Source: Gemmatimonadota bacterium
GTDB taxonomy: Bacteria; Gemmatimonadota; Gemmatimonadetes; JACCXV01; JAHWKZ01
NCBI GenBank assembly: GCA_050732875.1
Contig: JBOHRQ010000008.1
Span: 1,384 to 65,383, forward strand
DNA: 64,000 bases
Direction of reading: 5' to 3'
This document shows positions 1 to 64,000 of this stretch, piece after piece; the first letter of the stretch is position 1, and each line of letters opens with the position of its first letter. The translations under genes were made by a program, and so were the position numbers. A model generated the notes under the pieces. That model was not told the origin of the DNA. It was given only the letters and a program-made list of their open reading frames with translations, and made no database searches.

Positions 1-387
1 GGAACCGACTTCGTTCCCCCGGCCACTCATGACCAATCCATCCACGCGTACGACAACGTGCGTCCCCAGACCGTCGTCATCGCCGTCGGCGGGAGCGTCA
101 CCTTCGAGATCTCGTTCGCGAACCACCAGGTCGCGATCTTCGAGCCGGGGACCCGACCCGAGGACATCGACGTCACCCAGACCGAGCCGATCCCCGCGGC
201 CCCGTTCGCCCGCCGCATCACCGACGACGACGGGCTCGTAGTCCGGGGACCCGACCAGCAGTTCACGGCCCTCATGTGGACCACCCCTGCCGGCACCTTC
301 GACGAGCCGGGGAAATATCTCGTGATCTGCACGACGTTCAACCACTTCGTGATCGCCAACATGTACGGCTGGGTCATCGTCCAGTAG
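1..387 (+). CDS. cupredoxin-like (type-1 copper) domain protein, 5'-truncated at the window start
   Basis: The frame is open from position 1 and stops at 385-387. The C-terminus 'YLVICTTFNHFVIANMYGWVIV' has the Cys...His...Met copper ligands, and there is an upstream His in 'FANHQ'. Confidence 0.6.
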   Translation, partial: GTDFVPPATHDQSIHAYDNVRPQTVVIAVGGSVTFEISFANHQVAIFEPGTRPEDIDVTQTEPIPAAPFARRITDDDGLVVRGPDQQFTALMWTTPAGTFDEPGKYLVICTTFNHFVIANMYGWVIVQ

Positions 388-529
388 ATCGATGACGCCG
401 GTCGGCGAACGACGGGGTCTTTCCCGGGAGCACCCTTCCGTGCTTGACAAAACCGGGCCTCGAAGCAATGCTTGAAGTCCCCTCGGTGTCCCCATCCGCT
501 CGACTACGAACCCGGCGACGAAGGTCTGC

Positions 530-1573
530 ATGCGGGTCCTGCTACCGTCTTTTCTCGTTCTCGTCTGCGCCGCGGCGGCGGCCGCCGGGCGGGCGAACGA
601 TGGGCTGCGCCTTGCGGACCGTCTCGAGGTGGTGGTGGAGGAGACCGTCCTCAAGTGGAGCGCGACGGGGCGGCTGCTCGGCCACCTGAACCGCGGCGCC
701 GATCTCGAGCGGCTCGGCGGCCGGGGCGACTGGACGCGCGTCGGCGTCCGGGGCTGGATGTGGCGACCGTCCCTGGAAAGGAGCGGCGACGAATGGCGGG
801 TCACGCCGGTCCGCGAGAACCTGAGGGCCGAGCCCAACGGCGCGATCCTCGGCACCCTCGAGCGGGGGGTGAGGGTGCGGCGCGTCGCCGGGAACGGGAG
901 GTGGTTCGAGATCGAGATGATCGGCTGGCTCCCCGACTCGGCCGTCCGCTCGACGGCGGCCGCGACGGAAGGCAGTTCCGAAGCGCCCGCCCCGCCAGAG
1001 ACCTCCGATAACAGCGAGGGGAAGGGGGCGACCGAGGCCCGGCCCGAGCCGGCCACCGCTTCCCTCTCTCCGGCGAGCGGTCGCGGGACGGCGAGCCGCG
1101 TGGACGAGGAGATCGACCTCCGCTCCGCTCCCGGAGGGACCGTCCTGACGCGCGTCCCCCCCGGCACCGTGCTGCGGGCCGTGGAGCGTCGAGGCGCCTG
1201 GACGCGCGTGCAGATCGAGGGCTGGGTACCGAGCGAAGCGGTGCGCACCGACGGGTCGACCGCATCCGGGCCCGAGGCGGTCGCGCTCGCGCCCGACCGG
1301 TTCGCCGGCCGCCGCGTCCAATGGACTCTGGAGCACGTGGCGCTACAGCGGGCGGAGGAGTGGCGCTCCGAGTTCGAGACCGGCGAGTGGTATGGCCTGG
1401 CGCGAGTTCCGGACCGCACCGCCTACGTCTATCTTGTCATCCCGCCGGCGATGCTCGACGACTTCCGCGGCTTCTCCCCCTTCGAGACGATTCGCGTCGA
1501 GGGGAAGATCCGGACCGGCAAGAGCGAGCTCACCGGCAATCCCGTGCTGGAGGTCGCGCGGCTCCTGCCATGA
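530..1573 (+). CDS. secreted protein with three bacterial SH3 (SH3b)-like repeats
   Basis: N-terminal signal peptide. A roughly 60-aa motif recurs three times: 'GDWTRVGVRGWMWRPS', 'GRWFEIEMIGWLPDSAV', 'GAWTRVQIEGWVPSEAV'. Confidence 0.6.
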   Translation: MRVLLPSFLVLVCAAAAAAGRANDGLRLADRLEVVVEETVLKWSATGRLLGHLNRGADLERLGGRGDWTRVGVRGWMWRPSLERSGDEWRVTPVRENLRAEPNGAILGTLERGVRVRRVAGNGRWFEIEMIGWLPDSAVRSTAAATEGSSEAPAPPETSDNSEGKGATEARPEPATASLSPASGRGTASRVDEEIDLRSAPGGTVLTRVPPGTVLRAVERRGAWTRVQIEGWVPSEAVRTDGSTASGPEAVALAPDRFAGRRVQWTLEHVALQRAEEWRSEFETGEWYGLARVPDRTAYVYLVIPPAMLDDFRGFSPFETIRVEGKIRTGKSELTGNPVLEVARLLP

Positions 1574-2001
1574 GGGTCTGGGCGCGGCGCGGAGCGCACG
1601 TGCTGATCGTCCTGCCGCGCGGGAGCGAGATCCTGGAAGGTGTTCGCGAAGCGGCTCGCGAGGCGGCCATCGAGAGCGCCTCCTTCGTCGGCCTGGGGGC
1701 CGTCGAGCAGCTCCGGCTGGCCTGGTTCGACCGCTACGAGACGCGGTACCGGGAATCGACCCTGGAAGGGGTCTGGGAAATCGCCAGCCTGATCGGGAAC
1801 GTTACCCGCTACGAGGGCGCGCCTCGCGTCCACGCCCATCTCGTGGCGTCCGACCGTTCCTGCCAGGTACGGGCCGGGCACCTGGCCGGAGGCGTGGTGG
1901 CGGTCACCTGCGAGATCACGCTCACGCCGTTCGACGCGCCGCTCGAGCGCCGCTTTGACGACGCCTTCAATCTTCCCTTGATCGAACTGTCAAGGCGTTG
2001 A
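1570..2001 (+). CDS. PPC/DUF296 domain protein (AT-hook-associated PPC fold)
   Basis: The ATG at 1570 overlaps the upstream stop (ATGA). The sequence 'VLIVLPRGSEILEGVREAA...FVGLGAVEQLRLAWFD...RYEGAPRVHAHLVASD...AGHLAGGVVAVTCEITLTPF' is typical of DUF296. Confidence 0.65.
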   Translation: MRVWARRGAHVLIVLPRGSEILEGVREAAREAAIESASFVGLGAVEQLRLAWFDRYETRYRESTLEGVWEIASLIGNVTRYEGAPRVHAHLVASDRSCQVRAGHLAGGVVAVTCEITLTPFDAPLERRFDDAFNLPLIELSRR

Positions 2002-2029
2002 ACGCCCTGCGGGCTTTTTCGGCCTCCGC

Positions 2030-2527
2030 CTACCGCCAGGAGGTGCCGATCGCCGTCCGCGCTTCCCTCAGCGCCTCCGGCGCGCTCGGCGGCAGCACCC
2101 CGTAATCCCACTCGGAGATCGTGATCGCCGCCTGGTCGGGCTCCTTCTGGAATATGATCACGTCCTTCGCGCGGACCATCCGCCATCCGGGAAGGCTGTC
2201 CTTGTAGAAGGCCGCCACGCGGTCCCAGGAGTCGGGCGTGAAGGCCTGGACGCGGAACGTGGAGGAGGGGGTCCGGCTGAGCATCCAGACGGTCGCGCCG
2301 GGATACGGAGGGATTCCGGCCGCCGCCTCGGCGGCGGGCATCGGTTCGCCGTCCGGGGTTGGGGGCGCGAGCGTGTCGGGGTCCACCGCCGCAACGGTCG
2401 ACGGCGGTGCGGGCGTCTCTTCGGACACGGAGCCGCCACGATCCCGGTCGCAGGCCATCAGGAAGGCCGGCAGAAGAACGGCGAGCAGGCCCGGAGCTAG
2501 AAGTCCTGGACGGTGAACGAGGGCCAC
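2030..2527 (-). CDS. lipoprotein, function unknown
   Basis: Signal peptide with a lipobox ('LPAFLMAC'). It is Pro/Ala-rich after the Cys. Confidence 0.5.
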   Translation of the reverse strand: MALVHRPGLLAPGLLAVLLPAFLMACDRDRGGSVSEETPAPPSTVAAVDPDTLAPPTPDGEPMPAAEAAAGIPPYPGATVWMLSRTPSSTFRVQAFTPDSWDRVAAFYKDSLPGWRMVRAKDVIIFQKEPDQAAITISEWDYGVLPPSAPEALREARTAIGTSWR

Positions 2528-3411
2528 TTTTCGACGGTCTGGTCCACGAGCGACACGAACTGGCCGTCGGTCAGCCGGATCTCCCAGCGCTTCAGCTCAC
2601 CGGTCTGCGGGTGCCACGTGTAGAAGCTGACCCGATAGTCGTCGATACCGGCCCGCTGGACGCGGGGCGGGCTCACGGTGCCGCGCACGGTGTCGGGGAT
2701 CTTCCCGTACAGGAGGGCATCTCCCTCATCGGCATCGAAGCGTCGCAGTCCCTGCGGGATCTCGTCGATCGAGCTGAGCACTCGAACGACGTTCAGCTCG
2801 GCGAACGTGATCGAATCCACGCTCGAGCGCGTGTAGCGGTAGTCGAAATTGTAGAATGCCTCGATCACGAAGCGGGCCAGCCCAAGCGCCTCGTCCGCCG
2901 AGGTCGGCTTGACGCGCTCGCGATCCAGCAGGGCGTTGAGGGCGTCGATGTAGCCGCGGTTCATGACGTGGTTGAACGCGCCCGGCTCCATCCGGTTGAC
3001 GAGCGGCCAGGCGCGGTCGTTCTCGGTCACCACGAACAGCCCCTGATACAGATCGCCCTCGGTGGTGACGCTGTAGAGCGAAACGTCACCCACCGCCGGG
3101 TTCAGGATCCGGCCGAGGATGATGATTTCGTGGAAGAAGTCGTCCGGCGTGGGCTCGGGAAGCGCGATCCTCCCCGCGTCGTCCGGCGTGTTGTGGAGGA
3201 AGTCCCGCATCAGGCGCTCGTAATGCGGCCACCACAACGCGAAGGCGGCCTGCCGGACGAGCAGCGTCTCGGCGGCCGGGGTCACCGGTCGCACGTCCTG
3301 CGCCGCGGCCGGCGTAGCCAGAGCCGCGAGAACCAGGCAGAACAGGAGCAGACCGGGCGCACGGAGGCGAGGCCTGGCGTGGGGGATCCCGTACCGCATG
3401 AGACGATTCAA
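2497..3411 (-). CDS. secreted hypothetical protein
   Basis: A 304-aa ORF with an N-terminal signal peptide ('LLLFCLVLAALATPAAAQ'). I recognised no known domain. Confidence 0.5.
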   Translation of the reverse strand: MNRLMRYGIPHARPRLRAPGLLLFCLVLAALATPAAAQDVRPVTPAAETLLVRQAAFALWWPHYERLMRDFLHNTPDDAGRIALPEPTPDDFFHEIIILGRILNPAVGDVSLYSVTTEGDLYQGLFVVTENDRAWPLVNRMEPGAFNHVMNRGYIDALNALLDRERVKPTSADEALGLARFVIEAFYNFDYRYTRSSVDSITFAELNVVRVLSSIDEIPQGLRRFDADEGDALLYGKIPDTVRGTVSPPRVQRAGIDDYRVSFYTWHPQTGELKRWEIRLTDGQFVSLVDQTVEKWPSFTVQDF

Positions 3412-3505
3412 TGTACGTGCGGGCGGTGGCCGGGGGCAACCGGCGGCGGGCGGGCCTAGAGGAGGCCGTTGCTCCGACCGGCGCCGGCCCTAACTTGGGC
3501 CCGCC

Positions 3506-4756
3506 GTGTCCTCTCCCTGGAGCTATCGCGAGGGTGATCTCGCCGCCGGCGGGATGCCGCTCGCGCACCTGGCCGACCGTCACGGCACGCCGCTTTACGT
3601 GTACCATCGCCCCACCATCGCCGAGCGGGTCTCCCGGGTCCGCAGTGCCTTTCGCGACCATCCGACGCGTCTGTGCTACTCGGTCAAGGCGAACTCCAAC
3701 CTGCGCCTGCTGAAGTGGCTGGCGCAGCTCGGGGTCGGCTTCGACGTGGTCTCCGGGGGCGAGCTCGAGCGGCTGGAGGCGGTCGGGGTACCTCCCTCCG
3801 AGGTCGTTTTCGCCGGCGTCGGCAAGACACCCGGGGAGCTGTCGCGAGCGGTCGGCGGGGGCCTCTGGATGATCAATCTCGAGTCCGTCGAGGAGGCCCG
3901 GCGCGTGGCGGAGCTCGCCCGCGGCCACGCTCGCCCCACACCGGTCAGCCTGCGTCTCAACCCTGACGTGGATGCACGCACGCATCGCCACATCACCACC
4001 GGCCGCAAGGTCGACAAGTTCGGCATCGCCATCGGGGAGTTCGAGCCGTTGATCGAGTGGCTCAGCGCCGACCCGCACGTGGAGGTGGTCGGGCTCCACA
4101 TGCACATCGGAAGCCAGATCACCGATCCGGAGCCCTATCGGGACGGCCTCCGGGTCCTTCTGGATTGCGGACGGACCGCGCGCTCGGCCGGCGCCCCGGT
4201 CCGTTGGATCAACGCCGGGGGCGGCTTCGGAATCTCGTACGACGGCGACCCGGTGCCGTCCGCCGAGGACTACGCCCGCGCGATTCTGCCCGGCGTGCAG
4301 GATTTCGGCGCGGAGCTCCTGCTGGAGCTCGGCCGCTATCTGGTCGGACCGGCCGGCTGCCTCCTGACCCGGGTCCTCTACCGGAAGGAGCGAAGCGGGC
4401 GGGCGCTCGTCGTGGTGGACGCCGGGATGAACGATCTCGTCCGTCCGGCCCTGTACGAGGCCAAGCATCGGATCTGGCCGTTGACGGAGCGGGACGGGAG
4501 CCGGCCTACCGACATCGCCGGACCGATCTGCGAGTCGACCGACTTCCTGGGACGCGATCGCCCCCTGCCGCCGCTCGAGCCCGGCGACCTGCTGGCGGTC
4601 CTCGACACGGGCGCCTACGGGATGGCGATGGCCAGCCACTACAACACGCACCCGCGTGCCGCCGAGGTGTGGATCACGGAAGACGGCGTGGCCGAGACGA
4701 TCCGTCGCCGCGAGACCGTCGACGACGTGCTGGCCATCGAGCGCGAAGCGCTCTGA
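3506..4756 (+). CDS. lysA: diaminopimelate decarboxylase
   Basis: Motifs of the Orn/DAP/Arg decarboxylase fold: 'GTPLYVY', 'YSVKANSN', 'GFDVVSGGEL', 'EPGRYLVG', 'CESTD'. It is 416 aa. Confidence 0.9.
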   Translation: MSSPWSYREGDLAAGGMPLAHLADRHGTPLYVYHRPTIAERVSRVRSAFRDHPTRLCYSVKANSNLRLLKWLAQLGVGFDVVSGGELERLEAVGVPPSEVVFAGVGKTPGELSRAVGGGLWMINLESVEEARRVAELARGHARPTPVSLRLNPDVDARTHRHITTGRKVDKFGIAIGEFEPLIEWLSADPHVEVVGLHMHIGSQITDPEPYRDGLRVLLDCGRTARSAGAPVRWINAGGGFGISYDGDPVPSAEDYARAILPGVQDFGAELLLELGRYLVGPAGCLLTRVLYRKERSGRALVVVDAGMNDLVRPALYEAKHRIWPLTERDGSRPTDIAGPICESTDFLGRDRPLPPLEPGDLLAVLDTGAYGMAMASHYNTHPRAAEVWITEDGVAETIRRRETVDDVLAIEREAL

Positions 4757-4757
4757 G

Positions 4758-4783
4758 CCGGGCTCAGGGATCGGAGAGCCCGG
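4758..4783 (+). terminator. GC hairpin downstream of lysA, a possible U-tract-less terminator
   Basis: 8-bp inverted repeat CCGGGCTC (4758-4765) / GAGCCCGG (4776-4783) with a 10-nt loop, right after the lysA stop. There is no T-run. Confidence 0.3.
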
Positions 4784-4941
4784 ACCGAGGGGAGGCCCGC
4801 GCCCTGCCCGCGAGTGCCACGAAACCCGGCGCGGGATACAATGGTAGTAGGAAGGCACGCTGATCTCGATGTCCGGCGAGCTGCCCGACCATCCTCGCCG
4901 CGGCCACGGCCGGCGCATCCGCTTCGAATCGGAGGAACCCC

Positions 4942-6069
4942 ATGTCACGCATGTCGATGATCGTCCTGGCGGCCTCAGCCTGCCTCGCCTGGCCGAGCGT
5001 GGAGTTGGCGGCCCAGGAGCCGTCCGCGGCGGCCGAGCCGGCCCCCACCGCTGGAACCACCTCCGACGGGCCGTCAGGCTACGTCCTCTTCGTCGGGTTG
5101 GAGTCGGAGGACGCCGTGGCGATCGTCGACCCCGCGGCGGGCGAGGTCGTCAAGAAGATCCCGGTCGGCGTCTCGACCGAGGACATCGAAGGCGTCCACG
5201 CGCTGACTCTCGCGCCCGACGGGAAGTACTACTACCTCTCCATCGCCCATGGCTGGCCCTACGGATCGATCTGGAAGATGACGACCGCGAACGATAGCCT
5301 GGTCGCGCGGACGGACGTCGGCCTCTTTCCGGCCACGACGGCGATCACGCCGGACGGTATGTGGCTCTTTGTCGCCAACTACAACCTGCATGGCGACCCG
5401 CAGACCGACACCATTTCGGTGGTGCACACGCCGACGATGACGGAGGTCAAGCAGATCCCCGTCTGCACGAAGCCGCACGGCCTGGTCGCCTCCAACGACG
5501 GAACCACCGTGTACGTCTCCTGCACGCGGGACAACGTGCTGAAGAAGATCAGCCTGTCCACGCTCTCGGTCGTCGACTCGACAAGCACGCTGACCGAGGA
5601 GGACCGTGCCGAGGACAAAGTGTGCTATCCGGCCGGACTGGCGCTCTCGAAGGACGACGGCGAGCTCTACGTCGCGTGCCACAAGCACGCCGAAATCCGG
5701 GTCATGCCCACCGATCGGTTCGGCACCTTCACCAACGCCATCCCGGTGGGCGACGGTCCCTATCTCATCAAGGTGGATCCGGGCGGCGAGAGGCTGTATG
5801 TCCCCAACCGCGACAGCCAGTCGTTCTCGGTGATCGACCTGGCGAGCGAAATCGTCATTGCCACCAAGCCCTCGAGCGCAACGCATCCGCACACGTTCAC
5901 GTTCGGTCCGGACGGGACAGCGTTCCTGTCGATGGAGAGCCACGCCGTCGTGCCCGGCGCGATCGACGTGATCGACCCGGAGACGCTCGAAACGATCCGG
6001 TCGATCCCGGTCGGGCTGCAGGCCACCGGGGCCGGCGCGGTGGCCCTGCCGCCCTCGCACTTCGACTGA
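4942..6069 (+). CDS. YVTN-family beta-propeller repeat protein (secreted)
   Basis: Signal peptide, then repeated ~40-aa units with 'DG..LYV.N..S..VSVID' signatures ('LFVANYN', 'VYVSC', 'LYVACHKH', 'LYVPNRDSQSFSVID'). Confidence 0.75.
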   Translation: MSRMSMIVLAASACLAWPSVELAAQEPSAAAEPAPTAGTTSDGPSGYVLFVGLESEDAVAIVDPAAGEVVKKIPVGVSTEDIEGVHALTLAPDGKYYYLSIAHGWPYGSIWKMTTANDSLVARTDVGLFPATTAITPDGMWLFVANYNLHGDPQTDTISVVHTPTMTEVKQIPVCTKPHGLVASNDGTTVYVSCTRDNVLKKISLSTLSVVDSTSTLTEEDRAEDKVCYPAGLALSKDDGELYVACHKHAEIRVMPTDRFGTFTNAIPVGDGPYLIKVDPGGERLYVPNRDSQSFSVIDLASEIVIATKPSSATHPHTFTFGPDGTAFLSMESHAVVPGAIDVIDPETLETIRSIPVGLQATGAGAVALPPSHFD

Positions 6070-6113
6070 CCGCGCGGCAGCTCGGTTCGTCCAGCGTTGC
6101 CTCGACCCTGCGT

Positions 6114-7556
6114 CTATCTCCGGAACCGCGCGAGCGCGGCGACGATCGAATCCTGAACCGCCCGCCGCGGCCCGGTCGGTCCGGGGAAGAACTCCATGAC
6201 CATGCTGAAGGCCAGCGGCTCTCCGCCGGCCGACATGACGTACCCGGAAAGAGCGGAAACGCCGGACAGGGAACCGGTCTTCGCGCGCGCGTTTCGTTCC
6301 GCGGCGGTTCCTCGCATACGCTCCTCGAGAGTGCCGTCCACGCCGGCGATCGGAAGCGCGCTGAAGAATGACGGCGCGAGATCCTCGCGCCGCGCGACGT
6401 ACGCGAGCAAGTGCACGATCTGTCGCGCCGTGACGAGGTTGTAACGCGAGACGCCGGAGCCGTCGGCCAGCACCATGGCGGTCGTGTCGATCCCCACCTC
6501 GCTCGCCAGGAAGCGCCGCTCCGCCGCTAGACCGGTCTCGTAGTCTCCGGGTGGCCCTGCCACCTCGGCACCGATCACTTTCACGAGCTGCTCCCCCGTG
6601 AGGTTGTCGCTGACCTTGAGGAAGTTGCGTACGCTCACGGAGAGAGAGTCGCTGCGATGGCGGGCGATCGGATGCAGGACCTCGGGGCGGGATGGACGGC
6701 CCGCGGTCAGTGCCGGATCCGCGGGCCCGAGCACGGTCACCCCGCGTCGCGCGAGCAGCTCCCCGAAGACGACCGCCGCGTAAAGGGCCGGGTCCTCGAC
6801 GGTCCGGACCTCGATCACCGGATCGCTTCCGATCGGCAGCACCCCTCGGACGTCGATCACGTTCTCCTTGGGCGTCCAGTGACGTTCGACCGTCAACGTC
6901 GATTCTCCACCAGACGGTCCGGTGCGCGCGCTGACACGCATCTCGATGAACGCGGTCGGCGGATCCAGCGCGGCCCGGACCGGGTCGCCGGCGGCGGCAC
7001 CCGGCTCGACGCGCACCGTGACCGCGTTGTCGTTCAGCGTGAGCGCGCTGCTGTAGGGCCAGTACCAGTACGGGCCGTCGTCCCACATCCATCCCGATCC
7101 CCAGGCCGGCCCGGCGAAGTAATCCGTCACCGGCCGGATGCGTCCTTCGACCGCGCGAACGCCAAGCGAGGCGAGGCTGTCGGCGAGCGCCGCGAGGTCC
7201 TCCGTGACCAGATCGGGGTCGCCACGCCCCACGAGATAGAGATCGCCGCGCAAGGTGTCGCCGGTGACCCGGGCGTCCGAAGCTAGGGTGGTGACGAAAC
7301 GATGGTCGGGACCCAGATAGTGAAGCGCCGATGCGGCGGTGAAGAGCTTGAGGTTGGAGGCCGGCGTGTAGAGGCGATCCGCCTCGCGGGCGTAGATGGT
7401 GTCACCCCGATCCAGCGACACGACGAGCAGGGCGGTCCCGGAGTGGCGGAGACCGGGATCCGCGAGAAGCCGATCGAGTGTCTCGACGACGATCTCGCTG
7501 CCGGCCCCCCGGGCCGAGGACAACGCGCACGCCGCGGGCAGGCCGAGACAGGCCAT
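6114..7556 (-). CDS. dacB: D-alanyl-D-alanine carboxypeptidase/endopeptidase, PBP4 family (peptidase S13)
   Basis: Active-site 'SNLK' context ('ASNLKLFTAASAL'). The C-terminus 'VLADGSGVSRYN', 'IAGVDGTLE..R' and 'AKTGSLSGVSALSGYV' matches PBP4/DacB. Start set at ATG 7556 ('MACLGLPAAC'). The upstream part of the long ORF is the reverse-frame shadow of the lysine-rich gene. Confidence 0.8.
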   Translation of the reverse strand: MACLGLPAACALSSARGAGSEIVVETLDRLLADPGLRHSGTALLVVSLDRGDTIYAREADRLYTPASNLKLFTAASALHYLGPDHRFVTTLASDARVTGDTLRGDLYLVGRGDPDLVTEDLAALADSLASLGVRAVEGRIRPVTDYFAGPAWGSGWMWDDGPYWYWPYSSALTLNDNAVTVRVEPGAAAGDPVRAALDPPTAFIEMRVSARTGPSGGESTLTVERHWTPKENVIDVRGVLPIGSDPVIEVRTVEDPALYAAVVFGELLARRGVTVLGPADPALTAGRPSRPEVLHPIARHRSDSLSVSVRNFLKVSDNLTGEQLVKVIGAEVAGPPGDYETGLAAERRFLASEVGIDTTAMVLADGSGVSRYNLVTARQIVHLLAYVARREDLAPSFFSALPIAGVDGTLEERMRGTAAERNARAKTGSLSGVSALSGYVMSAGGEPLAFSMVMEFFPGPTGPRRAVQDSIVAALARFRR

Positions 7557-7642
7557 GACGACGAAAGCCCGCAGGAGCGGGCTTTCGCGAAAGCGTCGAA
7601 GCGGTCCGAGCCGATCGATCGGCAGTAAGGCTTGCTCGAAGG

Positions 7643-7792
7643 TTACTTCTTCTTTCTCTTCCTTGAAGCCTTCTTCTTCTTGGAGCCCTTCTTTTTCGAG
7701 GCCTTCCTCGAGGCCTTCTTCCTTGAAGCCTTCTTGCGGGCCTTCTTCTTCGAGGCCTTCTTTCTGGTCGACTTTCTGGCCATTGCAGCCAT
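7643..7792 (-). CDS. small lysine-rich histone H1-like basic protein (49 aa, KKAS repeats)
   Basis: 'MAAMARKSTRKKASKKKARKKASRKKASRKASKKKGSKKKKASRKRKKK'. An AGGAGG Shine-Dalgarno (SD) sequence sits 7 nt upstream of the ATG at 7792. The upstream region is AT-rich, which is unusual in this genome. Confidence 0.55.
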   Translation of the reverse strand: MAAMARKSTRKKASKKKARKKASRKKASRKASKKKGSKKKKASRKRKKK

Positions 7793-7892
7793 ACCGTTTC
7801 CTCCTGGTCTGAGCGTCACGACGGTCGGACCGCTCGACAAAAAAAAGTCTATCACAACAATGTGAACGTGCGCAATAGTTTGAACGAGAAAA

Positions 7893-7933
7893 AGAAAGTA
7901 GAAAAAGACTCATCCGGCGAGCGTGTTGACGAG
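7893..7933 (-). terminator. putative intrinsic terminator of pfkA
   Basis: On the minus strand, 'CTCGTC'-13 nt-'GATGAG' forms a 6-bp stem (one GU) spanning the pfk stop. It is followed by 'TCTTTTTCTACTTTCTTTTTCTCG', a T-rich run that is rare in a 70% GC genome. Confidence 0.4.
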
Positions 7934-8902
7934 CTCGAGCAGCGATCGATCGATCTCTTTGTTCTCGGCGACCGCTTCGGCGATCGGTGTCGCGCACACG
8001 GCTTGTCCACGCAAACCGAAGAGCAGGTCGCGCCGGCCTTCGATCGCCGCTCGAGTGGCAGCCGACGCGAGACGGCTGGCAAGAACGCGATCCCGCACGG
8101 TCGGGTTGCCGCCGCGCTGGATGTGCCCGAGGATCGTTACACGCGGGCCGGCTCCGGGCAGATCCCTCAAGCCTGGCGAGCGATCATCGAGCTCCTGGAG
8201 GAGCCCTCGAGCCCCACCGGGATGAGCGCCTTCGGCGACCACGACGATGCACGAGAGCTTCCCGCGACTATAGTTGCCACGGATCACCTCCACGAGCGCG
8301 GCCGGATCGAGCTCCACCTCCGGCAGCACGACCGCCTCCGCGCCACCGCCTACCGCGACCTCGAGCGCGATGAAGCCGCGATTTCGTCCCATGACCTCGA
8401 TGAAGAAGAGACGTTCGAGGGCGTGCGCGGTGTCGCGGACTCGATCGATGGCCTCGAGCGCGGTGTTGCAGGCCGTATCGAAGCCGATCGACTGATCCGT
8501 TCCGCCGAGGTCGTTGTCGATCGTCGAGGCGACGCCGAGGACGGCGCCGTCCCACATCGACTGGAGGTGCGTGGCGCCGTTCTGGGTACCCTCTCCCCCG
8601 ATCGTGATCAGCGCGCTGCAGCGCCGGCGGGTGAGGACGTCGCAGGCGGCACGCCGAACCGCCTCGTCGCGGAAGCGGACCTCGCGCGCGGTGTCGAGCA
8701 CAGACCCTCCACGCTGCAGGACGTTGGCCACGCTGCGCGGCGTGAGCGGGATCGCGTCGTCGTCGATCAGGCCGCAGAAGCCCCTGCGAAACCCGATGAC
8801 GTCCCAGCCGGCGTGCGCGGCGGTGCGCACGACGGCGCGAATGGCCGCGTTCATTCCGGGCGCGTCGCCCCCGCTGGTCAGGACGCCTAGACGCGAGGCC
8901 AT
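7910..8902 (-). CDS. pfkA: ATP-dependent 6-phosphofructokinase
   Basis: 'GVLTSGGDAPGMNAAIR', 'ITIGGEGT', 'STIDNDL', 'MGRNRGFIALE' and 'LGHIQRGG' are canonical PFK motifs. Confidence 0.9.
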   Translation of the reverse strand: MASRLGVLTSGGDAPGMNAAIRAVVRTAAHAGWDVIGFRRGFCGLIDDDAIPLTPRSVANVLQRGGSVLDTAREVRFRDEAVRRAACDVLTRRRCSALITIGGEGTQNGATHLQSMWDGAVLGVASTIDNDLGGTDQSIGFDTACNTALEAIDRVRDTAHALERLFFIEVMGRNRGFIALEVAVGGGAEAVVLPEVELDPAALVEVIRGNYSRGKLSCIVVVAEGAHPGGARGLLQELDDRSPGLRDLPGAGPRVTILGHIQRGGNPTVRDRVLASRLASAATRAAIEGRRDLLFGLRGQAVCATPIAEAVAENKEIDRSLLELVNTLAG

Positions 8903-9160
8903 GGACGGAAGTCGGGAGGGGAGGGGAGTCGCATGTGGGGGGCGAAGGTAGCCGGCGCATCGGGTCGTGTCAGCGTGCGGCAGGCGTCCTCGCGGGTGTG
9001 GTTTGGCGAGGACGATCGCTGGAGTACGGGGGGCCGGCGCCGGTTCAGCGTGGGGCGGGACATTGCCAAGCCCCGCAGTGAGTTAGGGGGGAGACGGAAC
9101 CTTTCGGCACGTCCCGTGCTAGGATAGATCAGCGACCCTATTCCCAAAGTGGAGGAACCC

Positions 9161-9964
9161 ATGCGGACGCAGCGTTCGATAGAGAGATGGCTCCTGATCC
9201 TGACGGTCGGCTCGATCGGGATCGCGGCGCTGGCCTGCGGCGGCGAGGGCGCCGACGAGGTCGACGACGATCTTCCGATCGTGGTCGAGGACAGTGGCCC
9301 GATCGCACTGTCTGATTCGGTCGGTCCGACCGCCGATGAAATCGATGTGGTGGAAGAGCAGCCGCGTGTCGTAGAGCGGACCGTCGTCGTCCGCGAGCGG
9401 CCTCGTGAGGAGCCGACCCGGACCCCGAGCCCGGAGCCCGCGCCGGCACCATCCCGACCGAGTTCGATCCCGGCCGGAACGTCGATCTCGTTCTCCACGC
9501 TCCACCAGGTGGATTCGGAGCACAACGATGTCGGTAGCACGTGGACCGGTCGCGTGACTCGCAACGTCGTGGTCGGCGGGCAGGTCGTGATTCCGGCCGG
9601 AGCGACGGTCACCGGCGTGGTGACGAACATGAACGAGGGCGACGACAACGGCGGCAACGGCTCGATCACGCTCGAGGCGCGCTCGGTGGAGACCGCCTAC
9701 GGGTCGCGCTCCATCGCCGCCGCGCCGGTGGCAGGAGGTCATTCGTACGCCGACAAGGGCTTCCCGACCAAGGAGACGGCGATCGGCGCCGGGGCCGGGG
9801 CGGTGCTGGGTGGCATCATCGGCGGCAAGAAGGGCGCGGCGATCGGCGCCGGGGTCGGCGGAGCCGGTGGCGCGGCCATGGGGCAAGCGCGCGATGACTA
9901 CGAGGTGGCGCTGGACGCCGGCAGCAATCTCACCGTGCGTCTGTCGAACTCCGTGGGCCTGTAA
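9161..9964 (+). CDS. lipoprotein with C-terminal glycine-zipper domain
   Basis: GGAGG then 5 nt then ATG at 9161. Lipobox 'IAALACGG'. The C-terminus 'AIGAGAGAVLGGIIGGKKGAAIGAGVGGAGGAAMG' is Gly-zipper-like. Confidence 0.6.
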   Translation: MRTQRSIERWLLILTVGSIGIAALACGGEGADEVDDDLPIVVEDSGPIALSDSVGPTADEIDVVEEQPRVVERTVVVRERPREEPTRTPSPEPAPAPSRPSSIPAGTSISFSTLHQVDSEHNDVGSTWTGRVTRNVVVGGQVVIPAGATVTGVVTNMNEGDDNGGNGSITLEARSVETAYGSRSIAAAPVAGGHSYADKGFPTKETAIGAGAGAVLGGIIGGKKGAAIGAGVGGAGGAAMGQARDDYEVALDAGSNLTVRLSNSVGL

Positions 9965-10094
9965 AACGAACGAGCCGAACACGGCTTTTCCGGGAGCGCC
10001 GGGGCTGGCCAGAGAGCGGCCCCGGCGTTTCTTTTTGCCCGCTGGTCGATTCCTCGATAGCGTTCCCGCCGATGGTCGGACCGGACGGACGTTG

Positions 10095-10892
10095 ATGGAA
10101 GAACGCGAGCTCGCCGAGCTCCGCGCATTCGCGCTCGAGGCGGCCCGCGCGGCGGGCCGGTTGACGCTCGAGTACTTCGGAAGCGCGCTCGACGTCGAGC
10201 GAAAGGCCGACCGGTCGCTGGTGACCTCGGCGGACCGCCGTGCCGAGGAGCTGCTCCGCGAGCGGCTCGCGGCGCGCTGCCCGGGGGACGGCGTGATCGG
10301 TGAGGAGTTCGGGGTCGAGGAGGGCTCGAGCGGGAGACGCTGGACGCTGGATCCGATCGATGGGACGTTCGGGTTCGTTCACGGGGTGCCGCTCTTCTCC
10401 GTCCTGATCGGGCTGCTGGACGGCGAGGAGGCGGTGCTCGGCGTCGTCCATCTCCCGGCCCTGAGAGAGACGGTGGCCGCGGTCCAGGGGTCGGGCTGCT
10501 GGATGTGGAGAGGAGACGCGGATCCGGTCCCGTCGCGGGTCTCGTCCGAAGCCGCCCTCGCGGACGCGCTCGTCCTGGCCACCGACTTCCGCCGTCTTCC
10601 GGGCGCGGCCGGGGCCGGGTACGAGCGGTTCGCGGACGCCGGAGAGCTCAGGACCTGGGGGGACGCCTACGGCCACGCGCTGGTCGCCACCGGTCGGGCC
10701 GACGCGATGATCGACCCCCGCATGAAGCCCTGGGATTCGGTCCCCCTGCAGCCGATCGTCGAGGAGGCGGGAGGCCGCTTCAGCACGCTGGCGGGCGCGG
10801 CACTGCCGGCGGGCGGAAGCGCCGTGTCGACCAACGGGCTCCTCCACGACGAGGTGCTCGAGCGGCTGGCCGACCCGTCGACCATGGGGTAG
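10095..10892 (+). CDS. inositol monophosphatase family protein (IMPase/HisN-like)
   Basis: 'WTLDPIDGT' and 'VVHLPALRETVAAVQGSG' are IMPase signatures. The upstream reading frame stops at 10085-10087, so the ATG at 10095 is the first start. Confidence 0.85.
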   Translation: MEERELAELRAFALEAARAAGRLTLEYFGSALDVERKADRSLVTSADRRAEELLRERLAARCPGDGVIGEEFGVEEGSSGRRWTLDPIDGTFGFVHGVPLFSVLIGLLDGEEAVLGVVHLPALRETVAAVQGSGCWMWRGDADPVPSRVSSEAALADALVLATDFRRLPGAAGAGYERFADAGELRTWGDAYGHALVATGRADAMIDPRMKPWDSVPLQPIVEEAGGRFSTLAGAALPAGGSAVSTNGLLHDEVLERLADPSTMG

Positions 10893-11049
10893 TGGGCGCC
10901 CCCCGGCTGGATGGCCGGCCCGCCGCGGCCCTTGGCCATCAGCTTCTCGAGTCGCTCCTTCAGGACGATGGGTTGTTGTGCTTCAGGTCGCGCGTACCGA
11001 AGACGAGCGTGACGTCCGTGTCGCGGGCAGCGCGGGCCAGTCCACACCC

Positions 11050-11646
11050 CTACTCCGGGGCGATCCGGACGATCTTCTCGCGCATGATGCGGTCCACCGG
11101 CGGGAAGGTCTTCCGCGCGGCTTCCGGCACGGGCCGCCAGTCACCGGTGCCGGGGCGGCTGGCGTACCAGTCGAAGGGGCGCGTTCCCGGACCCTGCCCC
11201 GGCTCCCCGACCACGATCCGGCCGACCATGCCGCCGGCCTCGTGCGGCAGGCAGAAGTAGTCGTAGACACCGGGGACGGTGAGCGACACCTCGAAAGCCT
11301 GCCCCGGCGTGGTGAGAATTCCGGAGTCCCAGGGCTCCGCATCCTCCGGAATCCGCAGCGAGTGACTGGTGTTGGCCGGATGATAGGCCGTCGTCGAGTG
11401 GACGCTCTCGTCGACTACCCAGCGGACCGTCCTCCCCGGCTCGATCAGCACGCCGACGGGATCGAACCAGACTTTCGAGCCGAGCGCGTCGCTCTTCATG
11501 TGGATCTCGACGGGGGAGCCCGGAGGCGCCCCTGCGCCGCCCTCGAGCCCGAGCAGCGCGCCGAGGGAAGACCGCGCCGGACCCGGCGCGGCGAGGCCGG
11601 CGAGCGCGAGCCCGCCGGCCTGCAGGAAGATCCGCCGCGTGACCAC
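11050..11646 (-). CDS. Tat-exported plastocyanin/azurin-like cupredoxin
   Basis: Twin-arginine motif 'TRRIFLQAGGLALAG'. Copper ligands 'HSTTAYH' ... 'YDYFCLPHEAGGMVGRIVV' (His, Cys, His, Met). Start proposed at GTG 11646, overlapping the upstream stop as GTGA. The alternative is ATG 11724. Confidence 0.7.
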   Translation of the reverse strand: MVTRRIFLQAGGLALAGLAAPGPARSSLGALLGLEGGAGAPPGSPVEIHMKSDALGSKVWFDPVGVLIEPGRTVRWVVDESVHSTTAYHPANTSHSLRIPEDAEPWDSGILTTPGQAFEVSLTVPGVYDYFCLPHEAGGMVGRIVVGEPGQGPGTRPFDWYASRPGTGDWRPVPEAARKTFPPVDRIMREKIVRIAPE

Positions 11647-11653
11647 GATTCCG

Positions 11654-12109
11654 CTACTTGAGCGCCGCGGCCGTCTCGGGCGAGACGTACCACACCACGA
11701 AGTGGTAGTGCGGCTCAGCGACACCCGGATGGCCGGCGTTGTAGTAGATGTCCACGTGATCGGCCTTCGCCGCGGCCACGTCGAGCCCGTTGAAGTTCTG
11801 CTGCTCGTTCATCGACGAGAGCGGGATCATGTAGACCGAGCTGACCAGATTGCCCTCGCGGTCGTAGGCCAGGAAAGGGCCCGCCGGCAGGGTCGCCGGA
11901 TCCACGTACAGGGTGCCGATTCCGGGCAGGAAGTCCGGGAGCTCGACGAGCTCGCTGACCGGCTGGAAGGCGCCGCCCGGGGGCGCGGTCATCATCTCTC
12001 CGTGCATGGCCTCGTGCCCGGCGGCCACTTCCTCCTCCTGCGCCTGGGCCGTGCCGGCCAGGAAGGCGAGGGCGGAGGCCGCGAGGGCGAGCGTGAAGAG
12101 CCGTTTCAT
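11654..12109 (-). CDS. secreted protein with His/Met-rich N-terminus (putative periplasmic metal binder)
   Basis: AGGAGG then 8 nt then ATG (12109). Signal peptide 'MKRLFTLALAASALAFLAGTAQA', then 'AGHEAMHGEMM'. The C-terminus is 'HYHFVVWYV'. Confidence 0.6.
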   Translation of the reverse strand: MKRLFTLALAASALAFLAGTAQAQEEEVAAGHEAMHGEMMTAPPGGAFQPVSELVELPDFLPGIGTLYVDPATLPAGPFLAYDREGNLVSSVYMIPLSSMNEQQNFNGLDVAAAKADHVDIYYNAGHPGVAEPHYHFVVWYVSPETAAALK

Positions 12110-12183
12110 GATTGGATCCTCCTGATAAGGGTTGACAGCGTAGGGGGTTGCTTCCTTTCGAGTATACACCTAAATTGATTGTT

Positions 12184-12861
12184 ATGCAAGTCGAAACTAT
12201 CAAAACAGCCCTGCCCTCGGGCACCAAACGGGAGATTCTCGACTTTCTCATCCGTAAGGAGCTGAGCGCGCAGGAGCTCGCCGACAGGCTGGGGGTCAGC
12301 TCAGCCGCCGTCCGCCAGCATCTGGCCATCTTGCAGAGCGGCGGCCTGGTCATGCGCGGGAAAGCGGACTCCCAGCCCGCCGGTCGCCCGACCTACGTCT
12401 ATGCTCTCTCGCCGCTCGCCCGCCGCGCCTATCCCAAGCGGTACGACGTGCTCGCGAGCGAGCTGTTCGAGGTTCTGCAGGACCGGCAAGGCGAAGCGAC
12501 CGCGCTCGAGCTGGTCGCGACGGCCGCGCGGCGCGTGGCGCGCCGGGCCCGCGACGGGATGGCCATCGACGACGCCGAGCGACGCTGGGACCTCCTGCTG
12601 GCCTGGCTGGATGAGACCTTCGCCCTGGAGGCCGAGTGGGAGCCCCTCGGCGATGGCCGCCGGCGCATCGTCGTCCACCATTGCCCCTTCCAGGACATCG
12701 CCGCGGACCGTCCCCGGGTCTGCGGGACCTTCTTCACCAACCTGGTCGGGGAGCTCCTGGGCACGGACGGGGTGAGCCACGTGCCGCTCGACGATCGCCT
12801 GCGCTGCTGCGCCATCGACATCGAGGACGGCTCGATCGACCGGGCGCAGGCCGGCGCGTGA
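12184..12861 (+). CDS. ArsR/SmtB-family winged-helix regulator with Cys-rich C-terminal domain
   Basis: The helix-turn-helix 'ILDFLIRKELSAQELADRLGVSSAAVRQHLAILQSGGLV'. C-terminal 'HHCPF', 'CGTFF' and 'CCAID' cysteines. It is divergent from the copper-protein operon. Confidence 0.7.
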   Translation: MQVETIKTALPSGTKREILDFLIRKELSAQELADRLGVSSAAVRQHLAILQSGGLVMRGKADSQPAGRPTYVYALSPLARRAYPKRYDVLASELFEVLQDRQGEATALELVATAARRVARRARDGMAIDDAERRWDLLLAWLDETFALEAEWEPLGDGRRRIVVHHCPFQDIAADRPRVCGTFFTNLVGELLGTDGVSHVPLDDRLRCCAIDIEDGSIDRAQAGA

Positions 12862-12873
12862 CGACCGCGAGCC

Positions 12874-14241
12874 TCACTCGATCCACACCGACTTGATGTT
12901 GACGAACTCGCGGATCCCGAAGGCAGACAGCTCGCGCCCGTAGCCGCTCTCCTTGATGCCGCCGAAGGGGAGGCGCGGATCCGACCTCACCAGGCCGTTC
13001 ACGAAGCACGCCCCCGCGTCGAGCTCCTCAGCCGCGATCCGCCGCCCGCGCTCGAGGTCGCGGGTGAAGACCGCCGCCCCCAGGCCGAACGAAGTGTCGT
13101 TGGCGACCTGGATCGCCTGGGCCTCGTCGGTCACCGGGATGATCGACGCCACCGGCCCGAATAATTCCTCCTGGTATCCGGGCGAGGCCGGCTGGACGTC
13201 CGTCAGCACGGTCGGCGGGTACCACGCCCCGTCGCGATCGGGGATCTCGCCGCCCAGGAGGCAGCGTGCCCCGAGCGCGATCGTCTCCTCCACCTGGCGG
13301 TGGAGGCCGTCCCTTAGATCCGCCCGCGCCTGGGGTCCGACGTCGGTTGCCTCGTCCATCGGGTCGCCGACGACAGCGCTCCGCATGCCCTCGACGAAGC
13401 GCCGCTCGAAATCCTTCCGGACCGGCTCCACGACGATGAACCGCTTGGCGGCGATGCAGCTCTGGCCGGAATTGATGAGCCGGCTCTTCACGCAGGTCGC
13501 GACGGCCTGGTCGAGGTCGGCGTCCTCCAGGACGACGTAGGGGTCGCTGCCGCCCAGCTCGAGCACCGTCTTCTTGAGGCTCTTCCCGGCCGCCTGCGCG
13601 ACCGCGCGGCCCGCCGGACCGCTGCCGGTCAGGGTGACGGCCCGCACGCGGTCGTCCGCGATCAGCGGTGCGACGCGTGCGCTGCCGACGAGGAGAGCCC
13701 GAAAGAGGTCCTCGGGGAAGCCCGCCTCGCGGAAGATCGCTTCGATCGCCAGCGCCGACCCGGGAACGTTCGAGGCGTGCTTGAGAAGCGCCGCGTTCCC
13801 GGCCATGAGCCCCGGCGCGGCGAAGCGGAAGACCTGCCAGAAGGGGAAGTTCCACGGCATGACGGCCAGGACGACGCCGAGCGGCCGGAAGGCGACGAAG
13901 CTCTCCCGGGCGTCGGTCTCGACCGGCTCGTGAGCGAGGAAGCGCTCCGCGTTCTCCGCGTAGTACTCGCAGACCCAGGCGCACTTCTCGGCCTCGGAGC
14001 GGCCGTCCCGGACGGGCTTGCCCATCTCCTCGGCCATGAGACGCGCGTACTCGCCGGCGCGTTCCTTCAAGACGGCCGCGGCGCCTCGCATCCGACGGCT
14101 CCGCTCCTCGAACGAGGTCTCCCGCCACGCCATGAAGGTCTGGTGGGCGCGCTCGACGATCTCATCCAGCTCGTCGGCGGGTGTCTCCGGGACGGTGCGC
14201 AGGGTCTTTCCGGTGGCGGGGTTCACGACTTCGATCGGCAT
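12874..14241 (-). CDS. gabD: NAD(P)+-dependent succinate-semialdehyde / aldehyde dehydrogenase
   Basis: ALDH motifs 'VLELGGSDP', 'INSGQSCIAAKRF' (catalytic Cys), 'MPWNFPFWQV', 'ELFGPV'. ATG at 14241 ('MPIEVVNP'). Confidence 0.85.
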   Translation of the reverse strand: MPIEVVNPATGKTLRTVPETPADELDEIVERAHQTFMAWRETSFEERSRRMRGAAAVLKERAGEYARLMAEEMGKPVRDGRSEAEKCAWVCEYYAENAERFLAHEPVETDARESFVAFRPLGVVLAVMPWNFPFWQVFRFAAPGLMAGNAALLKHASNVPGSALAIEAIFREAGFPEDLFRALLVGSARVAPLIADDRVRAVTLTGSGPAGRAVAQAAGKSLKKTVLELGGSDPYVVLEDADLDQAVATCVKSRLINSGQSCIAAKRFIVVEPVRKDFERRFVEGMRSAVVGDPMDEATDVGPQARADLRDGLHRQVEETIALGARCLLGGEIPDRDGAWYPPTVLTDVQPASPGYQEELFGPVASIIPVTDEAQAIQVANDTSFGLGAAVFTRDLERGRRIAAEELDAGACFVNGLVRSDPRLPFGGIKESGYGRELSAFGIREFVNIKSVWIE

Positions 14242-14342
14242 GCGCCTTCCTTTCCGGACGTGCAGGGAATCCAACGTCGCCGGGGCAGCGCGCCGGATCA
14301 AGTTCCCGCGGCTTCCGGCCTCTCGACTGGGCCGCCCGGCGG

Positions 14343-14927
14343 TCAGCCCGGGGACGGCAGAAGCTCGAGCCCAGCCGACTCGGCGGCGGCGCGATACCAG
14401 CGGCCCAGCTCCGGGACTTGATAATGGGCGTTGAGACCGCTCGGATTGGGCAGCGCCCAGAGCTCGGCCCCCGACAGCCGTTCCTCCTGCCTGCCCACTT
14501 CCGCTCCCGGCCGCTGGAAGGCCGCCCGGTAGGCGGTGAGCCCGACCACGGCGACCACGCGCGGCTCGAGTCGCGCCACCTTCCGGATCAGCCCGCGCGC
14601 CCCCGCGCGCAGCTCGTCGGTCCCGAGCTCGTCCGCCCGCGCCGTGGCCCGGTCGACCAGGTTGGTGATGCCGATCCCCCGGTCGAGAAGCGCAGCCCGC
14701 GAGAGACGGTCGAAGCCGCCCCGGACGTCCAGCTCCTTGGCGACCAGCCCACCGGCGTGAAGGGCCTTGTAGAAGCGGTTCCCGGGGCGCGCGAAGTGGG
14801 CCTGCACGGCGGCGGTCCAGAGGCCGGGATTGATCCCGACGAAGAGTAGCCGGACGTCCGTGCGGACCAGGTCGGGCACGCCGCGTCCGCGAGCGGCCTC
14901 GAGATCGGCGCGAGAAGGCCTCGTCAC
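14343..14927 (-). CDS. mug: G/U mismatch-specific uracil-DNA glycosylase (Mug/TDG family)
   Basis: 'LLFVGINPG', 'GNRFYKAL' and 'LPNPSGLNA' align to E. coli Mug. Start proposed at GTG 14927, which leaves a 160-nt divergent regulatory region. Confidence 0.7.
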   Translation of the reverse strand: MTRPSRADLEAARGRGVPDLVRTDVRLLFVGINPGLWTAAVQAHFARPGNRFYKALHAGGLVAKELDVRGGFDRLSRAALLDRGIGITNLVDRATARADELGTDELRAGARGLIRKVARLEPRVVAVVGLTAYRAAFQRPGAEVGRQEERLSGAELWALPNPSGLNAHYQVPELGRWYRAAAESAGLELLPSPG

Positions 14928-15004
14928 GCCTTCAACATCGGACCGACCGAAGCCGGCCGCCAACCCGCCTGCGCCGGTGGAGCGGGCCGCGTATACTCGG
15001 GCGC

Positions 15005-15085
15005 CGACAGGGGTGCTGGGTTCGCTCCCGGCTGAGATCACACCCTCAGGACCTGATCCGGGTAATGCCGGCGAAGGGAGGTCGC
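15005..15085 (+). ncRNA. TPP (THI-box) riboswitch
   Basis: 'GGGGUGCUGGG...GCUGAGAUCACACCCUCAGGACCUGAUCCGGGUAAUGCCGGCGAAGGGAGG' matches the THI element (GGGGUGC, CUGAGA, ACCUGAUC.GG.UAAUGCC.GCG.AGGGA). It ends in the GGGAGG SD sequence of tenA. Confidence 0.8.
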
Positions 15086-15087
15086 GC

Positions 15088-15753
15088 ATGGGATTCTCCG
15101 CCGATCTGATCGAACGGGTGGGACCGCTCTGGAGGCGGATGCTCGACCACCCCTTCCTGCTCGAGACGCGCGACGGTTCGCTCCCCGACTCGACGTTCGC
15201 ACGCTGGATGCGCCAGGACTACCTGTTCGTCGAGGCGGCGATCCCGTTCATGGAGGCGCTGGTCGCGAAGGCCCCGGCCGGGCATCGAAAACCCCTGACC
15301 GACGCGATCAAGGCATTCCACGGCGAGCTCGAGATCTTCCGCGAGCGCGCCGGCGCGGCAGGTGTCGACCTCAAGGACATCGCGCCGGCCTTCGTCTGTC
15401 ACGCCTACGTCCAGTTCCTGCTCTCCACCGCTTCCTACGCCGGCTATCCGGAGGGGTTCACCGTCCTCTATGCGGCCGAGAAGGCGTATCACGAGTCGTG
15501 GAAGGTGGTGAGGTCGGGAATCGCCCCGGACTCGCCGTGGACAGGTTTCGTCGAGAACTGGGCGGGCGACGCGTTCGCCGGATGGGTGGCCTGGCTGGAG
15601 GCCGAGCTGGACGCGCTGGCCGATGAGGCCGGGCCGGCGGCGGGCGAGCGGATGGCGCAGCTCTTCGATCTCACCGTCCGCTACGAGATCGCGTTCTGGG
15701 AGCTGGCTTACGGCCGCGCCGACGGCTGGCCGGGGGTCGAGACGAAGCCGTGA
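15088..15753 (+). CDS. tenA: TenA/thiaminase II family (aminopyrimidine aminohydrolase)
   Basis: GGGAGG then 6 nt then ATG. 'FARWMRQDYLFVEA', 'HAYVQFLL' and 'YEIAFWELAY' are TenA signatures, including the catalytic Cys context 'FVCHAY'. Confidence 0.85.
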   Translation: MGFSADLIERVGPLWRRMLDHPFLLETRDGSLPDSTFARWMRQDYLFVEAAIPFMEALVAKAPAGHRKPLTDAIKAFHGELEIFRERAGAAGVDLKDIAPAFVCHAYVQFLLSTASYAGYPEGFTVLYAAEKAYHESWKVVRSGIAPDSPWTGFVENWAGDAFAGWVAWLEAELDALADEAGPAAGERMAQLFDLTVRYEIAFWELAYGRADGWPGVETKP

Positions 15754-16418
15754 CCGCCTTCACCGACGAGCTTTTCGAGGCCGGACGGCTGATCTGGGAG
15801 GCCCAGCTCGAGCACCCTTTCGTGAAGGGAATCGCGGCCGGCGGCCTCGACGAGGACCGGTTCCGGCGCTGGGTCGTCCAGGACTACCTGTACCTGAAGG
15901 AGTTCGCGCGCGTCTTCGCGTGGGCGGCGGCGAAGGCCGACCGTCTCGAGGGGATGTCCTGGTACGCGGCGGCCCTCGACCTGACGCTCAACAGCGAGAT
16001 GGACCTCCACCGCACGTACGCCGCCCGCTTCGGGCTGTCGGCGGCGGACCTGGAGGCGGGCGAGATGTGGCCGACCACCCGCGCCTATACGGACTTTCTC
16101 GTGCGCACGGCGGCTGACGGTGATCTGGCCGAGCTGGTCGCGGCGCTCCTTCCCTGTGCCTGGGGGTACGCGTGGATCGGGAAGCGCCTCGCCGAGGAGG
16201 GGCGTCCGGCCGATGCGCGCTACGCGGACTGGATCGAACAGTACGCCGCGCCGGAGTTCCAGGCGGCGGCGGAGTGGCTGAAGGCGGAGATGGACCGGCT
16301 GGCGGCGGATGCGTCCTCCGAGAAGCGTGAGCGACTACGCGCGCTCTTTGTCCTCTCCAGCCGTTACGAGTGGCTGTTCTGGGACATGTGCTGGCGGGGC
16401 GAGGCGTGGCCGGTGTAG
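15750..16418 (+). CDS. TenA/thiaminase II family paralog
   Basis: The GTG at 15750 overlaps the upstream stop (GTGA). 'FRRWVVQDYLYLKEF', 'LPCAWGYAWIG', 'YEWLFWDM'. Confidence 0.8.
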   Translation: MTAFTDELFEAGRLIWEAQLEHPFVKGIAAGGLDEDRFRRWVVQDYLYLKEFARVFAWAAAKADRLEGMSWYAAALDLTLNSEMDLHRTYAARFGLSAADLEAGEMWPTTRAYTDFLVRTAADGDLAELVAALLPCAWGYAWIGKRLAEEGRPADARYADWIEQYAAPEFQAAAEWLKAEMDRLAADASSEKRERLRALFVLSSRYEWLFWDMCWRGEAWPV

Positions 16419-16470
16419 GATAGCGCCACCGTTCGGGAGCCTGACCTGGACACACAGCCCGGAGCCCGCC

Positions 16471-19038
16471 CTGCCGAAGCGGCTCGCGATCACCGCCGCG
16501 CTCCTCCTCGGCGCCGCCCCGCTGGCCGCGCAGACGATCCCGTCCCCCTCCGTATACCTGGGGATCGAGATCGGCGCCGACCGGACGCTCGCCGACTACC
16601 ATCAGATCCGCCGCTACTTCGCGATGCTGGACTCGGTCTCGGAGCGGGTCGTGGTCGAGGACTTGGGCCCGACCACGCAGGGCGAGCCGATGATCGTGAC
16701 GGTCATCTCGAGCGCGGAGAACATCGCCAACAGGGAGCGCATCAAGGATATCGCGCGCCGGCTCGCCGACCCGCGGGGCCTCGCGGACGACGAGGCGGAG
16801 CGGCTGATCGCCGAGGGGCGAGCGGTCGTCATCGTCACCGGCAACATCCACTCGACCGAGATCGGGTCCAGCCAGATGGCGATGGAGTGGGCGCACGACC
16901 TGGCCGCGGCCGAGGATCCGGAGACGCTCAGCCGACTCGAGAACGTGGTGCTCCTGCTCGTCCCTTCGGTCAATCCGGACGGCCAGATCATGGAGGTCGA
17001 GTGGTATCGCCGCTGGCTGGGGACGCCGTACGAGGGGGGCCGCATGCCGTGGCTCTATCACGAGTACGTGGGCCACGACAACAATCGTGACTGGTTCATG
17101 CTGACCCAGGCCGAGACGCGTCACCTGACGCGGGCGGTCTACCACGAGTGGTTCCCTCAGGTGTGGGTCGACCATCACCAGATGGGCGACCAGACCCCGC
17201 GCATGTTCATCCCGCCCTTCTCCGACCCTATGGACCCCGGGATCCATCCCCTGATCTGGCGCGAGATCAATTTGATCGGAGCGAACATGGCGTACCGGCT
17301 CGAGCAGGCCGGGAAGGCGGGAGTCATTTACGGCTATTCGTACGACGCATACTGGATCGGCGGAACGCGCAACACGGGATGGTGGAAGAACATCACCGGG
17401 CTCCTGACGGAGACGGCTTCGGCGCGGATGGCCAGTCCGCTCCGCGTCTACCCGGGCGAGCTCGAGGGTGGGCGGAAGGGCCTCGTCGAGTACGGCCCAC
17501 AGATCAACCACCCGAACCCCTGGCCAGGTGGGGAATGGCGTCTGCGGGACATCATGGAGTACCAGCGGGTCGCCTCCGACGCGCTCCTCGAAACCGCGGC
17601 GACCCGGCGCGAGGATCTGCTCCGCGACATGCTCGAGCGCGCCCGGGACGCGATCGCGAAGGCCGAGCCGGACGAGGCGTACCTGATCCGGCGCGACCAG
17701 CGCGACTACCCGACCGCGAGACGGCTGGCGCAGCTCCTGGCCGACCACGGCGTGGAGGTGCGGCAGGCGGGGAACGGCGACTACTGGATTCCGCTCGCCC
17801 AGCCCTACGCGCGGTTCGTGCGCGAGATGCTGGAGCCTCAGCGCTATCCCGAGATCACGCCCGTACAGGGAGCGGAGTTCCTTCGACCCTACGATGTCTC
17901 GGCGTGGACGCTCCCCCTCATGATGGGGGTCGAGGTGGAACGGACGCGGCTCCCCGGGGGCCTCACCGCGAAGCGGCTTCCGCACGCGCTGGGCGGGACC
18001 GTGCCGAAGCCCATCCTGACCCCCGACCGCTTCGGCGCCATGCCCGAGGATTCCGCAGCCGACCCGCCCGGACCGATGACGGTCCCGAGGACTTCCCCCG
18101 AGTCGGCCAGGATCGTGAATTCGGCGCTGGCCGGGGGTACCAGCGTGCATGTCGCTCCGGACGGGACCTTCTATGTGGGTGAGCCGACGGCCGCCGGGAT
18201 GCGCACGATCGACGGAACCGTGATCGGCGACGCGGAGGGAGGGCCTTATGCCTGGACGTTTCCTCCCGACGCCTGGACCCTCCGCGCCCCCCGCGTGGCC
18301 ACCTACAAGCCGTGGCTCGCCTCGATGGACGAGGGCTGGACGCGATGGGTGCTGGAGACCTACGGATTCGACGTGACCGCGCTCGAGACGGACGCGATCC
18401 TGCGGGGCGATCTGTCCGGATTCGACGCGCTCATCCTCCCCGACATCGACCCCCCCGTCATCGCCAGCGGAAAGCCGGAGCGTGAAGGAGACGAGATGCG
18501 CTACTGGCGGGAGCTGCCGCCCGAGTACGGTGGAGGCCTGGGCGAAGAGGGCGCCCGGGCGATCCGCGAGTTCGTCGAGCAGGGCGGCACGCTGATCGCG
18601 TTCGACTCGTCGATCCAGTACGTGGTCGACGAGTTCAACGTGCCCGTCCGGAACGCCCTGGCCGGCGTCTCGCGCGGCGACTTCGACGCTCCGGGGGCGC
18701 TGCTCCGGGTCGACGTGGACTCCACCCACCCGCTCGGCCACGGCCTCCCCGAAGCGGTCGCTGTGTTCCTGGACGACGCGACCGCGCTGGCCACCGAGCC
18801 GCCGGGACCGGAGCTGGAGCGATGGGTGGTGGCGAGCTACCCGGCCGACGACCGCGACATCCTGCTCTCGGGCTGGATCGAGGGCGCCGAGCGGCTGGAG
18901 CGCCGCGCCGCGGCGGTCGCCCTCACCTATGGCAGAGGGCGGATCGCGCTCTTCGCCTTCCGTCCCCAGCATCGCGGGCAGACCCACGCCACCTTCCCGT
19001 TCCTCTTCAATGCCATCTGGTGGTCGGTGGCGCCCTAG
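16471..19038 (+). CDS. M14-family zinc carboxypeptidase with long C-terminal extension (secreted)
   Basis: M14 motifs 'HSTEIGS' (Zn His/Glu), 'VNPDG', 'HDNNRDW', 'WVDHHQMG'. The signal peptide 'PKRLAITAALLLGAAPLAAQ' has no ATG/GTG/TTG before it. Start proposed at CTG 16471, preceded by GGAG then 6 nt. The alternative is ATG 16309, overlapping tenA by 110 nt. Confidence 0.7.
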   Translation: MPKRLAITAALLLGAAPLAAQTIPSPSVYLGIEIGADRTLADYHQIRRYFAMLDSVSERVVVEDLGPTTQGEPMIVTVISSAENIANRERIKDIARRLADPRGLADDEAERLIAEGRAVVIVTGNIHSTEIGSSQMAMEWAHDLAAAEDPETLSRLENVVLLLVPSVNPDGQIMEVEWYRRWLGTPYEGGRMPWLYHEYVGHDNNRDWFMLTQAETRHLTRAVYHEWFPQVWVDHHQMGDQTPRMFIPPFSDPMDPGIHPLIWREINLIGANMAYRLEQAGKAGVIYGYSYDAYWIGGTRNTGWWKNITGLLTETASARMASPLRVYPGELEGGRKGLVEYGPQINHPNPWPGGEWRLRDIMEYQRVASDALLETAATRREDLLRDMLERARDAIAKAEPDEAYLIRRDQRDYPTARRLAQLLADHGVEVRQAGNGDYWIPLAQPYARFVREMLEPQRYPEITPVQGAEFLRPYDVSAWTLPLMMGVEVERTRLPGGLTAKRLPHALGGTVPKPILTPDRFGAMPEDSAADPPGPMTVPRTSPESARIVNSALAGGTSVHVAPDGTFYVGEPTAAGMRTIDGTVIGDAEGGPYAWTFPPDAWTLRAPRVATYKPWLASMDEGWTRWVLETYGFDVTALETDAILRGDLSGFDALILPDIDPPVIASGKPEREGDEMRYWRELPPEYGGGLGEEGARAIREFVEQGGTLIAFDSSIQYVVDEFNVPVRNALAGVSRGDFDAPGALLRVDVDSTHPLGHGLPEAVAVFLDDATALATEPPGPELERWVVASYPADDRDILLSGWIEGAERLERRAAAVALTYGRGRIALFAFRPQHRGQTHATFPFLFNAIWWSVAP

Positions 19039-19091
19039 CTGCCCGGCTCCCGTTCGTTGGCGGGGCGAGCGGGGAGCGGTATCGTGATGAC

Positions 19092-20843
19092 GTGCGCCGA
19101 TCGCTGTTCGCCCCCGCGCTGATCCTCGGGCTGGCGGCGAGTCCAGCCATCGCTTTCCAGCAGCCGAGCGACTCCATCGACGTCCTCCAGGAGGCCCGGG
19201 CCGCCCAGGTCGAGTTCGAGCGGGTGCGCATGGCCCACCTCCCCTGGGGCTCGAGCCGGGCCGGCTCCGCTCGCGACGAGATCGTGGGACGACTGGTTCT
19301 GCTGGGCGACGAGGGGGAGGAGTGGCGGGCGCCGCCCGATCCGTCGCCGGTGGTCGAGGCGCGGCGGGAGCTCCTGGGGGCGCTCTCCGGAGCCGCCGCC
19401 GACCTCCCGGGCGACGGATGGATCGCGGGCCAGCGTGTTTTCTACCACGTCGAGGCTGGGCGCGCCGACGCCGCCCTCGCGGCGGCGCGCGAGTGCCGGG
19501 GGGAGGCATGGTGGTGCCACGCCCTGGCTGGCTACGCCCATCACGCGGCGGGTGACTTCGTGGCCTCTGAGGCCGCGTTCGAGGAAGCGCTGGCGGGAAT
19601 GCCGTCCACCGACCGGCGGCGCTGGCTCGATCTCGACGATCTCATTGAGGGCGAGGCGGAGCAGGCGTACCGGGACTCCGAGGATGGAGACCGTGCCGCC
19701 TTTCTCGGCCGCTTCTGGTGGCTCGCCGATCCGCTCTGGAGCCTGTCCGGCAACGACCGCCGCACCGAGCACTTCTCCCGGCACGTCCTGGACCGGATCC
19801 TCAGGGACGCCCGGACGCCGTTCGAGCTGGGATGGGGGAGCGACCTGCGCGAGGTCCTGATCCGCTACGGCTGGCCGACCGGCTGGGAGCGGATCCGGGC
19901 CCGGACGTGGGCGCTGGGAGCCGGAGGCGGGTCGGGCGTGGTCGGCCACGATCCGCTCGGCGAGCGGCGCTTCGTGGCGAGCGGGGACGCGTTCGCGCGG
20001 CCGACGGAGCGCGACTTCGTACAGGGGAGCCTCGAGGATGACGGGGCCCGCTCCACCTACGCGCCGGCCTACGCCGAGCGGTTCGTCGACCTCGACCACC
20101 AGCTCGCGATCTTCCGGCGCGGGGATTCCGCGCGGGTCGTGGCGGGGTGGAGCCTGCCTCCCGATTCGCTCGGCGGATCGACGCGTGGCCCGTCAGCGGA
20201 CTCGTCCGCTGGCGACGTCGAGGCGGCCCTCGTCGTGTCTACGGATCCTGAATCGCCTTTCCGACTCGTCCGGTCGAGGGAGTCGGGCGTCTCCGGCACC
20301 CTGGCCCTGACCGTGGCGTGGTCCCCCGCCGTCGTCAGCGTCGAGGCGCTGGCCCGGGAGGCCAGCCTGGCCGCGCGCGCCCGCTACGGACTGCCGATCG
20401 ACGGACCGGCGGGCAGGCGTCCCGCGCTCTCGGACCTGCTGCTCGTGGACCCCGCCGGAGGGTTGCCCCGCTCGCTCCGGGAAGCCACCTCGCGGGCGAG
20501 GGCAAGCGTGCGCGTCGAGCCGGATCGATCCGTGGGGGTCTTCTGGGAGATCTACCCTCCGGGGGGCGGACCCTACGAAGCGCGGCTCTCGATGCGCCTC
20601 AAGGACGAGCAAGGGGGCTTCTGGAAGGGCCTCGGAGCGGCGCTCGGCCTGACCGATCGAGCGGGAGGCTCGGTCGCCCTCGAATGGATCGAAACGATTC
20701 CGGCCCGCCAGGAGGTCTATCCGCGCGCGCTGGTCCTGAGTCTCCCGGACCTTCCGCCGGGCCGCTACGCGCTGGAGCTGGAGGTCGTGCTCCCGGACTC
20801 GCGGAGGGCGTGGGTGGAGCGGCCGATCGTGGTCGAGGAATAG
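19092..20843 (+). CDS. secreted hypothetical protein (583 aa), possibly GWxTD-like
   Basis: GTG 19092 gives the signal peptide 'MRRSLFAPALILGLAASPAIA'. Trp-rich motifs 'FWWLADPLW', 'YGWPTGWERI'. No assignable catalytic domain. Confidence 0.5.
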   Translation: MRRSLFAPALILGLAASPAIAFQQPSDSIDVLQEARAAQVEFERVRMAHLPWGSSRAGSARDEIVGRLVLLGDEGEEWRAPPDPSPVVEARRELLGALSGAAADLPGDGWIAGQRVFYHVEAGRADAALAAARECRGEAWWCHALAGYAHHAAGDFVASEAAFEEALAGMPSTDRRRWLDLDDLIEGEAEQAYRDSEDGDRAAFLGRFWWLADPLWSLSGNDRRTEHFSRHVLDRILRDARTPFELGWGSDLREVLIRYGWPTGWERIRARTWALGAGGGSGVVGHDPLGERRFVASGDAFARPTERDFVQGSLEDDGARSTYAPAYAERFVDLDHQLAIFRRGDSARVVAGWSLPPDSLGGSTRGPSADSSAGDVEAALVVSTDPESPFRLVRSRESGVSGTLALTVAWSPAVVSVEALAREASLAARARYGLPIDGPAGRRPALSDLLLVDPAGGLPRSLREATSRARASVRVEPDRSVGVFWEIYPPGGGPYEARLSMRLKDEQGGFWKGLGAALGLTDRAGGSVALEWIETIPARQEVYPRALVLSLPDLPPGRYALELEVVLPDSRRAWVERPIVVEE

Positions 20844-20853
20844 GCGCCCCTGC

Positions 20854-21450
20854 GTGACCATCGATCCACGCATCGAGCTTCTGGAGGCGGTCCTGGCGGT
20901 AAGGGCGCCTCGTCGCCTGACTCGCGGGGCGAAGGATCAGGAGGCCGCGGTCGCCCTGGTGGTTAGGCCAGGCGAGGACCTCGAGATCCTGCTCGTCCAG
21001 CGCGCCCTGCGGGACGCCGACCCGTGGTCGGGTCATGTGGGCCTACCCGGCGGTCGGATGCACGCCGAGGACCGGGACTTGCTCGCGACGGCCCTCCGCG
21101 AGACCGAGGAGGAGACCGGTGTGTCGATCGCGAACCATGGTCGAACCCTGGGATTCCTCGACGACGTCGAGCCGGCCACCCCGCGGCTGCCGCCGATCGT
21201 CATCGCGCCGCTGGTCGCCGCGGTCGGCCCCGGGACCGTCGCCGTCCCCGACGGGCGCGAGGTGACGGCGACGATGTGGGTGCCGCTCGACGCGCTTCGC
21301 GACCCCGGGGCCCGGGCGGAGCATCTCGTCGAGCAGGAGGACTTCCGCCGCGTCTTCCCCGCGATCCGTCACGGCAAGCGCGTCGTCTGGGGGCTGACGC
21401 ACCGGATCCTGATGGGGTTTCTGGACGTGGCCGCGAGCGCGGGGCTCTGA
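20854..21450 (+). CDS. NUDIX hydrolase (CoA pyrophosphatase-like)
   Basis: Nudix box 'GGRMHAEDRDLLATALRETEEETGV'. Upstream 'LLVQR' is typical of NudL. Confidence 0.8.
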   Translation: MTIDPRIELLEAVLAVRAPRRLTRGAKDQEAAVALVVRPGEDLEILLVQRALRDADPWSGHVGLPGGRMHAEDRDLLATALRETEEETGVSIANHGRTLGFLDDVEPATPRLPPIVIAPLVAAVGPGTVAVPDGREVTATMWVPLDALRDPGARAEHLVEQEDFRRVFPAIRHGKRVVWGLTHRILMGFLDVAASAGL

Positions 21451-21459
21451 GCAGGGAGG

Positions 21460-22137
21460 ATGTCGACGCCGATCGTCCCGCGGTCGACCCGACCGGTCCG
21501 GCGCCGGTACGACCGGCTGGCGGAGGTCTACGACCGGCGCTGGGCGACGTACCTCGTGGCCAGCGTCCAGAAGACCCTGCACCGAGCGGATGTCCGGGAA
21601 GACGATGCGATCCTGGACGTCGGGTGCGGGACGGGAGCCCTGCTGGAGGCGGTCGCGACCCGCGTCCCCGGTGCCCGGCTGGTGGGGGTCGACCTGAGCC
21701 CGGCCATGCTGGCGGTCGCGCGCCGCAAGCTGGGAGACCGGGCCTCGCTGGTCGCGGGCGAGGCCGGCCGCCTGCCCTTCCCGGATCATCATTTCGATCT
21801 GATTCTCTCCTCGAGCTCCCTTCACTACTGGCCCGATCCCGCCGCGGGGCTGGCCGAGACCGCGCGCGTCCTGAAGGCCGGTGGAAGGGTCGTGATCACC
21901 GACTGGTGCGACGACTACCTGGCCTGCCGCGTCGTCGACTTCCTCCTTCGGATTCTCGAACCCGCCCATCACCGGACCTACGGCACGAAGGCCTGCGAAC
22001 GGCTCCTCCGGGAGGCCGGATTCGAAGAAATCCAGGTCGAGCGCTACCGGATCGGCCGGCTGTGGGGTCTCATGACGGCTACGGGATTTCGCGGGGCGAA
22101 CGGTCGCGCGGCGCCTCATAGGTCCGCGCAGCCGTGA
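21460..22137 (+). CDS. class I SAM-dependent methyltransferase
   Basis: 'ILDVGCGTG' (motif I), 'GVDLSPAML', 'FDLILSSSSLHYWPD'. Confidence 0.8.
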   Translation: MSTPIVPRSTRPVRRRYDRLAEVYDRRWATYLVASVQKTLHRADVREDDAILDVGCGTGALLEAVATRVPGARLVGVDLSPAMLAVARRKLGDRASLVAGEAGRLPFPDHHFDLILSSSSLHYWPDPAAGLAETARVLKAGGRVVITDWCDDYLACRVVDFLLRILEPAHHRTYGTKACERLLREAGFEEIQVERYRIGRLWGLMTATGFRGANGRAAPHRSAQP

Positions 22138-22398
22138 TCATCGCCGTGACGGAGCGAGCCAGTAGATCCAGTGGGCCGACCAGACATTGGCGAGAAGCGC
22201 TGGGCCCAACGAGCGCGCCAGGTTCATCGACCCTCTCGTCAGGGGGCCGCCCATCAACGCCGCCTGGCTGGGTTCTGGGGGATGCACTCGCCGGATGGCT
22301 ATTTTGGCCCTGGGTCCGGTAGCCATGGAGGCATGCGAACGCCGCCCCTTCGCGCACGTGTTGACGCGACTCCCCGACGATCTATCTTGAAAGACACA

Positions 22399-22743
22399 AT
22401 GTCTCGCAGACCGATCCCCCGCCTCGCGCTCCTCGCGATCTTCGGGCTCTCCCTGACGGCTCCCTGCTTCGCCATGGGAATGCAGGGCGACGTCCCGATG
22501 GAGACCATGAACGGATGTGCGAACGGGGAAGCTCCGCGGGCCGATTTCGTCTGCGCGACGAGCTTCAAGCCCGCGCCACCGGCCGATGGGCTTCGGCCGG
22601 CCACGCTCACGGTCGCGAGGGCTCCGTTGGAGCCGCAGGCCGTGCTATCCACGAGCAGCGGCGTCGACCCTTCCGGGGCGAACCCCAGCGCGCGAAACCA
22701 AGGCCCGCCGACCTATCTGCTTCATAGCGTCTTCCTGATCTAG
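22399..22743 (+). CDS. small secreted hypothetical protein (114 aa)
   Basis: ATG 22399 followed by the signal peptide '[25 protein letters not shown]'. An upstream TTGACG-16-TATCTT promoter-like pair leaves about 4 nt of leader. Confidence 0.35.
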
Positions 22744-22835
22744 CTGCCTCCAGCAACGCGTTCTTTTCCCGCGACCGGCCGTCTCCTGCGGCCCGCGCGG
22801 GGAGTGGCTTCGTGTCTCTGCGGAGGTAAGTCATC

Positions 22836-24179
22836 GTGAAAGCACACCCGAAGGCCCCGGCGATCGTGACCGGGATCCTCCTGATCTTCCTGACCGGGCC
22901 TCGCCTGGGAGCGGGGCAGGAGGCCCCAGCCACGCGCCTGGAAGCTCTCCTCGAGATCGCGCGGACCGAAAGCCCCGAGATCGAGGCCGCGGCCCAGGCG
23001 GTGGAGGCGGCCCGAGCCCGTGCGCGAGCCGCCGGGCTTCTCCCCGATCCGACGCTCGGTGTCGGGCTCGTCAACGTGCTCGTCTCAGATCCTCTCTCCT
23101 CCGAGGACTTCATGACGATGCGCATGGTCCAGATCGGCCAGCGTATGCCGTATCCCGGCAAGCTCGATCTCGAGCGCGAGGCGGCCCGCTGGGACCTGGC
23201 GGCGGCCGAGGCGGAGCGGGAACGAGTGGAGCTGGAGGTCGTCGCGTCCATCCAGCGGGACTATTACGAGATCTTCCTCATCGACCGGGCGCTCGAGATC
23301 GTGCGCCACAACCGCGCGCTCCTCGGCGACTTCCTATCGGTGACCCAAGCGCGCTACGGTGTCGGCACCGGCAGCCAGCAGGACGTGCTGAAGGCGCAGG
23401 TCGAGCAGAGCCGGCTCGGGAACGAGGTGCTCGCGCTCCATGAGCGCCGCGAGGAGGCGCTCGCCAAACTGAACGCTCTCCTCGCCCGCCCCAGCCGGAC
23501 ACCGCTCGGCGAGCTCTCGATCCCCGATCACGTCATCGCAGCGGCTCTTCCCGAGCCCGATGCAGAAGTCCGCTTCACGGCCGCCGCTCTGGAAGAGTCG
23601 GACGGAGGGCCGATCCCCGCTCTCGGGACCTTGCAGAGTCGGGCGGAGGCGGAGAACCCGATGCTGAGGGCCCACGCGGCACGGATCGCCTCCCAGCGCG
23701 CCCAGGCCGAGCTGGCGGGGAAAGCGGTGCTGCCGGATTTCGACCTGTCGGTAGGCTACGGTCAACGCGGCGGGCGCGAGGACATGATCACGGCGATGGT
23801 CTCGGTGCCGATCCCGATCTTCAAGGCGAAGAAGCAGGACGCGCTGGCGGCGGCGGAGCGCTCCGAGCTCGCGAGCTTGGAAGCCCGGCACAGCGCGATG
23901 GTGAACGGCATCCACGCTGAGGTCGCGGATCTCCACGCCTCGCTCGTCCGAGCCCGCAATCAGCTCGCGCTCCTGAAGGAGGGGATCCTGCCCCAGGCCC
24001 GGGCTTCGCTCGAGTCGGCGGTGGCTGGCTACCCGGTCGCGAGAGTCGACTTCCTGACTCTGATCGACAACCAGGCGACGCTCTTCCGTCACGAGATCGA
24101 CTACTACCGGCTCCTGAGCAAATTCGCGCAGGATCTGGCCGAGCTGGAGCGGGTGGTCGGAGGCGAGGTGCTGCGATGA
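22836..24179 (+). CDS. cusC: TolC-family outer membrane efflux protein of heavy-metal RND system (CusC/CzcC-like)
   Basis: GGAGG then 9 nt then GTG. Signal peptide. Two coiled-coil/barrel repeats typical of outer-membrane factors (OMFs) ('QARYGVGTGSQQDVLKAQ', 'RVDFLTLIDNQATLF'). Confidence 0.85.
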   Translation: MKAHPKAPAIVTGILLIFLTGPRLGAGQEAPATRLEALLEIARTESPEIEAAAQAVEAARARARAAGLLPDPTLGVGLVNVLVSDPLSSEDFMTMRMVQIGQRMPYPGKLDLEREAARWDLAAAEAERERVELEVVASIQRDYYEIFLIDRALEIVRHNRALLGDFLSVTQARYGVGTGSQQDVLKAQVEQSRLGNEVLALHERREEALAKLNALLARPSRTPLGELSIPDHVIAAALPEPDAEVRFTAAALEESDGGPIPALGTLQSRAEAENPMLRAHAARIASQRAQAELAGKAVLPDFDLSVGYGQRGGREDMITAMVSVPIPIFKAKKQDALAAAERSELASLEARHSAMVNGIHAEVADLHASLVRARNQLALLKEGILPQARASLESAVAGYPVARVDFLTLIDNQATLFRHEIDYYRLLSKFAQDLAELERVVGGEVLR

Positions 24180-25402
24180 GCGGAGACCGGCGGGGCTCCA
24201 GATCCACGATCGCGATCGTGGTCGTTGCGGCGCTGATCGCCGCCGCGGTCCTCACGTTCAGCATGTTGGCCAAGCAAGGGGGAAAGGACACGGTGCCGGG
24301 CGTGGCGGACGGCGTGCAGAACGGCGAGTCGATGGCCGGGATGGAAGGAATGGGAATGGGGGAGGGGGGGACCGTCCGCCTCACGGCCGACCAGATCCAA
24401 AACTTCGGCGTCACGTTCGGAGCGGCCGAGGTCCGGCAGCTCCAGAAGTCGATCCGCGCCGTGGGTTTCGTCGACTTCGACGAGACCCAGATGGCGTACG
24501 TGGCGCCCAAGTTCGGAGGCTACGTCGAGCGGCTCTACGTGGACTTCACCGGACAGCTGGTCTCACGCGGCCAGCCGCTCCTCGAGATCTACTCGCCCGA
24601 GCTCGTCTCGGCGCAGGAGGAGCTGCTCCTCGCGCGAAGCCTGAAAGAGAAGATCGGCGAGAGCCGTGTCGAGGGTGTGGCCGTGGGATCGACCGATCTC
24701 CTGGAGTCCGCGATGCGGCGCCTCCGCTACTGGGACATCTCCCAGGCCCAAATCGAGCAGGTTCTCGAAACGGGGCAGGTGCAGAAGACGCTCACTCTGC
24801 ACGCGCCGGTTTCGGGGATCGTCATGGAGAAGGACGTCCTCGAGGGCCAGGCGGTCCAGCCCGGCGACAACCTCTACATGATCGCCGACCTCTCGGAGGT
24901 GTGGGTCGAGGCCGAGCTCTTCGAGGCCGACGCCGCGCTGGTCGAGGAGGGAATGCCGGCCGCGATCGAGGTCGCGGCGCTGCCCGGTCGCACGTTCGAG
25001 GGCCGGATCGAATACGTCTATCCGACTCTCAAGGAGGCGACGCGGTCGATGACCGCCCGGATCGCCCTTCCCAACCCTGGCGGACGCCTCAAGCCCGGCA
25101 TGTACGCGACGGTCCGGCTGGAGAAGGACCTCGGCCAGATTCTCGCGGTCCCACGCTCGGCGGTCGTGAGGACGGGCGAGAAGGCGATCGCCTTCGTGGA
25201 CGCGGGCAGCGGCCGGCTGATGCCCCACGAGCTGACGCTGGGCATCACGGGCGAGCGGTACGTCGAGGTCCTCGAGGGCCTCGATCCGGGCACCCGCGTC
25301 GTGACCAGCGCCCAGTACCTGCTGGACAGCGAGTCCAACCTGGCCGAGGTCATGCGGGCGATGATGGCCCAGATGAGCCTGCCCGACATGCAGGATGACT
25401 GA
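24176..25402 (+). CDS. cusB: efflux RND periplasmic adaptor subunit, Cu/Ag type (CusB-like)
   Basis: ATGA overlap with cusC. Met-rich 'MAGMEGMGMGEGG' and 'MRAMMAQM' tails flank membrane-fusion-protein (MFP) beta-barrel/lipoyl motifs. Confidence 0.85.
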   Translation: MSGDRRGSRSTIAIVVVAALIAAAVLTFSMLAKQGGKDTVPGVADGVQNGESMAGMEGMGMGEGGTVRLTADQIQNFGVTFGAAEVRQLQKSIRAVGFVDFDETQMAYVAPKFGGYVERLYVDFTGQLVSRGQPLLEIYSPELVSAQEELLLARSLKEKIGESRVEGVAVGSTDLLESAMRRLRYWDISQAQIEQVLETGQVQKTLTLHAPVSGIVMEKDVLEGQAVQPGDNLYMIADLSEVWVEAELFEADAALVEEGMPAAIEVAALPGRTFEGRIEYVYPTLKEATRSMTARIALPNPGGRLKPGMYATVRLEKDLGQILAVPRSAVVRTGEKAIAFVDAGSGRLMPHELTLGITGERYVEVLEGLDPGTRVVTSAQYLLDSESNLAEVMRAMMAQMSLPDMQDD

Positions 25403-25405
25403 GCC

Positions 25406-28400
25406 ATGCTGAAGCGCGTCATCGAGTGGTCCATCCACAACAAGCTCCTCGTCCTTCTGGCAACGGCGGCGGTCGCCGTCTTCGGCCTCGCGGCGATGCT
25501 GACGACGCCGGTCGACGCGATCCCCGACCTTTCCGACGTCCAGGTCATCATCGTGACTGACTGGGCGGGCCAGGCGCCCCAGGTGATCGAGGATCAGGTC
25601 ACCTATCCCCTGTCGACCGAGATGATCAAGGTGCCGCGCACGAAGTTCGTCCGCGGCGTGAGCCAGTTCGGCCGCTCGTACGTCTACGTCGTCTTCGAGG
25701 ACGACGTGGACCTCTACTGGGCGCGCTCGCGGGTGCTCGAGTACCTGAACACGGTCCGGGACAGGCTGCCGGCGGCGGTCCAACCGCAGCTCGGCCCCGA
25801 CGCCACGGGGGTCGGATGGGTTTACCAGTATCTCCTCGTCGACACGACCGGCACCTACAACCTGGCTCAGCTCCGCTCGCTCCAGGACTGGACCGTTCGC
25901 TTCCAGCTTCAGGCGGTCGACGGAGTGGCCGAAGTGGCCACCCTCGGCGGCTTCGAGAAGCAGTACCAGGTCGACATCGTCCCGGAGCGGTTGCTGGCCT
26001 ACGGCATCCCGGTCTCGCAGATCGTCCAGGCGATCCGGGAATCGAACCAGGACGTGGGCGCGCGCGCCATCGAGCTCGGCGGCGCGGAATTCATGGTGCG
26101 CGGCCTGGGGTACATCGGCGGCCTCGAGGACATCCGGGCGATCTCGGTCGGGTCGACCCCCGCGGGAGTACCCCTGACGGTGGACGATGTCGCCGACGTC
26201 CATCCGGGCCCGCAGGAGCGCCGAGGGATCGCCGATCTCAGCGGCAAGGGCGAGGTCGTAACCGGCTTCGTCGTCATGCGCTACGGCGAGAACCCGCTGG
26301 CCGTCATCGAAGCGGTGGAAGAGAAGATACGCGAGGTCGAGAAGGGGCTGCCGGCGGGCGTGACGATCGTGGCCGGCTACGATCGCAGCAACCTGATCCA
26401 TCGCGCGATCGACACGCTCAAGGAGAAGCTCCTCGAGGAGTCGGTGATCGTCGCCCTGGTCGCGATGGCGTTTCTCCTCCACGCCCGCTCGGCGCTGGTC
26501 GCGATCGTGACCCTGCCGCTCGGGATCCTCATGGCGTTCATCGCCATGCGCTGGCTCGGAGTCAACGCGAACATCATGAGTCTGGGCGGGATCGCGATCG
26601 CGATCGGGGCCATGGTCGACGCGGCGATCGTCATGATCGAGAACATGCACAAGCACATCGAGCGGAACGAACGCGAGGGCGGGCGCCTGTCCATCTGGCA
26701 AATGGCCGCCGACAGCGCCGGCGAGGTCGGTCCGTCGCTCTTCTTCTCGCTCCTCATCATCACGGTGAGCTTCGTTCCTGTCTTCGCGCTGACCGGCCAG
26801 TCGGGACGCCTCTTCGAGCCGCTCGCCTGGACGAAGACGCTGGCGATGGCGGCGGCGAGCCTCCTCTCCGTCACCCTGGTCCCCGTCCTCATGGGGTACT
26901 TCATCCGCGGCCGGATCCGGGCCGAGGAGGAGAATCCGGTGAACCGCGCTCTCCTCCGGATGTACCGGCCGACGATCGGCTGGATCCTCGACCGGCGGAG
27001 CTGGGTGATCGTCGGTGCGGCGGCGCTCCTTCTCGTGACCGTCATTCCGTGGACTCGCCTCGGCTCCGAGTTCATGCCCCCCCTGAACGAGGGCGCGATC
27101 ATGGACATGCCGTCCCTTTTCCCCGGCGTCGGAACGGCCCAGGCCCGGCGGATCTTCCAGCAGCGCGACTCCGCCATGGCGACCGTGCCCGAGGTCGAGA
27201 TGGTGCTCGGCAAGATCGGCCGCGCAGAGTCGGCGACCGACGCCGCGCCCATGTCGATGATCGAATCGGTCGCGATCCTGAAGCCCGAAGAGGAGTGGCG
27301 TGAGGGAATGACGCAGGAGGAGATCGAGGCCGAGCTCGACCGCGTCACGAAGACGCCCGGTGTCGCCAACATGTGGTCGCAGCCGATCAAGAACCGGCTG
27401 GACATGCTGGCGACGGGGATCAAGACGCCGGTCGGGATCAAGGTCTTCGGGCCCGACCTGGCCACGCTAGAGCGGATCGGGAAGGAGATCGAAGGACTCC
27501 TTCCGACGGTCAAGGGGACGCGCTCGGTCTACGCCGAACGGGCGGTCGGCGGCCGCTACCTGGAGATCGAGGTCGACCGGGCCACGATCGCACGCTACGG
27601 GCTCTCGGTCGAGGACGTCCAGGAAACGCTCATGACCGCGGTCGGCGGTGTGGAGGCGACCGAGACAATCGAGGGACGGGAGCGCTATACCGTCCTCGTC
27701 CGCTATCCTCGCGGCCTGCGGAACGATGCGGAGGCGATCGCCCGCGTGCTGGTTCCGACCCCGGCCGGCGCCCAGGTTCCGCTCGGGCAGCTCGCCGAGA
27801 TCCGGTTCGATGACGGGCCGGACATGATCAAGAGCGAGGACGCACGGCTCAACTCGATCGTCTACGTCGACATCGGGGACCGCGACATCGGCTCCTACGT
27901 CGAGGAGGCGCGGGAGCTCCTCGACCGCTGGCTGGACCTTCCTCCAGGCTACACTCTCGAGTGGTCCGGCCAGTTCGAGTACATGCAGGAGGCCAACCGC
28001 AACCTTCGGTACATGGTCCCCGTCACGGTGGGGATCATCTTCCTCCTCCTCTTTCTAAACTTCGGCTCGCTCATCGAGAGCCTGATCGTGATGGTCTCGC
28101 TTCCGCTGGCACTGGTCGGCGGGGTGTGGCTCATGTGGGCGCTGGGGTACAACCTGAGCGTCGCGGCCGGTGTGGGGTTCATCGCGTTGGCCGGGGTCGC
28201 GGCCGAGATCGGAATCGTCATGCTCGTCTACCTCGACCAGGCCTACCACCGGGGCGTGCTGGCGGGCACGATGCGGGATCGGCGCGATGTCTTCGCGGCC
28301 GTGCGGGAGGGTGCTGGGGAGCGGGTCCGGCCGATCATGATGACCGCCACCGCGGTGATCGGCGGGCTCCTGCCGATCCTATGGGGCCACGGAACCGGCG

Positions 28401-28594
28401 CCAGCGTCATGAAGCGGATCGCCGCGCCCATGGTCGGCGGGATGGTCTCGGTCACGGTGCTGGCGCTCCTCGTGATCCCCGCCCTGTACTCGTTCTGGCG
28501 CGAGCGTCAGCTAGTGCGGCAGAGCCGCCGCCAGCGGGTGACGGATGCGATGGGCGACGAAGCCGCCACACCGGCCCTCACAGGTCTATCTTGA
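25406..28594 (+). CDS. cusA: CusA/CzcA-family heavy-metal efflux RND transporter
   Basis: 1062 aa with 12 transmembrane helices (TMs) and two large periplasmic loops. 'MLKRVIEWSIHNKLLVLL' is a classic CusA/CzcA N-terminus. Confidence 0.95.
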   Translation: MLKRVIEWSIHNKLLVLLATAAVAVFGLAAMLTTPVDAIPDLSDVQVIIVTDWAGQAPQVIEDQVTYPLSTEMIKVPRTKFVRGVSQFGRSYVYVVFEDDVDLYWARSRVLEYLNTVRDRLPAAVQPQLGPDATGVGWVYQYLLVDTTGTYNLAQLRSLQDWTVRFQLQAVDGVAEVATLGGFEKQYQVDIVPERLLAYGIPVSQIVQAIRESNQDVGARAIELGGAEFMVRGLGYIGGLEDIRAISVGSTPAGVPLTVDDVADVHPGPQERRGIADLSGKGEVVTGFVVMRYGENPLAVIEAVEEKIREVEKGLPAGVTIVAGYDRSNLIHRAIDTLKEKLLEESVIVALVAMAFLLHARSALVAIVTLPLGILMAFIAMRWLGVNANIMSLGGIAIAIGAMVDAAIVMIENMHKHIERNEREGGRLSIWQMAADSAGEVGPSLFFSLLIITVSFVPVFALTGQSGRLFEPLAWTKTLAMAAASLLSVTLVPVLMGYFIRGRIRAEEENPVNRALLRMYRPTIGWILDRRSWVIVGAAALLLVTVIPWTRLGSEFMPPLNEGAIMDMPSLFPGVGTAQARRIFQQRDSAMATVPEVEMVLGKIGRAESATDAAPMSMIESVAILKPEEEWREGMTQEEIEAELDRVTKTPGVANMWSQPIKNRLDMLATGIKTPVGIKVFGPDLATLERIGKEIEGLLPTVKGTRSVYAERAVGGRYLEIEVDRATIARYGLSVEDVQETLMTAVGGVEATETIEGRERYTVLVRYPRGLRNDAEAIARVLVPTPAGAQVPLGQLAEIRFDDGPDMIKSEDARLNSIVYVDIGDRDIGSYVEEARELLDRWLDLPPGYTLEWSGQFEYMQEANRNLRYMVPVTVGIIFLLLFLNFGSLIESLIVMVSLPLALVGGVWLMWALGYNLSVAAGVGFIALAGVAAEIGIVMLVYLDQAYHRGVLAGTMRDRRDVFAAVREGAGERVRPIMMTATAVIGGLLPILWGHGTGASVMKRIAAPMVGGMVSVTVLALLVIPALYSFWRERQLVRQSRRQRVTDAMGDEAATPALTGLS

Positions 28595-28710
28595 CCTGGG
28601 ACAGGCGGGCCTCAAAGAACCGCGTGAGCGCCTCGCACAGCGCGATCCGCACTCCTGGCTTCGTGCTCGAGCTATCGAAGCGACTGCGCGAGGCGAGATT
28701 CACGGCGCAA

Positions 28711-29183
28711 TCAAGTCAGAATCCCCGACTTCTGATAGATTGGGGTCTTCCAAACCGTCGCGACGGCTCTCATCCGGAACCGCCTCTTCAGGTATTGTTC
28801 GATCGCGGCGACGTAGCGCGGGAAGACCTCCCGTGCCTTGCCGACTGCCTGCAGGATGATCCCGTCGTCGATGTTCTCGTACTCGTGGATGATTCGGTTT
28901 CGAAGGCCGGCGGACGGGGGCAGGGATTCTGCAAGTTGGCTTGGAATCACCTTCTCACGTCCCACGGCGATAAAGCTCTCGAAGTAGTCCAGGGGAGTCT
29001 TCGCGTCCCGGTCGCGCAGGATGTGCAGGTTGATATCGACGGCCGCTTCGACAGTTTCCTGGAGGGCGCGCTCCGTACCTTTCAGCCGGAAGAAGTCCCC
29101 GATGTACTCCTCCAGCGTGAGTCCCTCAATCCCTCGAGATGATCCACATTTCTGCCTATAACGGCGAGCTTCCGCCGCACCAT
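28711..29183 (-). CDS. hepT: HepT-like HEPN toxin (DUF86), apparently disrupted by a 1-nt deletion (-1 frameshift)
   Basis: HEPN R-x4-HxY motif 'LRNRIIHEYENID'. Strong similarity to characterised HepT ('AVDINLHILRDRDAKTPLDYFESFIAVG'). The HepT-like N-terminus 'MVRRKLAVIGRNVDHLEGLRD' (ATG 29183) is in another frame and joins the main frame near 29120. In the main frame only a TTG at 29235 is available as a start. Confidence 0.6.
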
Positions 29184-29200
29184 GGCTGCGTCCAGTGGGG

Positions 29201-29635
29201 TCACGTCCGTTCCGCTGTTCGCCCGATGAAGTCAAGAACCTCTTCTCGCTCCGCCAGGCGGAACTTCCTGGTGTCGGCGTACCGACGGACCGCCAGCGAG
29301 CAGAAGCGAGCGAATGCTCCCGATTCGGCCTCGTACAGTGGCAATCCGTCCTTTGCCACGAACATCATGAGGAGCGGATCGGCCCGGCGGAGGTCTGCGA
29401 TGTCGACTTCCTGGACTCCGAGCACCTGGATAAAACGATTCGTCGCATGCACCGTGTCGAGCTCATCACGCGAGACGATCGCCAGGTCGATGTCTTCGGT
29501 GAACGCTTCATTGCGTGCCGTGGATCCGAACAGGATGATCAGACGGACCTCGAGCTCGCGTCCGATCTCGTTGGCCGCAACCCGGAGACGCTCAATCGAA
29601 ACGGTAGGGCTCGGAGGTTTCATCTCGCGCTGCAT
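29201..29635 (-). CDS. mntA: MntA-like minimal nucleotidyltransferase antitoxin
   Basis: NTase motif 'LFGSTARNEAFTEDIDLAIV' (GS...DxD). It lies immediately upstream of hepT with a 17-nt gap. Confidence 0.7.
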   Translation of the reverse strand: MQREMKPPSPTVSIERLRVAANEIGRELEVRLIILFGSTARNEAFTEDIDLAIVSRDELDTVHATNRFIQVLGVQEVDIADLRRADPLLMMFVAKDGLPLYEAESGAFARFCSLAVRRYADTRKFRLAEREEVLDFIGRTAERT

Positions 29636-29784
29636 GATGCTTGAAGATACTATGCGGAGGAGGAACAAGGATCGGCTGCCCTCGACGCCGCTCACTCCTC
29701 GTGGGGCGGTGAGTCGGTTCCTTCATGCGGCGGGCTCCGTCCTGGCGATCATCGTCGGTAGGGAGCCGCCGGCGGTGGTCCTCT

Positions 29785-29813
29785 TGACCTGGATACCCTA
29801 CAATGGTATAGTA
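29785..29813 (+). promoter_or_regulatory. csoR-copA promoter (TTGACC-16-TATAGT) with overlapping CsoR operator
   Basis: 'TACCCTACaatgGTATAGTA' (29794-29813) closely matches the B. subtilis CsoR box TACCCTACggggGTATgGTA. -35 TTGACC at 29785-29790. -10 TATAGT at 29807-29812, ending 8 nt before the csoR ATG, so the transcript is leaderless. Confidence 0.55.
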
Positions 29814-29820
29814 TAGAATC

Positions 29821-30129
29821 ATGGTCCAGCGCAAGTCTCACGGATACGAACGGGCCCGGGTCAAGCCGGACCTGGAGAACCGCCTCAAGCGGATCGAGGG
29901 GCAGGTGCGGGGGGTCCAGCGGATGGTGGAGGAGGGCCGCTACTGCGTGGACATTCTGACCCAGATCGACGCCGTCACGGCGGCGCTCGCCCGGGTGCAG
30001 GACCGGATCCTCGAGGCCCATCTCAACCATTGCGTCATTGACGCCCTCGAAGGGAGCGACACCGCGAACGTACGAGAGAAAGTCGACGAGGTGGTCGGGC
30101 TGCTCAGGAAGTTCCGGCGGACCGGATGA
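29821..30129 (+). CDS. csoR: copper-sensing transcriptional repressor CsoR (CsoR/RcnR family)
   Basis: Cu(I) ligands in the C...H-x3-C pattern: 'RYCVDIL' and '[10 protein letters not shown]'. The 102 aa are typical of the DUF156 fold. Confidence 0.85.
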
Positions 30130-32498
30130 GCACGAGAACCGCCGCCCCCGTGGCCCCAGAGCGGGAGATCGAGCTCGCCGTCGAGGGAATGCACTGCGCC
30201 TCCTGCGTGAGCCGGGTCGAGTCCGAGCTGACCGCTCTTGCCGGGGTGACGGCCGCCTCCGTCAACCTTGCCACCGACTCCGCGCTGGTGCGGACGGTCT
30301 CCGGGGGGCTGCGCGCGCGGGACCTGGTCGAGGCGGTCCGCCGGGCGGGCTACGAGGCGTCGGTCGTGACCGGGGCCACCCGCGAAGAGGAGGCCCGGCG
30401 GGCCGAGCGCGTGCGCGAGGAGGCGCGGCTCGGGCGCCGCTTCTGGGTCGCCCTGGCGTTCACCGCGCCACTCGTCGTCTTCGAGATGATCCCGCATCTC
30501 CTGATGCCGCTGGGGCTTGACCTCGGCTGGCCGGTTCTCGACCCGCGGGTCCAGCTCCTCCTCGCGACCCCGGTCGTTCTCTACAGCGGACGGCGGTTCT
30601 TCCGCGGGGCCTGGAGCGGTCTCCGCCACCGCTCGGCCGACATGAACACGCTGATCGCAGTCGGAACCGGAACCGCGTACGGCTACAGCGCGGTCGCGAC
30701 CATGGCACCGGGCCTCTTCCGCGCGGCGGGGATCACGCCGTCGGTCTACTTCGAGGCGGCGGCAACGATCGTCACGCTGATCCTGCTCGGCACCTGGCTC
30801 GAGACACGAGCCCGCGGGCGGACGGGGCAGGCGATCCGCGCGCTGCTCGACCTCCGGCCCGAGGTCGCCAGCGCGCGCCGCGACGGGCGCGAGGTCGAGG
30901 TGCCGGTCGAGGACCTGGAGCCGGGCGACGTGCTCGTCGTGCGGCCCGGAGAGCGCATTGCCGTGGACGGCGAGGTCCTCGAGGGCCGGACCACCGTCGA
31001 CGAGTCGATGCTGACCGGCGAGTCCATGCCGGTCGAGAAGGCCCCCGGCGACGCGGTCGTGGGCGGGACGATGAACCGCACCGGAGTGATCGCGTTCCGG
31101 GCGACCAGGGTCGGTTCCGAGACGGCCCTGGCGCAGATCGTCCGTCTGGTCCGCGAGGCGCAGGCGTCGAAGGCGCCCGTCCAGCGGCTCGCCGACACGG
31201 TGGCCGCATACTTCGTGCCCATCGTGATCGCCATCGCGATCGCCACCTTCGTGGTCTGGTTCGTAGTGGGTCCCGAGCCCTCACTGCCCTACGCGGTCGT
31301 GACGGCCGTGGCGGTCCTGATCATCGCCTGCCCGTGCGCGCTCGGGCTGGCGACGCCGACGGCGGTCATGGTGGGCACCGGCCGCGGCGCCGAGCTGGGG
31401 ATCCTGATACGGGACGCCGAGAGCCTCCAGAAGGCCCACGAGCTGGACACCGTGGTGCTGGACAAGACCGGCACGGTGACACGCGGCGCGCCCGCCGTGA
31501 CCGACGTTCTCCCAGCGGCTGGCGTGAGCGACGCCGAGCTCCTCGCGCTAGCCGCCGCTGTGGAGCGGGGCTCGGAGCATCCGATCGGCGAGGCGATCGT
31601 GCGCGCCGCCGAAAGCCGCGCCGCCGCGCCGCCGCCGGCCGCCGACTTCGAGGCGCTGGCCGGCCAGGGCGTCCGGGCCTCGGTGGATGGCCGCGAGGTC
31701 GTGATCGGAACCGCCGTGCTGCTGGCGGAGCGAGACATCGATCTTGTAGATCTGGCTGGAGAGACCGCGCAGGCCGTGGTCGAGCGGTTGGCGGACGCCG
31801 GCAAGACGCCCGTGCTGGTGGCGCGCGCCGGGAAGTTGCTCGGCGCGATCGCCGTGGCCGACACTGTCCAGGAGGGGGCCGCCGAAGCGGTGGCGGCGCT
31901 CCGCTCGCGCGAGCTCGACGTCATCATGATGACGGGCGACAACCCGCGCACCGCCGAGGCCATCGCTCGTCAGGTCGGGATCGAACGCGTCCTGGCCGAG
32001 GTCCTGCCGGAAGAGAAAGAGGAGCGGATCCGCGCCCTCCAGGAGGAGGGCCGGGTGGTGGCGATGGTGGGCGACGGGATCAACGATGCCCCGGCATTGG
32101 TCCGGGCCGACATCGGGATCGCCATCGGCACCGGGACCGACGTCGCTATCGAGGCCGGCGACATCACGCTTATCAAGGCCGACCTGCGCGGCGTCGTCCA
32201 GGCGATCGCGCTCTCCAGAAAGACCATGCGGACGATCCGCCAGAACCTCTTCTGGGCGTTCGTCTATAATGTGCTCGGGATCCCGCTGGCAGCGGGCGTC
32301 TTCTATCCATGGACCGGCCTCCTTCTCGCTCCGTGGGTCGGTGCCCTGGCGATGGTCCTGAGCGACATCTTCGTGATGGGAAACTCGCTGCGGCTGAGGA
32401 CGGTGCGGCTCGGCGGCGCGAGGCGCGGTCCGTCTACAGCGATGACGGGGAACGGGGTTTCCGGCGGAATCGTGACCTCCGGGAGCGCCACGGCATGA
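30126..32498 (+). CDS. copA: copper-translocating P1B-type ATPase
   Basis: ATGA overlap with csoR. Heavy-metal-associated (HMA) domain 'GMHCASC'. 'CPC' in '[13 protein letters not shown]'. 'DKTGTVT', 'MTGDN', '[10 protein letters not shown]'. Confidence 0.95.
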
Positions 32499-32605
32499 CG
32501 CCGGTCGAATGGGCGGTTGCCGTTGGCGGGCTGACGCTCATCGCCTTCGAGTTGTGGTTCTTCCTGGGCGGCGCGCCGGGGCGGAACCGGGGGCCTCGGC
32601 CATGA
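32495..32605 (+). CDS. small hydrophobic ORF (36 aa) translationally coupled to copA
   Basis: The ATG at 32495 overlaps the copA stop (ATGA). '[28 protein letters not shown]' is a single predicted TM helix. Confidence 0.35.
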
Positions 32606-33081
32606 CCGGCTCGCGCCGCTCGGCGCTCAGGCTCGCGATGCCCGCCCTCCTCCTGGCGCTTCTCGTCCCGGCGCGGGCGATCTCCCTCTGCTGCCTCGAC
32701 ATGGTGGGGACACAGACTCCAGCCGCCCGCCACTCGACCCATGGGTCGATGCCACATCATCGGTCGGAAGCGGAGTCCGTGCCGGTCGGCCAGGCCTTGG
32801 CGCCCCTCCCTACGTCCGTTTGCGTCATTCTGGCCACCCCCGCCCCCGTTTTGCGCGAGCGTGGCCGCTCGGGCGACGCGGCGGCCGGGGTGGGCGACCT
32901 CGCTCTCGCGTCGACGGCTGGGCTCGGCTACCCCCCGACGCGCGATCGCCCCGTCCATCCCTGGCTCACGTCCGTCCCTCAGCCTGCCGGGCTAGAGAGC
33001 CCGCATCCCCTGCGGTTGTAGGCCGCGCGGTCTTTCGCTTTTCGCGAGCGACCCCGTCCCATCAACCATGCAGGTGAAACG

Positions 33082-34428
33082 ATGCTCAATCCTCGACTCG
33101 CTAACGCGCTCGCCGCGCTCGCGCTCTTTCTCCTGGCCTCCCGGCCGACGGCCGCGCAGGAGCACCGCCACCCGGCGCCGCCGCCCGCCGATTCGGCGGC
33201 GATGGTTTCGATGCCCGAAATGGCCATGCGGCCGGGCCTGCTCGGTATCCCTCGCACGCGCGAGGGCTCGGGCACGGCCTGGCTCCCCGACGCGAGCCCC
33301 ATGCATGCCCTGCACCGCCGGGCCGGCGACTGGGAGCTCATGCTCCACGGCAGCCTCTTCGTCCACTACCTCGACGACGGCGGCGATCGCGGCCGGGAGC
33401 AGTTCGGGGCCACCAACTGGATCATGGGGATGGCCCGCCGGCCGGCGGGGGGGGGCGACCTGACGCTCCGTGCCATGTTGAGCGCCGATCCCTTGACCGC
33501 GGACGAATGCGGCTACCCTGACCTCCTCGCGACCGGCGAGTTCTGCGACGGCGAACCGCTCCACGACCGGCAGCATCCGCACGACCTCTTCATGGAGCTG
33601 GCCGGCGTCTACGAGCGGGCGCTCGCGGAGGGTCTCGCGCTCCAGGTCTACGGGGGGCCGGTCGGCGAGCCGGCGCTGGGGCCGGTCGCCTTCCCCCATC
33701 GCGTCTCCTCGTTCCCCAACCCGATCGCCCCGATCGGCCATCACTGGCTCGACTCGACCCACATCGCGTTCGGCGTCGCGACGGCCGGGATCTACGGCTA
33801 CCGCTGGAAAGCCGAGATGTCGCTCTTCAACGGCCGCGAGCCGGACGCCGAGCGCTACGACTTCGATCTCGACGCGCTCGACTCGTACGCGGGACGATTC
33901 TGGCTCCTGCCGAACGACCGGTGGGCGCTCCAGGTCTCGGCAGGACGGCTGAACGAGGCGGAAGTGCACGAAGCCGGCGGCCCGCGCATCGACGTCACGC
34001 GCGTGACCGCGTCGGCGACCTACCACCGCCCGCTGGCGGAGGAAGGGGTCTGGGCCGGCACGATGGCCTGGGGACGAAACCGCGAAGGAAGCGAGGCGAC
34101 CCATGCCTTCCTCGCCGAGGCCAGCCTCAACCTCGCCGACCGCGACGTCTTCTACGGCCGGGTCGAGGTCGCGGAGAAGACCGGCGGAGATCTGGTTCTG
34201 CCGGAGGAGCTCGAGGAGCGGTCGTTCACGGTCGGGAAGCTCGGGCTCGGCTACGTACGCCAGCTCGATCCCGTGGCCGGCCTCGTGCCCGGCATTGGCG
34301 CCGGCATCAGCGTTTCGCGCGTGCCCGACCAGCTCGAAGCGTTCTACGGCTCGACGACCCTGACGGGATTTCAGGCCTTCTTCCGGCTGCGGCCGGCGCC
34401 GATGACGGCGGGAGGCCACGCGCACTGA
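33082..34428 (+). CDS. secreted His-rich hypothetical protein downstream of copA (possible outer-membrane/periplasmic copper-handling protein)
   Basis: Signal peptide 'MLNPRLANALAALALFLLASRPTAAQ'. 'EHRHPAPPP', 'MVSMPEMAM' and 'DRQHPHDLFMEL' are His/Met motifs. 448 aa. No terminal aromatic residue. Confidence 0.55.
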   Translation: MLNPRLANALAALALFLLASRPTAAQEHRHPAPPPADSAAMVSMPEMAMRPGLLGIPRTREGSGTAWLPDASPMHALHRRAGDWELMLHGSLFVHYLDDGGDRGREQFGATNWIMGMARRPAGGGDLTLRAMLSADPLTADECGYPDLLATGEFCDGEPLHDRQHPHDLFMELAGVYERALAEGLALQVYGGPVGEPALGPVAFPHRVSSFPNPIAPIGHHWLDSTHIAFGVATAGIYGYRWKAEMSLFNGREPDAERYDFDLDALDSYAGRFWLLPNDRWALQVSAGRLNEAEVHEAGGPRIDVTRVTASATYHRPLAEEGVWAGTMAWGRNREGSEATHAFLAEASLNLADRDVFYGRVEVAEKTGGDLVLPEELEERSFTVGKLGLGYVRQLDPVAGLVPGIGAGISVSRVPDQLEAFYGSTTLTGFQAFFRLRPAPMTAGGHAH

Positions 34429-34503
34429 TGGCCGCCGTGGGGCATTGTGCCTGGCGGGCGCCGGGGGTGGATCCGGCACCCACCACGTAGACAGGAGAGG
34501 CGG

Positions 34504-35652
34504 CTACTCGATCAGCTGGACGCCCTTGATGCCTGGCGCGCTCACCTCGCCGCCCACGATCCCGGTGGCGTAGAGGATGCGCCCGAACAATTGCTGGTTG
34601 TTGCCGTTCCCGGAGACGCCCTCGAAGAACACCGCGATGAAGTTGGTGAAGACGAGCTCCTTGCGGCCGGGCAGGAACGAGCGTGAGGGATCGAACGTCG
34701 GCACGATGCCGATCCGCGGGCTCCCCTCCCACGGATCCCAGGCGCTCCCGACGACCTGGTTCTCGACGGGATCCCAGGAGGCGGCGGAATCCAGCGCGAT
34801 GAGATCCTCGACGCCTTTCACGGTGTTCCCGAACATGTTGCCCGGCTCGGTCTCGTACTCGTCGCCGACCGTGATGATCGCGGGGTTGCAGAACGCGATG
34901 TTGTCCCTGTACCACCGGCCCCCGATACCGCCCGGAATCACCCACGGGTAATACCAGCTCGGGCCTGTCCCCGGGCAGCAGCCGTCACCCTGCTTCACGT
35001 TCCCCTTCAGGACGATCGGGCGGCCGAAGTCGTTGATGTAGCCCAGCCCGTCATCTCCCGGCTGGCCGGGATTTCTCCAGCTCGACCCGTACCCCGTCAC
35101 GGCCGGGTCGTATACGTCGACGCCGGGATCGAACGTGTCGTTCCCGTCGTTGCTGTCGTAGCGGTCATAGATCGAGAACGGCTTCACGCAGGTAGCCGCC
35201 CCCGCCGGCGCCACGCGCGCCGTCGCATCCGCCCCGATGTTGACGACATCGACACCGAAGATCCGGGCGAACCATGTGGCGACCGGTCCCCCGCGGACAT
35301 CGTCGCGATGCGCGCGAACCGTCACCGTGTAGTCGACGAGGTCGACGTCCACGTCCTCGACGGGGTCGATGTCGATCGCCCCCTGGACGTCGTTCATCTC
35401 CCCGAATCGCTCCGCTTCCGAGCGGGCGAATCCATCATCGTCGAAGTTGTTTCTGAGCGCCCCGGCCCCGGCCATCGCCGCGGCATCGGCGGTCCGCTGA
35501 GCCTCGGTCTTGGCGGTGAGCAGCATGCCGACGTCGACGGCCAGGGCGACGACCGAGAGGAGTGCGGTCATCGCGATGGCAACGACGACGATCGTCGCCC
35601 CGCGCTCCGAGCGCCGGATCCCGAACGAGTTTTGCATGGGCATACCAACCCC
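34504..35652 (-). CDS. TadE/TadG-like (Flp pilus-associated) protein
   Basis: GGAAGGGG then 5 nt then ATG 35652. The N-terminus 'RGATIVVVAIAMTALLSVVALAVDVGMLLTAKTEAQRTADAAAMAGA' matches the TadE-like family. No other tad genes are nearby. Confidence 0.7.
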   Translation of the reverse strand, partial: GVGMPMQNSFGIRRSERGATIVVVAIAMTALLSVVALAVDVGMLLTAKTEAQRTADAAAMAGAGALRNNFDDDGFARSEAERFGEMNDVQGAIDIDPVEDVDVDLVDYTVTVRAHRDDVRGGPVATWFARIFGVDVVNIGADATARVAPAGAATCVKPFSIYDRYDSNDGNDTFDPGVDVYDPAVTGYGSSWRNPGQPGDDGLGYINDFGRPIVLKGNVKQGDGCCPGTGPSWYYPWVIPGGIGGRWYRDNIAFCNPAIITVGDEYETEPGNMFGNTVKGVEDLIALDSAASWDPVENQVVGSAWDPWEGSPRIGIVPTFDPSRSFLPGRKELVFTNFIAVFFEGVSGNGNNQQLFGRILYATGIVGGEVSAPGIKGVQLIE

Positions 35653-35753
35653 TTCCGCATCAGATGCGTGCGGGTTGGCCCGGGGGAGGATCGGTAGCTT
35701 ACAACGTCCGGAGTCAGCCGCGCAAGGGCAGGACATGTGGTAGATTACGATCT

Positions 35754-36278
35754 GTGCGACCGCTGACGATGCTTCTCACGCTCCTCGCCGCCTGCGGCGG
35801 GGCGGAGCCGGCCACCACCCGCGTTCCGTCCACGCCGGGGACCGGCGACCCCTGGATCACGATCGAGGGGGTGCTGTTCCCGGACGTCTTCGCCGAGGCC
35901 CCGGACGAGATCGTCGAGGCGTACGTGTTCGCCGCCAAGCACCCCGAGGTCCTGAGCTACATGCCGTGCTACTGCGGCTGCGAGCGCGAGAGTCCGCCCC
36001 ACGACTCCAACTACGACTGCTTCGTCGACGCGATCGACCGGACCGGCCCGCTCCCGCGCGTGAGCCCGGACCCGATGGGGTTCGGCTGAACGATCTGCGT
36101 GGATATCGCCCGGGAGGCGAAGAGGCGGTACGAGGCGGGCATGCCGCTCCCCGAGATCCGGGAGATCGTCGAGGAGAAGTACAGCCAAGGCCGGCCGGGG
36201 ACGCCGACCCCCCACCCGCCGGCCGACGAGGCCGCGCTGAACGGAGCCGGTCCGTCGGACGAGCTTACTGGCGGGTGA
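35754..36278 (+). CDS. PCYCGC-motif family lipoprotein with in-frame TGA at 36087-36089 (candidate selenoprotein, or a nonsense-mutated gene)
   Basis: Lipobox 'LLAACGG'. 'YMPCYCGCERE...NYDCF' then an in-frame TGA then 'TICVDIAREAKRRYEAGMPLPEIREIVEEKY'. This continues in the same frame with coding-like composition for 62 more codons. The TGA sits where this six-Cys family has its CxxC. Confidence 0.5.
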
Positions 36279-36870
36279 AGATCAGCTCGACGTCGTCGAC
36301 GTAATAGGTGCGGGCCGTTTCGAAGGTGCCCCACACGCCGAGAGCGACCCAGATGGAGCCTTCCGGGTCGGCGGTCACGGCACCCAGTTCGTAGCGCCGG
36401 GCGGTCCAGACGTGCCCCACATCCTCGTCGGCGCCGTTCCCCGTATCGTCGTCCTGGAACGTCAGGTCGTCGGCCGTCTCCGGGTCGACCGCCGTGGCGC
36501 CGGCGATGATTCGCCACAGGTTGACGTTTCCGAAGTCTGCGCTGGCGAAGTCGAACGACACCTCGATCCCATAGGTGATACCGGGAGCCAGCTGGAACTC
36601 CCGCTCCATCCAGATCTTCCCGGCGTCGTTCAGGTTGTCGAGCGACAGCCGCACCGACCATTCCCCGCGCTCGGCCAGCTCGTTCGAGCGTTCGACCGAC
36701 CAGGTGACCGGAGGATCGTCGACGTCGGTCGCGTCCGCCATCCACTCACCAATGTTGTTCTCGAAGGTGAACTCGAACGTCCGGCGAACGAACGGCTCGC
36801 TGGTCGAGACGTCGCAGGCGGCGGCCAGCACACCGACCGCTACCGCGATCGGCACCTGGTGGAGCCTCAC
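36265..36870 (-). CDS. lipoprotein/secreted hypothetical protein
   Basis: The GTG at 36870 overlaps the upstream stop (GTGA). 'MRLHQVPIAVAVGVLAAACD'. The mature part is Asp/Glu/Trp-rich. Confidence 0.5.
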   Translation of the reverse strand: MRLHQVPIAVAVGVLAAACDVSTSEPFVRRTFEFTFENNIGEWMADATDVDDPPVTWSVERSNELAERGEWSVRLSLDNLNDAGKIWMEREFQLAPGITYGIEVSFDFASADFGNVNLWRIIAGATAVDPETADDLTFQDDDTGNGADEDVGHVWTARRYELGAVTADPEGSIWVALGVWGTFETARTYYVDDVELIFTRQ

Positions 36871-37067
36871 CGGGTGTGGGGGAGGGGGATCAGAAGGAGA
36901 CCCAGCCCGCCGCCGAGGGGCAATGCGCCGATCACGGCCAGCCACAGGTCGTGCAGATAGAAGGCGGGAATCGTGATCAGAAGCCCCAGCACCAGGGAGG
37001 CGAGGGCGAGCTTTCCCCGCACGGGAATGAAGCGGGCGAGTGCCGCGCTGATCCGGTCGGAAGCCAT
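36867..37067 (-). CDS. small membrane protein (66 aa)
   Basis: 'MASDRISAALARFIPVRGKLALASLVLGLLITIPAFYLHDLWLAVIGALPLGGGLGLLLIPLP' has two hydrophobic helices. It is coupled to the downstream lipoprotein. Confidence 0.4.
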   Translation of the reverse strand: MASDRISAALARFIPVRGKLALASLVLGLLITIPAFYLHDLWLAVIGALPLGGGLGLLLIPLPHTR

Positions 37068-37135
37068 GGCGGAGGCCACGCTAGCCTCGTCTTCGGGCCT
37101 TGGCAACCGGCGCCGGCCGGGAGTAAGCTCCGGCC

Positions 37136-37687
37136 ATGCTCGTGGCCGGTATCGCCGTGCTCCTGTCGTTCGGGATGTTCCTCGGCGTGCTGGCCGTTCT
37201 GGTCCTGGTACGCCGGGGCGATGCGCCCCGGTATCGGGCAAGTCCCGAGTACGACGCCTGCCGGCGCGAGGCGGTCCGGTTGATGGCGGGAACTGAGGCG
37301 GAGACCGGGATTCGGCCCTGGTACCGAAAGGGTCGCCGGAACCCGAATCCCGACGACCCTCTGCGGGAGCCGTTCCGTTCGGCGGCGGCCGAGGCCCTGC
37401 GCATCGCCATCCCGACAGAGCGACAGGTCCGGATCGAGCCCGATGGGACGGCCCTGCTCTCCGGCGGCGTCCGCATTCTTCCGGAGGTGTCCACCGCCGA
37501 CCTCCGGCAGAGAGCCCGCGACGGCTCCGGACTCGAAATCGGTCTGGTGCTCGTCAACCCCGAGCCGCCGGGAAACTACCCCCGGCGGGTCTCCCTGCCC
37601 GTCCAGATCCTGTTCCCGGCTCTCGAGCGGGCGGGCCGCTCCGACCTGGTGGAACGGTTCCGGGGCCTGGCGGAGCGGATCCGGTGA
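37136..37687 (+). CDS. membrane-anchored hypothetical protein
   Basis: N-terminal TM 'MLVAGIAVLLSFGMFLGVLAVLVLV'. 183 aa. Confidence 0.5.
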   Translation: MLVAGIAVLLSFGMFLGVLAVLVLVRRGDAPRYRASPEYDACRREAVRLMAGTEAETGIRPWYRKGRRNPNPDDPLREPFRSAAAEALRIAIPTERQVRIEPDGTALLSGGVRILPEVSTADLRQRARDGSGLEIGLVLVNPEPPGNYPRRVSLPVQILFPALERAGRSDLVERFRGLAERIR

Positions 37688-38442
37688 CCCGGTCGCGAGT
37701 CCGGGCCGCGAAGAACCGCGAGTACTGGGACGACGCCGCCGACGACTACCAGGCCACGCATCGCCGCCGGCTCTCGATCGGCCGGCCGGCCTGGGGGGTG
37801 TGGCGGATTCCGGAGAGCCGCCTTCTGGCGCTCGGAGAAGTGAGGGGCAGGTCCGTCCTCGAGCTGGGGTGCGGGGCGGCTCAATGGTCGATCGCCCTGG
37901 CGCGCCTGGGGGCCCATCCGGTCGGGTTGGACAACTCCGGACGGCAGCTCGACCATGCCCGCCGGCTCATGGTCCGGGCGGGCATTGGGTTCCCGCTCGT
38001 GCAGGCCAGCGCCGAGGAGGTGCCGCTCACCGGCGAAAGCTTCGACATCGTCTTCTGCGACCACGGGGCGATGTCGTTCGCGGATCCGCGGCGCGCGGTC
38101 CCCGAGTGCTCGCGGCTTCTTCGCCCGGGCGGGCTGCTGGCGTTCACCCACGAAAGCCCCCTCTCCTACTTGTGCTCCAGCGCGGGACGACCTCACGTCA
38201 CGCGGCTCCAGCGCGACTATTTCGGGATGCGGCGCTGGGAGACGGAGGAGCACGTCGAGTATCACCTGGGGTATGGGGATTGGATTCGCCTCTTCCGGAA
38301 GCATGGCCTCATCGTCGAGGATCTGATCGAGCTGCGACCCGGGCCAGGCGCGACGACGTCGTACGACGGCTGGAGCCGCGAATGGTCGCGGCGGTGGCCG
38401 GCCGAGAACCTGTGGAAGGTACGCAAGGAGGATCGACCATGA
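37684..38442 (+). CDS. class I SAM-dependent methyltransferase
   Basis: GTGA overlap with the upstream gene. 'VLELGCGAAQW', 'GLDNSGRQL', 'FDIVFCDHGAMSFADP'. Confidence 0.75.
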   Translation: MTRSRVRAAKNREYWDDAADDYQATHRRRLSIGRPAWGVWRIPESRLLALGEVRGRSVLELGCGAAQWSIALARLGAHPVGLDNSGRQLDHARRLMVRAGIGFPLVQASAEEVPLTGESFDIVFCDHGAMSFADPRRAVPECSRLLRPGGLLAFTHESPLSYLCSSAGRPHVTRLQRDYFGMRRWETEEHVEYHLGYGDWIRLFRKHGLIVEDLIELRPGPGATTSYDGWSREWSRRWPAENLWKVRKEDRP

Positions 38443-39506
38443 GGAAATCCACTGAGACCGCTCTGTTGATGCTGGTGATGGGGTCTCTGGCGGCCTGCGG
38501 CGGCGAGGGATCGGCCTCCGGCCAGGCGGAGGCGCTGCCCGACTCGGCCGCGCGGGACGCGGACGCAATCACCGTCGCGACGGAAGTCGAGATCCGCGAG
38601 TGGGAGGTCCCCTGGGCGTCTACCCGACCCCGCGATCCGTACGTGGGCCCCGAAGGACAGGTGTGGTTCGTCGGCCAGACCGGCGACTACATCGGGGTGC
38701 TCGATCCGTCGACGGGCGAGTTCCGGCGCTTCGAGCTCTATCCCGGCGCCGGCCCGCACAACCTGATCGTCGGCGAGGACGGGAGCGTCTGGTACGCCGG
38801 GAACCGGGCCGCGCACATCGGACGGCTGGATCCAGAGAGCGGTGAGATCATCAAGTTTCCGATGCCCGATCCGGCGGCGGAGGACCCGCATACGCTGGTG
38901 TTCGACGATCAGGGAGACATCTGGTTCACCGTTCAGGGTGGCAACCGCGTCGGGCGGCTCGACCGGGAGACGGGCGAGGTCCGTCTCATCGAGGTCCCGA
39001 CCCCGAACGCGCGTCCCTACGGGATCGTGGTGGACGGCGAGGGACGGCCCTGGTTCACTGAGTTCGGGACCAACAAGATCGGCCGGATAGTCCCCGCCAC
39101 CATGCAGATCGAGGAGATCGTGCTCCCGCGCGGCGACACCCGGCCACGCCGTCTCGAGATCGACGCCGCCGGGCGCGTCTGGTACGTGGACTTCGCAAAA
39201 GGGTTTCTCGGCAGGATCGAGCCATCGGGCGAGATCCGCGAGTGGCCGGCGCCGGGCGGCGAAGCCGCGCGCCCCTATGGGATGGCGATGGACGACGAGG
39301 GGCGGCCCTGGTTCGTCGAGACGGGTCCCGATCCCAACCGGCTGGTCGGCTTCGATCCGGCCACCGAAGAGTTCTTCGCGATGGCGGAGATTCCGAGCGG
39401 CGGCGGCACCGTGCGCCACATGTTCTATCATGCGCCCGACAACGCGATCTGGTTCGGAACGGACGCGGGGACGATCGGCCGCGCGGTGATTCCCGAAGGG
39501 AGCTAG
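38439..39506 (+). CDS. Vgb-family (streptogramin B lyase-like) beta-propeller lipoprotein
   Basis: ATGA overlap. Lipobox 'LAACGG'. Repeated 'GP.G..W(F/Y)....G..IGR.DP.TGE' units. Confidence 0.75.
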   Translation: MRKSTETALLMLVMGSLAACGGEGSASGQAEALPDSAARDADAITVATEVEIREWEVPWASTRPRDPYVGPEGQVWFVGQTGDYIGVLDPSTGEFRRFELYPGAGPHNLIVGEDGSVWYAGNRAAHIGRLDPESGEIIKFPMPDPAAEDPHTLVFDDQGDIWFTVQGGNRVGRLDRETGEVRLIEVPTPNARPYGIVVDGEGRPWFTEFGTNKIGRIVPATMQIEEIVLPRGDTRPRRLEIDAAGRVWYVDFAKGFLGRIEPSGEIREWPAPGGEAARPYGMAMDDEGRPWFVETGPDPNRLVGFDPATEEFFAMAEIPSGGGTVRHMFYHAPDNAIWFGTDAGTIGRAVIPEGS

Positions 39507-39507
39507 G

Positions 39508-41103
39508 TCACTCGCCCAGAAACTGCTCGGCGAAAGTCTCCGCCCCGACCGGCTCCCCGGTGGCGTCCTTCGCTAGCGCGTCATAGTGGAGCCGGGCGCC
39601 GGGGCGGAAGATGCGCTCCAGGAGCCACGGTCCGATGGCGCGCTGGCCGGCGTAGCTGGCCCCCCCATCGAGGACGTCCTTGCGCAGCCGCCCGTCGATC
39701 TGGGAAGCCAGACACTCCCCGAGCAGGTAGTTGTGGTAGTAGACCGGGGCGACGACGACGTGGATCTTGGCCGCGAAGTCGGCCGCTCCCGGCGGCCGCT
39801 CGGGCCGCGGCACCTCCTGAAAGCGCTCGACGAAGTCCCACCACAGCGTCTGGAGGTCCTGGTCCGGATCGGCGTAGAGGTTGCGCTCGAAGTGGGCCAT
39901 CACCAGGATCCATCGAGTCACGACCCGCATGGTGGCCTTGATCTCGGCGCGCGTCGCGGCCGCCAGCCGCTCCGCCGAGGTCGTGTCCACGACCCCCATG
40001 TCGCGCATCCAGGCCGCGTCTCGCGAGAGCCGGCCAAAGAGCATCGCGATCGCCTCGGTGACGAGGATGTGCGAGGGCCGTCGCAGGTCCCAGGGCAGCG
40101 AGCTCTCGATGCCCAGGTCGTAGACCGCGTGCCCGAGCTCGTGAAGCGTGGTCCCCATCCAGCGCTCGTTCGCCCGCAGGTTCAGCAGGATCCGGACATC
40201 CCCCTGCCGGTCGATGTCGGTGGCGAACGCGTGAGGATCCTTCCCCTCCGTCTCGTGGAGGCTTGACCGCGCCAGCACCTCGGAGACTGGGAGGCCGATG
40301 TCCTCGTAGAAGCGCTCGGCCACGGCCGTCAGGTCCACGCCCGCGTAGACGTGGTCCAGATCGGCGCCGAAAACGTCCGGCACCTCCTGGAAGAACTGGT
40401 CACTGTAGTGCCAGGGCTCCAGCCGATCGGCCGAGCGGCCGAAGCGCTCGGCGAGTGCGGCGTCGACCCGGTTCTTGGTCTCGAGATACGGCTCGCGGGA
40501 GAGGTCGTCCAGAGTCCCGAGGAGACGGTACAGGCTCTCCGGGTCCTGCTCCTGGAGCGACAGGCGCATGGCATAGAAATCGGGGAAGCCAACCTGTCGA
40601 GCGGCCCGGTTCCGGAGCCCGACCAGCTCCCGTAGATCATCGACCACGACCGGCCCGACCGACTTGAGCGCCTCCCAGGCCTCGCGGCGCAGCTCCTCGT
40701 CGGGCTCCCCCTTGAGCACCCGGTCCAGGTCGTTGGCCGAGACTCGGCGGCCCTGGAACAGGGGCCGGAAGGTGGCGAAGGCGCGCTCGCTCTCGGCGGC
40801 CAGCCGATTGATCCGTCGGCTCAGCGCGTCATCGACCTGCCGCGGGAGGGCCTCCAGATAGAGGAGCTCGATCCGCCGTGCCAGGAGGGGATCGTCCACA
40901 CCCGCCTGGCGCGCCGCCGCCAAGCCATCGAAGAGGCCGGGCCGGGCATACAGCCGGTCGATCCGGTTCCGACATCGCTCGACCTGCCGGTAGGCGTCCA
41001 CGGCTCCGGTCACCGCCGCCTCCCACCAGGCCAGGTTGGCGGCTGTCTCCAGGGGCTGGAGACCCGCCACGATGGAGTCCACGAGTTCTCGAGGTCCGCG
41101 CAT
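39508..41103 (-). CDS. M32-like zinc carboxypeptidase (HExGHAxY)
   Basis: 'TTLHELGHAVYD' matches the HEXXH signature of carboxypeptidase Taq (M32). 531 aa. Confidence 0.65.
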   Translation of the reverse strand: MRGPRELVDSIVAGLQPLETAANLAWWEAAVTGAVDAYRQVERCRNRIDRLYARPGLFDGLAAARQAGVDDPLLARRIELLYLEALPRQVDDALSRRINRLAAESERAFATFRPLFQGRRVSANDLDRVLKGEPDEELRREAWEALKSVGPVVVDDLRELVGLRNRAARQVGFPDFYAMRLSLQEQDPESLYRLLGTLDDLSREPYLETKNRVDAALAERFGRSADRLEPWHYSDQFFQEVPDVFGADLDHVYAGVDLTAVAERFYEDIGLPVSEVLARSSLHETEGKDPHAFATDIDRQGDVRILLNLRANERWMGTTLHELGHAVYDLGIESSLPWDLRRPSHILVTEAIAMLFGRLSRDAAWMRDMGVVDTTSAERLAAATRAEIKATMRVVTRWILVMAHFERNLYADPDQDLQTLWWDFVERFQEVPRPERPPGAADFAAKIHVVVAPVYYHNYLLGECLASQIDGRLRKDVLDGGASYAGQRAIGPWLLERIFRPGARLHYDALAKDATGEPVGAETFAEQFLGE

Positions 41104-41200
41104 GCGCCGTCAATCTAGATCCGGCTTCCGGAGACCGGGTAGACCGAGGCCACGCACACACGCGAAGATGTTAGGTTGTCGTCTCGAAGGAGGTCTCCGC

Positions 41201-41461
41201 ATGGAGAAGGAGTTCGTGAATTTCCGCGTCGGGATGGCCCACAGGCTGCGTCAGGCCCGAGGGGATCTCACCCAGGCTCAGCTAGCCCAGTTGACAGGGT
41301 ACACCCAGCAGATGATCAGTCGCTACGAGAGCGGGCGCATTCCGCGCTCGTTCTGGTTCCTGGCCAACCTTTCGTCGGCCACCGGCCTGGATATCGATCA
41401 CGTTCTCACCGGTCGCCGCCGCAGGAAGCCGGGATCGACCCGGCTCAAGCGCCCGGCTTGA
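41201..41461 (+). CDS. XRE-family helix-turn-helix transcriptional regulator
   Basis: GAAGGAGG then 7 nt then ATG. The helix-turn-helix 'LTQAQLAQLTGYTQQMISRYESG'. Confidence 0.75.
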   Translation: MEKEFVNFRVGMAHRLRQARGDLTQAQLAQLTGYTQQMISRYESGRIPRSFWFLANLSSATGLDIDHVLTGRRRRKPGSTRLKRPA

Positions 41462-41499
41462 CCACCGGGCGGGAGGGTGAGCGCGGTCCACCCCGCTTC

Positions 41500-41625
41500 G
41501 TGAACTGCGGGACGCTGCTCGCCTTGTTCGGCCTCGGCATCTTCGTGCTGCTGGGGTACGTCCTGCTCCAGATCCTCTGCCACGGTCCGGGGGGCGCCGT
41601 CCCGACCCCGAGCTTTCCCGCGTGA
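41500..41625 (+). CDS. possible hydrophobic micropeptide (41 aa)
   Basis: GTG 41500, 'MNCGTLLALFGLGIFVLLGYVLLQILCHG'. Its stop overlaps the GTG of the next gene (GTGA). Confidence 0.25.
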   Translation: MNCGTLLALFGLGIFVLLGYVLLQILCHGPGGAVPTPSFPA

Positions 41626-42836
41626 GCCAGCCCGTCGGGGTCGACTCGGCGTGGATCACCGATCCGACGGGTGTCTTCGTCTACCTGGCGAGCCTCCTGG
41701 GGGCGGCGTACTGGCTCTCCGGGCTGGCGCCGCTGCGCAGGATCTTCGACGTCGCCCCGGCGATCCTCTGGGCGTACTTCCTGCCGATGGTCTCCACCAC
41801 GGTCGGGATCATCCCGAACGACTCGGTCGCCTACGACTGGATCGTCCGCTACCTGCTCCTCGTCGCCCTCGTCCTGCTCATGGTGACGGTGGATGTGCCC
41901 GCGGTCCTGCGCCTCGGGCGGCCGGCCATGATCATGATGCTGACCGGGACCGTGGGGATCATCCTCGGCGGTCCGCTGGCGCTGGCCGTGTTCGGCCGCT
42001 GGCTCCCGCCCGACGCCTGGCAGGGAATGGCGGCCCTGTCGGGCTCGTGGATCGGCGGATCCGCGCAGCTCGTCGCCGTCGCCGAGTCGGTCGGCACCTC
42101 CGACGCCATGCTGGGCCCGATCATCGTCGTCGACACGGTCGTGGGGTACGGCTGGATGGGCGTCCTCCTCTTCCTGTCCGCCTATCAGGCCCGTTTCGAC
42201 CGCTGGAACCGCGCCGACACGCAGCTGATCGAGGAGACCAACGCCGCCCTGGCGGCCAAGTACGAGACGATCCGCCAACCGATCACGGTCCGCGACCTGG
42301 CGATGATCCTGGCGGTCGGTTTTCTCGGCGCTTACCTGTGCCGGGTGATCGGCGACGCGCTTCCGGAGCTCGGCGACCCCCAGATCATCAGCCATACGAC
42401 CTGGGCGGTCGTTCTCGTGACGACGGTCGGCGTGGGGCTCTCCTTCACGCCGCTCCAACGACTCGAGGGTCCCGGGGCTTCCCGTGTGGGGACGGTCGCG
42501 CTCTACCTGCTGGTCACCGCGATCGGCGCCCAGGGGGACCTGAAGGCGATCGCCGAGGCGCCGGTCTTCCTGGCAGCGGGAGCGCTCTGGATCGCCTTCC
42601 ATGCGTTGCTGCTCGTGCTCGTGGCGCGGTGGATCCGGGCGCCGCTCTTCTTCCTCGCGACGGGCTCGATGGCCAACGTCGGCGGAGCCGCGAGCGCGCC
42701 GGTCGTGGCCGGCGTCTACCATCCCGCGATGGCGCCGGTCGGCGTGCTGATGGCCGTCGTCGGCTACATCATCGGGATCTACGGCGGGCTGACGTGCGCG
42801 TGGCTGCTGAGCCTGGTGGCGGCCTACGTGAGCTGA
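41622..42836 (+). CDS. DUF819-family integral membrane protein
   Basis: About 10 TM helices. 'GSMANVGGAASAPVVAGVYHPAMAPVGVLMAVVGYIIG' is typical of DUF819. Confidence 0.7.
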   Translation: MSQPVGVDSAWITDPTGVFVYLASLLGAAYWLSGLAPLRRIFDVAPAILWAYFLPMVSTTVGIIPNDSVAYDWIVRYLLLVALVLLMVTVDVPAVLRLGRPAMIMMLTGTVGIILGGPLALAVFGRWLPPDAWQGMAALSGSWIGGSAQLVAVAESVGTSDAMLGPIIVVDTVVGYGWMGVLLFLSAYQARFDRWNRADTQLIEETNAALAAKYETIRQPITVRDLAMILAVGFLGAYLCRVIGDALPELGDPQIISHTTWAVVLVTTVGVGLSFTPLQRLEGPGASRVGTVALYLLVTAIGAQGDLKAIAEAPVFLAAGALWIAFHALLLVLVARWIRAPLFFLATGSMANVGGAASAPVVAGVYHPAMAPVGVLMAVVGYIIGIYGGLTCAWLLSLVAAYVS

Positions 42837-42919
42837 CCCAGGCTCGATCTCGATCCCCCGATTCGCTGGCCATCAGCGCGCAGCGCCTGGGCCGGGGAGC
42901 GGGGGTTTCCTCGAGGCTC

Positions 42920-43423
42920 CTACCGGCAGATCGCCTCGAAGTCGAACACGTCCACGATCACGTCGCCATTGGCGTTGACCGTGACCTTTTCCTTCACACG
43001 GATGTCCAGATTCGGCGTAGTGCCCTGGCCGATCAGGCGCGTGTGATCGTTCAGGATGAACGTGAACGCTCCCTCGGGTGCGACGTTCGTGATGTCGAGG
43101 AGCCGGTCGTTCCACTGGTAGGTCGAGCCGGTCGACTGGCCGACGCCGGTCCCCTTGGCGTTGATGTGGAACCGGAACAGGACCTTCCCGTTCGGCCCAA
43201 AGAGAAATTTGGAGTTGTCGTGGAAGGTGCCGCTCAGGTCGACATCCTCGGTACAGCCGGGGAAGGTGAAGTCGAAGGGTTGGAAGGACGGGTTGGGGAC
43301 AGCGGCGAGACGGGGCTCGTCGAACGCCAATTGATCCACGGACGAGGGGGATCCGTCGCAGCCGAGCACCACGGCGAGCGCGGCCAGGGCCACAGCTGAG
43401 GGCCGTACGGGCGACATGTGCAC
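42920..43423 (-). CDS. lipoprotein, function unknown
   Basis: GGAGG then 3 nt then ATG 43423. Lipobox 'VVLGCDG'. Confidence 0.55.
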   Translation of the reverse strand: MHMSPVRPSAVALAALAVVLGCDGSPSSVDQLAFDEPRLAAVPNPSFQPFDFTFPGCTEDVDLSGTFHDNSKFLFGPNGKVLFRFHINAKGTGVGQSTGSTYQWNDRLLDITNVAPEGAFTFILNDHTRLIGQGTTPNLDIRVKEKVTVNANGDVIVDVFDFEAICR

Positions 43424-43453
43424 CTCCGGATAGGGACGGGGTTGACCTTCCCG

Positions 43454-43462
43454 ATTATATCA
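43454..43462 (-). promoter_or_regulatory. extended -10 promoter element (TGATATAAT) for the lipoprotein gene
   Basis: A perfect TATAAT with a TG at -15/-14 on the minus strand, 30 nt upstream of the ATG. Confidence 0.4.
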
Positions 43463-43530
43463 CACGCGCCCCCGGGCGTGTTCGGGGATTGGGGAAGGAG
43501 TTCCCGGCGCGACGGGCTCGGATGGTTCCT

Positions 43531-43899
43531 TCAGGCGCCCGCGGGCGCCCGTCCGCCGACCACCTCCCCGATCAGCCCGCCGACGGCCCCTGTGAACGCG
43601 GAGCTCAAGGTTCCCAGGAAGATGATCCATGCCGTGATGTCGCCCAGCATGTACGAGACGACGATGCCGATCAGCGCGCACACCCCGCCCACGATCGCGC
43701 CGCCGATCACGGAGTCCCGTCTTGGGGCCCGCGCCCAGCGGGCGTAGAGGAAGCCCGCGATCAGCGAGATCGCCATCCCGAGGGGAGCGAAGAGCGAGGC
43801 CACCGCGACGGTGTAGTGCCCGATCACGACCATCGCGACCTGGAGCAGGATTCCCAGCAGGAGCGCCAGGATCATCGCGTTGCGGGACGAGCTGGCCAT
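43531..43899 (-). CDS. small membrane protein (122 aa)
   Basis: GGAGG upstream. Three or four hydrophobic helices. Downstream of tetR in the same orientation. Confidence 0.5.
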   Translation of the reverse strand: MASSSRNAMILALLLGILLQVAMVVIGHYTVAVASLFAPLGMAISLIAGFLYARWARAPRRDSVIGGAIVGGVCALIGIVVSYMLGDITAWIIFLGTLSSAFTGAVGGLIGEVVGGRAPAGA

Positions 43900-43924
43900 C
43901 TGACCTCCGGGTCGGGGTTACGGT

Positions 43925-44545
43925 TCAGTGCCCCGGGCGCGTGGCGGTCGCCACGATCCCGGTGTCGGCTTCGAGGCGGTCGAAGTAGTCGCGAATAAGG
44001 GCCACGCCCGCGTCGAACGGCGCCAAGTCGCGGTGCGTGCGGGCCTGCATGACCCCACCCTCCATCGTCGTCAGGACGAGCTGCGCCAGCGCGTGACGGT
44101 CCAACTCGGCGGGGAGCCGGTCGCCCGCCTCCTCGAGGCAGCGCTCCACCGCCGCTACCCAGCCGGCGAAGTTGGATGCGAGCCGCTCCCGGACCGGCGG
44201 ATCCGGCTCGTGGAGCTCGAGCGCCAGGCTGCCGATCGGGCAGCCGTAGAAGCACTCGGTCATCTCGAGCAGCTCGCGGTACTTCGCGAGCAGGGCGAAC
44301 ACGCGGTCGATCGGATCGTCCACGCCTTCCCAGGCAGGCTCGAGGAGCATCGGCCCGATTGCCTGTTGATAGCGGTCGAGGACCGCCATCAGCAGGTCCT
44401 GCTTGGTGGGGAAGAAGTGGTACAGGCTCCCGCTGTTGGCGTCGGCCGCCGCCAGGATGTCGGCCACGCTGGTCGACTGGTAGCCCTTCTCCCAGAACAG
44501 GCGCATGGCGGAGTCGATCAGGCGTTCGCGGGTCTCGGCGGGCAT
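43925..44545 (-). CDS. TetR/AcrR-family transcriptional regulator
   Basis: The helix-turn-helix 'RERLIDSAMRLFWEKGYQSTSVADILAAADANSGSLYHFFPTKQDLLMAVL'. Confidence 0.8.
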   Translation of the reverse strand: MPAETRERLIDSAMRLFWEKGYQSTSVADILAAADANSGSLYHFFPTKQDLLMAVLDRYQQAIGPMLLEPAWEGVDDPIDRVFALLAKYRELLEMTECFYGCPIGSLALELHEPDPPVRERLASNFAGWVAAVERCLEEAGDRLPAELDRHALAQLVLTTMEGGVMQARTHRDLAPFDAGVALIRDYFDRLEADTGIVATATRPGH

Positions 44546-44619
44546 CGGCCACAGGGCCTCCAGTTGAATGAGCGATCAAGAATAGCGGAGGCGGTTACAC
44601 GAACGCAAGACGGGAGCTC

Positions 44620-44649
44620 TTGACACAGCGTACGGATTAGCGTACGCTC
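44620..44649 (+). promoter_or_regulatory. yefM-yoeB promoter with paired palindromic operator
   Basis: TTGACA (44620-25), then two GCGTACG(C) palindromes with GTAC cores 12 bp centre-to-centre (44628-34, 44640-47), as in the E. coli yefM operator. They lie immediately before the ATG. Confidence 0.5.
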
Positions 44650-44654
44650 TACAC

Positions 44655-44897
44655 ATGAAGACGATTTCGGCCACCGAGGCCCGACGCCTCCTCTACCGTC
44701 TCCTCGACGAGGTGACGGTCACGAGCGAGCCGGTCCAGATCACCGGGAAGCGCGGCAGCGCTGTGCTCCTCTCGGACGCGGACTATCGCTCTATCCAGGA
44801 GACTCTCTACCTGCTCTCCATCCCCGGCATGCGCGAGTCGATCCGGGAAGGTATGGCGGAGCGCATCGAAGACTGCCTCGAGGAGCTCGACTGGTGA
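44655..44897 (+). CDS. yefM: Phd/YefM-family antitoxin
   Basis: 'MKTISATEARRLLYRLLDEV...PVQITGKRGSAVLLSDADYRSIQETLYLLSIPGMRESI'. Confidence 0.85.
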   Translation: MKTISATEARRLLYRLLDEVTVTSEPVQITGKRGSAVLLSDADYRSIQETLYLLSIPGMRESIREGMAERIEDCLEELDW

Positions 44898-45160
44898 AGC
44901 CCTGGCGGGTCGTCTTCACCCGCCAGGCTCGAAAGGACGCGAAGAAGCTGACGGCTGCGGGGCTGAAGCCCAAGGCCGAGTACCTGCTTGACATCCTTCG
45001 CAGAGATCCTTTACAAAGCCCGCCCCCGTTCGAAAAGCTCCTCGGCGACCTGTCGGGAGCGTATTCGCGCCGTATCAACGTGCAGCACCGTTTGGTCTAT
45101 CAGGTTCTCGAAGCCGAGAGAACCGTCAAGGTTCTGCGGATGTGGACGCACTACGAGTAG
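44894..45160 (+). CDS. yoeB: Txe/YoeB-family toxin (mRNA interferase)
   Basis: GTGA overlap with yefM. 'WRVVFTRQARKDAKKL', 'LSGAYSRRINVQHRLVYQV', 'VKVLRMWTHYE'. Confidence 0.85.
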   Translation: MKPWRVVFTRQARKDAKKLTAAGLKPKAEYLLDILRRDPLQSPPPFEKLLGDLSGAYSRRINVQHRLVYQVLEAERTVKVLRMWTHYE

Positions 45161-46167
45161 GAACGTCGGGGAAACCCTCTCTTCCAGACCCCCTCCATCA
45201 GCATAAGACCTCGCTTGATCGACCTCGTGGCATGCGACGCTTGCGACTCAAAATCATTCCCTCGCGGAACGCGAATGGAAACGCCGTTTTCAGACAGTTG
45301 GATGACCTGGAGGAGAGATGACTGGTGCAGCAGCATGGAATCCTTGCTATAGGTCAAGGACGCCCACGGCATGCCCATCGAGCGTAGCTTTCCCTTCACC
45401 CCGCCTGCCGACTTGCTGGATCCCTGAGATGATTCGAAAAGGTCAGTGAAAGGAAGGTACGTTCTCTTCTTTCGTTGCTTACGAATGCGGTCGACCCATT
45501 CGGAGAGATCGAGGTCCTTGATCAGCCGCTCGGTCATGGCCCTCCGCGCATCCAGGGCCTTTTCATACCGCTCGCGGTCCAATTTTGCCTCCGCGTCGCT
45601 GACGATCTCGATCTCGCCCAACTCTCGTTCGTGATGCTCTCGATAGGGGCCCATGGCGCGAACTAACTCGCGCTGCCAGCGATAGTCGAACAGCATGTCA
45701 AGCATGCCAGGTTCGAGGCGATTCTCCAGTAGTAGAACATCCTCTTCCAGACACCAGGCGCAGTAAGCTTTCAGGCGATCGCGGATTTCCTCCGGGGGTT
45801 CATCCACAGGGATGTCAGCGAAATCCCGGCTCTCCGGATCGCCACCTCGCCAGCGCGGGTTGCCGATGGTTCCGATGTGAAGCTCAAGTTCAAAGAGCGG
45901 GCGGTTGAGAAGATCGAGCAGTAAAGAGCTCTCTTCCCTGAGCGCACTGCGCACGGCGCTCAGCAAGAGGAAATGCTTCGCCCAAAGGGCATACCATCCT
46001 ACCGAGGGGCCGCTTATGGGCGCCTGCTTGAGGAACTGCGCGATTCGGAAAGACCATTCGCTGGCCTTTAGCAACTCGCGCTCGAGACCTTCCGTGTTCT
46101 GTAGCTTTTCCTCGAGTTTGGATCTGTCCCACGGCGGGATTACGAAATCACCAGGAATGGGCGTCAT
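45151..46167 (-). CDS. hypothetical protein (338 aa) in a low-GC island
   Basis: ATG 46167 ('MTPIPGDFVIPPWDRSKLEEKLQ'). GC is visibly lower than the flanks. No recognisable domain. Confidence 0.5.
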   Translation of the reverse strand: MTPIPGDFVIPPWDRSKLEEKLQNTEGLERELLKASEWSFRIAQFLKQAPISGPSVGWYALWAKHFLLLSAVRSALREESSLLLDLLNRPLFELELHIGTIGNPRWRGGDPESRDFADIPVDEPPEEIRDRLKAYCAWCLEEDVLLLENRLEPGMLDMLFDYRWQRELVRAMGPYREHHERELGEIEIVSDAEAKLDRERYEKALDARRAMTERLIKDLDLSEWVDRIRKQRKKRTYLPFTDLFESSQGSSKSAGGVKGKLRSMGMPWASLTYSKDSMLLHQSSLLQVIQLSENGVSIRVPRGNDFESQASHATRSIKRGLMLMEGVWKRGFPRRSYS

Positions 46168-46204
46168 CCCGCCCACTCGTACCTGAGTGGCACCATCACC
46201 GTGG

Positions 46205-47125
46205 CTATTCCCCGCGCTCAGGCACGAGGCGTGCTGCGCGAACGAACTCGGCCAGGTCCTGGTTGAACCGGTCCGGGTCCTCGAAGAACGGGGCGTGGCC
46301 GGAGCCCTCATAAACGAGCAGCCTGGCGCCGGGGACGGTCCCGGCGATGTGCTCGCCCGAGCTCAACATGACGACCCGATCCCCTCCGCCGTGGACGACG
46401 AGGGTCGGCACGCCGATCGAGGCGAGCACATCGTCGTTGTCGAGCTGGCGGCTGAAGAGCGCGAGCCGTACCTCCGGCGGAATCATCATAGCGCTGGCGA
46501 GGGCGATATCGAAGGTTTCATCGTCCATCGGCTGCGCGGTGATCAGACCCAGGAAAGCGCGGGTCGCGTCGATGCTGGTGCGGACGTCTGTGGAGAACAC
46601 GCCGCCCATCAGTTGCAGCAGCTCTTCCCCGAGATCGGCCTGGGCTTCCTCAGTCCCGGCTCTGGACGACACGCCCACGAAGACGATGCCGCCGAGCGCA
46701 TCGTCGCCGTGCGAACGCAGGTAGTCGGCGATGACGTAGCCGCCGTAGGACCAGCCCACGAGCACGGGTCGCTCGATCGCCCTGGCCTCGATCACCGCGG
46801 CGATGTCCTCGGCCCACAGGGCGGAGTCGGTGTAGGCTGCCGCGTCCAGCGGCTTGTCGGATGCGCCATGCCCGCGGAGGTCGAGCGCGACCAGCCGGAA
46901 CTCGTCGGCCAGAGGCCCGGAGAATTGCCGCTCCCAGGTGAGGTGGTTCTGGCTGAAGCCGTGGATGAACAGGATGGGCGGTCCGTCCGGGTTGCCGGCT
47001 TCGTAGATCGCCAGATCGAGCCCGCCGCCTCCGGAGATCATCTCCGGGCCCTGGGCGTGAGCCTTCGACCCGGCCGCGAGCGCCAGGCTCACCGCCAGCA
47101 TCGTCATGCCTGCCAGCCTGTGCAT
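46205..47125 (-). CDS. secreted alpha/beta hydrolase
   Basis: GGAAGGGAG then 8 nt then ATG. Signal peptide. 'ILFIHGFSQN', nucleophile elbow 'GWSYGG', 'LVVHGGGDRVV', 'GHAPF'. Confidence 0.8.
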   Translation of the reverse strand: MHRLAGMTMLAVSLALAAGSKAHAQGPEMISGGGGLDLAIYEAGNPDGPPILFIHGFSQNHLTWERQFSGPLADEFRLVALDLRGHGASDKPLDAAAYTDSALWAEDIAAVIEARAIERPVLVGWSYGGYVIADYLRSHGDDALGGIVFVGVSSRAGTEEAQADLGEELLQLMGGVFSTDVRTSIDATRAFLGLITAQPMDDETFDIALASAMMIPPEVRLALFSRQLDNDDVLASIGVPTLVVHGGGDRVVMLSSGEHIAGTVPGARLLVYEGSGHAPFFEDPDRFNQDLAEFVRAARLVPERGE

Positions 47126-47163
47126 GGATTCTGCTCCCTTCCGTTCGCGCACGACCGCGGAGG

Positions 47164-47631
47164 TCAGTTTCCCTGGCCACCGCCTTCATCCAGGTACTGG
47201 ACCGTGAACGGACCCTGGCCTTGGACGTCCACGATCACCTCCTCCTCGCCGGTGTAGGGGCGCATCGGGATCCCTGCAGGAAGGGCCACGAAGGCGCCGG
47301 GTCCGAAGCTCCTGGCGGCCTCCCGGCTCAGGTCGTCCCCGTAAGCGAACAGCATGGTGCCGGAATACACCGTGACGATCTCGGCCCCGCCGTGGGTGTG
47401 CGGGCGTCCGGCCCAGTTCGGCGGCAGCTTGAAGCGGAGCACGTAGTGGCCCTCGGCAGCCGGATTGCCGTAGAGAACGGCCATGAGCGATCCATCGTCC
47501 CTTTCCTGCCAGGCAAGCTCGCCCGGCTGGACGGCGACGATGCCCGCTGCGGCGCTGTCCTGTCCATGAAGAAGCGCGGGCGTGGGAAAAAGCAGAAGGA
47601 GGGCGATGAGAGCGCGAAGGAAGAGTTGCAT
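47164..47631 (-). CDS. secreted cupin-domain protein
   Basis: Signal peptide. 'GRPHTHGGAEIVTVYSGTMLF' is a cupin motif. Paralog of 51879-52406. Confidence 0.65.
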   Translation of the reverse strand: MQLFLRALIALLLLFPTPALLHGQDSAAAGIVAVQPGELAWQERDDGSLMAVLYGNPAAEGHYVLRFKLPPNWAGRPHTHGGAEIVTVYSGTMLFAYGDDLSREAARSFGPGAFVALPAGIPMRPYTGEEEVIVDVQGQGPFTVQYLDEGGGQGN

Positions 47632-47704
47632 GTTACCTCCTCGGCAAGAGAATCATCGCCACTGATAACATCGGCTCTGGAAACGAGCAAATCGCAGGGC
47701 GCGC

Positions 47705-48913
47705 CTACTCGTACCTGAGCGCCACGATCGGATCGAGCCGCGCCGCGCGATTGGCGGGCCAGAGACCGAAGAAGAGTCCGACCACCCCCGAGAACAGGAC
47801 GGCCAGCCCGATCGCTAGGGCCGAGACGTCGGTGTTCCAGTTCGCCGCGCGGGAAAGCCCCACCGAGGCCCCGATCCCGATCCCGATACCGACCAGCCCA
47901 CCCAGGACGCACAGGACCAGCGCCTCCAGCAGGAACTGCACCAGGATCGCCCGGCGGGTCGCACCCAGCGCTTTCCGGACGCCGATCTCGCGGGTCCGCT
48001 CGGTGACCGACACGAGCATGATGTTCATGATCCCGATCCCGCCCACGATCAAGCTCACCGCCGCGATCCCGGCCAGCAGCCAGCTGAAGGTGCGGGTCGT
48101 CTCCTGCTGGGTTCCCAGAAGCTCGGTCCGGTCCTGGATCCAGAAGTCGTTCTCGTCGCCGACCCGCAGCCGGTGCTGGCGACGGAGGACCTGCTCGATC
48201 TGAGCCATCGCCGCGGTCATCATCGCGGGATCGGTCACCGACGCGTTGAAGCGGTCGATCGTCTCGTCCCCCTTGATGCGGAAGCGCGCCGTCTGAAGCG
48301 GCACCAGGATGACCTCGTCCTGGTTGAACCATCCGGTGCCGCCCTTCTCCTCGAGCACGCCGACGACCTCGAACGGGATGTTGTCGATCCGGATCGAGCG
48401 CCCGACGAGCTCGACCGGCTCGGCCGCCAGGACCTCGGGCACGGCGCCTCCCAGGACCGCGACACGGCGCCGTCCCTGGTCCTCCTCGGCGGTGAAGAAG
48501 CGCCCCAGCGCCAGCGGGAAGCGGTTGACCTCGGGATAGTTGGCCGTCGTGCCCATGATGCGGACGTTGGCGTTCGTGGCGCCGTTCTCGACCTGCTCGC
48601 TGCTCGTCATCTCCGGCGCGACATCCCTCACGAGCGGAGCCCCCCGGACGACCGCCTCGGCGTCGTCCATGGTGAGGTCGGCTTCCATGGAGCGGGCGCC
48701 TCGGAACCATCCCTGCCCGGGACGTATGGTGAGAACATCGGTGCCGAGCTGGGCGATCTGCTCCTGGACGGCACGCTGGGCGCCCGAGCCCAGCGCCAGC
48801 ATGGTGATCACAGCCGCCACGCCGATGATGATCCCCAGCATGGTGAGGAAGGATCGCAGCTTGTTGGCGCGCAGGGAGTCGAGCGCGACGCGGATGATCT
48901 CGAGGAGCAGCAT
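47705..48913 (-). CDS. ABC transporter permease, FtsX/MacB family (no fused ATPase)
   Basis: 'FLTMLGIIIGVAAVI', a periplasmic domain, and C-terminal 4-TM FtsX with 'ERTREIGVRKALGA'. Confidence 0.85.
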   Translation of the reverse strand: MLLLEIIRVALDSLRANKLRSFLTMLGIIIGVAAVITMLALGSGAQRAVQEQIAQLGTDVLTIRPGQGWFRGARSMEADLTMDDAEAVVRGAPLVRDVAPEMTSSEQVENGATNANVRIMGTTANYPEVNRFPLALGRFFTAEEDQGRRRVAVLGGAVPEVLAAEPVELVGRSIRIDNIPFEVVGVLEEKGGTGWFNQDEVILVPLQTARFRIKGDETIDRFNASVTDPAMMTAAMAQIEQVLRRQHRLRVGDENDFWIQDRTELLGTQQETTRTFSWLLAGIAAVSLIVGGIGIMNIMLVSVTERTREIGVRKALGATRRAILVQFLLEALVLCVLGGLVGIGIGIGASVGLSRAANWNTDVSALAIGLAVLFSGVVGLFFGLWPANRAARLDPIVALRYE

Positions 48914-48921
48914 CTACGATC

Positions 48922-50382
48922 CTACTGTCTCTGGACGCCGGGGATCCCGCTCCGCTTCCGGACCCGGTCCAGCATCTCCCGCTGCTGGATGAGGGACTGG
49001 GGAACGATGACGACCTGATCGCCCTCCGCGAGCCCGGAGACGATTTCGGTGCGCTCCCACGTGCTGAGGCCGATCGTCACCGGATGGAGCACGAGGCGCC
49101 CCTCGCCGTCGCGCTGGAACACATAGCCGGGCCGGTGCCGACCTGGGTTCCGGCGGGCTGCCGTGACCTCCTGCTCGCGGGCGGAGCCCGCCCGCTGCAT
49201 GAGCTCCCGCCGCTCGGCCGGGGTCAGGCTCTCGAAGTAACGCCGGCGCTCCTCGGCGCTCATGTTCCGCAGCCGCTCCCGCAGCTCCTGTCCACCTTCC
49301 CCATCCTGCGCGGGGGTCGCCTGTGCTGGGGCCGCCTGGGCGGTCCCAGATTCCGTCGATTGCCCGTCCGCCTCGGGTGTGGGGGACGGGGGGGTCTCCG
49401 CGCCCGCTTGGCCGGGGGCGGGCTCCTCCGCGGCAGGCTCCGGAAGCTCCAGGCCGAGGGCCTCGGCGAGCTGACGCGCCTCGTCCTCGGCCTTGACCGC
49501 CCCGTTCACCAGCGCGAGGACGTCGTCCTGGCGGCCGGTCACCATCTCCACGTCGGCGTTCATGCCGGGACGAAGCAGATCCTCCTCGTTCTGGATCCGA
49601 ACGAGGACGGCGAACATGGTGACGTTCTGCTCGACGACCGCCTGCGGCTCCACCATCAGGACGCGGCCGCGGAACTCGCGGTCGGGGTAGGCCTCGACGC
49701 GGATCGTCGCCGGCAGCTCGGCGGTGATCGAGCCGACGTCGGTCTCGTCGACCAGGGTCCGCACCTGGACTTCGGAGAGGTCCGCCATTCGGACCAGGGT
49801 GGTTCCGCCGGTCACTTCGCGCGTGGAGGTCACGATCTGACCGTCCTCGACGTTCTTCTCGACGACGATGCCGCGGATCGGGGCCCGGACCACGACGTCG
49901 TTCAGCCGCTCGCGGGCGAGCTGCAGATTGGTCCGCGCCTTGACCAGGTTGGCCTGGGCGTCGGCATTCTCGAGGATCGCGCCCTCGAGCTCCTCGTCGG
50001 TGACGATGGCGGAGTCGTGCAGGGACTGGACCCTCTCGAGCTGGCGCTCGGCGACCTGCATCCGCGCCTGGGCGACCTGAAGGTCGGCCTCGGCCTGATC
50101 GTACGCGTTCTGGACATCGCGCGGATCGATGCGGACGAGAAGGTCGCCCTGCTCCACGCGGTCGCCGAGCTCGACCGCCACCTCGAGGATCTCCCCAGAC
50201 GCCTGCGACTTGACGTCGATCACCCGGATCGGCTCGACGGTCCCGGTGGCGGCGACGCTGGAGACCAGGTCCGTGCGCTCGACCGTCGCCGACTCGAGGC
50301 CGGTCTGAGCCTCGTCGCTGGAGCCGCCGCAGGCCATGAGCGCAGCCAGCGCGACCGCGGCGAGGATCGCCCGCATCCTCAT
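48922..50382 (-). CDS. macA: efflux periplasmic adaptor, HlyD/MacA family, with Pro/Ala/Glu-rich C-terminal extension
   Basis: ATGA overlap with tolC. Lipobox 'LMACGG'. Coiled-coil, lipoyl and beta-barrel motifs ('VRAPIRGIVVEKNVEDGQIV'). Confidence 0.85.
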   Translation of the reverse strand: MRMRAILAAVALAALMACGGSSDEAQTGLESATVERTDLVSSVAATGTVEPIRVIDVKSQASGEILEVAVELGDRVEQGDLLVRIDPRDVQNAYDQAEADLQVAQARMQVAERQLERVQSLHDSAIVTDEELEGAILENADAQANLVKARTNLQLARERLNDVVVRAPIRGIVVEKNVEDGQIVTSTREVTGGTTLVRMADLSEVQVRTLVDETDVGSITAELPATIRVEAYPDREFRGRVLMVEPQAVVEQNVTMFAVLVRIQNEEDLLRPGMNADVEMVTGRQDDVLALVNGAVKAEDEARQLAEALGLELPEPAAEEPAPGQAGAETPPSPTPEADGQSTESGTAQAAPAQATPAQDGEGGQELRERLRNMSAEERRRYFESLTPAERRELMQRAGSAREQEVTAARRNPGRHRPGYVFQRDGEGRLVLHPVTIGLSTWERTEIVSGLAEGDQVVIVPQSLIQQREMLDRVRKRSGIPGVQRQ

Positions 50383-51689
50383 GGCAGGCTCGTCCCGAGC
50401 AGGGCCTCCAGCCGGGCCAGGCCGAGCGCGTAGTCGAAGCGCCGCTGGACGAGGTCGACCTCGGCCTGGCGGAGCGCGATCTGGGCGCTCTGGAGGTCGA
50501 GGATCGTCGCCAGACCGAGTCGATAGCGCTCTTCGGTGACGCGTAGGTCCTCGCGCGCCAGCTCGACGGTCTCCCGGGCCAGGTCGAGGCCAGCCGAAGC
50601 CAGATCGATCTGGCCGAAGGCCTCGTCGGCCTGGGCGCGGAGCTCCAGCTCCACGCTCCGGGCCGCCGCCTCGGCCGCCCGCGCCTGGGCGCTGGCCCGG
50701 TTCACCGAACTCTCGCGGTCGAATCCGTCGAAGAGTGGATAGCTGGCCTGGAACGACAGGCTCCAGCTGTTGTCCTCGGGCGGGAACTCGTCGTTCCGCC
50801 ACGCCTGGCCGAGGCCCATGGACAAGGTCGGCAGATACGCCGAGCGGGCGCTCGAGACGCCGACCCGCGCCGCGTCCGCGGACAGCCGCGCGGCAGCCGC
50901 TGCCGGGCTCGAGTCGACCACGCGCTCCACGAACTCCTGCCGCGCCCAAGGGACCGGCTCCAGAGCGAGCTCGGCCTCCGGCTCGGGAGCCACCGGCTCG
51001 TCGAGACCGATCGCCGCGGCGAGTTGGAACGAGGTCTGGCGCACCGCGTTCTCGGCGGTCAGAACGGCCAGCCTGGCGTTGTTCAGGTCCACGCTGGAGC
51101 GGAGCTCGTCGGACCGGGTGGCGCTCCCCCGCGCGACCATCTCGCGGACGAACGCGAGCTGGTCGGTCTGGCGCTCGAGCCGGTCGGCCTCCACCCGGGC
51201 CAGGTCTCGCGCGGCGACGGCGGCGTAGTAGGAAGCTTTGACCTGAAACCGGGTTGCAAACTCCTGCTCGAGAACGGCGGCGTCTTGGGCGTCGAGCCGG
51301 AGGGCGGAGGATCGCAGATCGCTCGTCCGCCTGAGGCCGGTGAAGATGTCGTACGAGCCGGCGAGCTGGAGGGTGTGGCTGGTCTGCGAGATCGACTGGC
51401 CGATCGCGTCCAGGCGCCCCTGATTGGAGTGCTGGTAGCCGTAATTCAGCCGCACGCTGGGCAGGAAGGATCCCCAGACCCCCAGCCGGTCGGCGCCCAC
51501 GGCGGCGCGGTCGGCGCGGGCGATGTCGAGCTGGGGGTTTCGCTCGAGCGCGATCGAGAGCGCCTCGTCGAGCGAGATCCGGCGCGGCTCCTGCGCGCCG
51601 AGCGGGGCGGCCAGGGCGAGTATCGCGATCCCGCACGTCAGCCCCAAACGCCAACCTGGACAGGATCTTCGGTCGTTGGGAAAGGTCAC
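50379..51689 (-). CDS. tolC: TolC-family outer membrane channel
   Basis: Signal peptide and two TolC repeats ('LDEALSIALERNPQLDIARA', 'RYRLGLATILDLQSAQIAL'). Confidence 0.8.
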   Translation of the reverse strand: MTFPNDRRSCPGWRLGLTCGIAILALAAPLGAQEPRRISLDEALSIALERNPQLDIARADRAAVGADRLGVWGSFLPSVRLNYGYQHSNQGRLDAIGQSISQTSHTLQLAGSYDIFTGLRRTSDLRSSALRLDAQDAAVLEQEFATRFQVKASYYAAVAARDLARVEADRLERQTDQLAFVREMVARGSATRSDELRSSVDLNNARLAVLTAENAVRQTSFQLAAAIGLDEPVAPEPEAELALEPVPWARQEFVERVVDSSPAAAAARLSADAARVGVSSARSAYLPTLSMGLGQAWRNDEFPPEDNSWSLSFQASYPLFDGFDRESSVNRASAQARAAEAAARSVELELRAQADEAFGQIDLASAGLDLARETVELAREDLRVTEERYRLGLATILDLQSAQIALRQAEVDLVQRRFDYALGLARLEALLGTSLP

Positions 51690-51878
51690 AATAGCTATGG
51701 ACGGGTAAGAGGAGTCCCTCGTTAAAGTCTCGATGACCGACCATGTACGCGGTGAGCGCCGGGTCCATTCCCGGTTCGAAGTATGGTGGGCGAATCGATG
51801 CCTCGCAAAGTCACCTCAAAAACAGAGGCCGAAGCGCGATGGCTCCGGCCTCCGTCTGGACCATCCTTTGTCGCGGCT

Positions 51879-52406
51879 TCAGCGTCCCTGCGGCGCCGCG
51901 CCCTCCCCGGCGGCATTCCGCGGATCGTCTTCGGGGTTCACGTAGTTCAGGCCCCACATGCCGCTGCCATGGACCTGGATGATGGTCTCACCCTTGGACC
52001 ATACGAAGTGAGGCGTCTCCGCCGGCAGGACGACGAGGGCGCCGGGGCCGAGCTCGCGCCCGGCGGCAGGGTCCAACGTCTCCCCCATCCCGATCCCGAA
52101 GGTCCCCGAGAGCACGGTGACGCTCTCGACGAGCGGGTGCCAGTGCGGGGCGACCCGGTAACCGTCGGGAATCTTGACCCGGAACACGAACGGTCCTTCC
52201 TTGGTGAGGTCTCCGGCGAGGACCGCGATCTCGGCTCCGCTGGGGAGCACTGCCGGGGCCGGCTGCCAGGCGATCTCTGAAGCGTCCAGAATGACGTGGG
52301 TCGCTGCGGCAGTGGCGGTGGCGGCCTCCTCGGCCTCCTGGGCGATCGCCGGCCCGGCGATCAGCACGAGCGCGAAGGCGAACAGCGCCCTTCGAAGAAC
52401 GCTCAT
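51879..52406 (-). CDS. secreted cupin-domain protein (paralog)
   Basis: ATGA overlap with the upstream gene. 'VAPHWHPLVESVTVLSGTFGIG'. Confidence 0.65.
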   Translation of the reverse strand: MSVLRRALFAFALVLIAGPAIAQEAEEAATATAAATHVILDASEIAWQPAPAVLPSGAEIAVLAGDLTKEGPFVFRVKIPDGYRVAPHWHPLVESVTVLSGTFGIGMGETLDPAAGRELGPGALVVLPAETPHFVWSKGETIIQVHGSGMWGLNYVNPEDDPRNAAGEGAAPQGR

Positions 52407-53125
52407 CGGTTCTGGTTCTCCTCTCCTGGTTGACGCGGCCCGGCCTCCGGTAAGCCCGGGAACCCGAGGACGACTCCGCCAGAGAGTTCGAGGTGCCCCA
52501 GCGTGGAGCCGTCCTCGCATCGGAAGCCGTCCCGGAAGATATCCTCCCGGCAGGGTTGGGAAAAGGCGCGCAGATCCGCCCGCAGGCTGATCAGCCGGTC
52601 GAGCCTCACTGATCCGCCGATGCCAAGCCCGAGAAGCAGATCCGTGAACGCGGGGTCGTCGCTGGCCGATCCGTCGAACGTGATCCCTCCGATCGCGCCG
52701 GAAAGAAAGAGGTTCGTTCTCTCGGTCCGCCGCAGCGCGTACGTGAGGGCTCCATAATAGAGATGCGCGTTGACGTTGAACGGAACATTCTCGGTATCCG
52801 TGAACGTCGCGCCGGAGCCTTCCCTCTGATCGACCGGAACGGGCACGCCGGGGCCCGATTTGATCGGCGAGGCCCCGTACGTGACCTCCAGGCCCCACGG
52901 ATCGCGCAGCGTCATCGACAGGCGCGCCCCGGCGACGACGGTCGGATCGCCGTTCGCGAAGCGCCCCTCGCATCCCCCATCCTCCCAGTTGACGCAGCTC
53001 CCGTCGAACCAGAGAGCGCCGAGGTAGGGACTGAAGCCGACATCGGATTGCGCGCTGGCGGAGGCGGGCAGGGCGGCCAGCCACGCCGCCAGCCAGAGAC
53101 CGGCTCTCCCGCAGCGCCATGTCAC
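52403..53125 (-). CDS. outer-membrane beta-barrel domain protein
   Basis: GTG 53125. Signal peptide 'LAAWLAALPASASAQS'. Alternating beta-strand pattern. Ends with a Gly/aromatic-rich barrel. Confidence 0.5.
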   Translation of the reverse strand: MTWRCGRAGLWLAAWLAALPASASAQSDVGFSPYLGALWFDGSCVNWEDGGCEGRFANGDPTVVAGARLSMTLRDPWGLEVTYGASPIKSGPGVPVPVDQREGSGATFTDTENVPFNVNAHLYYGALTYALRRTERTNLFLSGAIGGITFDGSASDDPAFTDLLLGLGIGGSVRLDRLISLRADLRAFSQPCREDIFRDGFRCEDGSTLGHLELSGGVVLGFPGLPEAGPRQPGEENQNR

Positions 53126-53133
53126 GTTACGCG

Positions 53134-54111
53134 CTACGCCTCTCCGCGATAGATGTCGATGACCGTCCCGATGAACTCCTGCGACTCGTCCCACGGGCGC
53201 TGGAACGTGTTGCGGCCGATGATCGAGCCGTAGCCGCCGCCGTCGCGGATGCCGCGGATGTCCTCGTAGAAGGCCACCTCGCTCGCCTTGGAGCCTCCCG
53301 AGAAGATGACGATTCGCCGGCCGTCGAAGGCGGCCTGAACGACGTGCTGCACCCGTTCCGTGACCGAGGACCGGGGGATCTCGAGCTCCTCGTAGGCCTT
53401 CTTCGCCTTGTCCTGGTAGAGATAGTCGGAGGGGAGCTTCACCTTGACGACATGGGCTCCCATCTGACAGGCCAGGTGGGCGGCGTAGGCGATGACGTCG
53501 AGTGCGGTCTCGCCCTTCGATTCGGTGATCCCCGAGCCCCTGGGGTACGACCACACCACCACCGCGAGGCTGGCCGTCTTCGCCTCCTCGGCCAGAAACT
53601 GCAGCTTCTCGTACATCTCGGTGCAGTGCGCCGACCCCGGGTAGATCGTATAGCCGATCGCCACGCAGCCGAGTCGCATGGCCGCTTCGACCGACCCCGT
53701 GACGGCCGGCATCGGATCGCCTTCGTCGTACAGGAGGTCGTGGTTGTTGACCTTCAGGATGAGCGGCAGATGTCCCGCGTAGTTGCCGGCGATCGCTTCG
53801 ATGAAGCCGAGCGGCGCCGCGTAGCCGGACATCCCGGCGGCCAGCGCGAAGCGCGGGTGGTACTCGGGATCGTAGGCCGGCGGATTGACCGCGAACGAGC
53901 GGTGCGGTCCGTGCTCGAAGCCCTGGTCGACGGGGAGGATGACCAGCCGCCCTGTGCCGGCCAGACGCCCCTGAGTGAGGAGCCGCCGCAGGTTGGCCTT
54001 CGTGCCGGAGTTGTCGCTCGGGTAATAGGAGAGGATCTCCTCGACGCGTCCGCCGACGACCTCGCCGGTCGCCGGCTCCGCGACCGCGGCGGCGTGCTCG
54101 TGATGGGTCAT
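53134..54111 (-). CDS. fbaB: class I fructose-bisphosphate aldolase (DhnA/FbaB type)
   Basis: 'LVILPVDQGFEHGP', 'GAHVVKVKLPS' (Schiff-base Lys), 'IVIFSGGSK'. Confidence 0.85.
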   Translation of the reverse strand: MTHHEHAAAVAEPATGEVVGGRVEEILSYYPSDNSGTKANLRRLLTQGRLAGTGRLVILPVDQGFEHGPHRSFAVNPPAYDPEYHPRFALAAGMSGYAAPLGFIEAIAGNYAGHLPLILKVNNHDLLYDEGDPMPAVTGSVEAAMRLGCVAIGYTIYPGSAHCTEMYEKLQFLAEEAKTASLAVVVWSYPRGSGITESKGETALDVIAYAAHLACQMGAHVVKVKLPSDYLYQDKAKKAYEELEIPRSSVTERVQHVVQAAFDGRRIVIFSGGSKASEVAFYEDIRGIRDGGGYGSIIGRNTFQRPWDESQEFIGTVIDIYRGEA

Positions 54112-55163
54112 GCCCGCACTCCTTTCGATGCGATGGCTTGCGATGGGATGTGCTTCGATGCCGCTGACGGCTCGGCTCCCGTCAGTCGATTCTGGATCTC
54201 CGCGACCTCGGTCCGACTGCCGATGACTAGCGGGGTCCGCTGGTGGAGCTCCTCGGGAACGATGTCGAGAATCGGGCGCCTTCCGTCGGTCGCCGCCCCG
54301 CCCGCGGCCCGGGCCAGAAAGGCCAACGGCGCGGCTTCGTAGAGAAGACGCAGCTTGCCGTTCGGATTATTCGCGTCTCCGGGATAGAAGAACACGCCGC
54401 CACGAAGCAGGATGCGGTGAAAGTCGGCCACCAGCGCGCCGATGTAGCGCAGGGAATAGCTCCGTCCGTCGCCGCCCTGGCTGTGGTCGTCGATGAACGA
54501 GCGAAAGCCCGGGTCCCAAGCGTTCAGACGAGCCAGGTTGGCCGAGAATTCCTTCCCCCGCTCGGGCATCCGGATGTTCGGATGCGAGAGGAAGAACTCG
54601 CCCACGGCGGTGTCGAGCGTGAACCCGTGGACGCTGCCGCCGACCGCGTAGACGAGCATGCACTGGGGGCCATACAGCACGTAACCGGCCGCAACCTGCT
54701 CGGTGCCCGCGCGGAAGACCTCGCGCGGCGTGGCGTGGTCGGGCCCCTCCACCCTGCGCCGCAGCGAGAAGATCGTACCCACCGCCCCGTCCACGTCGAG
54801 ATTGGACGAGCCGTCCATCGGATCGTAGCAGAGCACGTACTCGGACCGCTCGCAGTCGTCTTCCAGGTGCGCGACGTCCTCCATCTCCTCGCTGATCAGC
54901 GAGCAGATCAACCCGAGGCCCGAGAAGTGCTTCTCGAGGACCCGGTTGGCGAACCAGTCGAGCTTGTGGACAGCCTCGCCCTGGACGTTCACGCCGCCCT
55001 GCATCCCGGCCAGCGGGCCCAGCCCCACTTGCGCGAGCTGGGCGCGGATCTCCTTGCAGGCGGCGGCGATCCCGGCGATGATTGATGCCACGGCGCCGCC
55101 ACCGGGGGTGTGCTCCTCCATTTCGTGCAGGAGATGCTGGGTCAGGGTCAAGCGACGATCCAT
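54108..55163 (-). CDS. fbp: class I fructose-1,6-bisphosphatase
   Basis: ATGA overlap with fbaB. 'YDPMDGSSNLDVDGAVGTIFS' and 'GKLRLLYEAAPLAFL' are FBPase class 1 signatures. Confidence 0.9.
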   Translation of the reverse strand: MDRRLTLTQHLLHEMEEHTPGGGAVASIIAGIAAACKEIRAQLAQVGLGPLAGMQGGVNVQGEAVHKLDWFANRVLEKHFSGLGLICSLISEEMEDVAHLEDDCERSEYVLCYDPMDGSSNLDVDGAVGTIFSLRRRVEGPDHATPREVFRAGTEQVAAGYVLYGPQCMLVYAVGGSVHGFTLDTAVGEFFLSHPNIRMPERGKEFSANLARLNAWDPGFRSFIDDHSQGGDGRSYSLRYIGALVADFHRILLRGGVFFYPGDANNPNGKLRLLYEAAPLAFLARAAGGAATDGRRPILDIVPEELHQRTPLVIGSRTEVAEIQNRLTGAEPSAASKHIPSQAIASKGVRA

Positions 55164-55335
55164 GACGGAAAGCTTAAGGTTGGGCCAATCCTCTTGCCAG
55201 CGGGGGTTGTGCCCGTGTCCGCCATTTGACAGGGGAGATCCATCCGGCGTGATATGATTTCTCCGTGAGAAGTGGCGGAATCGACCCCCTCAATGTGGCC
55301 GCCGGGCGCGCCTGCACGCGGTCGAGAGGCGGCTC

Positions 55336-56883
55336 ATGAAAAGGAGCCGTCACGCGGGCAGCCCATGGCAGGAGGTTCCGATGCCCGCGGCGGACCCCCT
55401 TCGCGAGGACATCCGGGTCGATGTGTGTATCGTCGGCGGGGGCATCGCCGGCATCAGCACCGCCCACCGGCTCGCCGGGGAGGGCAAATCGGTCGCGGTG
55501 CTCGATGCCGGACCTCTAGGCGGCGGGGAGACCGCACGGACAACTGCCCACCTGTCCAGCGCGATCGATGACCGTTTCTCCGAGATCGAACGGCTGCACG
55601 GATTGGAAGGAGCACGGATCTGCGCCGAAAGCCACGGGACGGCGATCGACGCCATCGAGCAGATCGTGTCGGACGGCAGGATCGATTGTGACTTCGAGCG
55701 CGTGGACGGTTATCTGCTCGATGGAGGAAGGGAAGCGACCGTTTCGATCCCGGAGGAGCTGGAGGCCGCTCGTCGCGCGGGACTGGAGGGTGTCGAGTTG
55801 CTGCCTCGCGCACCATTGGAGTCCTTCCCCCCTGGCCCCTGCCTTCGATTCAGCCGGCAGGGACAGTTCCATCCGCTGAAGTATCTGCACGCCCTGGCGC
55901 TGGCGATTGCGAGGAAAGGCGGGCGACTCCATAGCCAGACCCTGGTCGAGGAGGTGGAGGAGGACCAGCCTGCCAGAGTCATGACTGCCCGCGGCCCGGT
56001 CGTCACGGCAGACGACGTCGTGGTCGCCACCAACTCCCCCTTCATCGATCGTTTCGCTGTCCATACCAAGCAGGCCCCCTACCGGACGTACGCCCTGGCC
56101 GCGGAGCTTCCGCGTGGGGCAGTGCCGCATGGTCTCTACTGGGACACGCTCGATCCCTATCATTACGTCCGACTGGCGCCGTCAGGAAAGGAAGGGGAGG
56201 AGCTCCTGATCGTCGGAGGCGAGGACCGGAAGCCCGGCGACGATGAGGATCACGAAGGGCGGTTCGAGGCGCTGGAGCGATGGGCACGAGAGCGGTTTCC
56301 CCTGCCGGAAGGTGTCGCCTTCCGCTGGTCGGGGCAGGTCATGGAGCCTGTCGATGGCGTGGCGTTCATCGGGCGGAGTCCCGGTCGCCATTCGAACATC
56401 TACGTGGCGACCGGCGATTCCGGCATGGGGATGACGCATGGCACGATCGCCGCCCTTCTCCTCACCGATCTCATCCTGGGCCGGCCCAACCCCTGGTCCC
56501 GCCTTTACGATCCCTCGCGGATCACGCTGGGAGCCCTGGGCCGATTCCTGCGAGAGGGCGCCGGCGTGGTCGGCACGATGGCCGAGTGGTTCCGCGCCGG
56601 TGATGTCGAGTCGTCCGACCAGATCGCTCCCGGCTCGGGAGCCATCGTCCGCCGCGGGCTCAGGAAAGTCGCCGTTTACCGCGACCCGGAGGGGCGCCTC
56701 CACGAGCGTTCGGCCGCCTGCACCCATCTCGGGTGCGTGGTCGCCTGGAATCCCATCGCCGGCTCATGGGACTGTCCATGTCACGGGTCCCGGTTCGACC
56801 CGTACGGTCGCGTGCTGGCGGGCCCGGCCGTGGCCGAGCTGAAACCCGCGACCACCGGCGAGAACGAGGCGTCAGGATTATGA
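55336..56883 (+). CDS. FAD-dependent oxidoreductase fused to a C-terminal Rieske [2Fe-2S] domain
   Basis: 'VCIVGGGIAGISTA' is a Rossmann fold. Rieske 'CTHLGC' and 'CPCHGS'. An alternative start is ATG 55381. Confidence 0.8.
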   Translation: MKRSRHAGSPWQEVPMPAADPLREDIRVDVCIVGGGIAGISTAHRLAGEGKSVAVLDAGPLGGGETARTTAHLSSAIDDRFSEIERLHGLEGARICAESHGTAIDAIEQIVSDGRIDCDFERVDGYLLDGGREATVSIPEELEAARRAGLEGVELLPRAPLESFPPGPCLRFSRQGQFHPLKYLHALALAIARKGGRLHSQTLVEEVEEDQPARVMTARGPVVTADDVVVATNSPFIDRFAVHTKQAPYRTYALAAELPRGAVPHGLYWDTLDPYHYVRLAPSGKEGEELLIVGGEDRKPGDDEDHEGRFEALERWARERFPLPEGVAFRWSGQVMEPVDGVAFIGRSPGRHSNIYVATGDSGMGMTHGTIAALLLTDLILGRPNPWSRLYDPSRITLGALGRFLREGAGVVGTMAEWFRAGDVESSDQIAPGSGAIVRRGLRKVAVYRDPEGRLHERSAACTHLGCVVAWNPIAGSWDCPCHGSRFDPYGRVLAGPAVAELKPATTGENEASGL

Positions 56884-56890
56884 TATCCGT

Positions 56891-57523
56891 ATGCGCACTC
56901 TTCTGGAGTTCCACCGCTCCCCCAACTCCGTCAAGGTCCGGGTAGCCTTGGGCTACAAGGGTCTCGAGTACGAGATTCGGGAAATGATGGCCGCCGACCG
57001 CGCGCCCATGATCGAGGCGGCCGGCTGGCCGCTGGTGCCGATCCTCTTGGACGGAGACGTCGTAATGCGGGACTCGGCGGCGATCCTGCACTACCTGGAA
57101 GCCAACTACCGCGAAGCGCCCAGCCTGACGCCTGATTCGCGCGACGACATTCTCGCCGCCGAGTCGTTGCTCGGGCGGCTGGCTCCCGAGCTTCTTCGAA
57201 TCCAATGGAGCCTGAACGACGAGATCGGGAAGCCCGAGCCGGAGCGGGACCGCGAACGAATCGCGGAGGCGCGGTCGGCGATGGTGGGGGCGCTGGGGCG
57301 GCTCGAAAAGCGGCTAGCCATGCAGCCGTGGGTGGTCGGCGACGCGATGTCGATCTACGACATCATCCTGGCGTCCAACCTGCTCCCGACGAGACCGCCC
57401 CGCCGCTTCGTCGAGGCGAGCCCGGTCTGGCGGTTTTTCGCGGACCATTTCCGGCTGGCGGGAGAGCGTCCGGCCGTCGAGACGTGGATCGACCGGGTCG
57501 TCGCGCACGACGGCAAGCTGTAG
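56891..57523 (+). CDS. glutathione S-transferase family protein
   Basis: N-terminal thioredoxin-like 'LEFHRSPNSVKVRVALGYKGLEYE' and a C-terminal helical domain. Confidence 0.75.
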   Translation: MRTLLEFHRSPNSVKVRVALGYKGLEYEIREMMAADRAPMIEAAGWPLVPILLDGDVVMRDSAAILHYLEANYREAPSLTPDSRDDILAAESLLGRLAPELLRIQWSLNDEIGKPEPERDRERIAEARSAMVGALGRLEKRLAMQPWVVGDAMSIYDIILASNLLPTRPPRRFVEASPVWRFFADHFRLAGERPAVETWIDRVVAHDGKL

Positions 57524-57530
57524 CCAGAGG

Positions 57531-59027
57531 CTACCCCGCCCTTTGCGCGCGACCGATCGGTACGATATCCGAGTCGACCGAGAAGTCCTCGACCCGCAAC
57601 GGGATCGTGAACCAGAAGATGGCGCCCCGGCCGGGCTCGCTGTCCACGCCGATCTCCCCTCCGTGCGCGACCACCATCTCGCGCGCGATGGCGAGGCCGA
57701 GGCCGGCCCCCAGGGCCCGCGCCGAGGTCTGCCCCTGATAGAACTTTTCAAAGACGAGCGGGCGGTGCTCCGGGGAGATCCCCTCGCCGGTATCCCGCAC
57801 CTCTACCCGCAGGCCGCGGTGGTCCGAGGCGGCCGCCACCGTCACCCTCCCTTCGGCAGGGGTGAACTTGACCGCGTTGGATACCAGGTTTCCGAGGACC
57901 TCGTTACGCAGCCGCTCGACATCCCCCCAGACGACGGCCGGCGCCGACGGGGCGATCTCGATGGCCAGGTCGATCCCCCGTTGCCGGGCCAGGGTCTCGA
58001 ACGAGCGCACGACCCCTTCGAGCAGGTCGGGCACCGAGACCGCGTCCCGCTGGAGGTCGAGAGCGCCGGCTTCGTAGCGGCCCAGGTCCAGCAGCTGGTT
58101 GACGAGACGCGTCAGCACCGACACCTGATCGTTGATCGTCCGCAGGGAGCGCCGCTGCTCGTCGTTCAGCTCCCCGAACTGGCCTTCGTCCAGGATCTCG
58201 GCGTAGCCTCCGATCACGTTGAGCGGGTTCTTGAGCTCGTGGCTCGCCATGCTCACGAACTCGGCACGCAGCCGCTGGAGCTTGGCGAGCTCGGCGGTCA
58301 TCGAGCGGAACGAGCGGCTGGCGTCCCCGATCTCGTCGCGCCTCCGGTAGGGTAGCGTGTCGGGCACCGAGAAGTCTCCCGCGGCCACGTCTGCCATGGC
58401 GTCCCGGAGGTCGCGGATGGGACGGCTGACGACCCGGACCATCCAGAGTGCGAGCCCGACCGCGAAGCCCAGTGCGACGAGGGCGGTCGTGCCGAGGGTG
58501 GACTGCGCCGCGGCGATGTACCCTCCGGTCTCGGAAAGCGCGCGCGCGCTCTCGTGCTGGATCGCCCCGGAGACCTCCTCGAGCCGGCCGTCGGTCTCGT
58601 CGAAGGTCTTCTTGACGGACTGGAAATAGGCGGTGGCCCGGTCGCGGGCGCCCGCCTCCACCAGAGAGTCCACCCGCGCCGACACCCCGGCCAGCCCTTC
58701 CACGCTGGCGGCCAGGTCCGACCCCGGCTTCGCGTAGCCGGTTCTCTCGAGCGTCCCCAAGGCCTCCTCGGCCCGATGGAGCGAGAGCCACATCGACCGC
58801 CGGGACAGCGAGTCGCCGGCCACGATATAGGCGCGCTGGTGCCGATCCAGCTCGGCGAGGGCCGTCCGGGCCTTCCCGACGGCCGCCGCGGCACTGGCCT
58901 GGGGGCCCTCGAGCCGTTCCGCCACGTCGCGGATCTGGACCAGCCGGTTCAACCCGTAGAGGGCAGGATAGATGAGCAGCAGCCCCATCGCGGTCAGCGA
59001 GACGAGGAGGTGGGAGCGCAGGCTCAT
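57531..59027 (-). CDS. HAMP-domain sensor histidine kinase
   Basis: Two TMs, HAMP. H-box 'ASHELKNPLN'. N/G boxes 'LVSNAVKFT', 'DTGEGI', 'GLGLAIA'. Confidence 0.85.
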   Translation of the reverse strand: MSLRSHLLVSLTAMGLLLIYPALYGLNRLVQIRDVAERLEGPQASAAAAVGKARTALAELDRHQRAYIVAGDSLSRRSMWLSLHRAEEALGTLERTGYAKPGSDLAASVEGLAGVSARVDSLVEAGARDRATAYFQSVKKTFDETDGRLEEVSGAIQHESARALSETGGYIAAAQSTLGTTALVALGFAVGLALWMVRVVSRPIRDLRDAMADVAAGDFSVPDTLPYRRRDEIGDASRSFRSMTAELAKLQRLRAEFVSMASHELKNPLNVIGGYAEILDEGQFGELNDEQRRSLRTINDQVSVLTRLVNQLLDLGRYEAGALDLQRDAVSVPDLLEGVVRSFETLARQRGIDLAIEIAPSAPAVVWGDVERLRNEVLGNLVSNAVKFTPAEGRVTVAAASDHRGLRVEVRDTGEGISPEHRPLVFEKFYQGQTSARALGAGLGLAIAREMVVAHGGEIGVDSEPGRGAIFWFTIPLRVEDFSVDSDIVPIGRAQRAG

Positions 59028-59641
59028 GGCCGAAGCGTGGCGCGGATCCGATCGAGCTCCGCCTCGAGCTCGGCGATCCGGTTCTTGAGGCGTTGGCTCT
59101 CGTCGCCCGGGCGGGAGCCGGACCCCGGCCGCGAGTCGAGGGATCCGCCTCCCAGGCTCGGGGGTTCGCCGCCTCCCACGACGCTCCAGTCCGAGCGCTC
59201 GCAGGCCTCGGGCGCGCTCTCCCGGGACGCGATCTCTTCCAGGAGCGGATCGGCCGCTCCCGAAGCCGGCTCGCCTCCGAGACGAAGGGCCTGGAGATAG
59301 AGCTGCTCGGCCACCGGTCGAGTCCAGGGAAACGTTTCGGGCCGGGCCAGGTAGAGCGCGGCGTAGGTGGCACCGAGGTCGGGATCGCCGGCCGGATTCC
59401 GCGGATCCAGCTCCATGGCCGAGAGCAGCAGCAGCGCCTGGCGCCCCAGGCGGGCTTCCCCGCAGATCTGCCGGACCGAGACGAGCCGTTCGCGGGCGGC
59501 CTCGAACTCGGCCTGCCGGAGCGCGAGGGCCCCGGCGTCGAGCCCGGCGCCCGGGCTGTTCCGACCGCCGGCCGAGGCGCACGCCGAAAGGATCAGGAGC
59601 AGCGGCAGGGCCTGGAACGGCAGGAGGTGCCGGGGGCTCAC
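59024..59641 (-). CDS. lipoprotein, unknown function (coupled within the two-component operon)
   Basis: ATGA overlaps at both ends. Lipobox 'ILSACAS'. Confidence 0.5.
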   Translation of the reverse strand: MSPRHLLPFQALPLLLILSACASAGGRNSPGAGLDAGALALRQAEFEAARERLVSVRQICGEARLGRQALLLLSAMELDPRNPAGDPDLGATYAALYLARPETFPWTRPVAEQLYLQALRLGGEPASGAADPLLEEIASRESAPEACERSDWSVVGGGEPPSLGGGSLDSRPGSGSRPGDESQRLKNRIAELEAELDRIRATLRP

Positions 59642-60687
59642 TCCAGGCCCTCCAGGTAGACGTTCAGAAACGCCTTCACGACGGCCGGCTCGAACTTGTC
59701 CCCGGACTGCCGCTCGATCTCCTTCAGCGTGTCGAACACGGACCAGGCCTCTTTGTAAGAGCGGACGTGGGTCAGGCTGTCGAAGACGTCGGCCAGGCTG
59801 ACGATCCGCGCCTCGAGCGGGATCGACTCGCCGGAGGCGCCCGCCGGATAGCCGCCCCCGCCCCAGCGTTCGTGATGGAAGAGCGCGATGCCGGCGGCCA
59901 TGTCGAGCAGCTCGATGCGGCTGCCCGAGAGGATGCGGCCCCCGATGGTCGTGTGGACCTTCACCTGCTCGAACTCGTCCTCGCTGAGCGGCCCGGTCTT
60001 GCGGAGGAGGTCAGCGCTGATCCCGATCTTCCCTACGTCGTGGAGAGGCGCGGCCCGGCGCACCAGCTCGACCTCGCGGCGCGACATCCCCATCTGGCGG
60101 GCGATCCGGCTGCTCAGCTCCCCCACCCGGCGAGTGTGGGCGGCGGTCTCCGGATCGTGGTACTCGGCGGCGATCGCGAGACGCTCCAGGATCTGGACTC
60201 GGGCGTCTTCCAGCTCTTCGGTGCGGACCTCGACCATCTGCTCCAGGGCCTCGTTCTGACGGACGAGCGCCCGTTGCAGCAGATGGTGGTCGATGGCATT
60301 GGCTACGCGCATGCGCACTTCGTAAGGGCTCAGCGGCTTGGCGATGAAGTCGAACGCGCCGCTCGCCAGCGCCTGCTGCTTCGCCTGCCGGCTGTTGTCG
60401 GAGGTGAGGACGATGATGGCAGGGAAGTCCTGCGGCGCGAGCCCGGTGCGAAGCGTCTGGATCACCTCGAGGCCGTCTACGTGTGGCATGCGGAGATCGA
60501 GCAGGATCAGGTCGGGGGCCTGCTCCGTGCAGCGGGAGACGGCGGACCGCGGATCGGTGACCGCCTCGACGTTCCGGTAGCCTTCGGGCTCGAGGATGCG
60601 GGCGAGCAGCTCGACGTTCGGCCTGTCGTCGTCGACCACGAGGATGCGTGCGTCGGCTCGCTGGGTGTCCATCGGCAGAACCATCAT
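59638..60687 (-). CDS. response regulator with HD-GYP domain (c-di-GMP phosphodiesterase type)
   Basis: Receiver 'ILVVDDD...DLILLDLRMP' plus HD-GYP 'HHERWGGGGYP'. Start ambiguous among ATGs at 60687, 60684 and 60672. Confidence 0.8.
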   Translation of the reverse strand: MMVLPMDTQRADARILVVDDDRPNVELLARILEPEGYRNVEAVTDPRSAVSRCTEQAPDLILLDLRMPHVDGLEVIQTLRTGLAPQDFPAIIVLTSDNSRQAKQQALASGAFDFIAKPLSPYEVRMRVANAIDHHLLQRALVRQNEALEQMVEVRTEELEDARVQILERLAIAAEYHDPETAAHTRRVGELSSRIARQMGMSRREVELVRRAAPLHDVGKIGISADLLRKTGPLSEDEFEQVKVHTTIGGRILSGSRIELLDMAAGIALFHHERWGGGGYPAGASGESIPLEARIVSLADVFDSLTHVRSYKEAWSVFDTLKEIERQSGDKFEPAVVKAFLNVYLEGLE

Positions 60688-60824
60688 CCGGTCGAAGGCC
60701 GGGCCCGCCGTCAACGGGGGGATCCGTGCGGGCGTTTCTGGGCTGCCGGGACGCGGTTGGCGGGCCCCGGCGGGCATGGTCAGGGGCGGCACGAGGTTCG
60801 CATCGCCCCGCGTGTGGGGGAACC

Positions 60825-61853
60825 TCAGTCCGTCGTACGAAAGAATCGGGCCATGATGGCCCGTTGGGCGGCCCCGAGCAGGGCCGCCCGGGGCTCGAGG
60901 ATCACGTGGATCGGGACATCCGCCAGGAGCTCCCGCAGGCGGCCCTTGTCCCGGAACGCGGCCGCGAACGCGCCGTCCTGGAGGACCGGGAGGATCTCCG
61001 GCGCGATCCCGCCCCCCACGTAGACCCCGCCGAGGGCGAGGCAGGAGAGGGCCAGATTGCCGGCCGCGGCGCCATAGGCGACCACGAACCTGGCCAGCGC
61101 GGCTTCGCAGATCGGCGCCTCGCTCCTCAGGGCGGCCTCCGTGATCACGGGCCCCCCATCGTCGCTCGCCGCGAGCCGCTCGGCGAGCCAGCCGGGCTCC
61201 TTCTCGCGACCGGTGTCCCGCAGAAACTCGTAGATCGCCACGATCCCCGGTCCCGAAACCACGCGCTCCACGCTCACCCGGCCGTGGCGGGCGCGAAGAA
61301 ACGCGAGGAGCGCCCCCTCTTCGTCGTCCCGCGGCGCGAAGTCGACGTGGCCAAACTCGGTAGGGAGCGCCCGCGGCCAGCCGTCGACCTCGCTGAGGAT
61401 GGCTCCCCCGAGCCCCGTCCCGGCGGCGATCACCGCCCGGGTCGATCCGCGGACACGGCCGCGATGGACCGGGGAGAGCCGGTCCTCGGGAAGAGCGGAG
61501 AGACCGTAGGCGGTCGCCTCGAGGTCGTTGAGAAAAAGGATCTCGTCGATTCCCAGCTCGCGCTCGAGCGTATCCTCGTCGAGCCGCCAGGGCAGGTTGG
61601 TGAGAACCGAGCGCTCCCCCAGGACCGGCCCGGCGACGCCGAAGCAGGCCTGCTCGATCCTCCCGCCCGAGAGGTCGTCCTCGCGCTCCCCGAGGAACGA
61701 CCTGACCGCCGCCGCCAGGCCGTCGAAGTCGTCGCTTTCGTAGCGCTTCTCGGCGATCACCTCCACACCTTCCCCGCGCGTCCTGGCGAGCCCCAGGTTG
61801 AGCTTGGTGCCGCCCACGTCGCCTGCCAGGACGAGCGACCGGGGGGCGCTCAC
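60825..61853 (-). CDS. glk: glucokinase
   Basis: GTGA overlap with pgl. 'LAGDVGGTK' ATP-binding motif. C-terminal 'GGVYVGGGIAP'. Confidence 0.8.
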   Translation of the reverse strand: MSAPRSLVLAGDVGGTKLNLGLARTRGEGVEVIAEKRYESDDFDGLAAAVRSFLGEREDDLSGGRIEQACFGVAGPVLGERSVLTNLPWRLDEDTLERELGIDEILFLNDLEATAYGLSALPEDRLSPVHRGRVRGSTRAVIAAGTGLGGAILSEVDGWPRALPTEFGHVDFAPRDDEEGALLAFLRARHGRVSVERVVSGPGIVAIYEFLRDTGREKEPGWLAERLAASDDGGPVITEAALRSEAPICEAALARFVVAYGAAAGNLALSCLALGGVYVGGGIAPEILPVLQDGAFAAAFRDKGRLRELLADVPIHVILEPRAALLGAAQRAIMARFFRTTD

Positions 61854-62617
61854 CGGGCCAGGTCCGTCGCGGCCGGACGGTCCAGCAGCCAGACCGGAGG
61901 AGCGAGGGGAGGGTCGATCCGTTGCGCTGGGTAGCGCTCCGGATCGGCCGGTCGCTCGAGGACGGCCTTGACGGCCGCCGCCTTCCGGGCCCCGCTGACC
62001 ACGAAGAGGGTGGCGCGGCCCGCGTTCAGGGCCGGGGCGGTCAGCGAGAGCCGGTCCACGCGTGGTGGAGGATCGATGTCGTGCTCGACCGCGATCACCA
62101 GGCGGTCTTCGATCATCCCCTGGGGGTCGCCCGGAAACAGCGACGCCACGTGCGCATCGGGCCCCAGCCCCAGAAGGACCAGGTCGAAGCAGGGCGGCTC
62201 GCCCCGCGCGAGGTCCAGGACGCTCCGGATCCGGTGCTCGTAGCCGATCGCCGAGCGCTCGTGGTTGGGGTCTTCCCCGCGCATCCGATGGATTCGCTCG
62301 CAGGGGATCGGGACCCGATCGAGGAGCGCGGCGCTCGCCATCCCGAAGTTGCTGTCCGGGTCGTCCGGGGGGACGCAGCGCTCGTCGGTGAAGAAGACGT
62401 CGAGCGCGTCCCAGGCAATGTCCGAGCGCCAGGGCTTCCCGGCCAGGCACTCGTAGACCGGCTTCACCGTAGAGCCGCCGGTCAGGAGGAGGAGGAACCG
62501 GCCGCGCTCGGAGACGGCGCGCGCGCCTTCCCGGGCGATGCGTTCGGCGGTGGCTTCGTGGAGCGCCTGGGGGTCATCGAAGACCAGGGTGAGGGGCTCG
62601 GATTTCTGCTCCGTCAC
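61850..62617 (-). CDS. pgl: 6-phosphogluconolactonase
   Basis: GTGA overlap with zwf. 'LLLTGGST', 'WDALDVFFTDER', 'FDLVLLGLGPDAHVASLFPG'. Confidence 0.8.
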   Translation of the reverse strand: MTEQKSEPLTLVFDDPQALHEATAERIAREGARAVSERGRFLLLLTGGSTVKPVYECLAGKPWRSDIAWDALDVFFTDERCVPPDDPDSNFGMASAALLDRVPIPCERIHRMRGEDPNHERSAIGYEHRIRSVLDLARGEPPCFDLVLLGLGPDAHVASLFPGDPQGMIEDRLVIAVEHDIDPPPRVDRLSLTAPALNAGRATLFVVSGARKAAAVKAVLERPADPERYPAQRIDPPLAPPVWLLDRPAATDLAR

Positions 62618-64000
62618 TGTTGCGGACCGCCGTCGCCGGCGGCCGCCGCTGAGACCTCGGGCGGAACCGGCTCCGTCGGCGCGGCGCGGTCCGCCGCGGC
62701 GACGATGTCGCGCCAGGCGTGGCCGTTCCTTGCGGTCAGTCGCGCGGCGGCCTCGGGCCCCTGGCTCCCGGCGGCGTAGTTGGGGAGATCGGGGGGCTCC
62801 TGCTCGCTCCAGGCATCCAGGATCGGCGTGATCAGCCGCCACTGGGCCTCGGCCTCGTCGCCCCGCGTGAACAGCGTCGCATCGCCCTCCATGGCGTCCA
62901 GAAGGAGCGTACGATAGGCGTCCGGGAGCTCGACCCCGAAGGCCTCCTCGTAATCGAATTCGAGGCGCACCCGCGAGGTTCGCATCCCCTGGCCGGGCAC
63001 CTTGGCGCTGAAGGTGGCGTCGATGCCTTCGTCCGGCTTGAGACGGATCACCAGCACGTTGGGGGGGACGCGGTCGTCGGTGGACTGGAAGAGCGTGTGC
63101 GGCGTGGGTTTGAAGATGACCGCGATCTCGGTCAGGTCGCGCGCCAGCCGCTTGCCGGTCCGGACGTAGAAGGGCACGCCCGCCCAGCGCCAGTTCTCGA
63201 CCCGCAGCTCGACGGCGGCATACGTCTCGGTGATCGAGTCGTCCTCGATCCCCTCCTCCTGCCGGTAGCCCAGGACGTCCTCGCCGCCGACCTCGCCGGG
63301 TCCGTACTGGCCGCGCACCGTCCGGCGCTGGACCTGGGCCGGGGACAGGACCGGAATGGAGCGCAGGACCTGGACCTTTTCCTCGCGCACCGAATGCGCG
63401 TCGTAGGCGATGGGAGGCTCCATGGCGGTCAGCGTGACGAGCTGGAGCAGATGGTTGGCGATCATGTCACGCACGGCACCGGCGCCGTCGTAGAATCCAC
63501 CCCGATCGCCGACGCCGATCGTCTCCGCGGCGGTGATCTGGACGTGGTCGACGTAGTTCCGGTTCCAGATCGGCTCGAACATCGTATTCCCGAACCGGAA
63601 GGCGAGGATGTTCTGCACCGTCTCCTTGCCCAGGTAGTGGTCGATCCGGAACACCTGCCCCTCGCCGAAGAAGCGCGCGATCTCCGCGTTTAAGCGCTGC
63701 GCTGATTCCAGATCACGTCCGAACGGCTTCTCGATAACGATCCGCGTGAATCCCTTCCCCTCCTCGGTCAGGTTCACCGCGGCGAGCCCGCGGATGATCT
63801 CCGGCGCCAGGGAGGGCGGGACGGCGAAGTAGAAGAGGTGGTTCTCGGCGGCCGCCTCGCCGGCGCCGAGATCGTCCAGGCGGCCTGCCAGCTCCCGGTA
63901 GGCCTGGTCGTCCTTCAGGTCGGCGGCCATGTAGTGGAGGCCCTCGGCGAAGCGGTCCCAGAGCCCGGCGTCGAACTGGTGGACGTGCTCGCGAACCGCC
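62614..64000 (-). CDS. zwf: glucose-6-phosphate dehydrogenase, N-terminus beyond window end
   Basis: 'RIDHYLGKE' active site, 'DYEEAF' and the C-terminal domain. The frame runs open to position 64000. Confidence 0.9.
   Translation of the reverse strand, partial: AVREHVHQFDAGLWDRFAEGLHYMAADLKDDQAYRELAGRLDDLGAGEAAAENHLFYFAVPPSLAPEIIRGLAAVNLTEEGKGFTRIVIEKPFGRDLESAQRLNAEIARFFGEGQVFRIDHYLGKETVQNILAFRFGNTMFEPIWNRNYVDHVQITAAETIGVGDRGGFYDGAGAVRDMIANHLLQLVTLTAMEPPIAYDAHSVREEKVQVLRSIPVLSPAQVQRRTVRGQYGPGEVGGEDVLGYRQEEGIEDDSITETYAAVELRVENWRWAGVPFYVRTGKRLARDLTEIAVIFKPTPHTLFQSTDDRVPPNVLVIRLKPDEGIDATFSAKVPGQGMRTSRVRLEFDYEEAFGVELPDAYRTLLLDAMEGDATLFTRGDEAEAQWRLITPILDAWSEQEPPDLPNYAAGSQGPEAAARLTARNGHAWRDIVAAADRAAPTEPVPPEVSAAAAGDGGPQQ

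What the first reader, a model, noticed from the sequence alone, without database searches (positions are those of the whole stretch)
44546..46170. yefM-yoeB toxin-antitoxin pair with E. coli-like paired GTAC palindromes, beside a low-GC hypothetical gene
The operator GCGTACGgattaGCGTACGC has GTAC cores 12 bp apart, matching the known YefM-YoeB operator geometry, and sits right at the start codon, so the transcript is possibly leaderless. Convergent with the pair and overlapping yoeB by 10 nt is a 338-aa ORF with no recognisable domain. It lies in sequence that looks around 52-58% GC against about 70% for the flanks, so it is probably horizontally acquired. Unknown genes beside toxin-antitoxin pairs in foreign-looking islands are often phage-defence or abortive-infection candidates.
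Basis: partly seen in the sequence, partly recalled or inferred. Interest (0 to 1): 0.55.

Follow-up and report, generated by a model that had tools for sequence, protein, structure and literature searches.

The report
Toxin-antitoxin pair plus inserted orphan gene
A textbook YefM-YoeB toxin-antitoxin pair in a Gemmatimonadota genome lies next to a separately acquired, fast-evolving gene of unknown function; that gene's distant relatives mostly sit among anti-phage defence genes, so it is a reasonable but unproven defence candidate.

Summary
yefM (44655-44897) and yoeB (44894-45160) pass curated family thresholds. The paired CGTACG palindromes (GTAC cores 12 bp apart) are unique in the window, conserved in a related genome, and match the published YefM-YoeB operator geometry. 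The convergent 338-aa ORF (45151-46167) overlaps yoeB by 10 nt and is the window's strongest GC and tetranucleotide outlier.

New findings:
- ORF338 is a real gene under purifying selection (dN/dS 0.23-0.30).
- It belongs to an uncharacterised family of about 193 clusters with only sub-threshold similarity to Pfam DUF5677.
- Its confident all-alpha model (pLDDT 92) matches nothing in PDB or BFVD.
- It is a gene-sized indel wedged between the convergent stop codons of yoeB and macB. The closest relative (L011) has those stops 6 nt apart, with a decayed yoeB and no ORF338. So the TA pair and ORF338 are separable, and the overlap looks like an insertion by-product.
- Seven of ten independent family contexts contain restriction-modification, Dpd, Qat-like, GmrSD, TA or recombinase genes. 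In one, the gene sits where a Qat system would carry its QatD nuclease.

Verdict: an ordinary TA module beside a plausible, unproven stand-alone defence gene.

The parts
43925..44545 (-). tetR-family regulator, divergent from yefM. It is the left flank of the islet and is native-like (GC 0.70, GC3 0.92).
   Evidence: Pfam TetR_N and TetR_C_13. It is 89% identical in L011.
44620..44654 (+). yefM-yoeB promoter/operator. It contains a -35 TTGACA (44620-25), a short palindrome CGTACG (44629-34), a long palindrome AGCGTACGCT (44639-48) that overlaps a -10-like TACGCT (44643-48), and then the ATG at 44655.
   Evidence: Read from the sequence. The paired motif is unique in the window. TTGACA and both CGTACG boxes are conserved in L001. 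The geometry matches PMC1802561. The consensus promoter scan does not call it.
44655..44897 (+). yefM, a Phd/YefM-family antitoxin and presumed autorepressor
   Evidence: PF02604 at 64.7 bits. It is 89% identical in L001, with dN/dS 0.14.
44894..45160 (+). yoeB, a Txe/YoeB-family ribosome-dependent mRNA interferase toxin. Its GTG start overlaps the yefM stop (GTGA).
   Evidence: TIGR02116 at 89.7 bits. The best solved relative is a chain deposited as 'Putative mRNA interferase YoeB' (7v5y, E=4e-12), with FEKL, SRRINxQHRxVY and WxHY conserved. dN/dS is 0.10.
45151..46167 (-). ORF338, an accessory gene of an uncharacterised all-alpha family that is distantly DUF5677-like. It is a gene-sized insertion between the yoeB stop and the macB stop. 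Its last three codons and its stop codon are read antisense through the end of yoeB.
   Evidence: No library hits. Only two orthologues, at 55-61% identity. A family of 193 clusters. dN/dS 0.23-0.30. AlphaFold2 pLDDT 92.1. No fold match. Absent from L011.
46170..46197 (-). Relic copy of the macB 3' end, with the stop codon TAG changed to TGG, immediately upstream of the ORF338 start codon. It marks the ancestral macB-ORF338 junction.
   Evidence: 24/28 direct repeat with 47702-47729. The local alignment scores 36, against a shuffle mean of 17.8 and maximum of 27. L001 has a 160-nt relic at the same position.
46205..47631 (-). Alpha/beta hydrolase (46205-47152) and cupin (47164-47631). This is a second, native-GC segment lying between the two macB 3'-end copies. 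It is absent from L011 and is not part of the TA/ORF338 unit.
   Evidence: Pfam. The flanking repeat is shown. Synteny is mapped.
47702..47729 (-). True 3' end of macB (the gene is 47705-48913), the partner of the relic repeat
   Evidence: This segment is 91% identical to L011.

Best explanation
Two independent things lie side by side.

(1) A canonical type II yefM-yoeB module.
- YefM, or the YefM-YoeB complex, binds the paired CGTACG palindromes that overlap the -10 region and represses its own promoter.
- When YefM is lost, YoeB cleaves ribosome-bound mRNA.
- This step follows from family membership and operator geometry. It was not tested biochemically.

(2) ORF338, a single accessory gene that entered, or sits in, the few-nucleotide gap between the convergent stop codons of yoeB and macB.
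- It was probably first expressed by read-through from macB, and is now probably read through from the hydrolase gene.
- Its overlap with yoeB arose because the inserted piece has almost no non-coding sequence, so translation runs on to the first antisense stop inside yoeB.
- It belongs to a sparse, horizontally mobile family of about 330-aa all-alpha proteins.
- In that family, paired conserved residues lie on successive helices: W58/W62, R89/E93, W138/D143 and S277/H281. This suggests one catalytic or ligand pocket (inference).

I think the most likely role is a stand-alone conflict or anti-phage effector. I put that at about 40%, and the biochemical activity is unknown. A hydrolase acting on nucleic acid is my guess, because in one relative the gene occupies the slot that the QatD nuclease holds in Qat systems.
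For: TA module:
- Family scores are above curated cut-offs.
- The conserved YoeB motifs align with solved YoeB.
- The genes overlap by 4 nt and are under purifying selection.
- The operator is unique and conserved, with the published 12-bp geometry.

ORF338 is a real gene:
- dN/dS is 0.23-0.30 across three lineages.
- The profile search finds 193 clusters at E<=1e-3.
- The model has pLDDT 92.1 and pTM 0.89.

ORF338 is foreign and dispensable:
- GC3 is 0.62-0.68 against 0.80-0.94 in neighbouring genes, and the region is the top tetranucleotide outlier.
- L011 is 89-93% identical in the flanking proteins. It has the yoeB remnant stop and the macB stop 6 nt apart, with no ORF338.
- Only 1 of 80 anchored reference loci carries ORF338.
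- Family genes have lower GC than their flanks in all ten loci, for example 0.32 against 0.57 in L003.

ORF338 is independent of the TA pair:
- L011 has a yoeB relic without ORF338.
- No neighbour is shared among family loci.
- The overlap is 4, 10 or 35 nt in the three lineages.

Defence association:
- L009 has REase_III, QatC (8e-55) ending 10 nt before the family gene, then GmrSD/HNH.
- L008 has DpdB (3e-119), WYL and DUF87.
- L010 has a resolvase plus HsdM and HsdS.
- L092 has HepT/MNT and a PvuII restriction-modification system.
- L006 has an integrase and BrnT.
- L003 and L091 have TA pairs.
- DUF5677, the nearest named family, is strongly enriched beside defence-marking serine recombinases (p=2e-92, n=25).
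Against: - Neither ORF338 nor the family gives a consistent PADLOC hit.
- The DUF5677 similarity is sub-threshold. It is seen in only 13 of 107 members and covers only the C-terminal motif region.
- The one DUF5677 ORF tested against six E. faecalis phages was not among the protective ones.
- Three of ten contexts (L005, L094, L096) show no defence genes.
- I ran no matched control for how often random genes in such genomes lie near defence or TA genes.
- The window locus itself is not a defence island. Its flanks are TetR, MacAB, a hydrolase and a cupin.
- No fold match exists to support any catalytic assignment, and I could not inspect model coordinates.
- The direction of the indel is not settled. 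The flank similarity tree favours one old gain and a later loss in L011.
Confidence: 0.55

Rival explanations
1. ORF338 is a functional third component of the YefM-YoeB module, for example a sensor, a regulator or a second effector. Convergent overlapping transcription would couple its expression to the TA operon.
For: The three genes are adjacent, and the ORF overlaps yoeB, in all three genomes that carry ORF338. No terminator separates the convergent genes. TA pairs of other families lie near relatives in L003, L006, L091 and L092.
Against: The three loci are orthologous, so they amount to a single observation. L011 retains a yoeB remnant at the same site without ORF338. None of the ten distant contexts has yefM-yoeB adjacent, and no partner is shared. 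The overlap length is not conserved (4, 10 and 35 nt). ORF338 diverges 1.5-4 times faster than yoeB.
Confidence: 0.08
2. ORF338 is a non-defence accessory protein, such as a niche-specific enzyme or stress protein. On this view it simply sits in variable genome regions where defence genes and TA modules also accumulate.
For: Three of ten contexts lack defence genes. The window flanks are efflux and regulator genes. The tested DUF5677 ORF gave no reported protection. There are no defence-library hits.
Against: In L009 the gene is packed tightly behind QatC, in the slot where a Qat system carries its QatD nuclease. In L010 and L092 it lies directly between restriction-modification and recombinase or TA genes. 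Fast evolution, patchy distribution and low GC are typical of conflict genes.
Confidence: 0.3
3. ORF338 is a selfish, self-inserting gene, analogous to a free-standing homing endonuclease. It would create its own presence/absence polymorphism between conserved genes.
For: It is a gene-sized indel with 5-17 nt or less of non-coding flank on either side. It sits in the loop of the hairpin formed by the convergent yoeB and macB ends. It is present in some close relatives and absent in others. No recombinase is nearby. It has low GC and evolves fast.
Against: It resembles none of the known homing-endonuclease folds or motifs that I recall, and it has no fold hits. The divergence topology of ORF338 matches that of its flanks, which suggests vertical descent after one gain. 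Relatives are found at unrelated sites without an obvious common target. Flank erosion after an ordinary insertion explains the tight borders equally well.
Confidence: 0.05
4. ORF338 is a spurious or decaying ORF in an AT-drifted intergenic remnant.
For: It has low GC and atypical codon usage, no domain hits, and a first shallow AlphaFold2 model with pLDDT 38.
Against: The reading frame is kept at full length in three lineages, with dN/dS 0.23-0.30 despite dS of about 0.7-1.2. The family has 193 clusters of similar length with invariant residues. With the deep alignment the model reaches pLDDT 92.
Confidence: 0.02

Closest known systems
E. coli YefM-YoeB, with its paired L/S palindrome operator (Kedzierska et al. 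2007, PMC1802561)
   Same: The gene order is antitoxin then toxin, with overlapping genes. The families are Phd/YefM and Txe/YoeB. There are two palindromes with GTAC centres exactly 12 bp apart, lying over the -10 region and close to the start codon.
   Different: The hexamers are CGTACG rather than TGTACA. Here the longer palindrome (AGCGTACGCT) is the promoter-proximal one. YoeB is closer in sequence to a solved YoeB chain (7v5y, E=4e-12) than to E. coli YoeB (2a6q, E=1e-4). There is no recognisable Shine-Dalgarno sequence, so a leaderless or very short leader mRNA is possible but untested.
Pfam DUF5677 (PF18928), a family of unknown function that is enriched beside serine recombinases in Bacillota defence regions (bioRxiv 10.1101/2025.10.07.681051)
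   Same: Thirteen of 107 members of the ORF338 family give weak hits (best E=9e-6). Where I could see the hit, it covered the C-terminal part of the model (positions 122-162 of 166), which coincides with the family's invariant S-x3-H-G-S motif. Both families are associated with defence or mobile regions.
   Different: ORF338 itself does not hit the model at E<=0.1, and the one hit I could inspect is below the 27.1-bit gathering score (16.9 bits). ORF338-family proteins are about 330 aa, while the model has 166 positions. DUF5677 has no known function, and the tested member was not among the ORFs reported to protect.
QatD, the TatD-family nuclease of QatABCD anti-phage systems (PMC13434339)
   Same: In locus L009 a family member follows a QatB-sized gene and a strong QatC homologue by 10 nt. 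This is where Qat systems carry QatD, and no TatD gene is present.
   Different: This is a single observation. The predicted fold is all-alpha, not a TIM barrel. The window has no Qat genes. This is an analogy of position, not homology.
Free-standing accessory gene cassettes (integron cassettes, free-standing homing endonuclease genes)
   Same: It is a single promoterless ORF with almost no non-coding flanks. It is inserted between conserved genes and shows presence/absence polymorphism between close relatives.
   Different: There is no attC site, and no room for one. There is no integron integrase and no known homing-endonuclease motif or fold.

Membership tests
Phd/YefM antitoxin (PF02604) | Sequence match above the curated threshold | tested here: met
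   64.7 bits against a cut-off of 29.8, covering residues 1-70. TIGR01552 phd_fam scores 29.2 against 20.8.
Phd/YefM antitoxin (PF02604) | Encoded immediately upstream of the cognate toxin and translationally coupled to it | tested here: met
   The yefM stop and the yoeB GTG start overlap by 4 nt (44894-44897).
Phd/YefM antitoxin (PF02604) | Neutralises the toxin and represses its own promoter | not testable with these tools
   This needs toxicity-rescue and gel-shift or reporter assays.
Txe/YoeB toxin (TIGR02116 / PF06769) | Sequence match above the curated threshold | tested here: met
   TIGR02116 scores 89.7 bits against 51.8. PF06769 scores 40.4 against 27.
Txe/YoeB toxin (TIGR02116 / PF06769) | Catalytic Glu, Arg and C-terminal His-Tyr (E46, R65, H83, Y84 in E. 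coli numbering, from my own knowledge of Kamada and Hanaoka 2005) | tested here: met
   Alignment to solved YoeB 7v5y shows FEKL, SRRINxQHRxVY and WxHY conserved. By contrast, the L011 remnant has R->C and H->D changes and a frameshift.
YefM-YoeB-type operator | Paired palindromes with GTAC cores, 12 bp centre-to-centre (11-13 bp in other genomes), within 80 bp of the yefM start (PMC1802561) | tested here: met
   GTAC cores are at 44630 and 44642, and the ATG is at 44655. The pair is unique in the window and conserved in L001.
Pfam DUF5677 (PF18928) | Sequence match above the gathering score (27.1 bits) | tested here: not met
   ORF338 has no hit at E<=0.1. Thirteen of 107 relatives hit weakly (best E=9e-6); the one I inspected scored 16.9 bits over model positions 122-162.
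Known anti-phage defence proteins (PADLOC-DB 2.0) | Match to a defence-system protein model | tested here: not met
   ORF338 has none at E<=1. Across the family there are only four different single-member hits.
HEPN-type RNase effectors | A conserved R-x(4-6)-H motif in an alpha-helical bundle | tested here: not met
   The invariant H281 is preceded by the invariant S277 (S-x3-H-G-S). No conserved Arg lies 4-6 residues upstream. No HEPN structure was found by Foldseek.
Integron gene cassette | An attC recombination site at the 3' end of the ORF and an integron integrase nearby | tested here: not met
   Only about 10 nt separate the conserved coding sequence from the yoeB stop. No suitable repeats were found. 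No integrase was seen among the genes scanned near the locus.
Phage-encoded protein family | Relatives in phage genomes or phage protein families | tested here: not met
   PHROGs gives no family-wide hit. INPHARED gave no hit for P0021. IMG/VR gave no hit for ORF338 or P0025. PLSDB plasmids gave no hit.

The most novel reading that the evidence does not exclude
The ORF338 family is a new class of stand-alone anti-phage or conflict effector with a previously unseen all-alpha fold and an R/E...D...S-x3-H pocket. It can replace the TatD nuclease in Qat-like systems. It spreads as a promoterless, recombinase-free, gene-sized cassette that lands between convergent stop codons, here in the loop of the yoeB/macB terminator-like hairpin.
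Probability: 0.12. Interest if true: 0.7.

Novelty: new member of a known kind. Interest (0 to 1): 0.4.

Why it matters
The TA module adds little. It extends the E. coli-type paired-GTAC operator to Gemmatimonadota, a phylum with almost no experimental genetics.

ORF338 is the useful part.
- It defines a compact family (about 330 aa, about 193 clusters at 50% identity) with a confident predicted fold that matches no solved or viral structure.
- The family has a small set of invariant polar residues.
- It is repeatedly embedded among restriction-modification, Dpd, Qat-like and TA genes.

That makes it a cheap candidate to test for a new defence effector.

The locus also gives an unusually clean natural experiment. 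Filled and empty alleles of the same junction exist in close relatives. This shows that the TA pair and the neighbouring orphan gene are independent acquisitions. It warns against reading "unknown gene next to a TA pair" as a functional unit.

Tried and rejected
Structure and fold:
- AlphaFold2 with only the three orthologues gave an unusable model (pLDDT 38). It was replaced by the 107-sequence run.
- Foldseek against PDB and BFVD gave nothing better than E=0.1 and TM 0.25.
- A profile search of PDB sequences gave nothing.

Sequence searches:
- The word-indexed search with the 107-sequence profile recovered only 4 proteins.
- tblastn against plasmids and phages found no match. IMG/VR found none.
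- An NCBIfam scan of the family found nothing relevant.
- The DUF5677 preprint supplement gives no sequence for a profile-profile comparison.

Hypotheses rejected:
- The 386-aa start.
- A spurious ORF.
- An integron cassette or attC site, and flanking direct repeats of an integrative element around ORF338.
- tRNA or structured-RNA integration targets.
- A conserved partner gene across family loci.
- HEPN membership, because there is no R-x4-6-H motif.

Not resolved:
- The hairpin upstream of ORF338 has no U-tract and was not interpreted further.
Full report
**Observation.** The window comes from a Gemmatimonadota metagenome-assembled genome. NCBI annotates the ORF as hypothetical protein ACREMK_03120.
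- yefM is 44655-44897 and yoeB is 44894-45160, with a GTG start overlapping the yefM stop. Both are on the + strand.
- YefM scores 64.7 bits on PF02604 (cut-off 29.8). YoeB scores 89.7 bits on TIGR02116 (cut-off 51.8).
- YoeB aligns end to end with a solved YoeB chain (7v5y, E=4e-12). The FEKL, SRRINxQHRxVY and C-terminal WxHY motifs are kept.
- Between the window and the orthologous locus L001, the pair is 88-89% identical, with dN/dS 0.10-0.14. It therefore looks functional.

**Operator.**
- GCGTACGGATTAGCGTACG (44628-44646) places two CGTACG palindromes with GTAC cores exactly 12 bp apart. The second extends to the 10-bp palindrome AGCGTACGCT (44639-48).
- In the whole window it is the only match with 1 mismatch or fewer. 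The background matches at 2-3 mismatches are at chance level (22 found, 15 expected).
- A perfect TTGACA sits at 44620-25. Seventeen nucleotides later, TACGCT overlaps the second palindrome. The ATG follows 6 nt after that.
- TTGACA and both CGTACG boxes are conserved in L001.
- Kedzierska et al. describe the same architecture for E. coli yefM-yoeB. There, paired TGTACA boxes are 12 bp centre-to-centre and cover the -10. Many other genomes have GTAC cores 11-13 bp apart (PMC1802561).
- The leaderless idea fits the spacing and the absence of a Shine-Dalgarno sequence. However, the generic promoter scan does not call the site, and L001 starts with GTG. It stays untested.

**ORF338 is real but anonymous.**
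- The ORF (45151-46167, minus strand) overlaps yoeB by 10 nt. It hits nothing in Pfam, NCBIfam, PADLOC or PHROGs.
- Its GC is 0.571 and its GC3 is 0.68, against 0.80-0.92 in neighbouring genes. It lies in the lowest-GC kilobase of the window and in the top tetranucleotide outlier (z 4.1-4.4).
- Among 5.8 billion proteins it has two close relatives, at 61% and 55% identity. Across the three lineages the frame is intact and dN/dS is 0.23-0.30.
- A profile search of 1.84 billion cluster representatives found 193 relatives, mostly 310-350 aa.
- In a 107-sequence alignment H281 is invariant. P11, W58, W62, R89, E93, W138, D143, W224 and S277 are at least 93% conserved. The motif is S-x3-H-G-S.
- With that alignment AlphaFold2 gives an all-alpha model plus one hairpin, at pLDDT 92.1 and pTM 0.89. 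The three-sequence run had failed.
- The conserved residues come in i/i+4 pairs on successive helices. I read that as one pocket, but I could not check it on coordinates.
- Thirteen of 107 members weakly hit Pfam DUF5677. The hit I could inspect covered the C-terminal part of that model and was below threshold.
- DUF5677 has no known function. A preprint finds it strongly enriched next to defence-marking serine recombinases (p=2e-92). The one ORF tested was not among those that protected.

**Genomic history.** Using the neighbouring DUF819 gene as an anchor, I fetched 80 loci from reference genomes and mapped the window's genes onto them.
- The closest relative, L011, is 93% identical in DUF819, 89% in TetR and 93% in MacB. 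It has tetR followed by a 3' remnant of yoeB. That remnant lacks the N-terminus, is frameshifted, and has motif substitutions.
- Six nucleotides after the remnant's stop comes the stop codon of the convergent macB: cacTACGAGTAGggacggCTACTCGTAcct. This folds as a hairpin (z -3.4).
- L011 has no yefM, operator, ORF338, hydrolase or cupin.
- In the window, in L001 (which matches reference locus L013 at 99.8% over the ORF) and in L002, the conserved coding sequence of ORF338 begins 5-17 nt from a relic of the macB 3' end. It ends within about 10 nt of the yoeB stop.
- ORF338 is therefore a roughly 1.0-kb, gene-sized indel in that 6-nt gap.
- Its variable tail and its overlap with yoeB (4, 10 and 35 nt in the three lineages) come from reading antisense into yoeB until a stop appears.
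- In the window, a second segment (hydrolase plus cupin, native GC) lies between the relic (46170-46197) and the true macB end (47702-47729). These two form a 24/28 direct repeat.
- ORF338 diverges 1.5-4 times faster than the adjoining yoeB, but with the same topology. That favours one old horizontal gain, rapid evolution and a later loss in L011. Repeated gain cannot be excluded.
- Either way, the TA pair and ORF338 are separable.

**Contexts of distant relatives.** I could read ten independent contexts (PADLOC on neighbours).
- L009 has a type III-like REase, a QatB-sized gene, and QatC (8e-55) ending 10 nt before the family gene. AIG2 and GmrSD/HNH follow. No TatD gene is present, so the family gene sits where QatD, the Qat nuclease (PMC13434339), would be.
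- L008 has two DpdB genes (one at 3e-119), WYL, DUF2779 and DUF87.
- L010 has a resolvase, three unknown genes, the family gene, Nmad2, HsdM and HsdS.
- L092/L093 have HepT-MNT and a PvuII restriction-modification system.
- L006 has a tyrosine integrase and BrnT.
- L003 has a TumE/HVO_A0114 pair.
- L091 has a BrnT pair.
- L005, L094 and L096 show nothing defence-like.
- No neighbour is shared between loci, and the family gene has lower GC than its flanks in every locus.
- No relatives were found in phage or plasmid collections.
- I ran no matched control, so the 7/10 figure is suggestive only.

**Verdict.** The TA module is a canonical, probably active yefM-yoeB with the known operator design, which is ordinary. 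ORF338 is a horizontally acquired, dispensable, fast-evolving single gene. It belongs to an uncharacterised family with a confident fold that has no match in the libraries I could search. The family lives mostly in defence or mobile regions.

A stand-alone defence or conflict effector is the best single reading, at about 40%. A non-defence accessory protein is the main rival, at about 30%. A functional tie to YefM-YoeB is unlikely. The biochemical activity remains unknown.

Noticed in passing
window 46170-46197 and 47702-47729: This is a 28-nt direct repeat (24/28) of the macB 3' end. It brackets the alpha/beta-hydrolase and cupin genes. The hydrolase's C-terminal tail (..RAARLVPERGE*) appears to be partly built from the relic of macB's ..RAARLDPIVALRYE*. 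This suggests a second insertion event at the same hot spot.
   Followed up: partly
L011 12322-12540: The closest relative carries a dead yoeB. It lacks yefM, the operator and codons 1-23, is frameshifted, and has R->C and H->D motif changes. Its stop lies 6 nt from the macB stop. The two 'YE*' gene ends form a 9-bp inverted repeat that folds as a hairpin (dG -26 kcal/mol, z -3.4).
   Followed up: yes
L001 2356-2565 (protein P0003): The 415-aa gene call for the L001 orthologue starts 70 codons too early. The extension is an in-frame reading of a 160-nt macB 3' relic (about 80% identical to window MacB residues 350-398), not part of the protein.
   Followed up: yes
L001 4204-4386: The TetR regulator next to the TA pair is truncated in L001 to its 60-aa N-terminal HTH domain. 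The lipoprotein gene present in the window (42920-43423) is missing there. This is further evidence that the neighbourhood is prone to indels.
   Followed up: no
L009 5364-9020: This is a Qat-like operon. A 260-aa gene overlaps a QatC homologue (PADLOC 8e-55), which is followed 10 nt later by an ORF338-family gene instead of the TatD-type QatD. It is possibly an effector swap.
   Followed up: partly
L003 10001-11053: The family member in a Thermodesulfobacteriota MAG has GC 0.32 in a locus of GC 0.57. This is a much stronger compositional anomaly than in the window. A conserved 187-aa unknown gene lies upstream, and a TumE/HVO_A0114 pair lies downstream.
   Followed up: no
window about 7001-8500 and about 28501-30100: These are two other compositional outliers in the window. 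Their 1-kb GC is 0.60-0.62, and the tetranucleotide z reaches 3.4 at 7501. I did not examine them.
   Followed up: no
window 46160-46215 (minus strand): The 37-nt spacer between the hydrolase stop and the ORF338 start folds into stable stem-loops (z -2.4), one of which includes the start codon. There is no U-tract, so it is not an intrinsic terminator. It could affect translation initiation of ORF338.
   Followed up: partly
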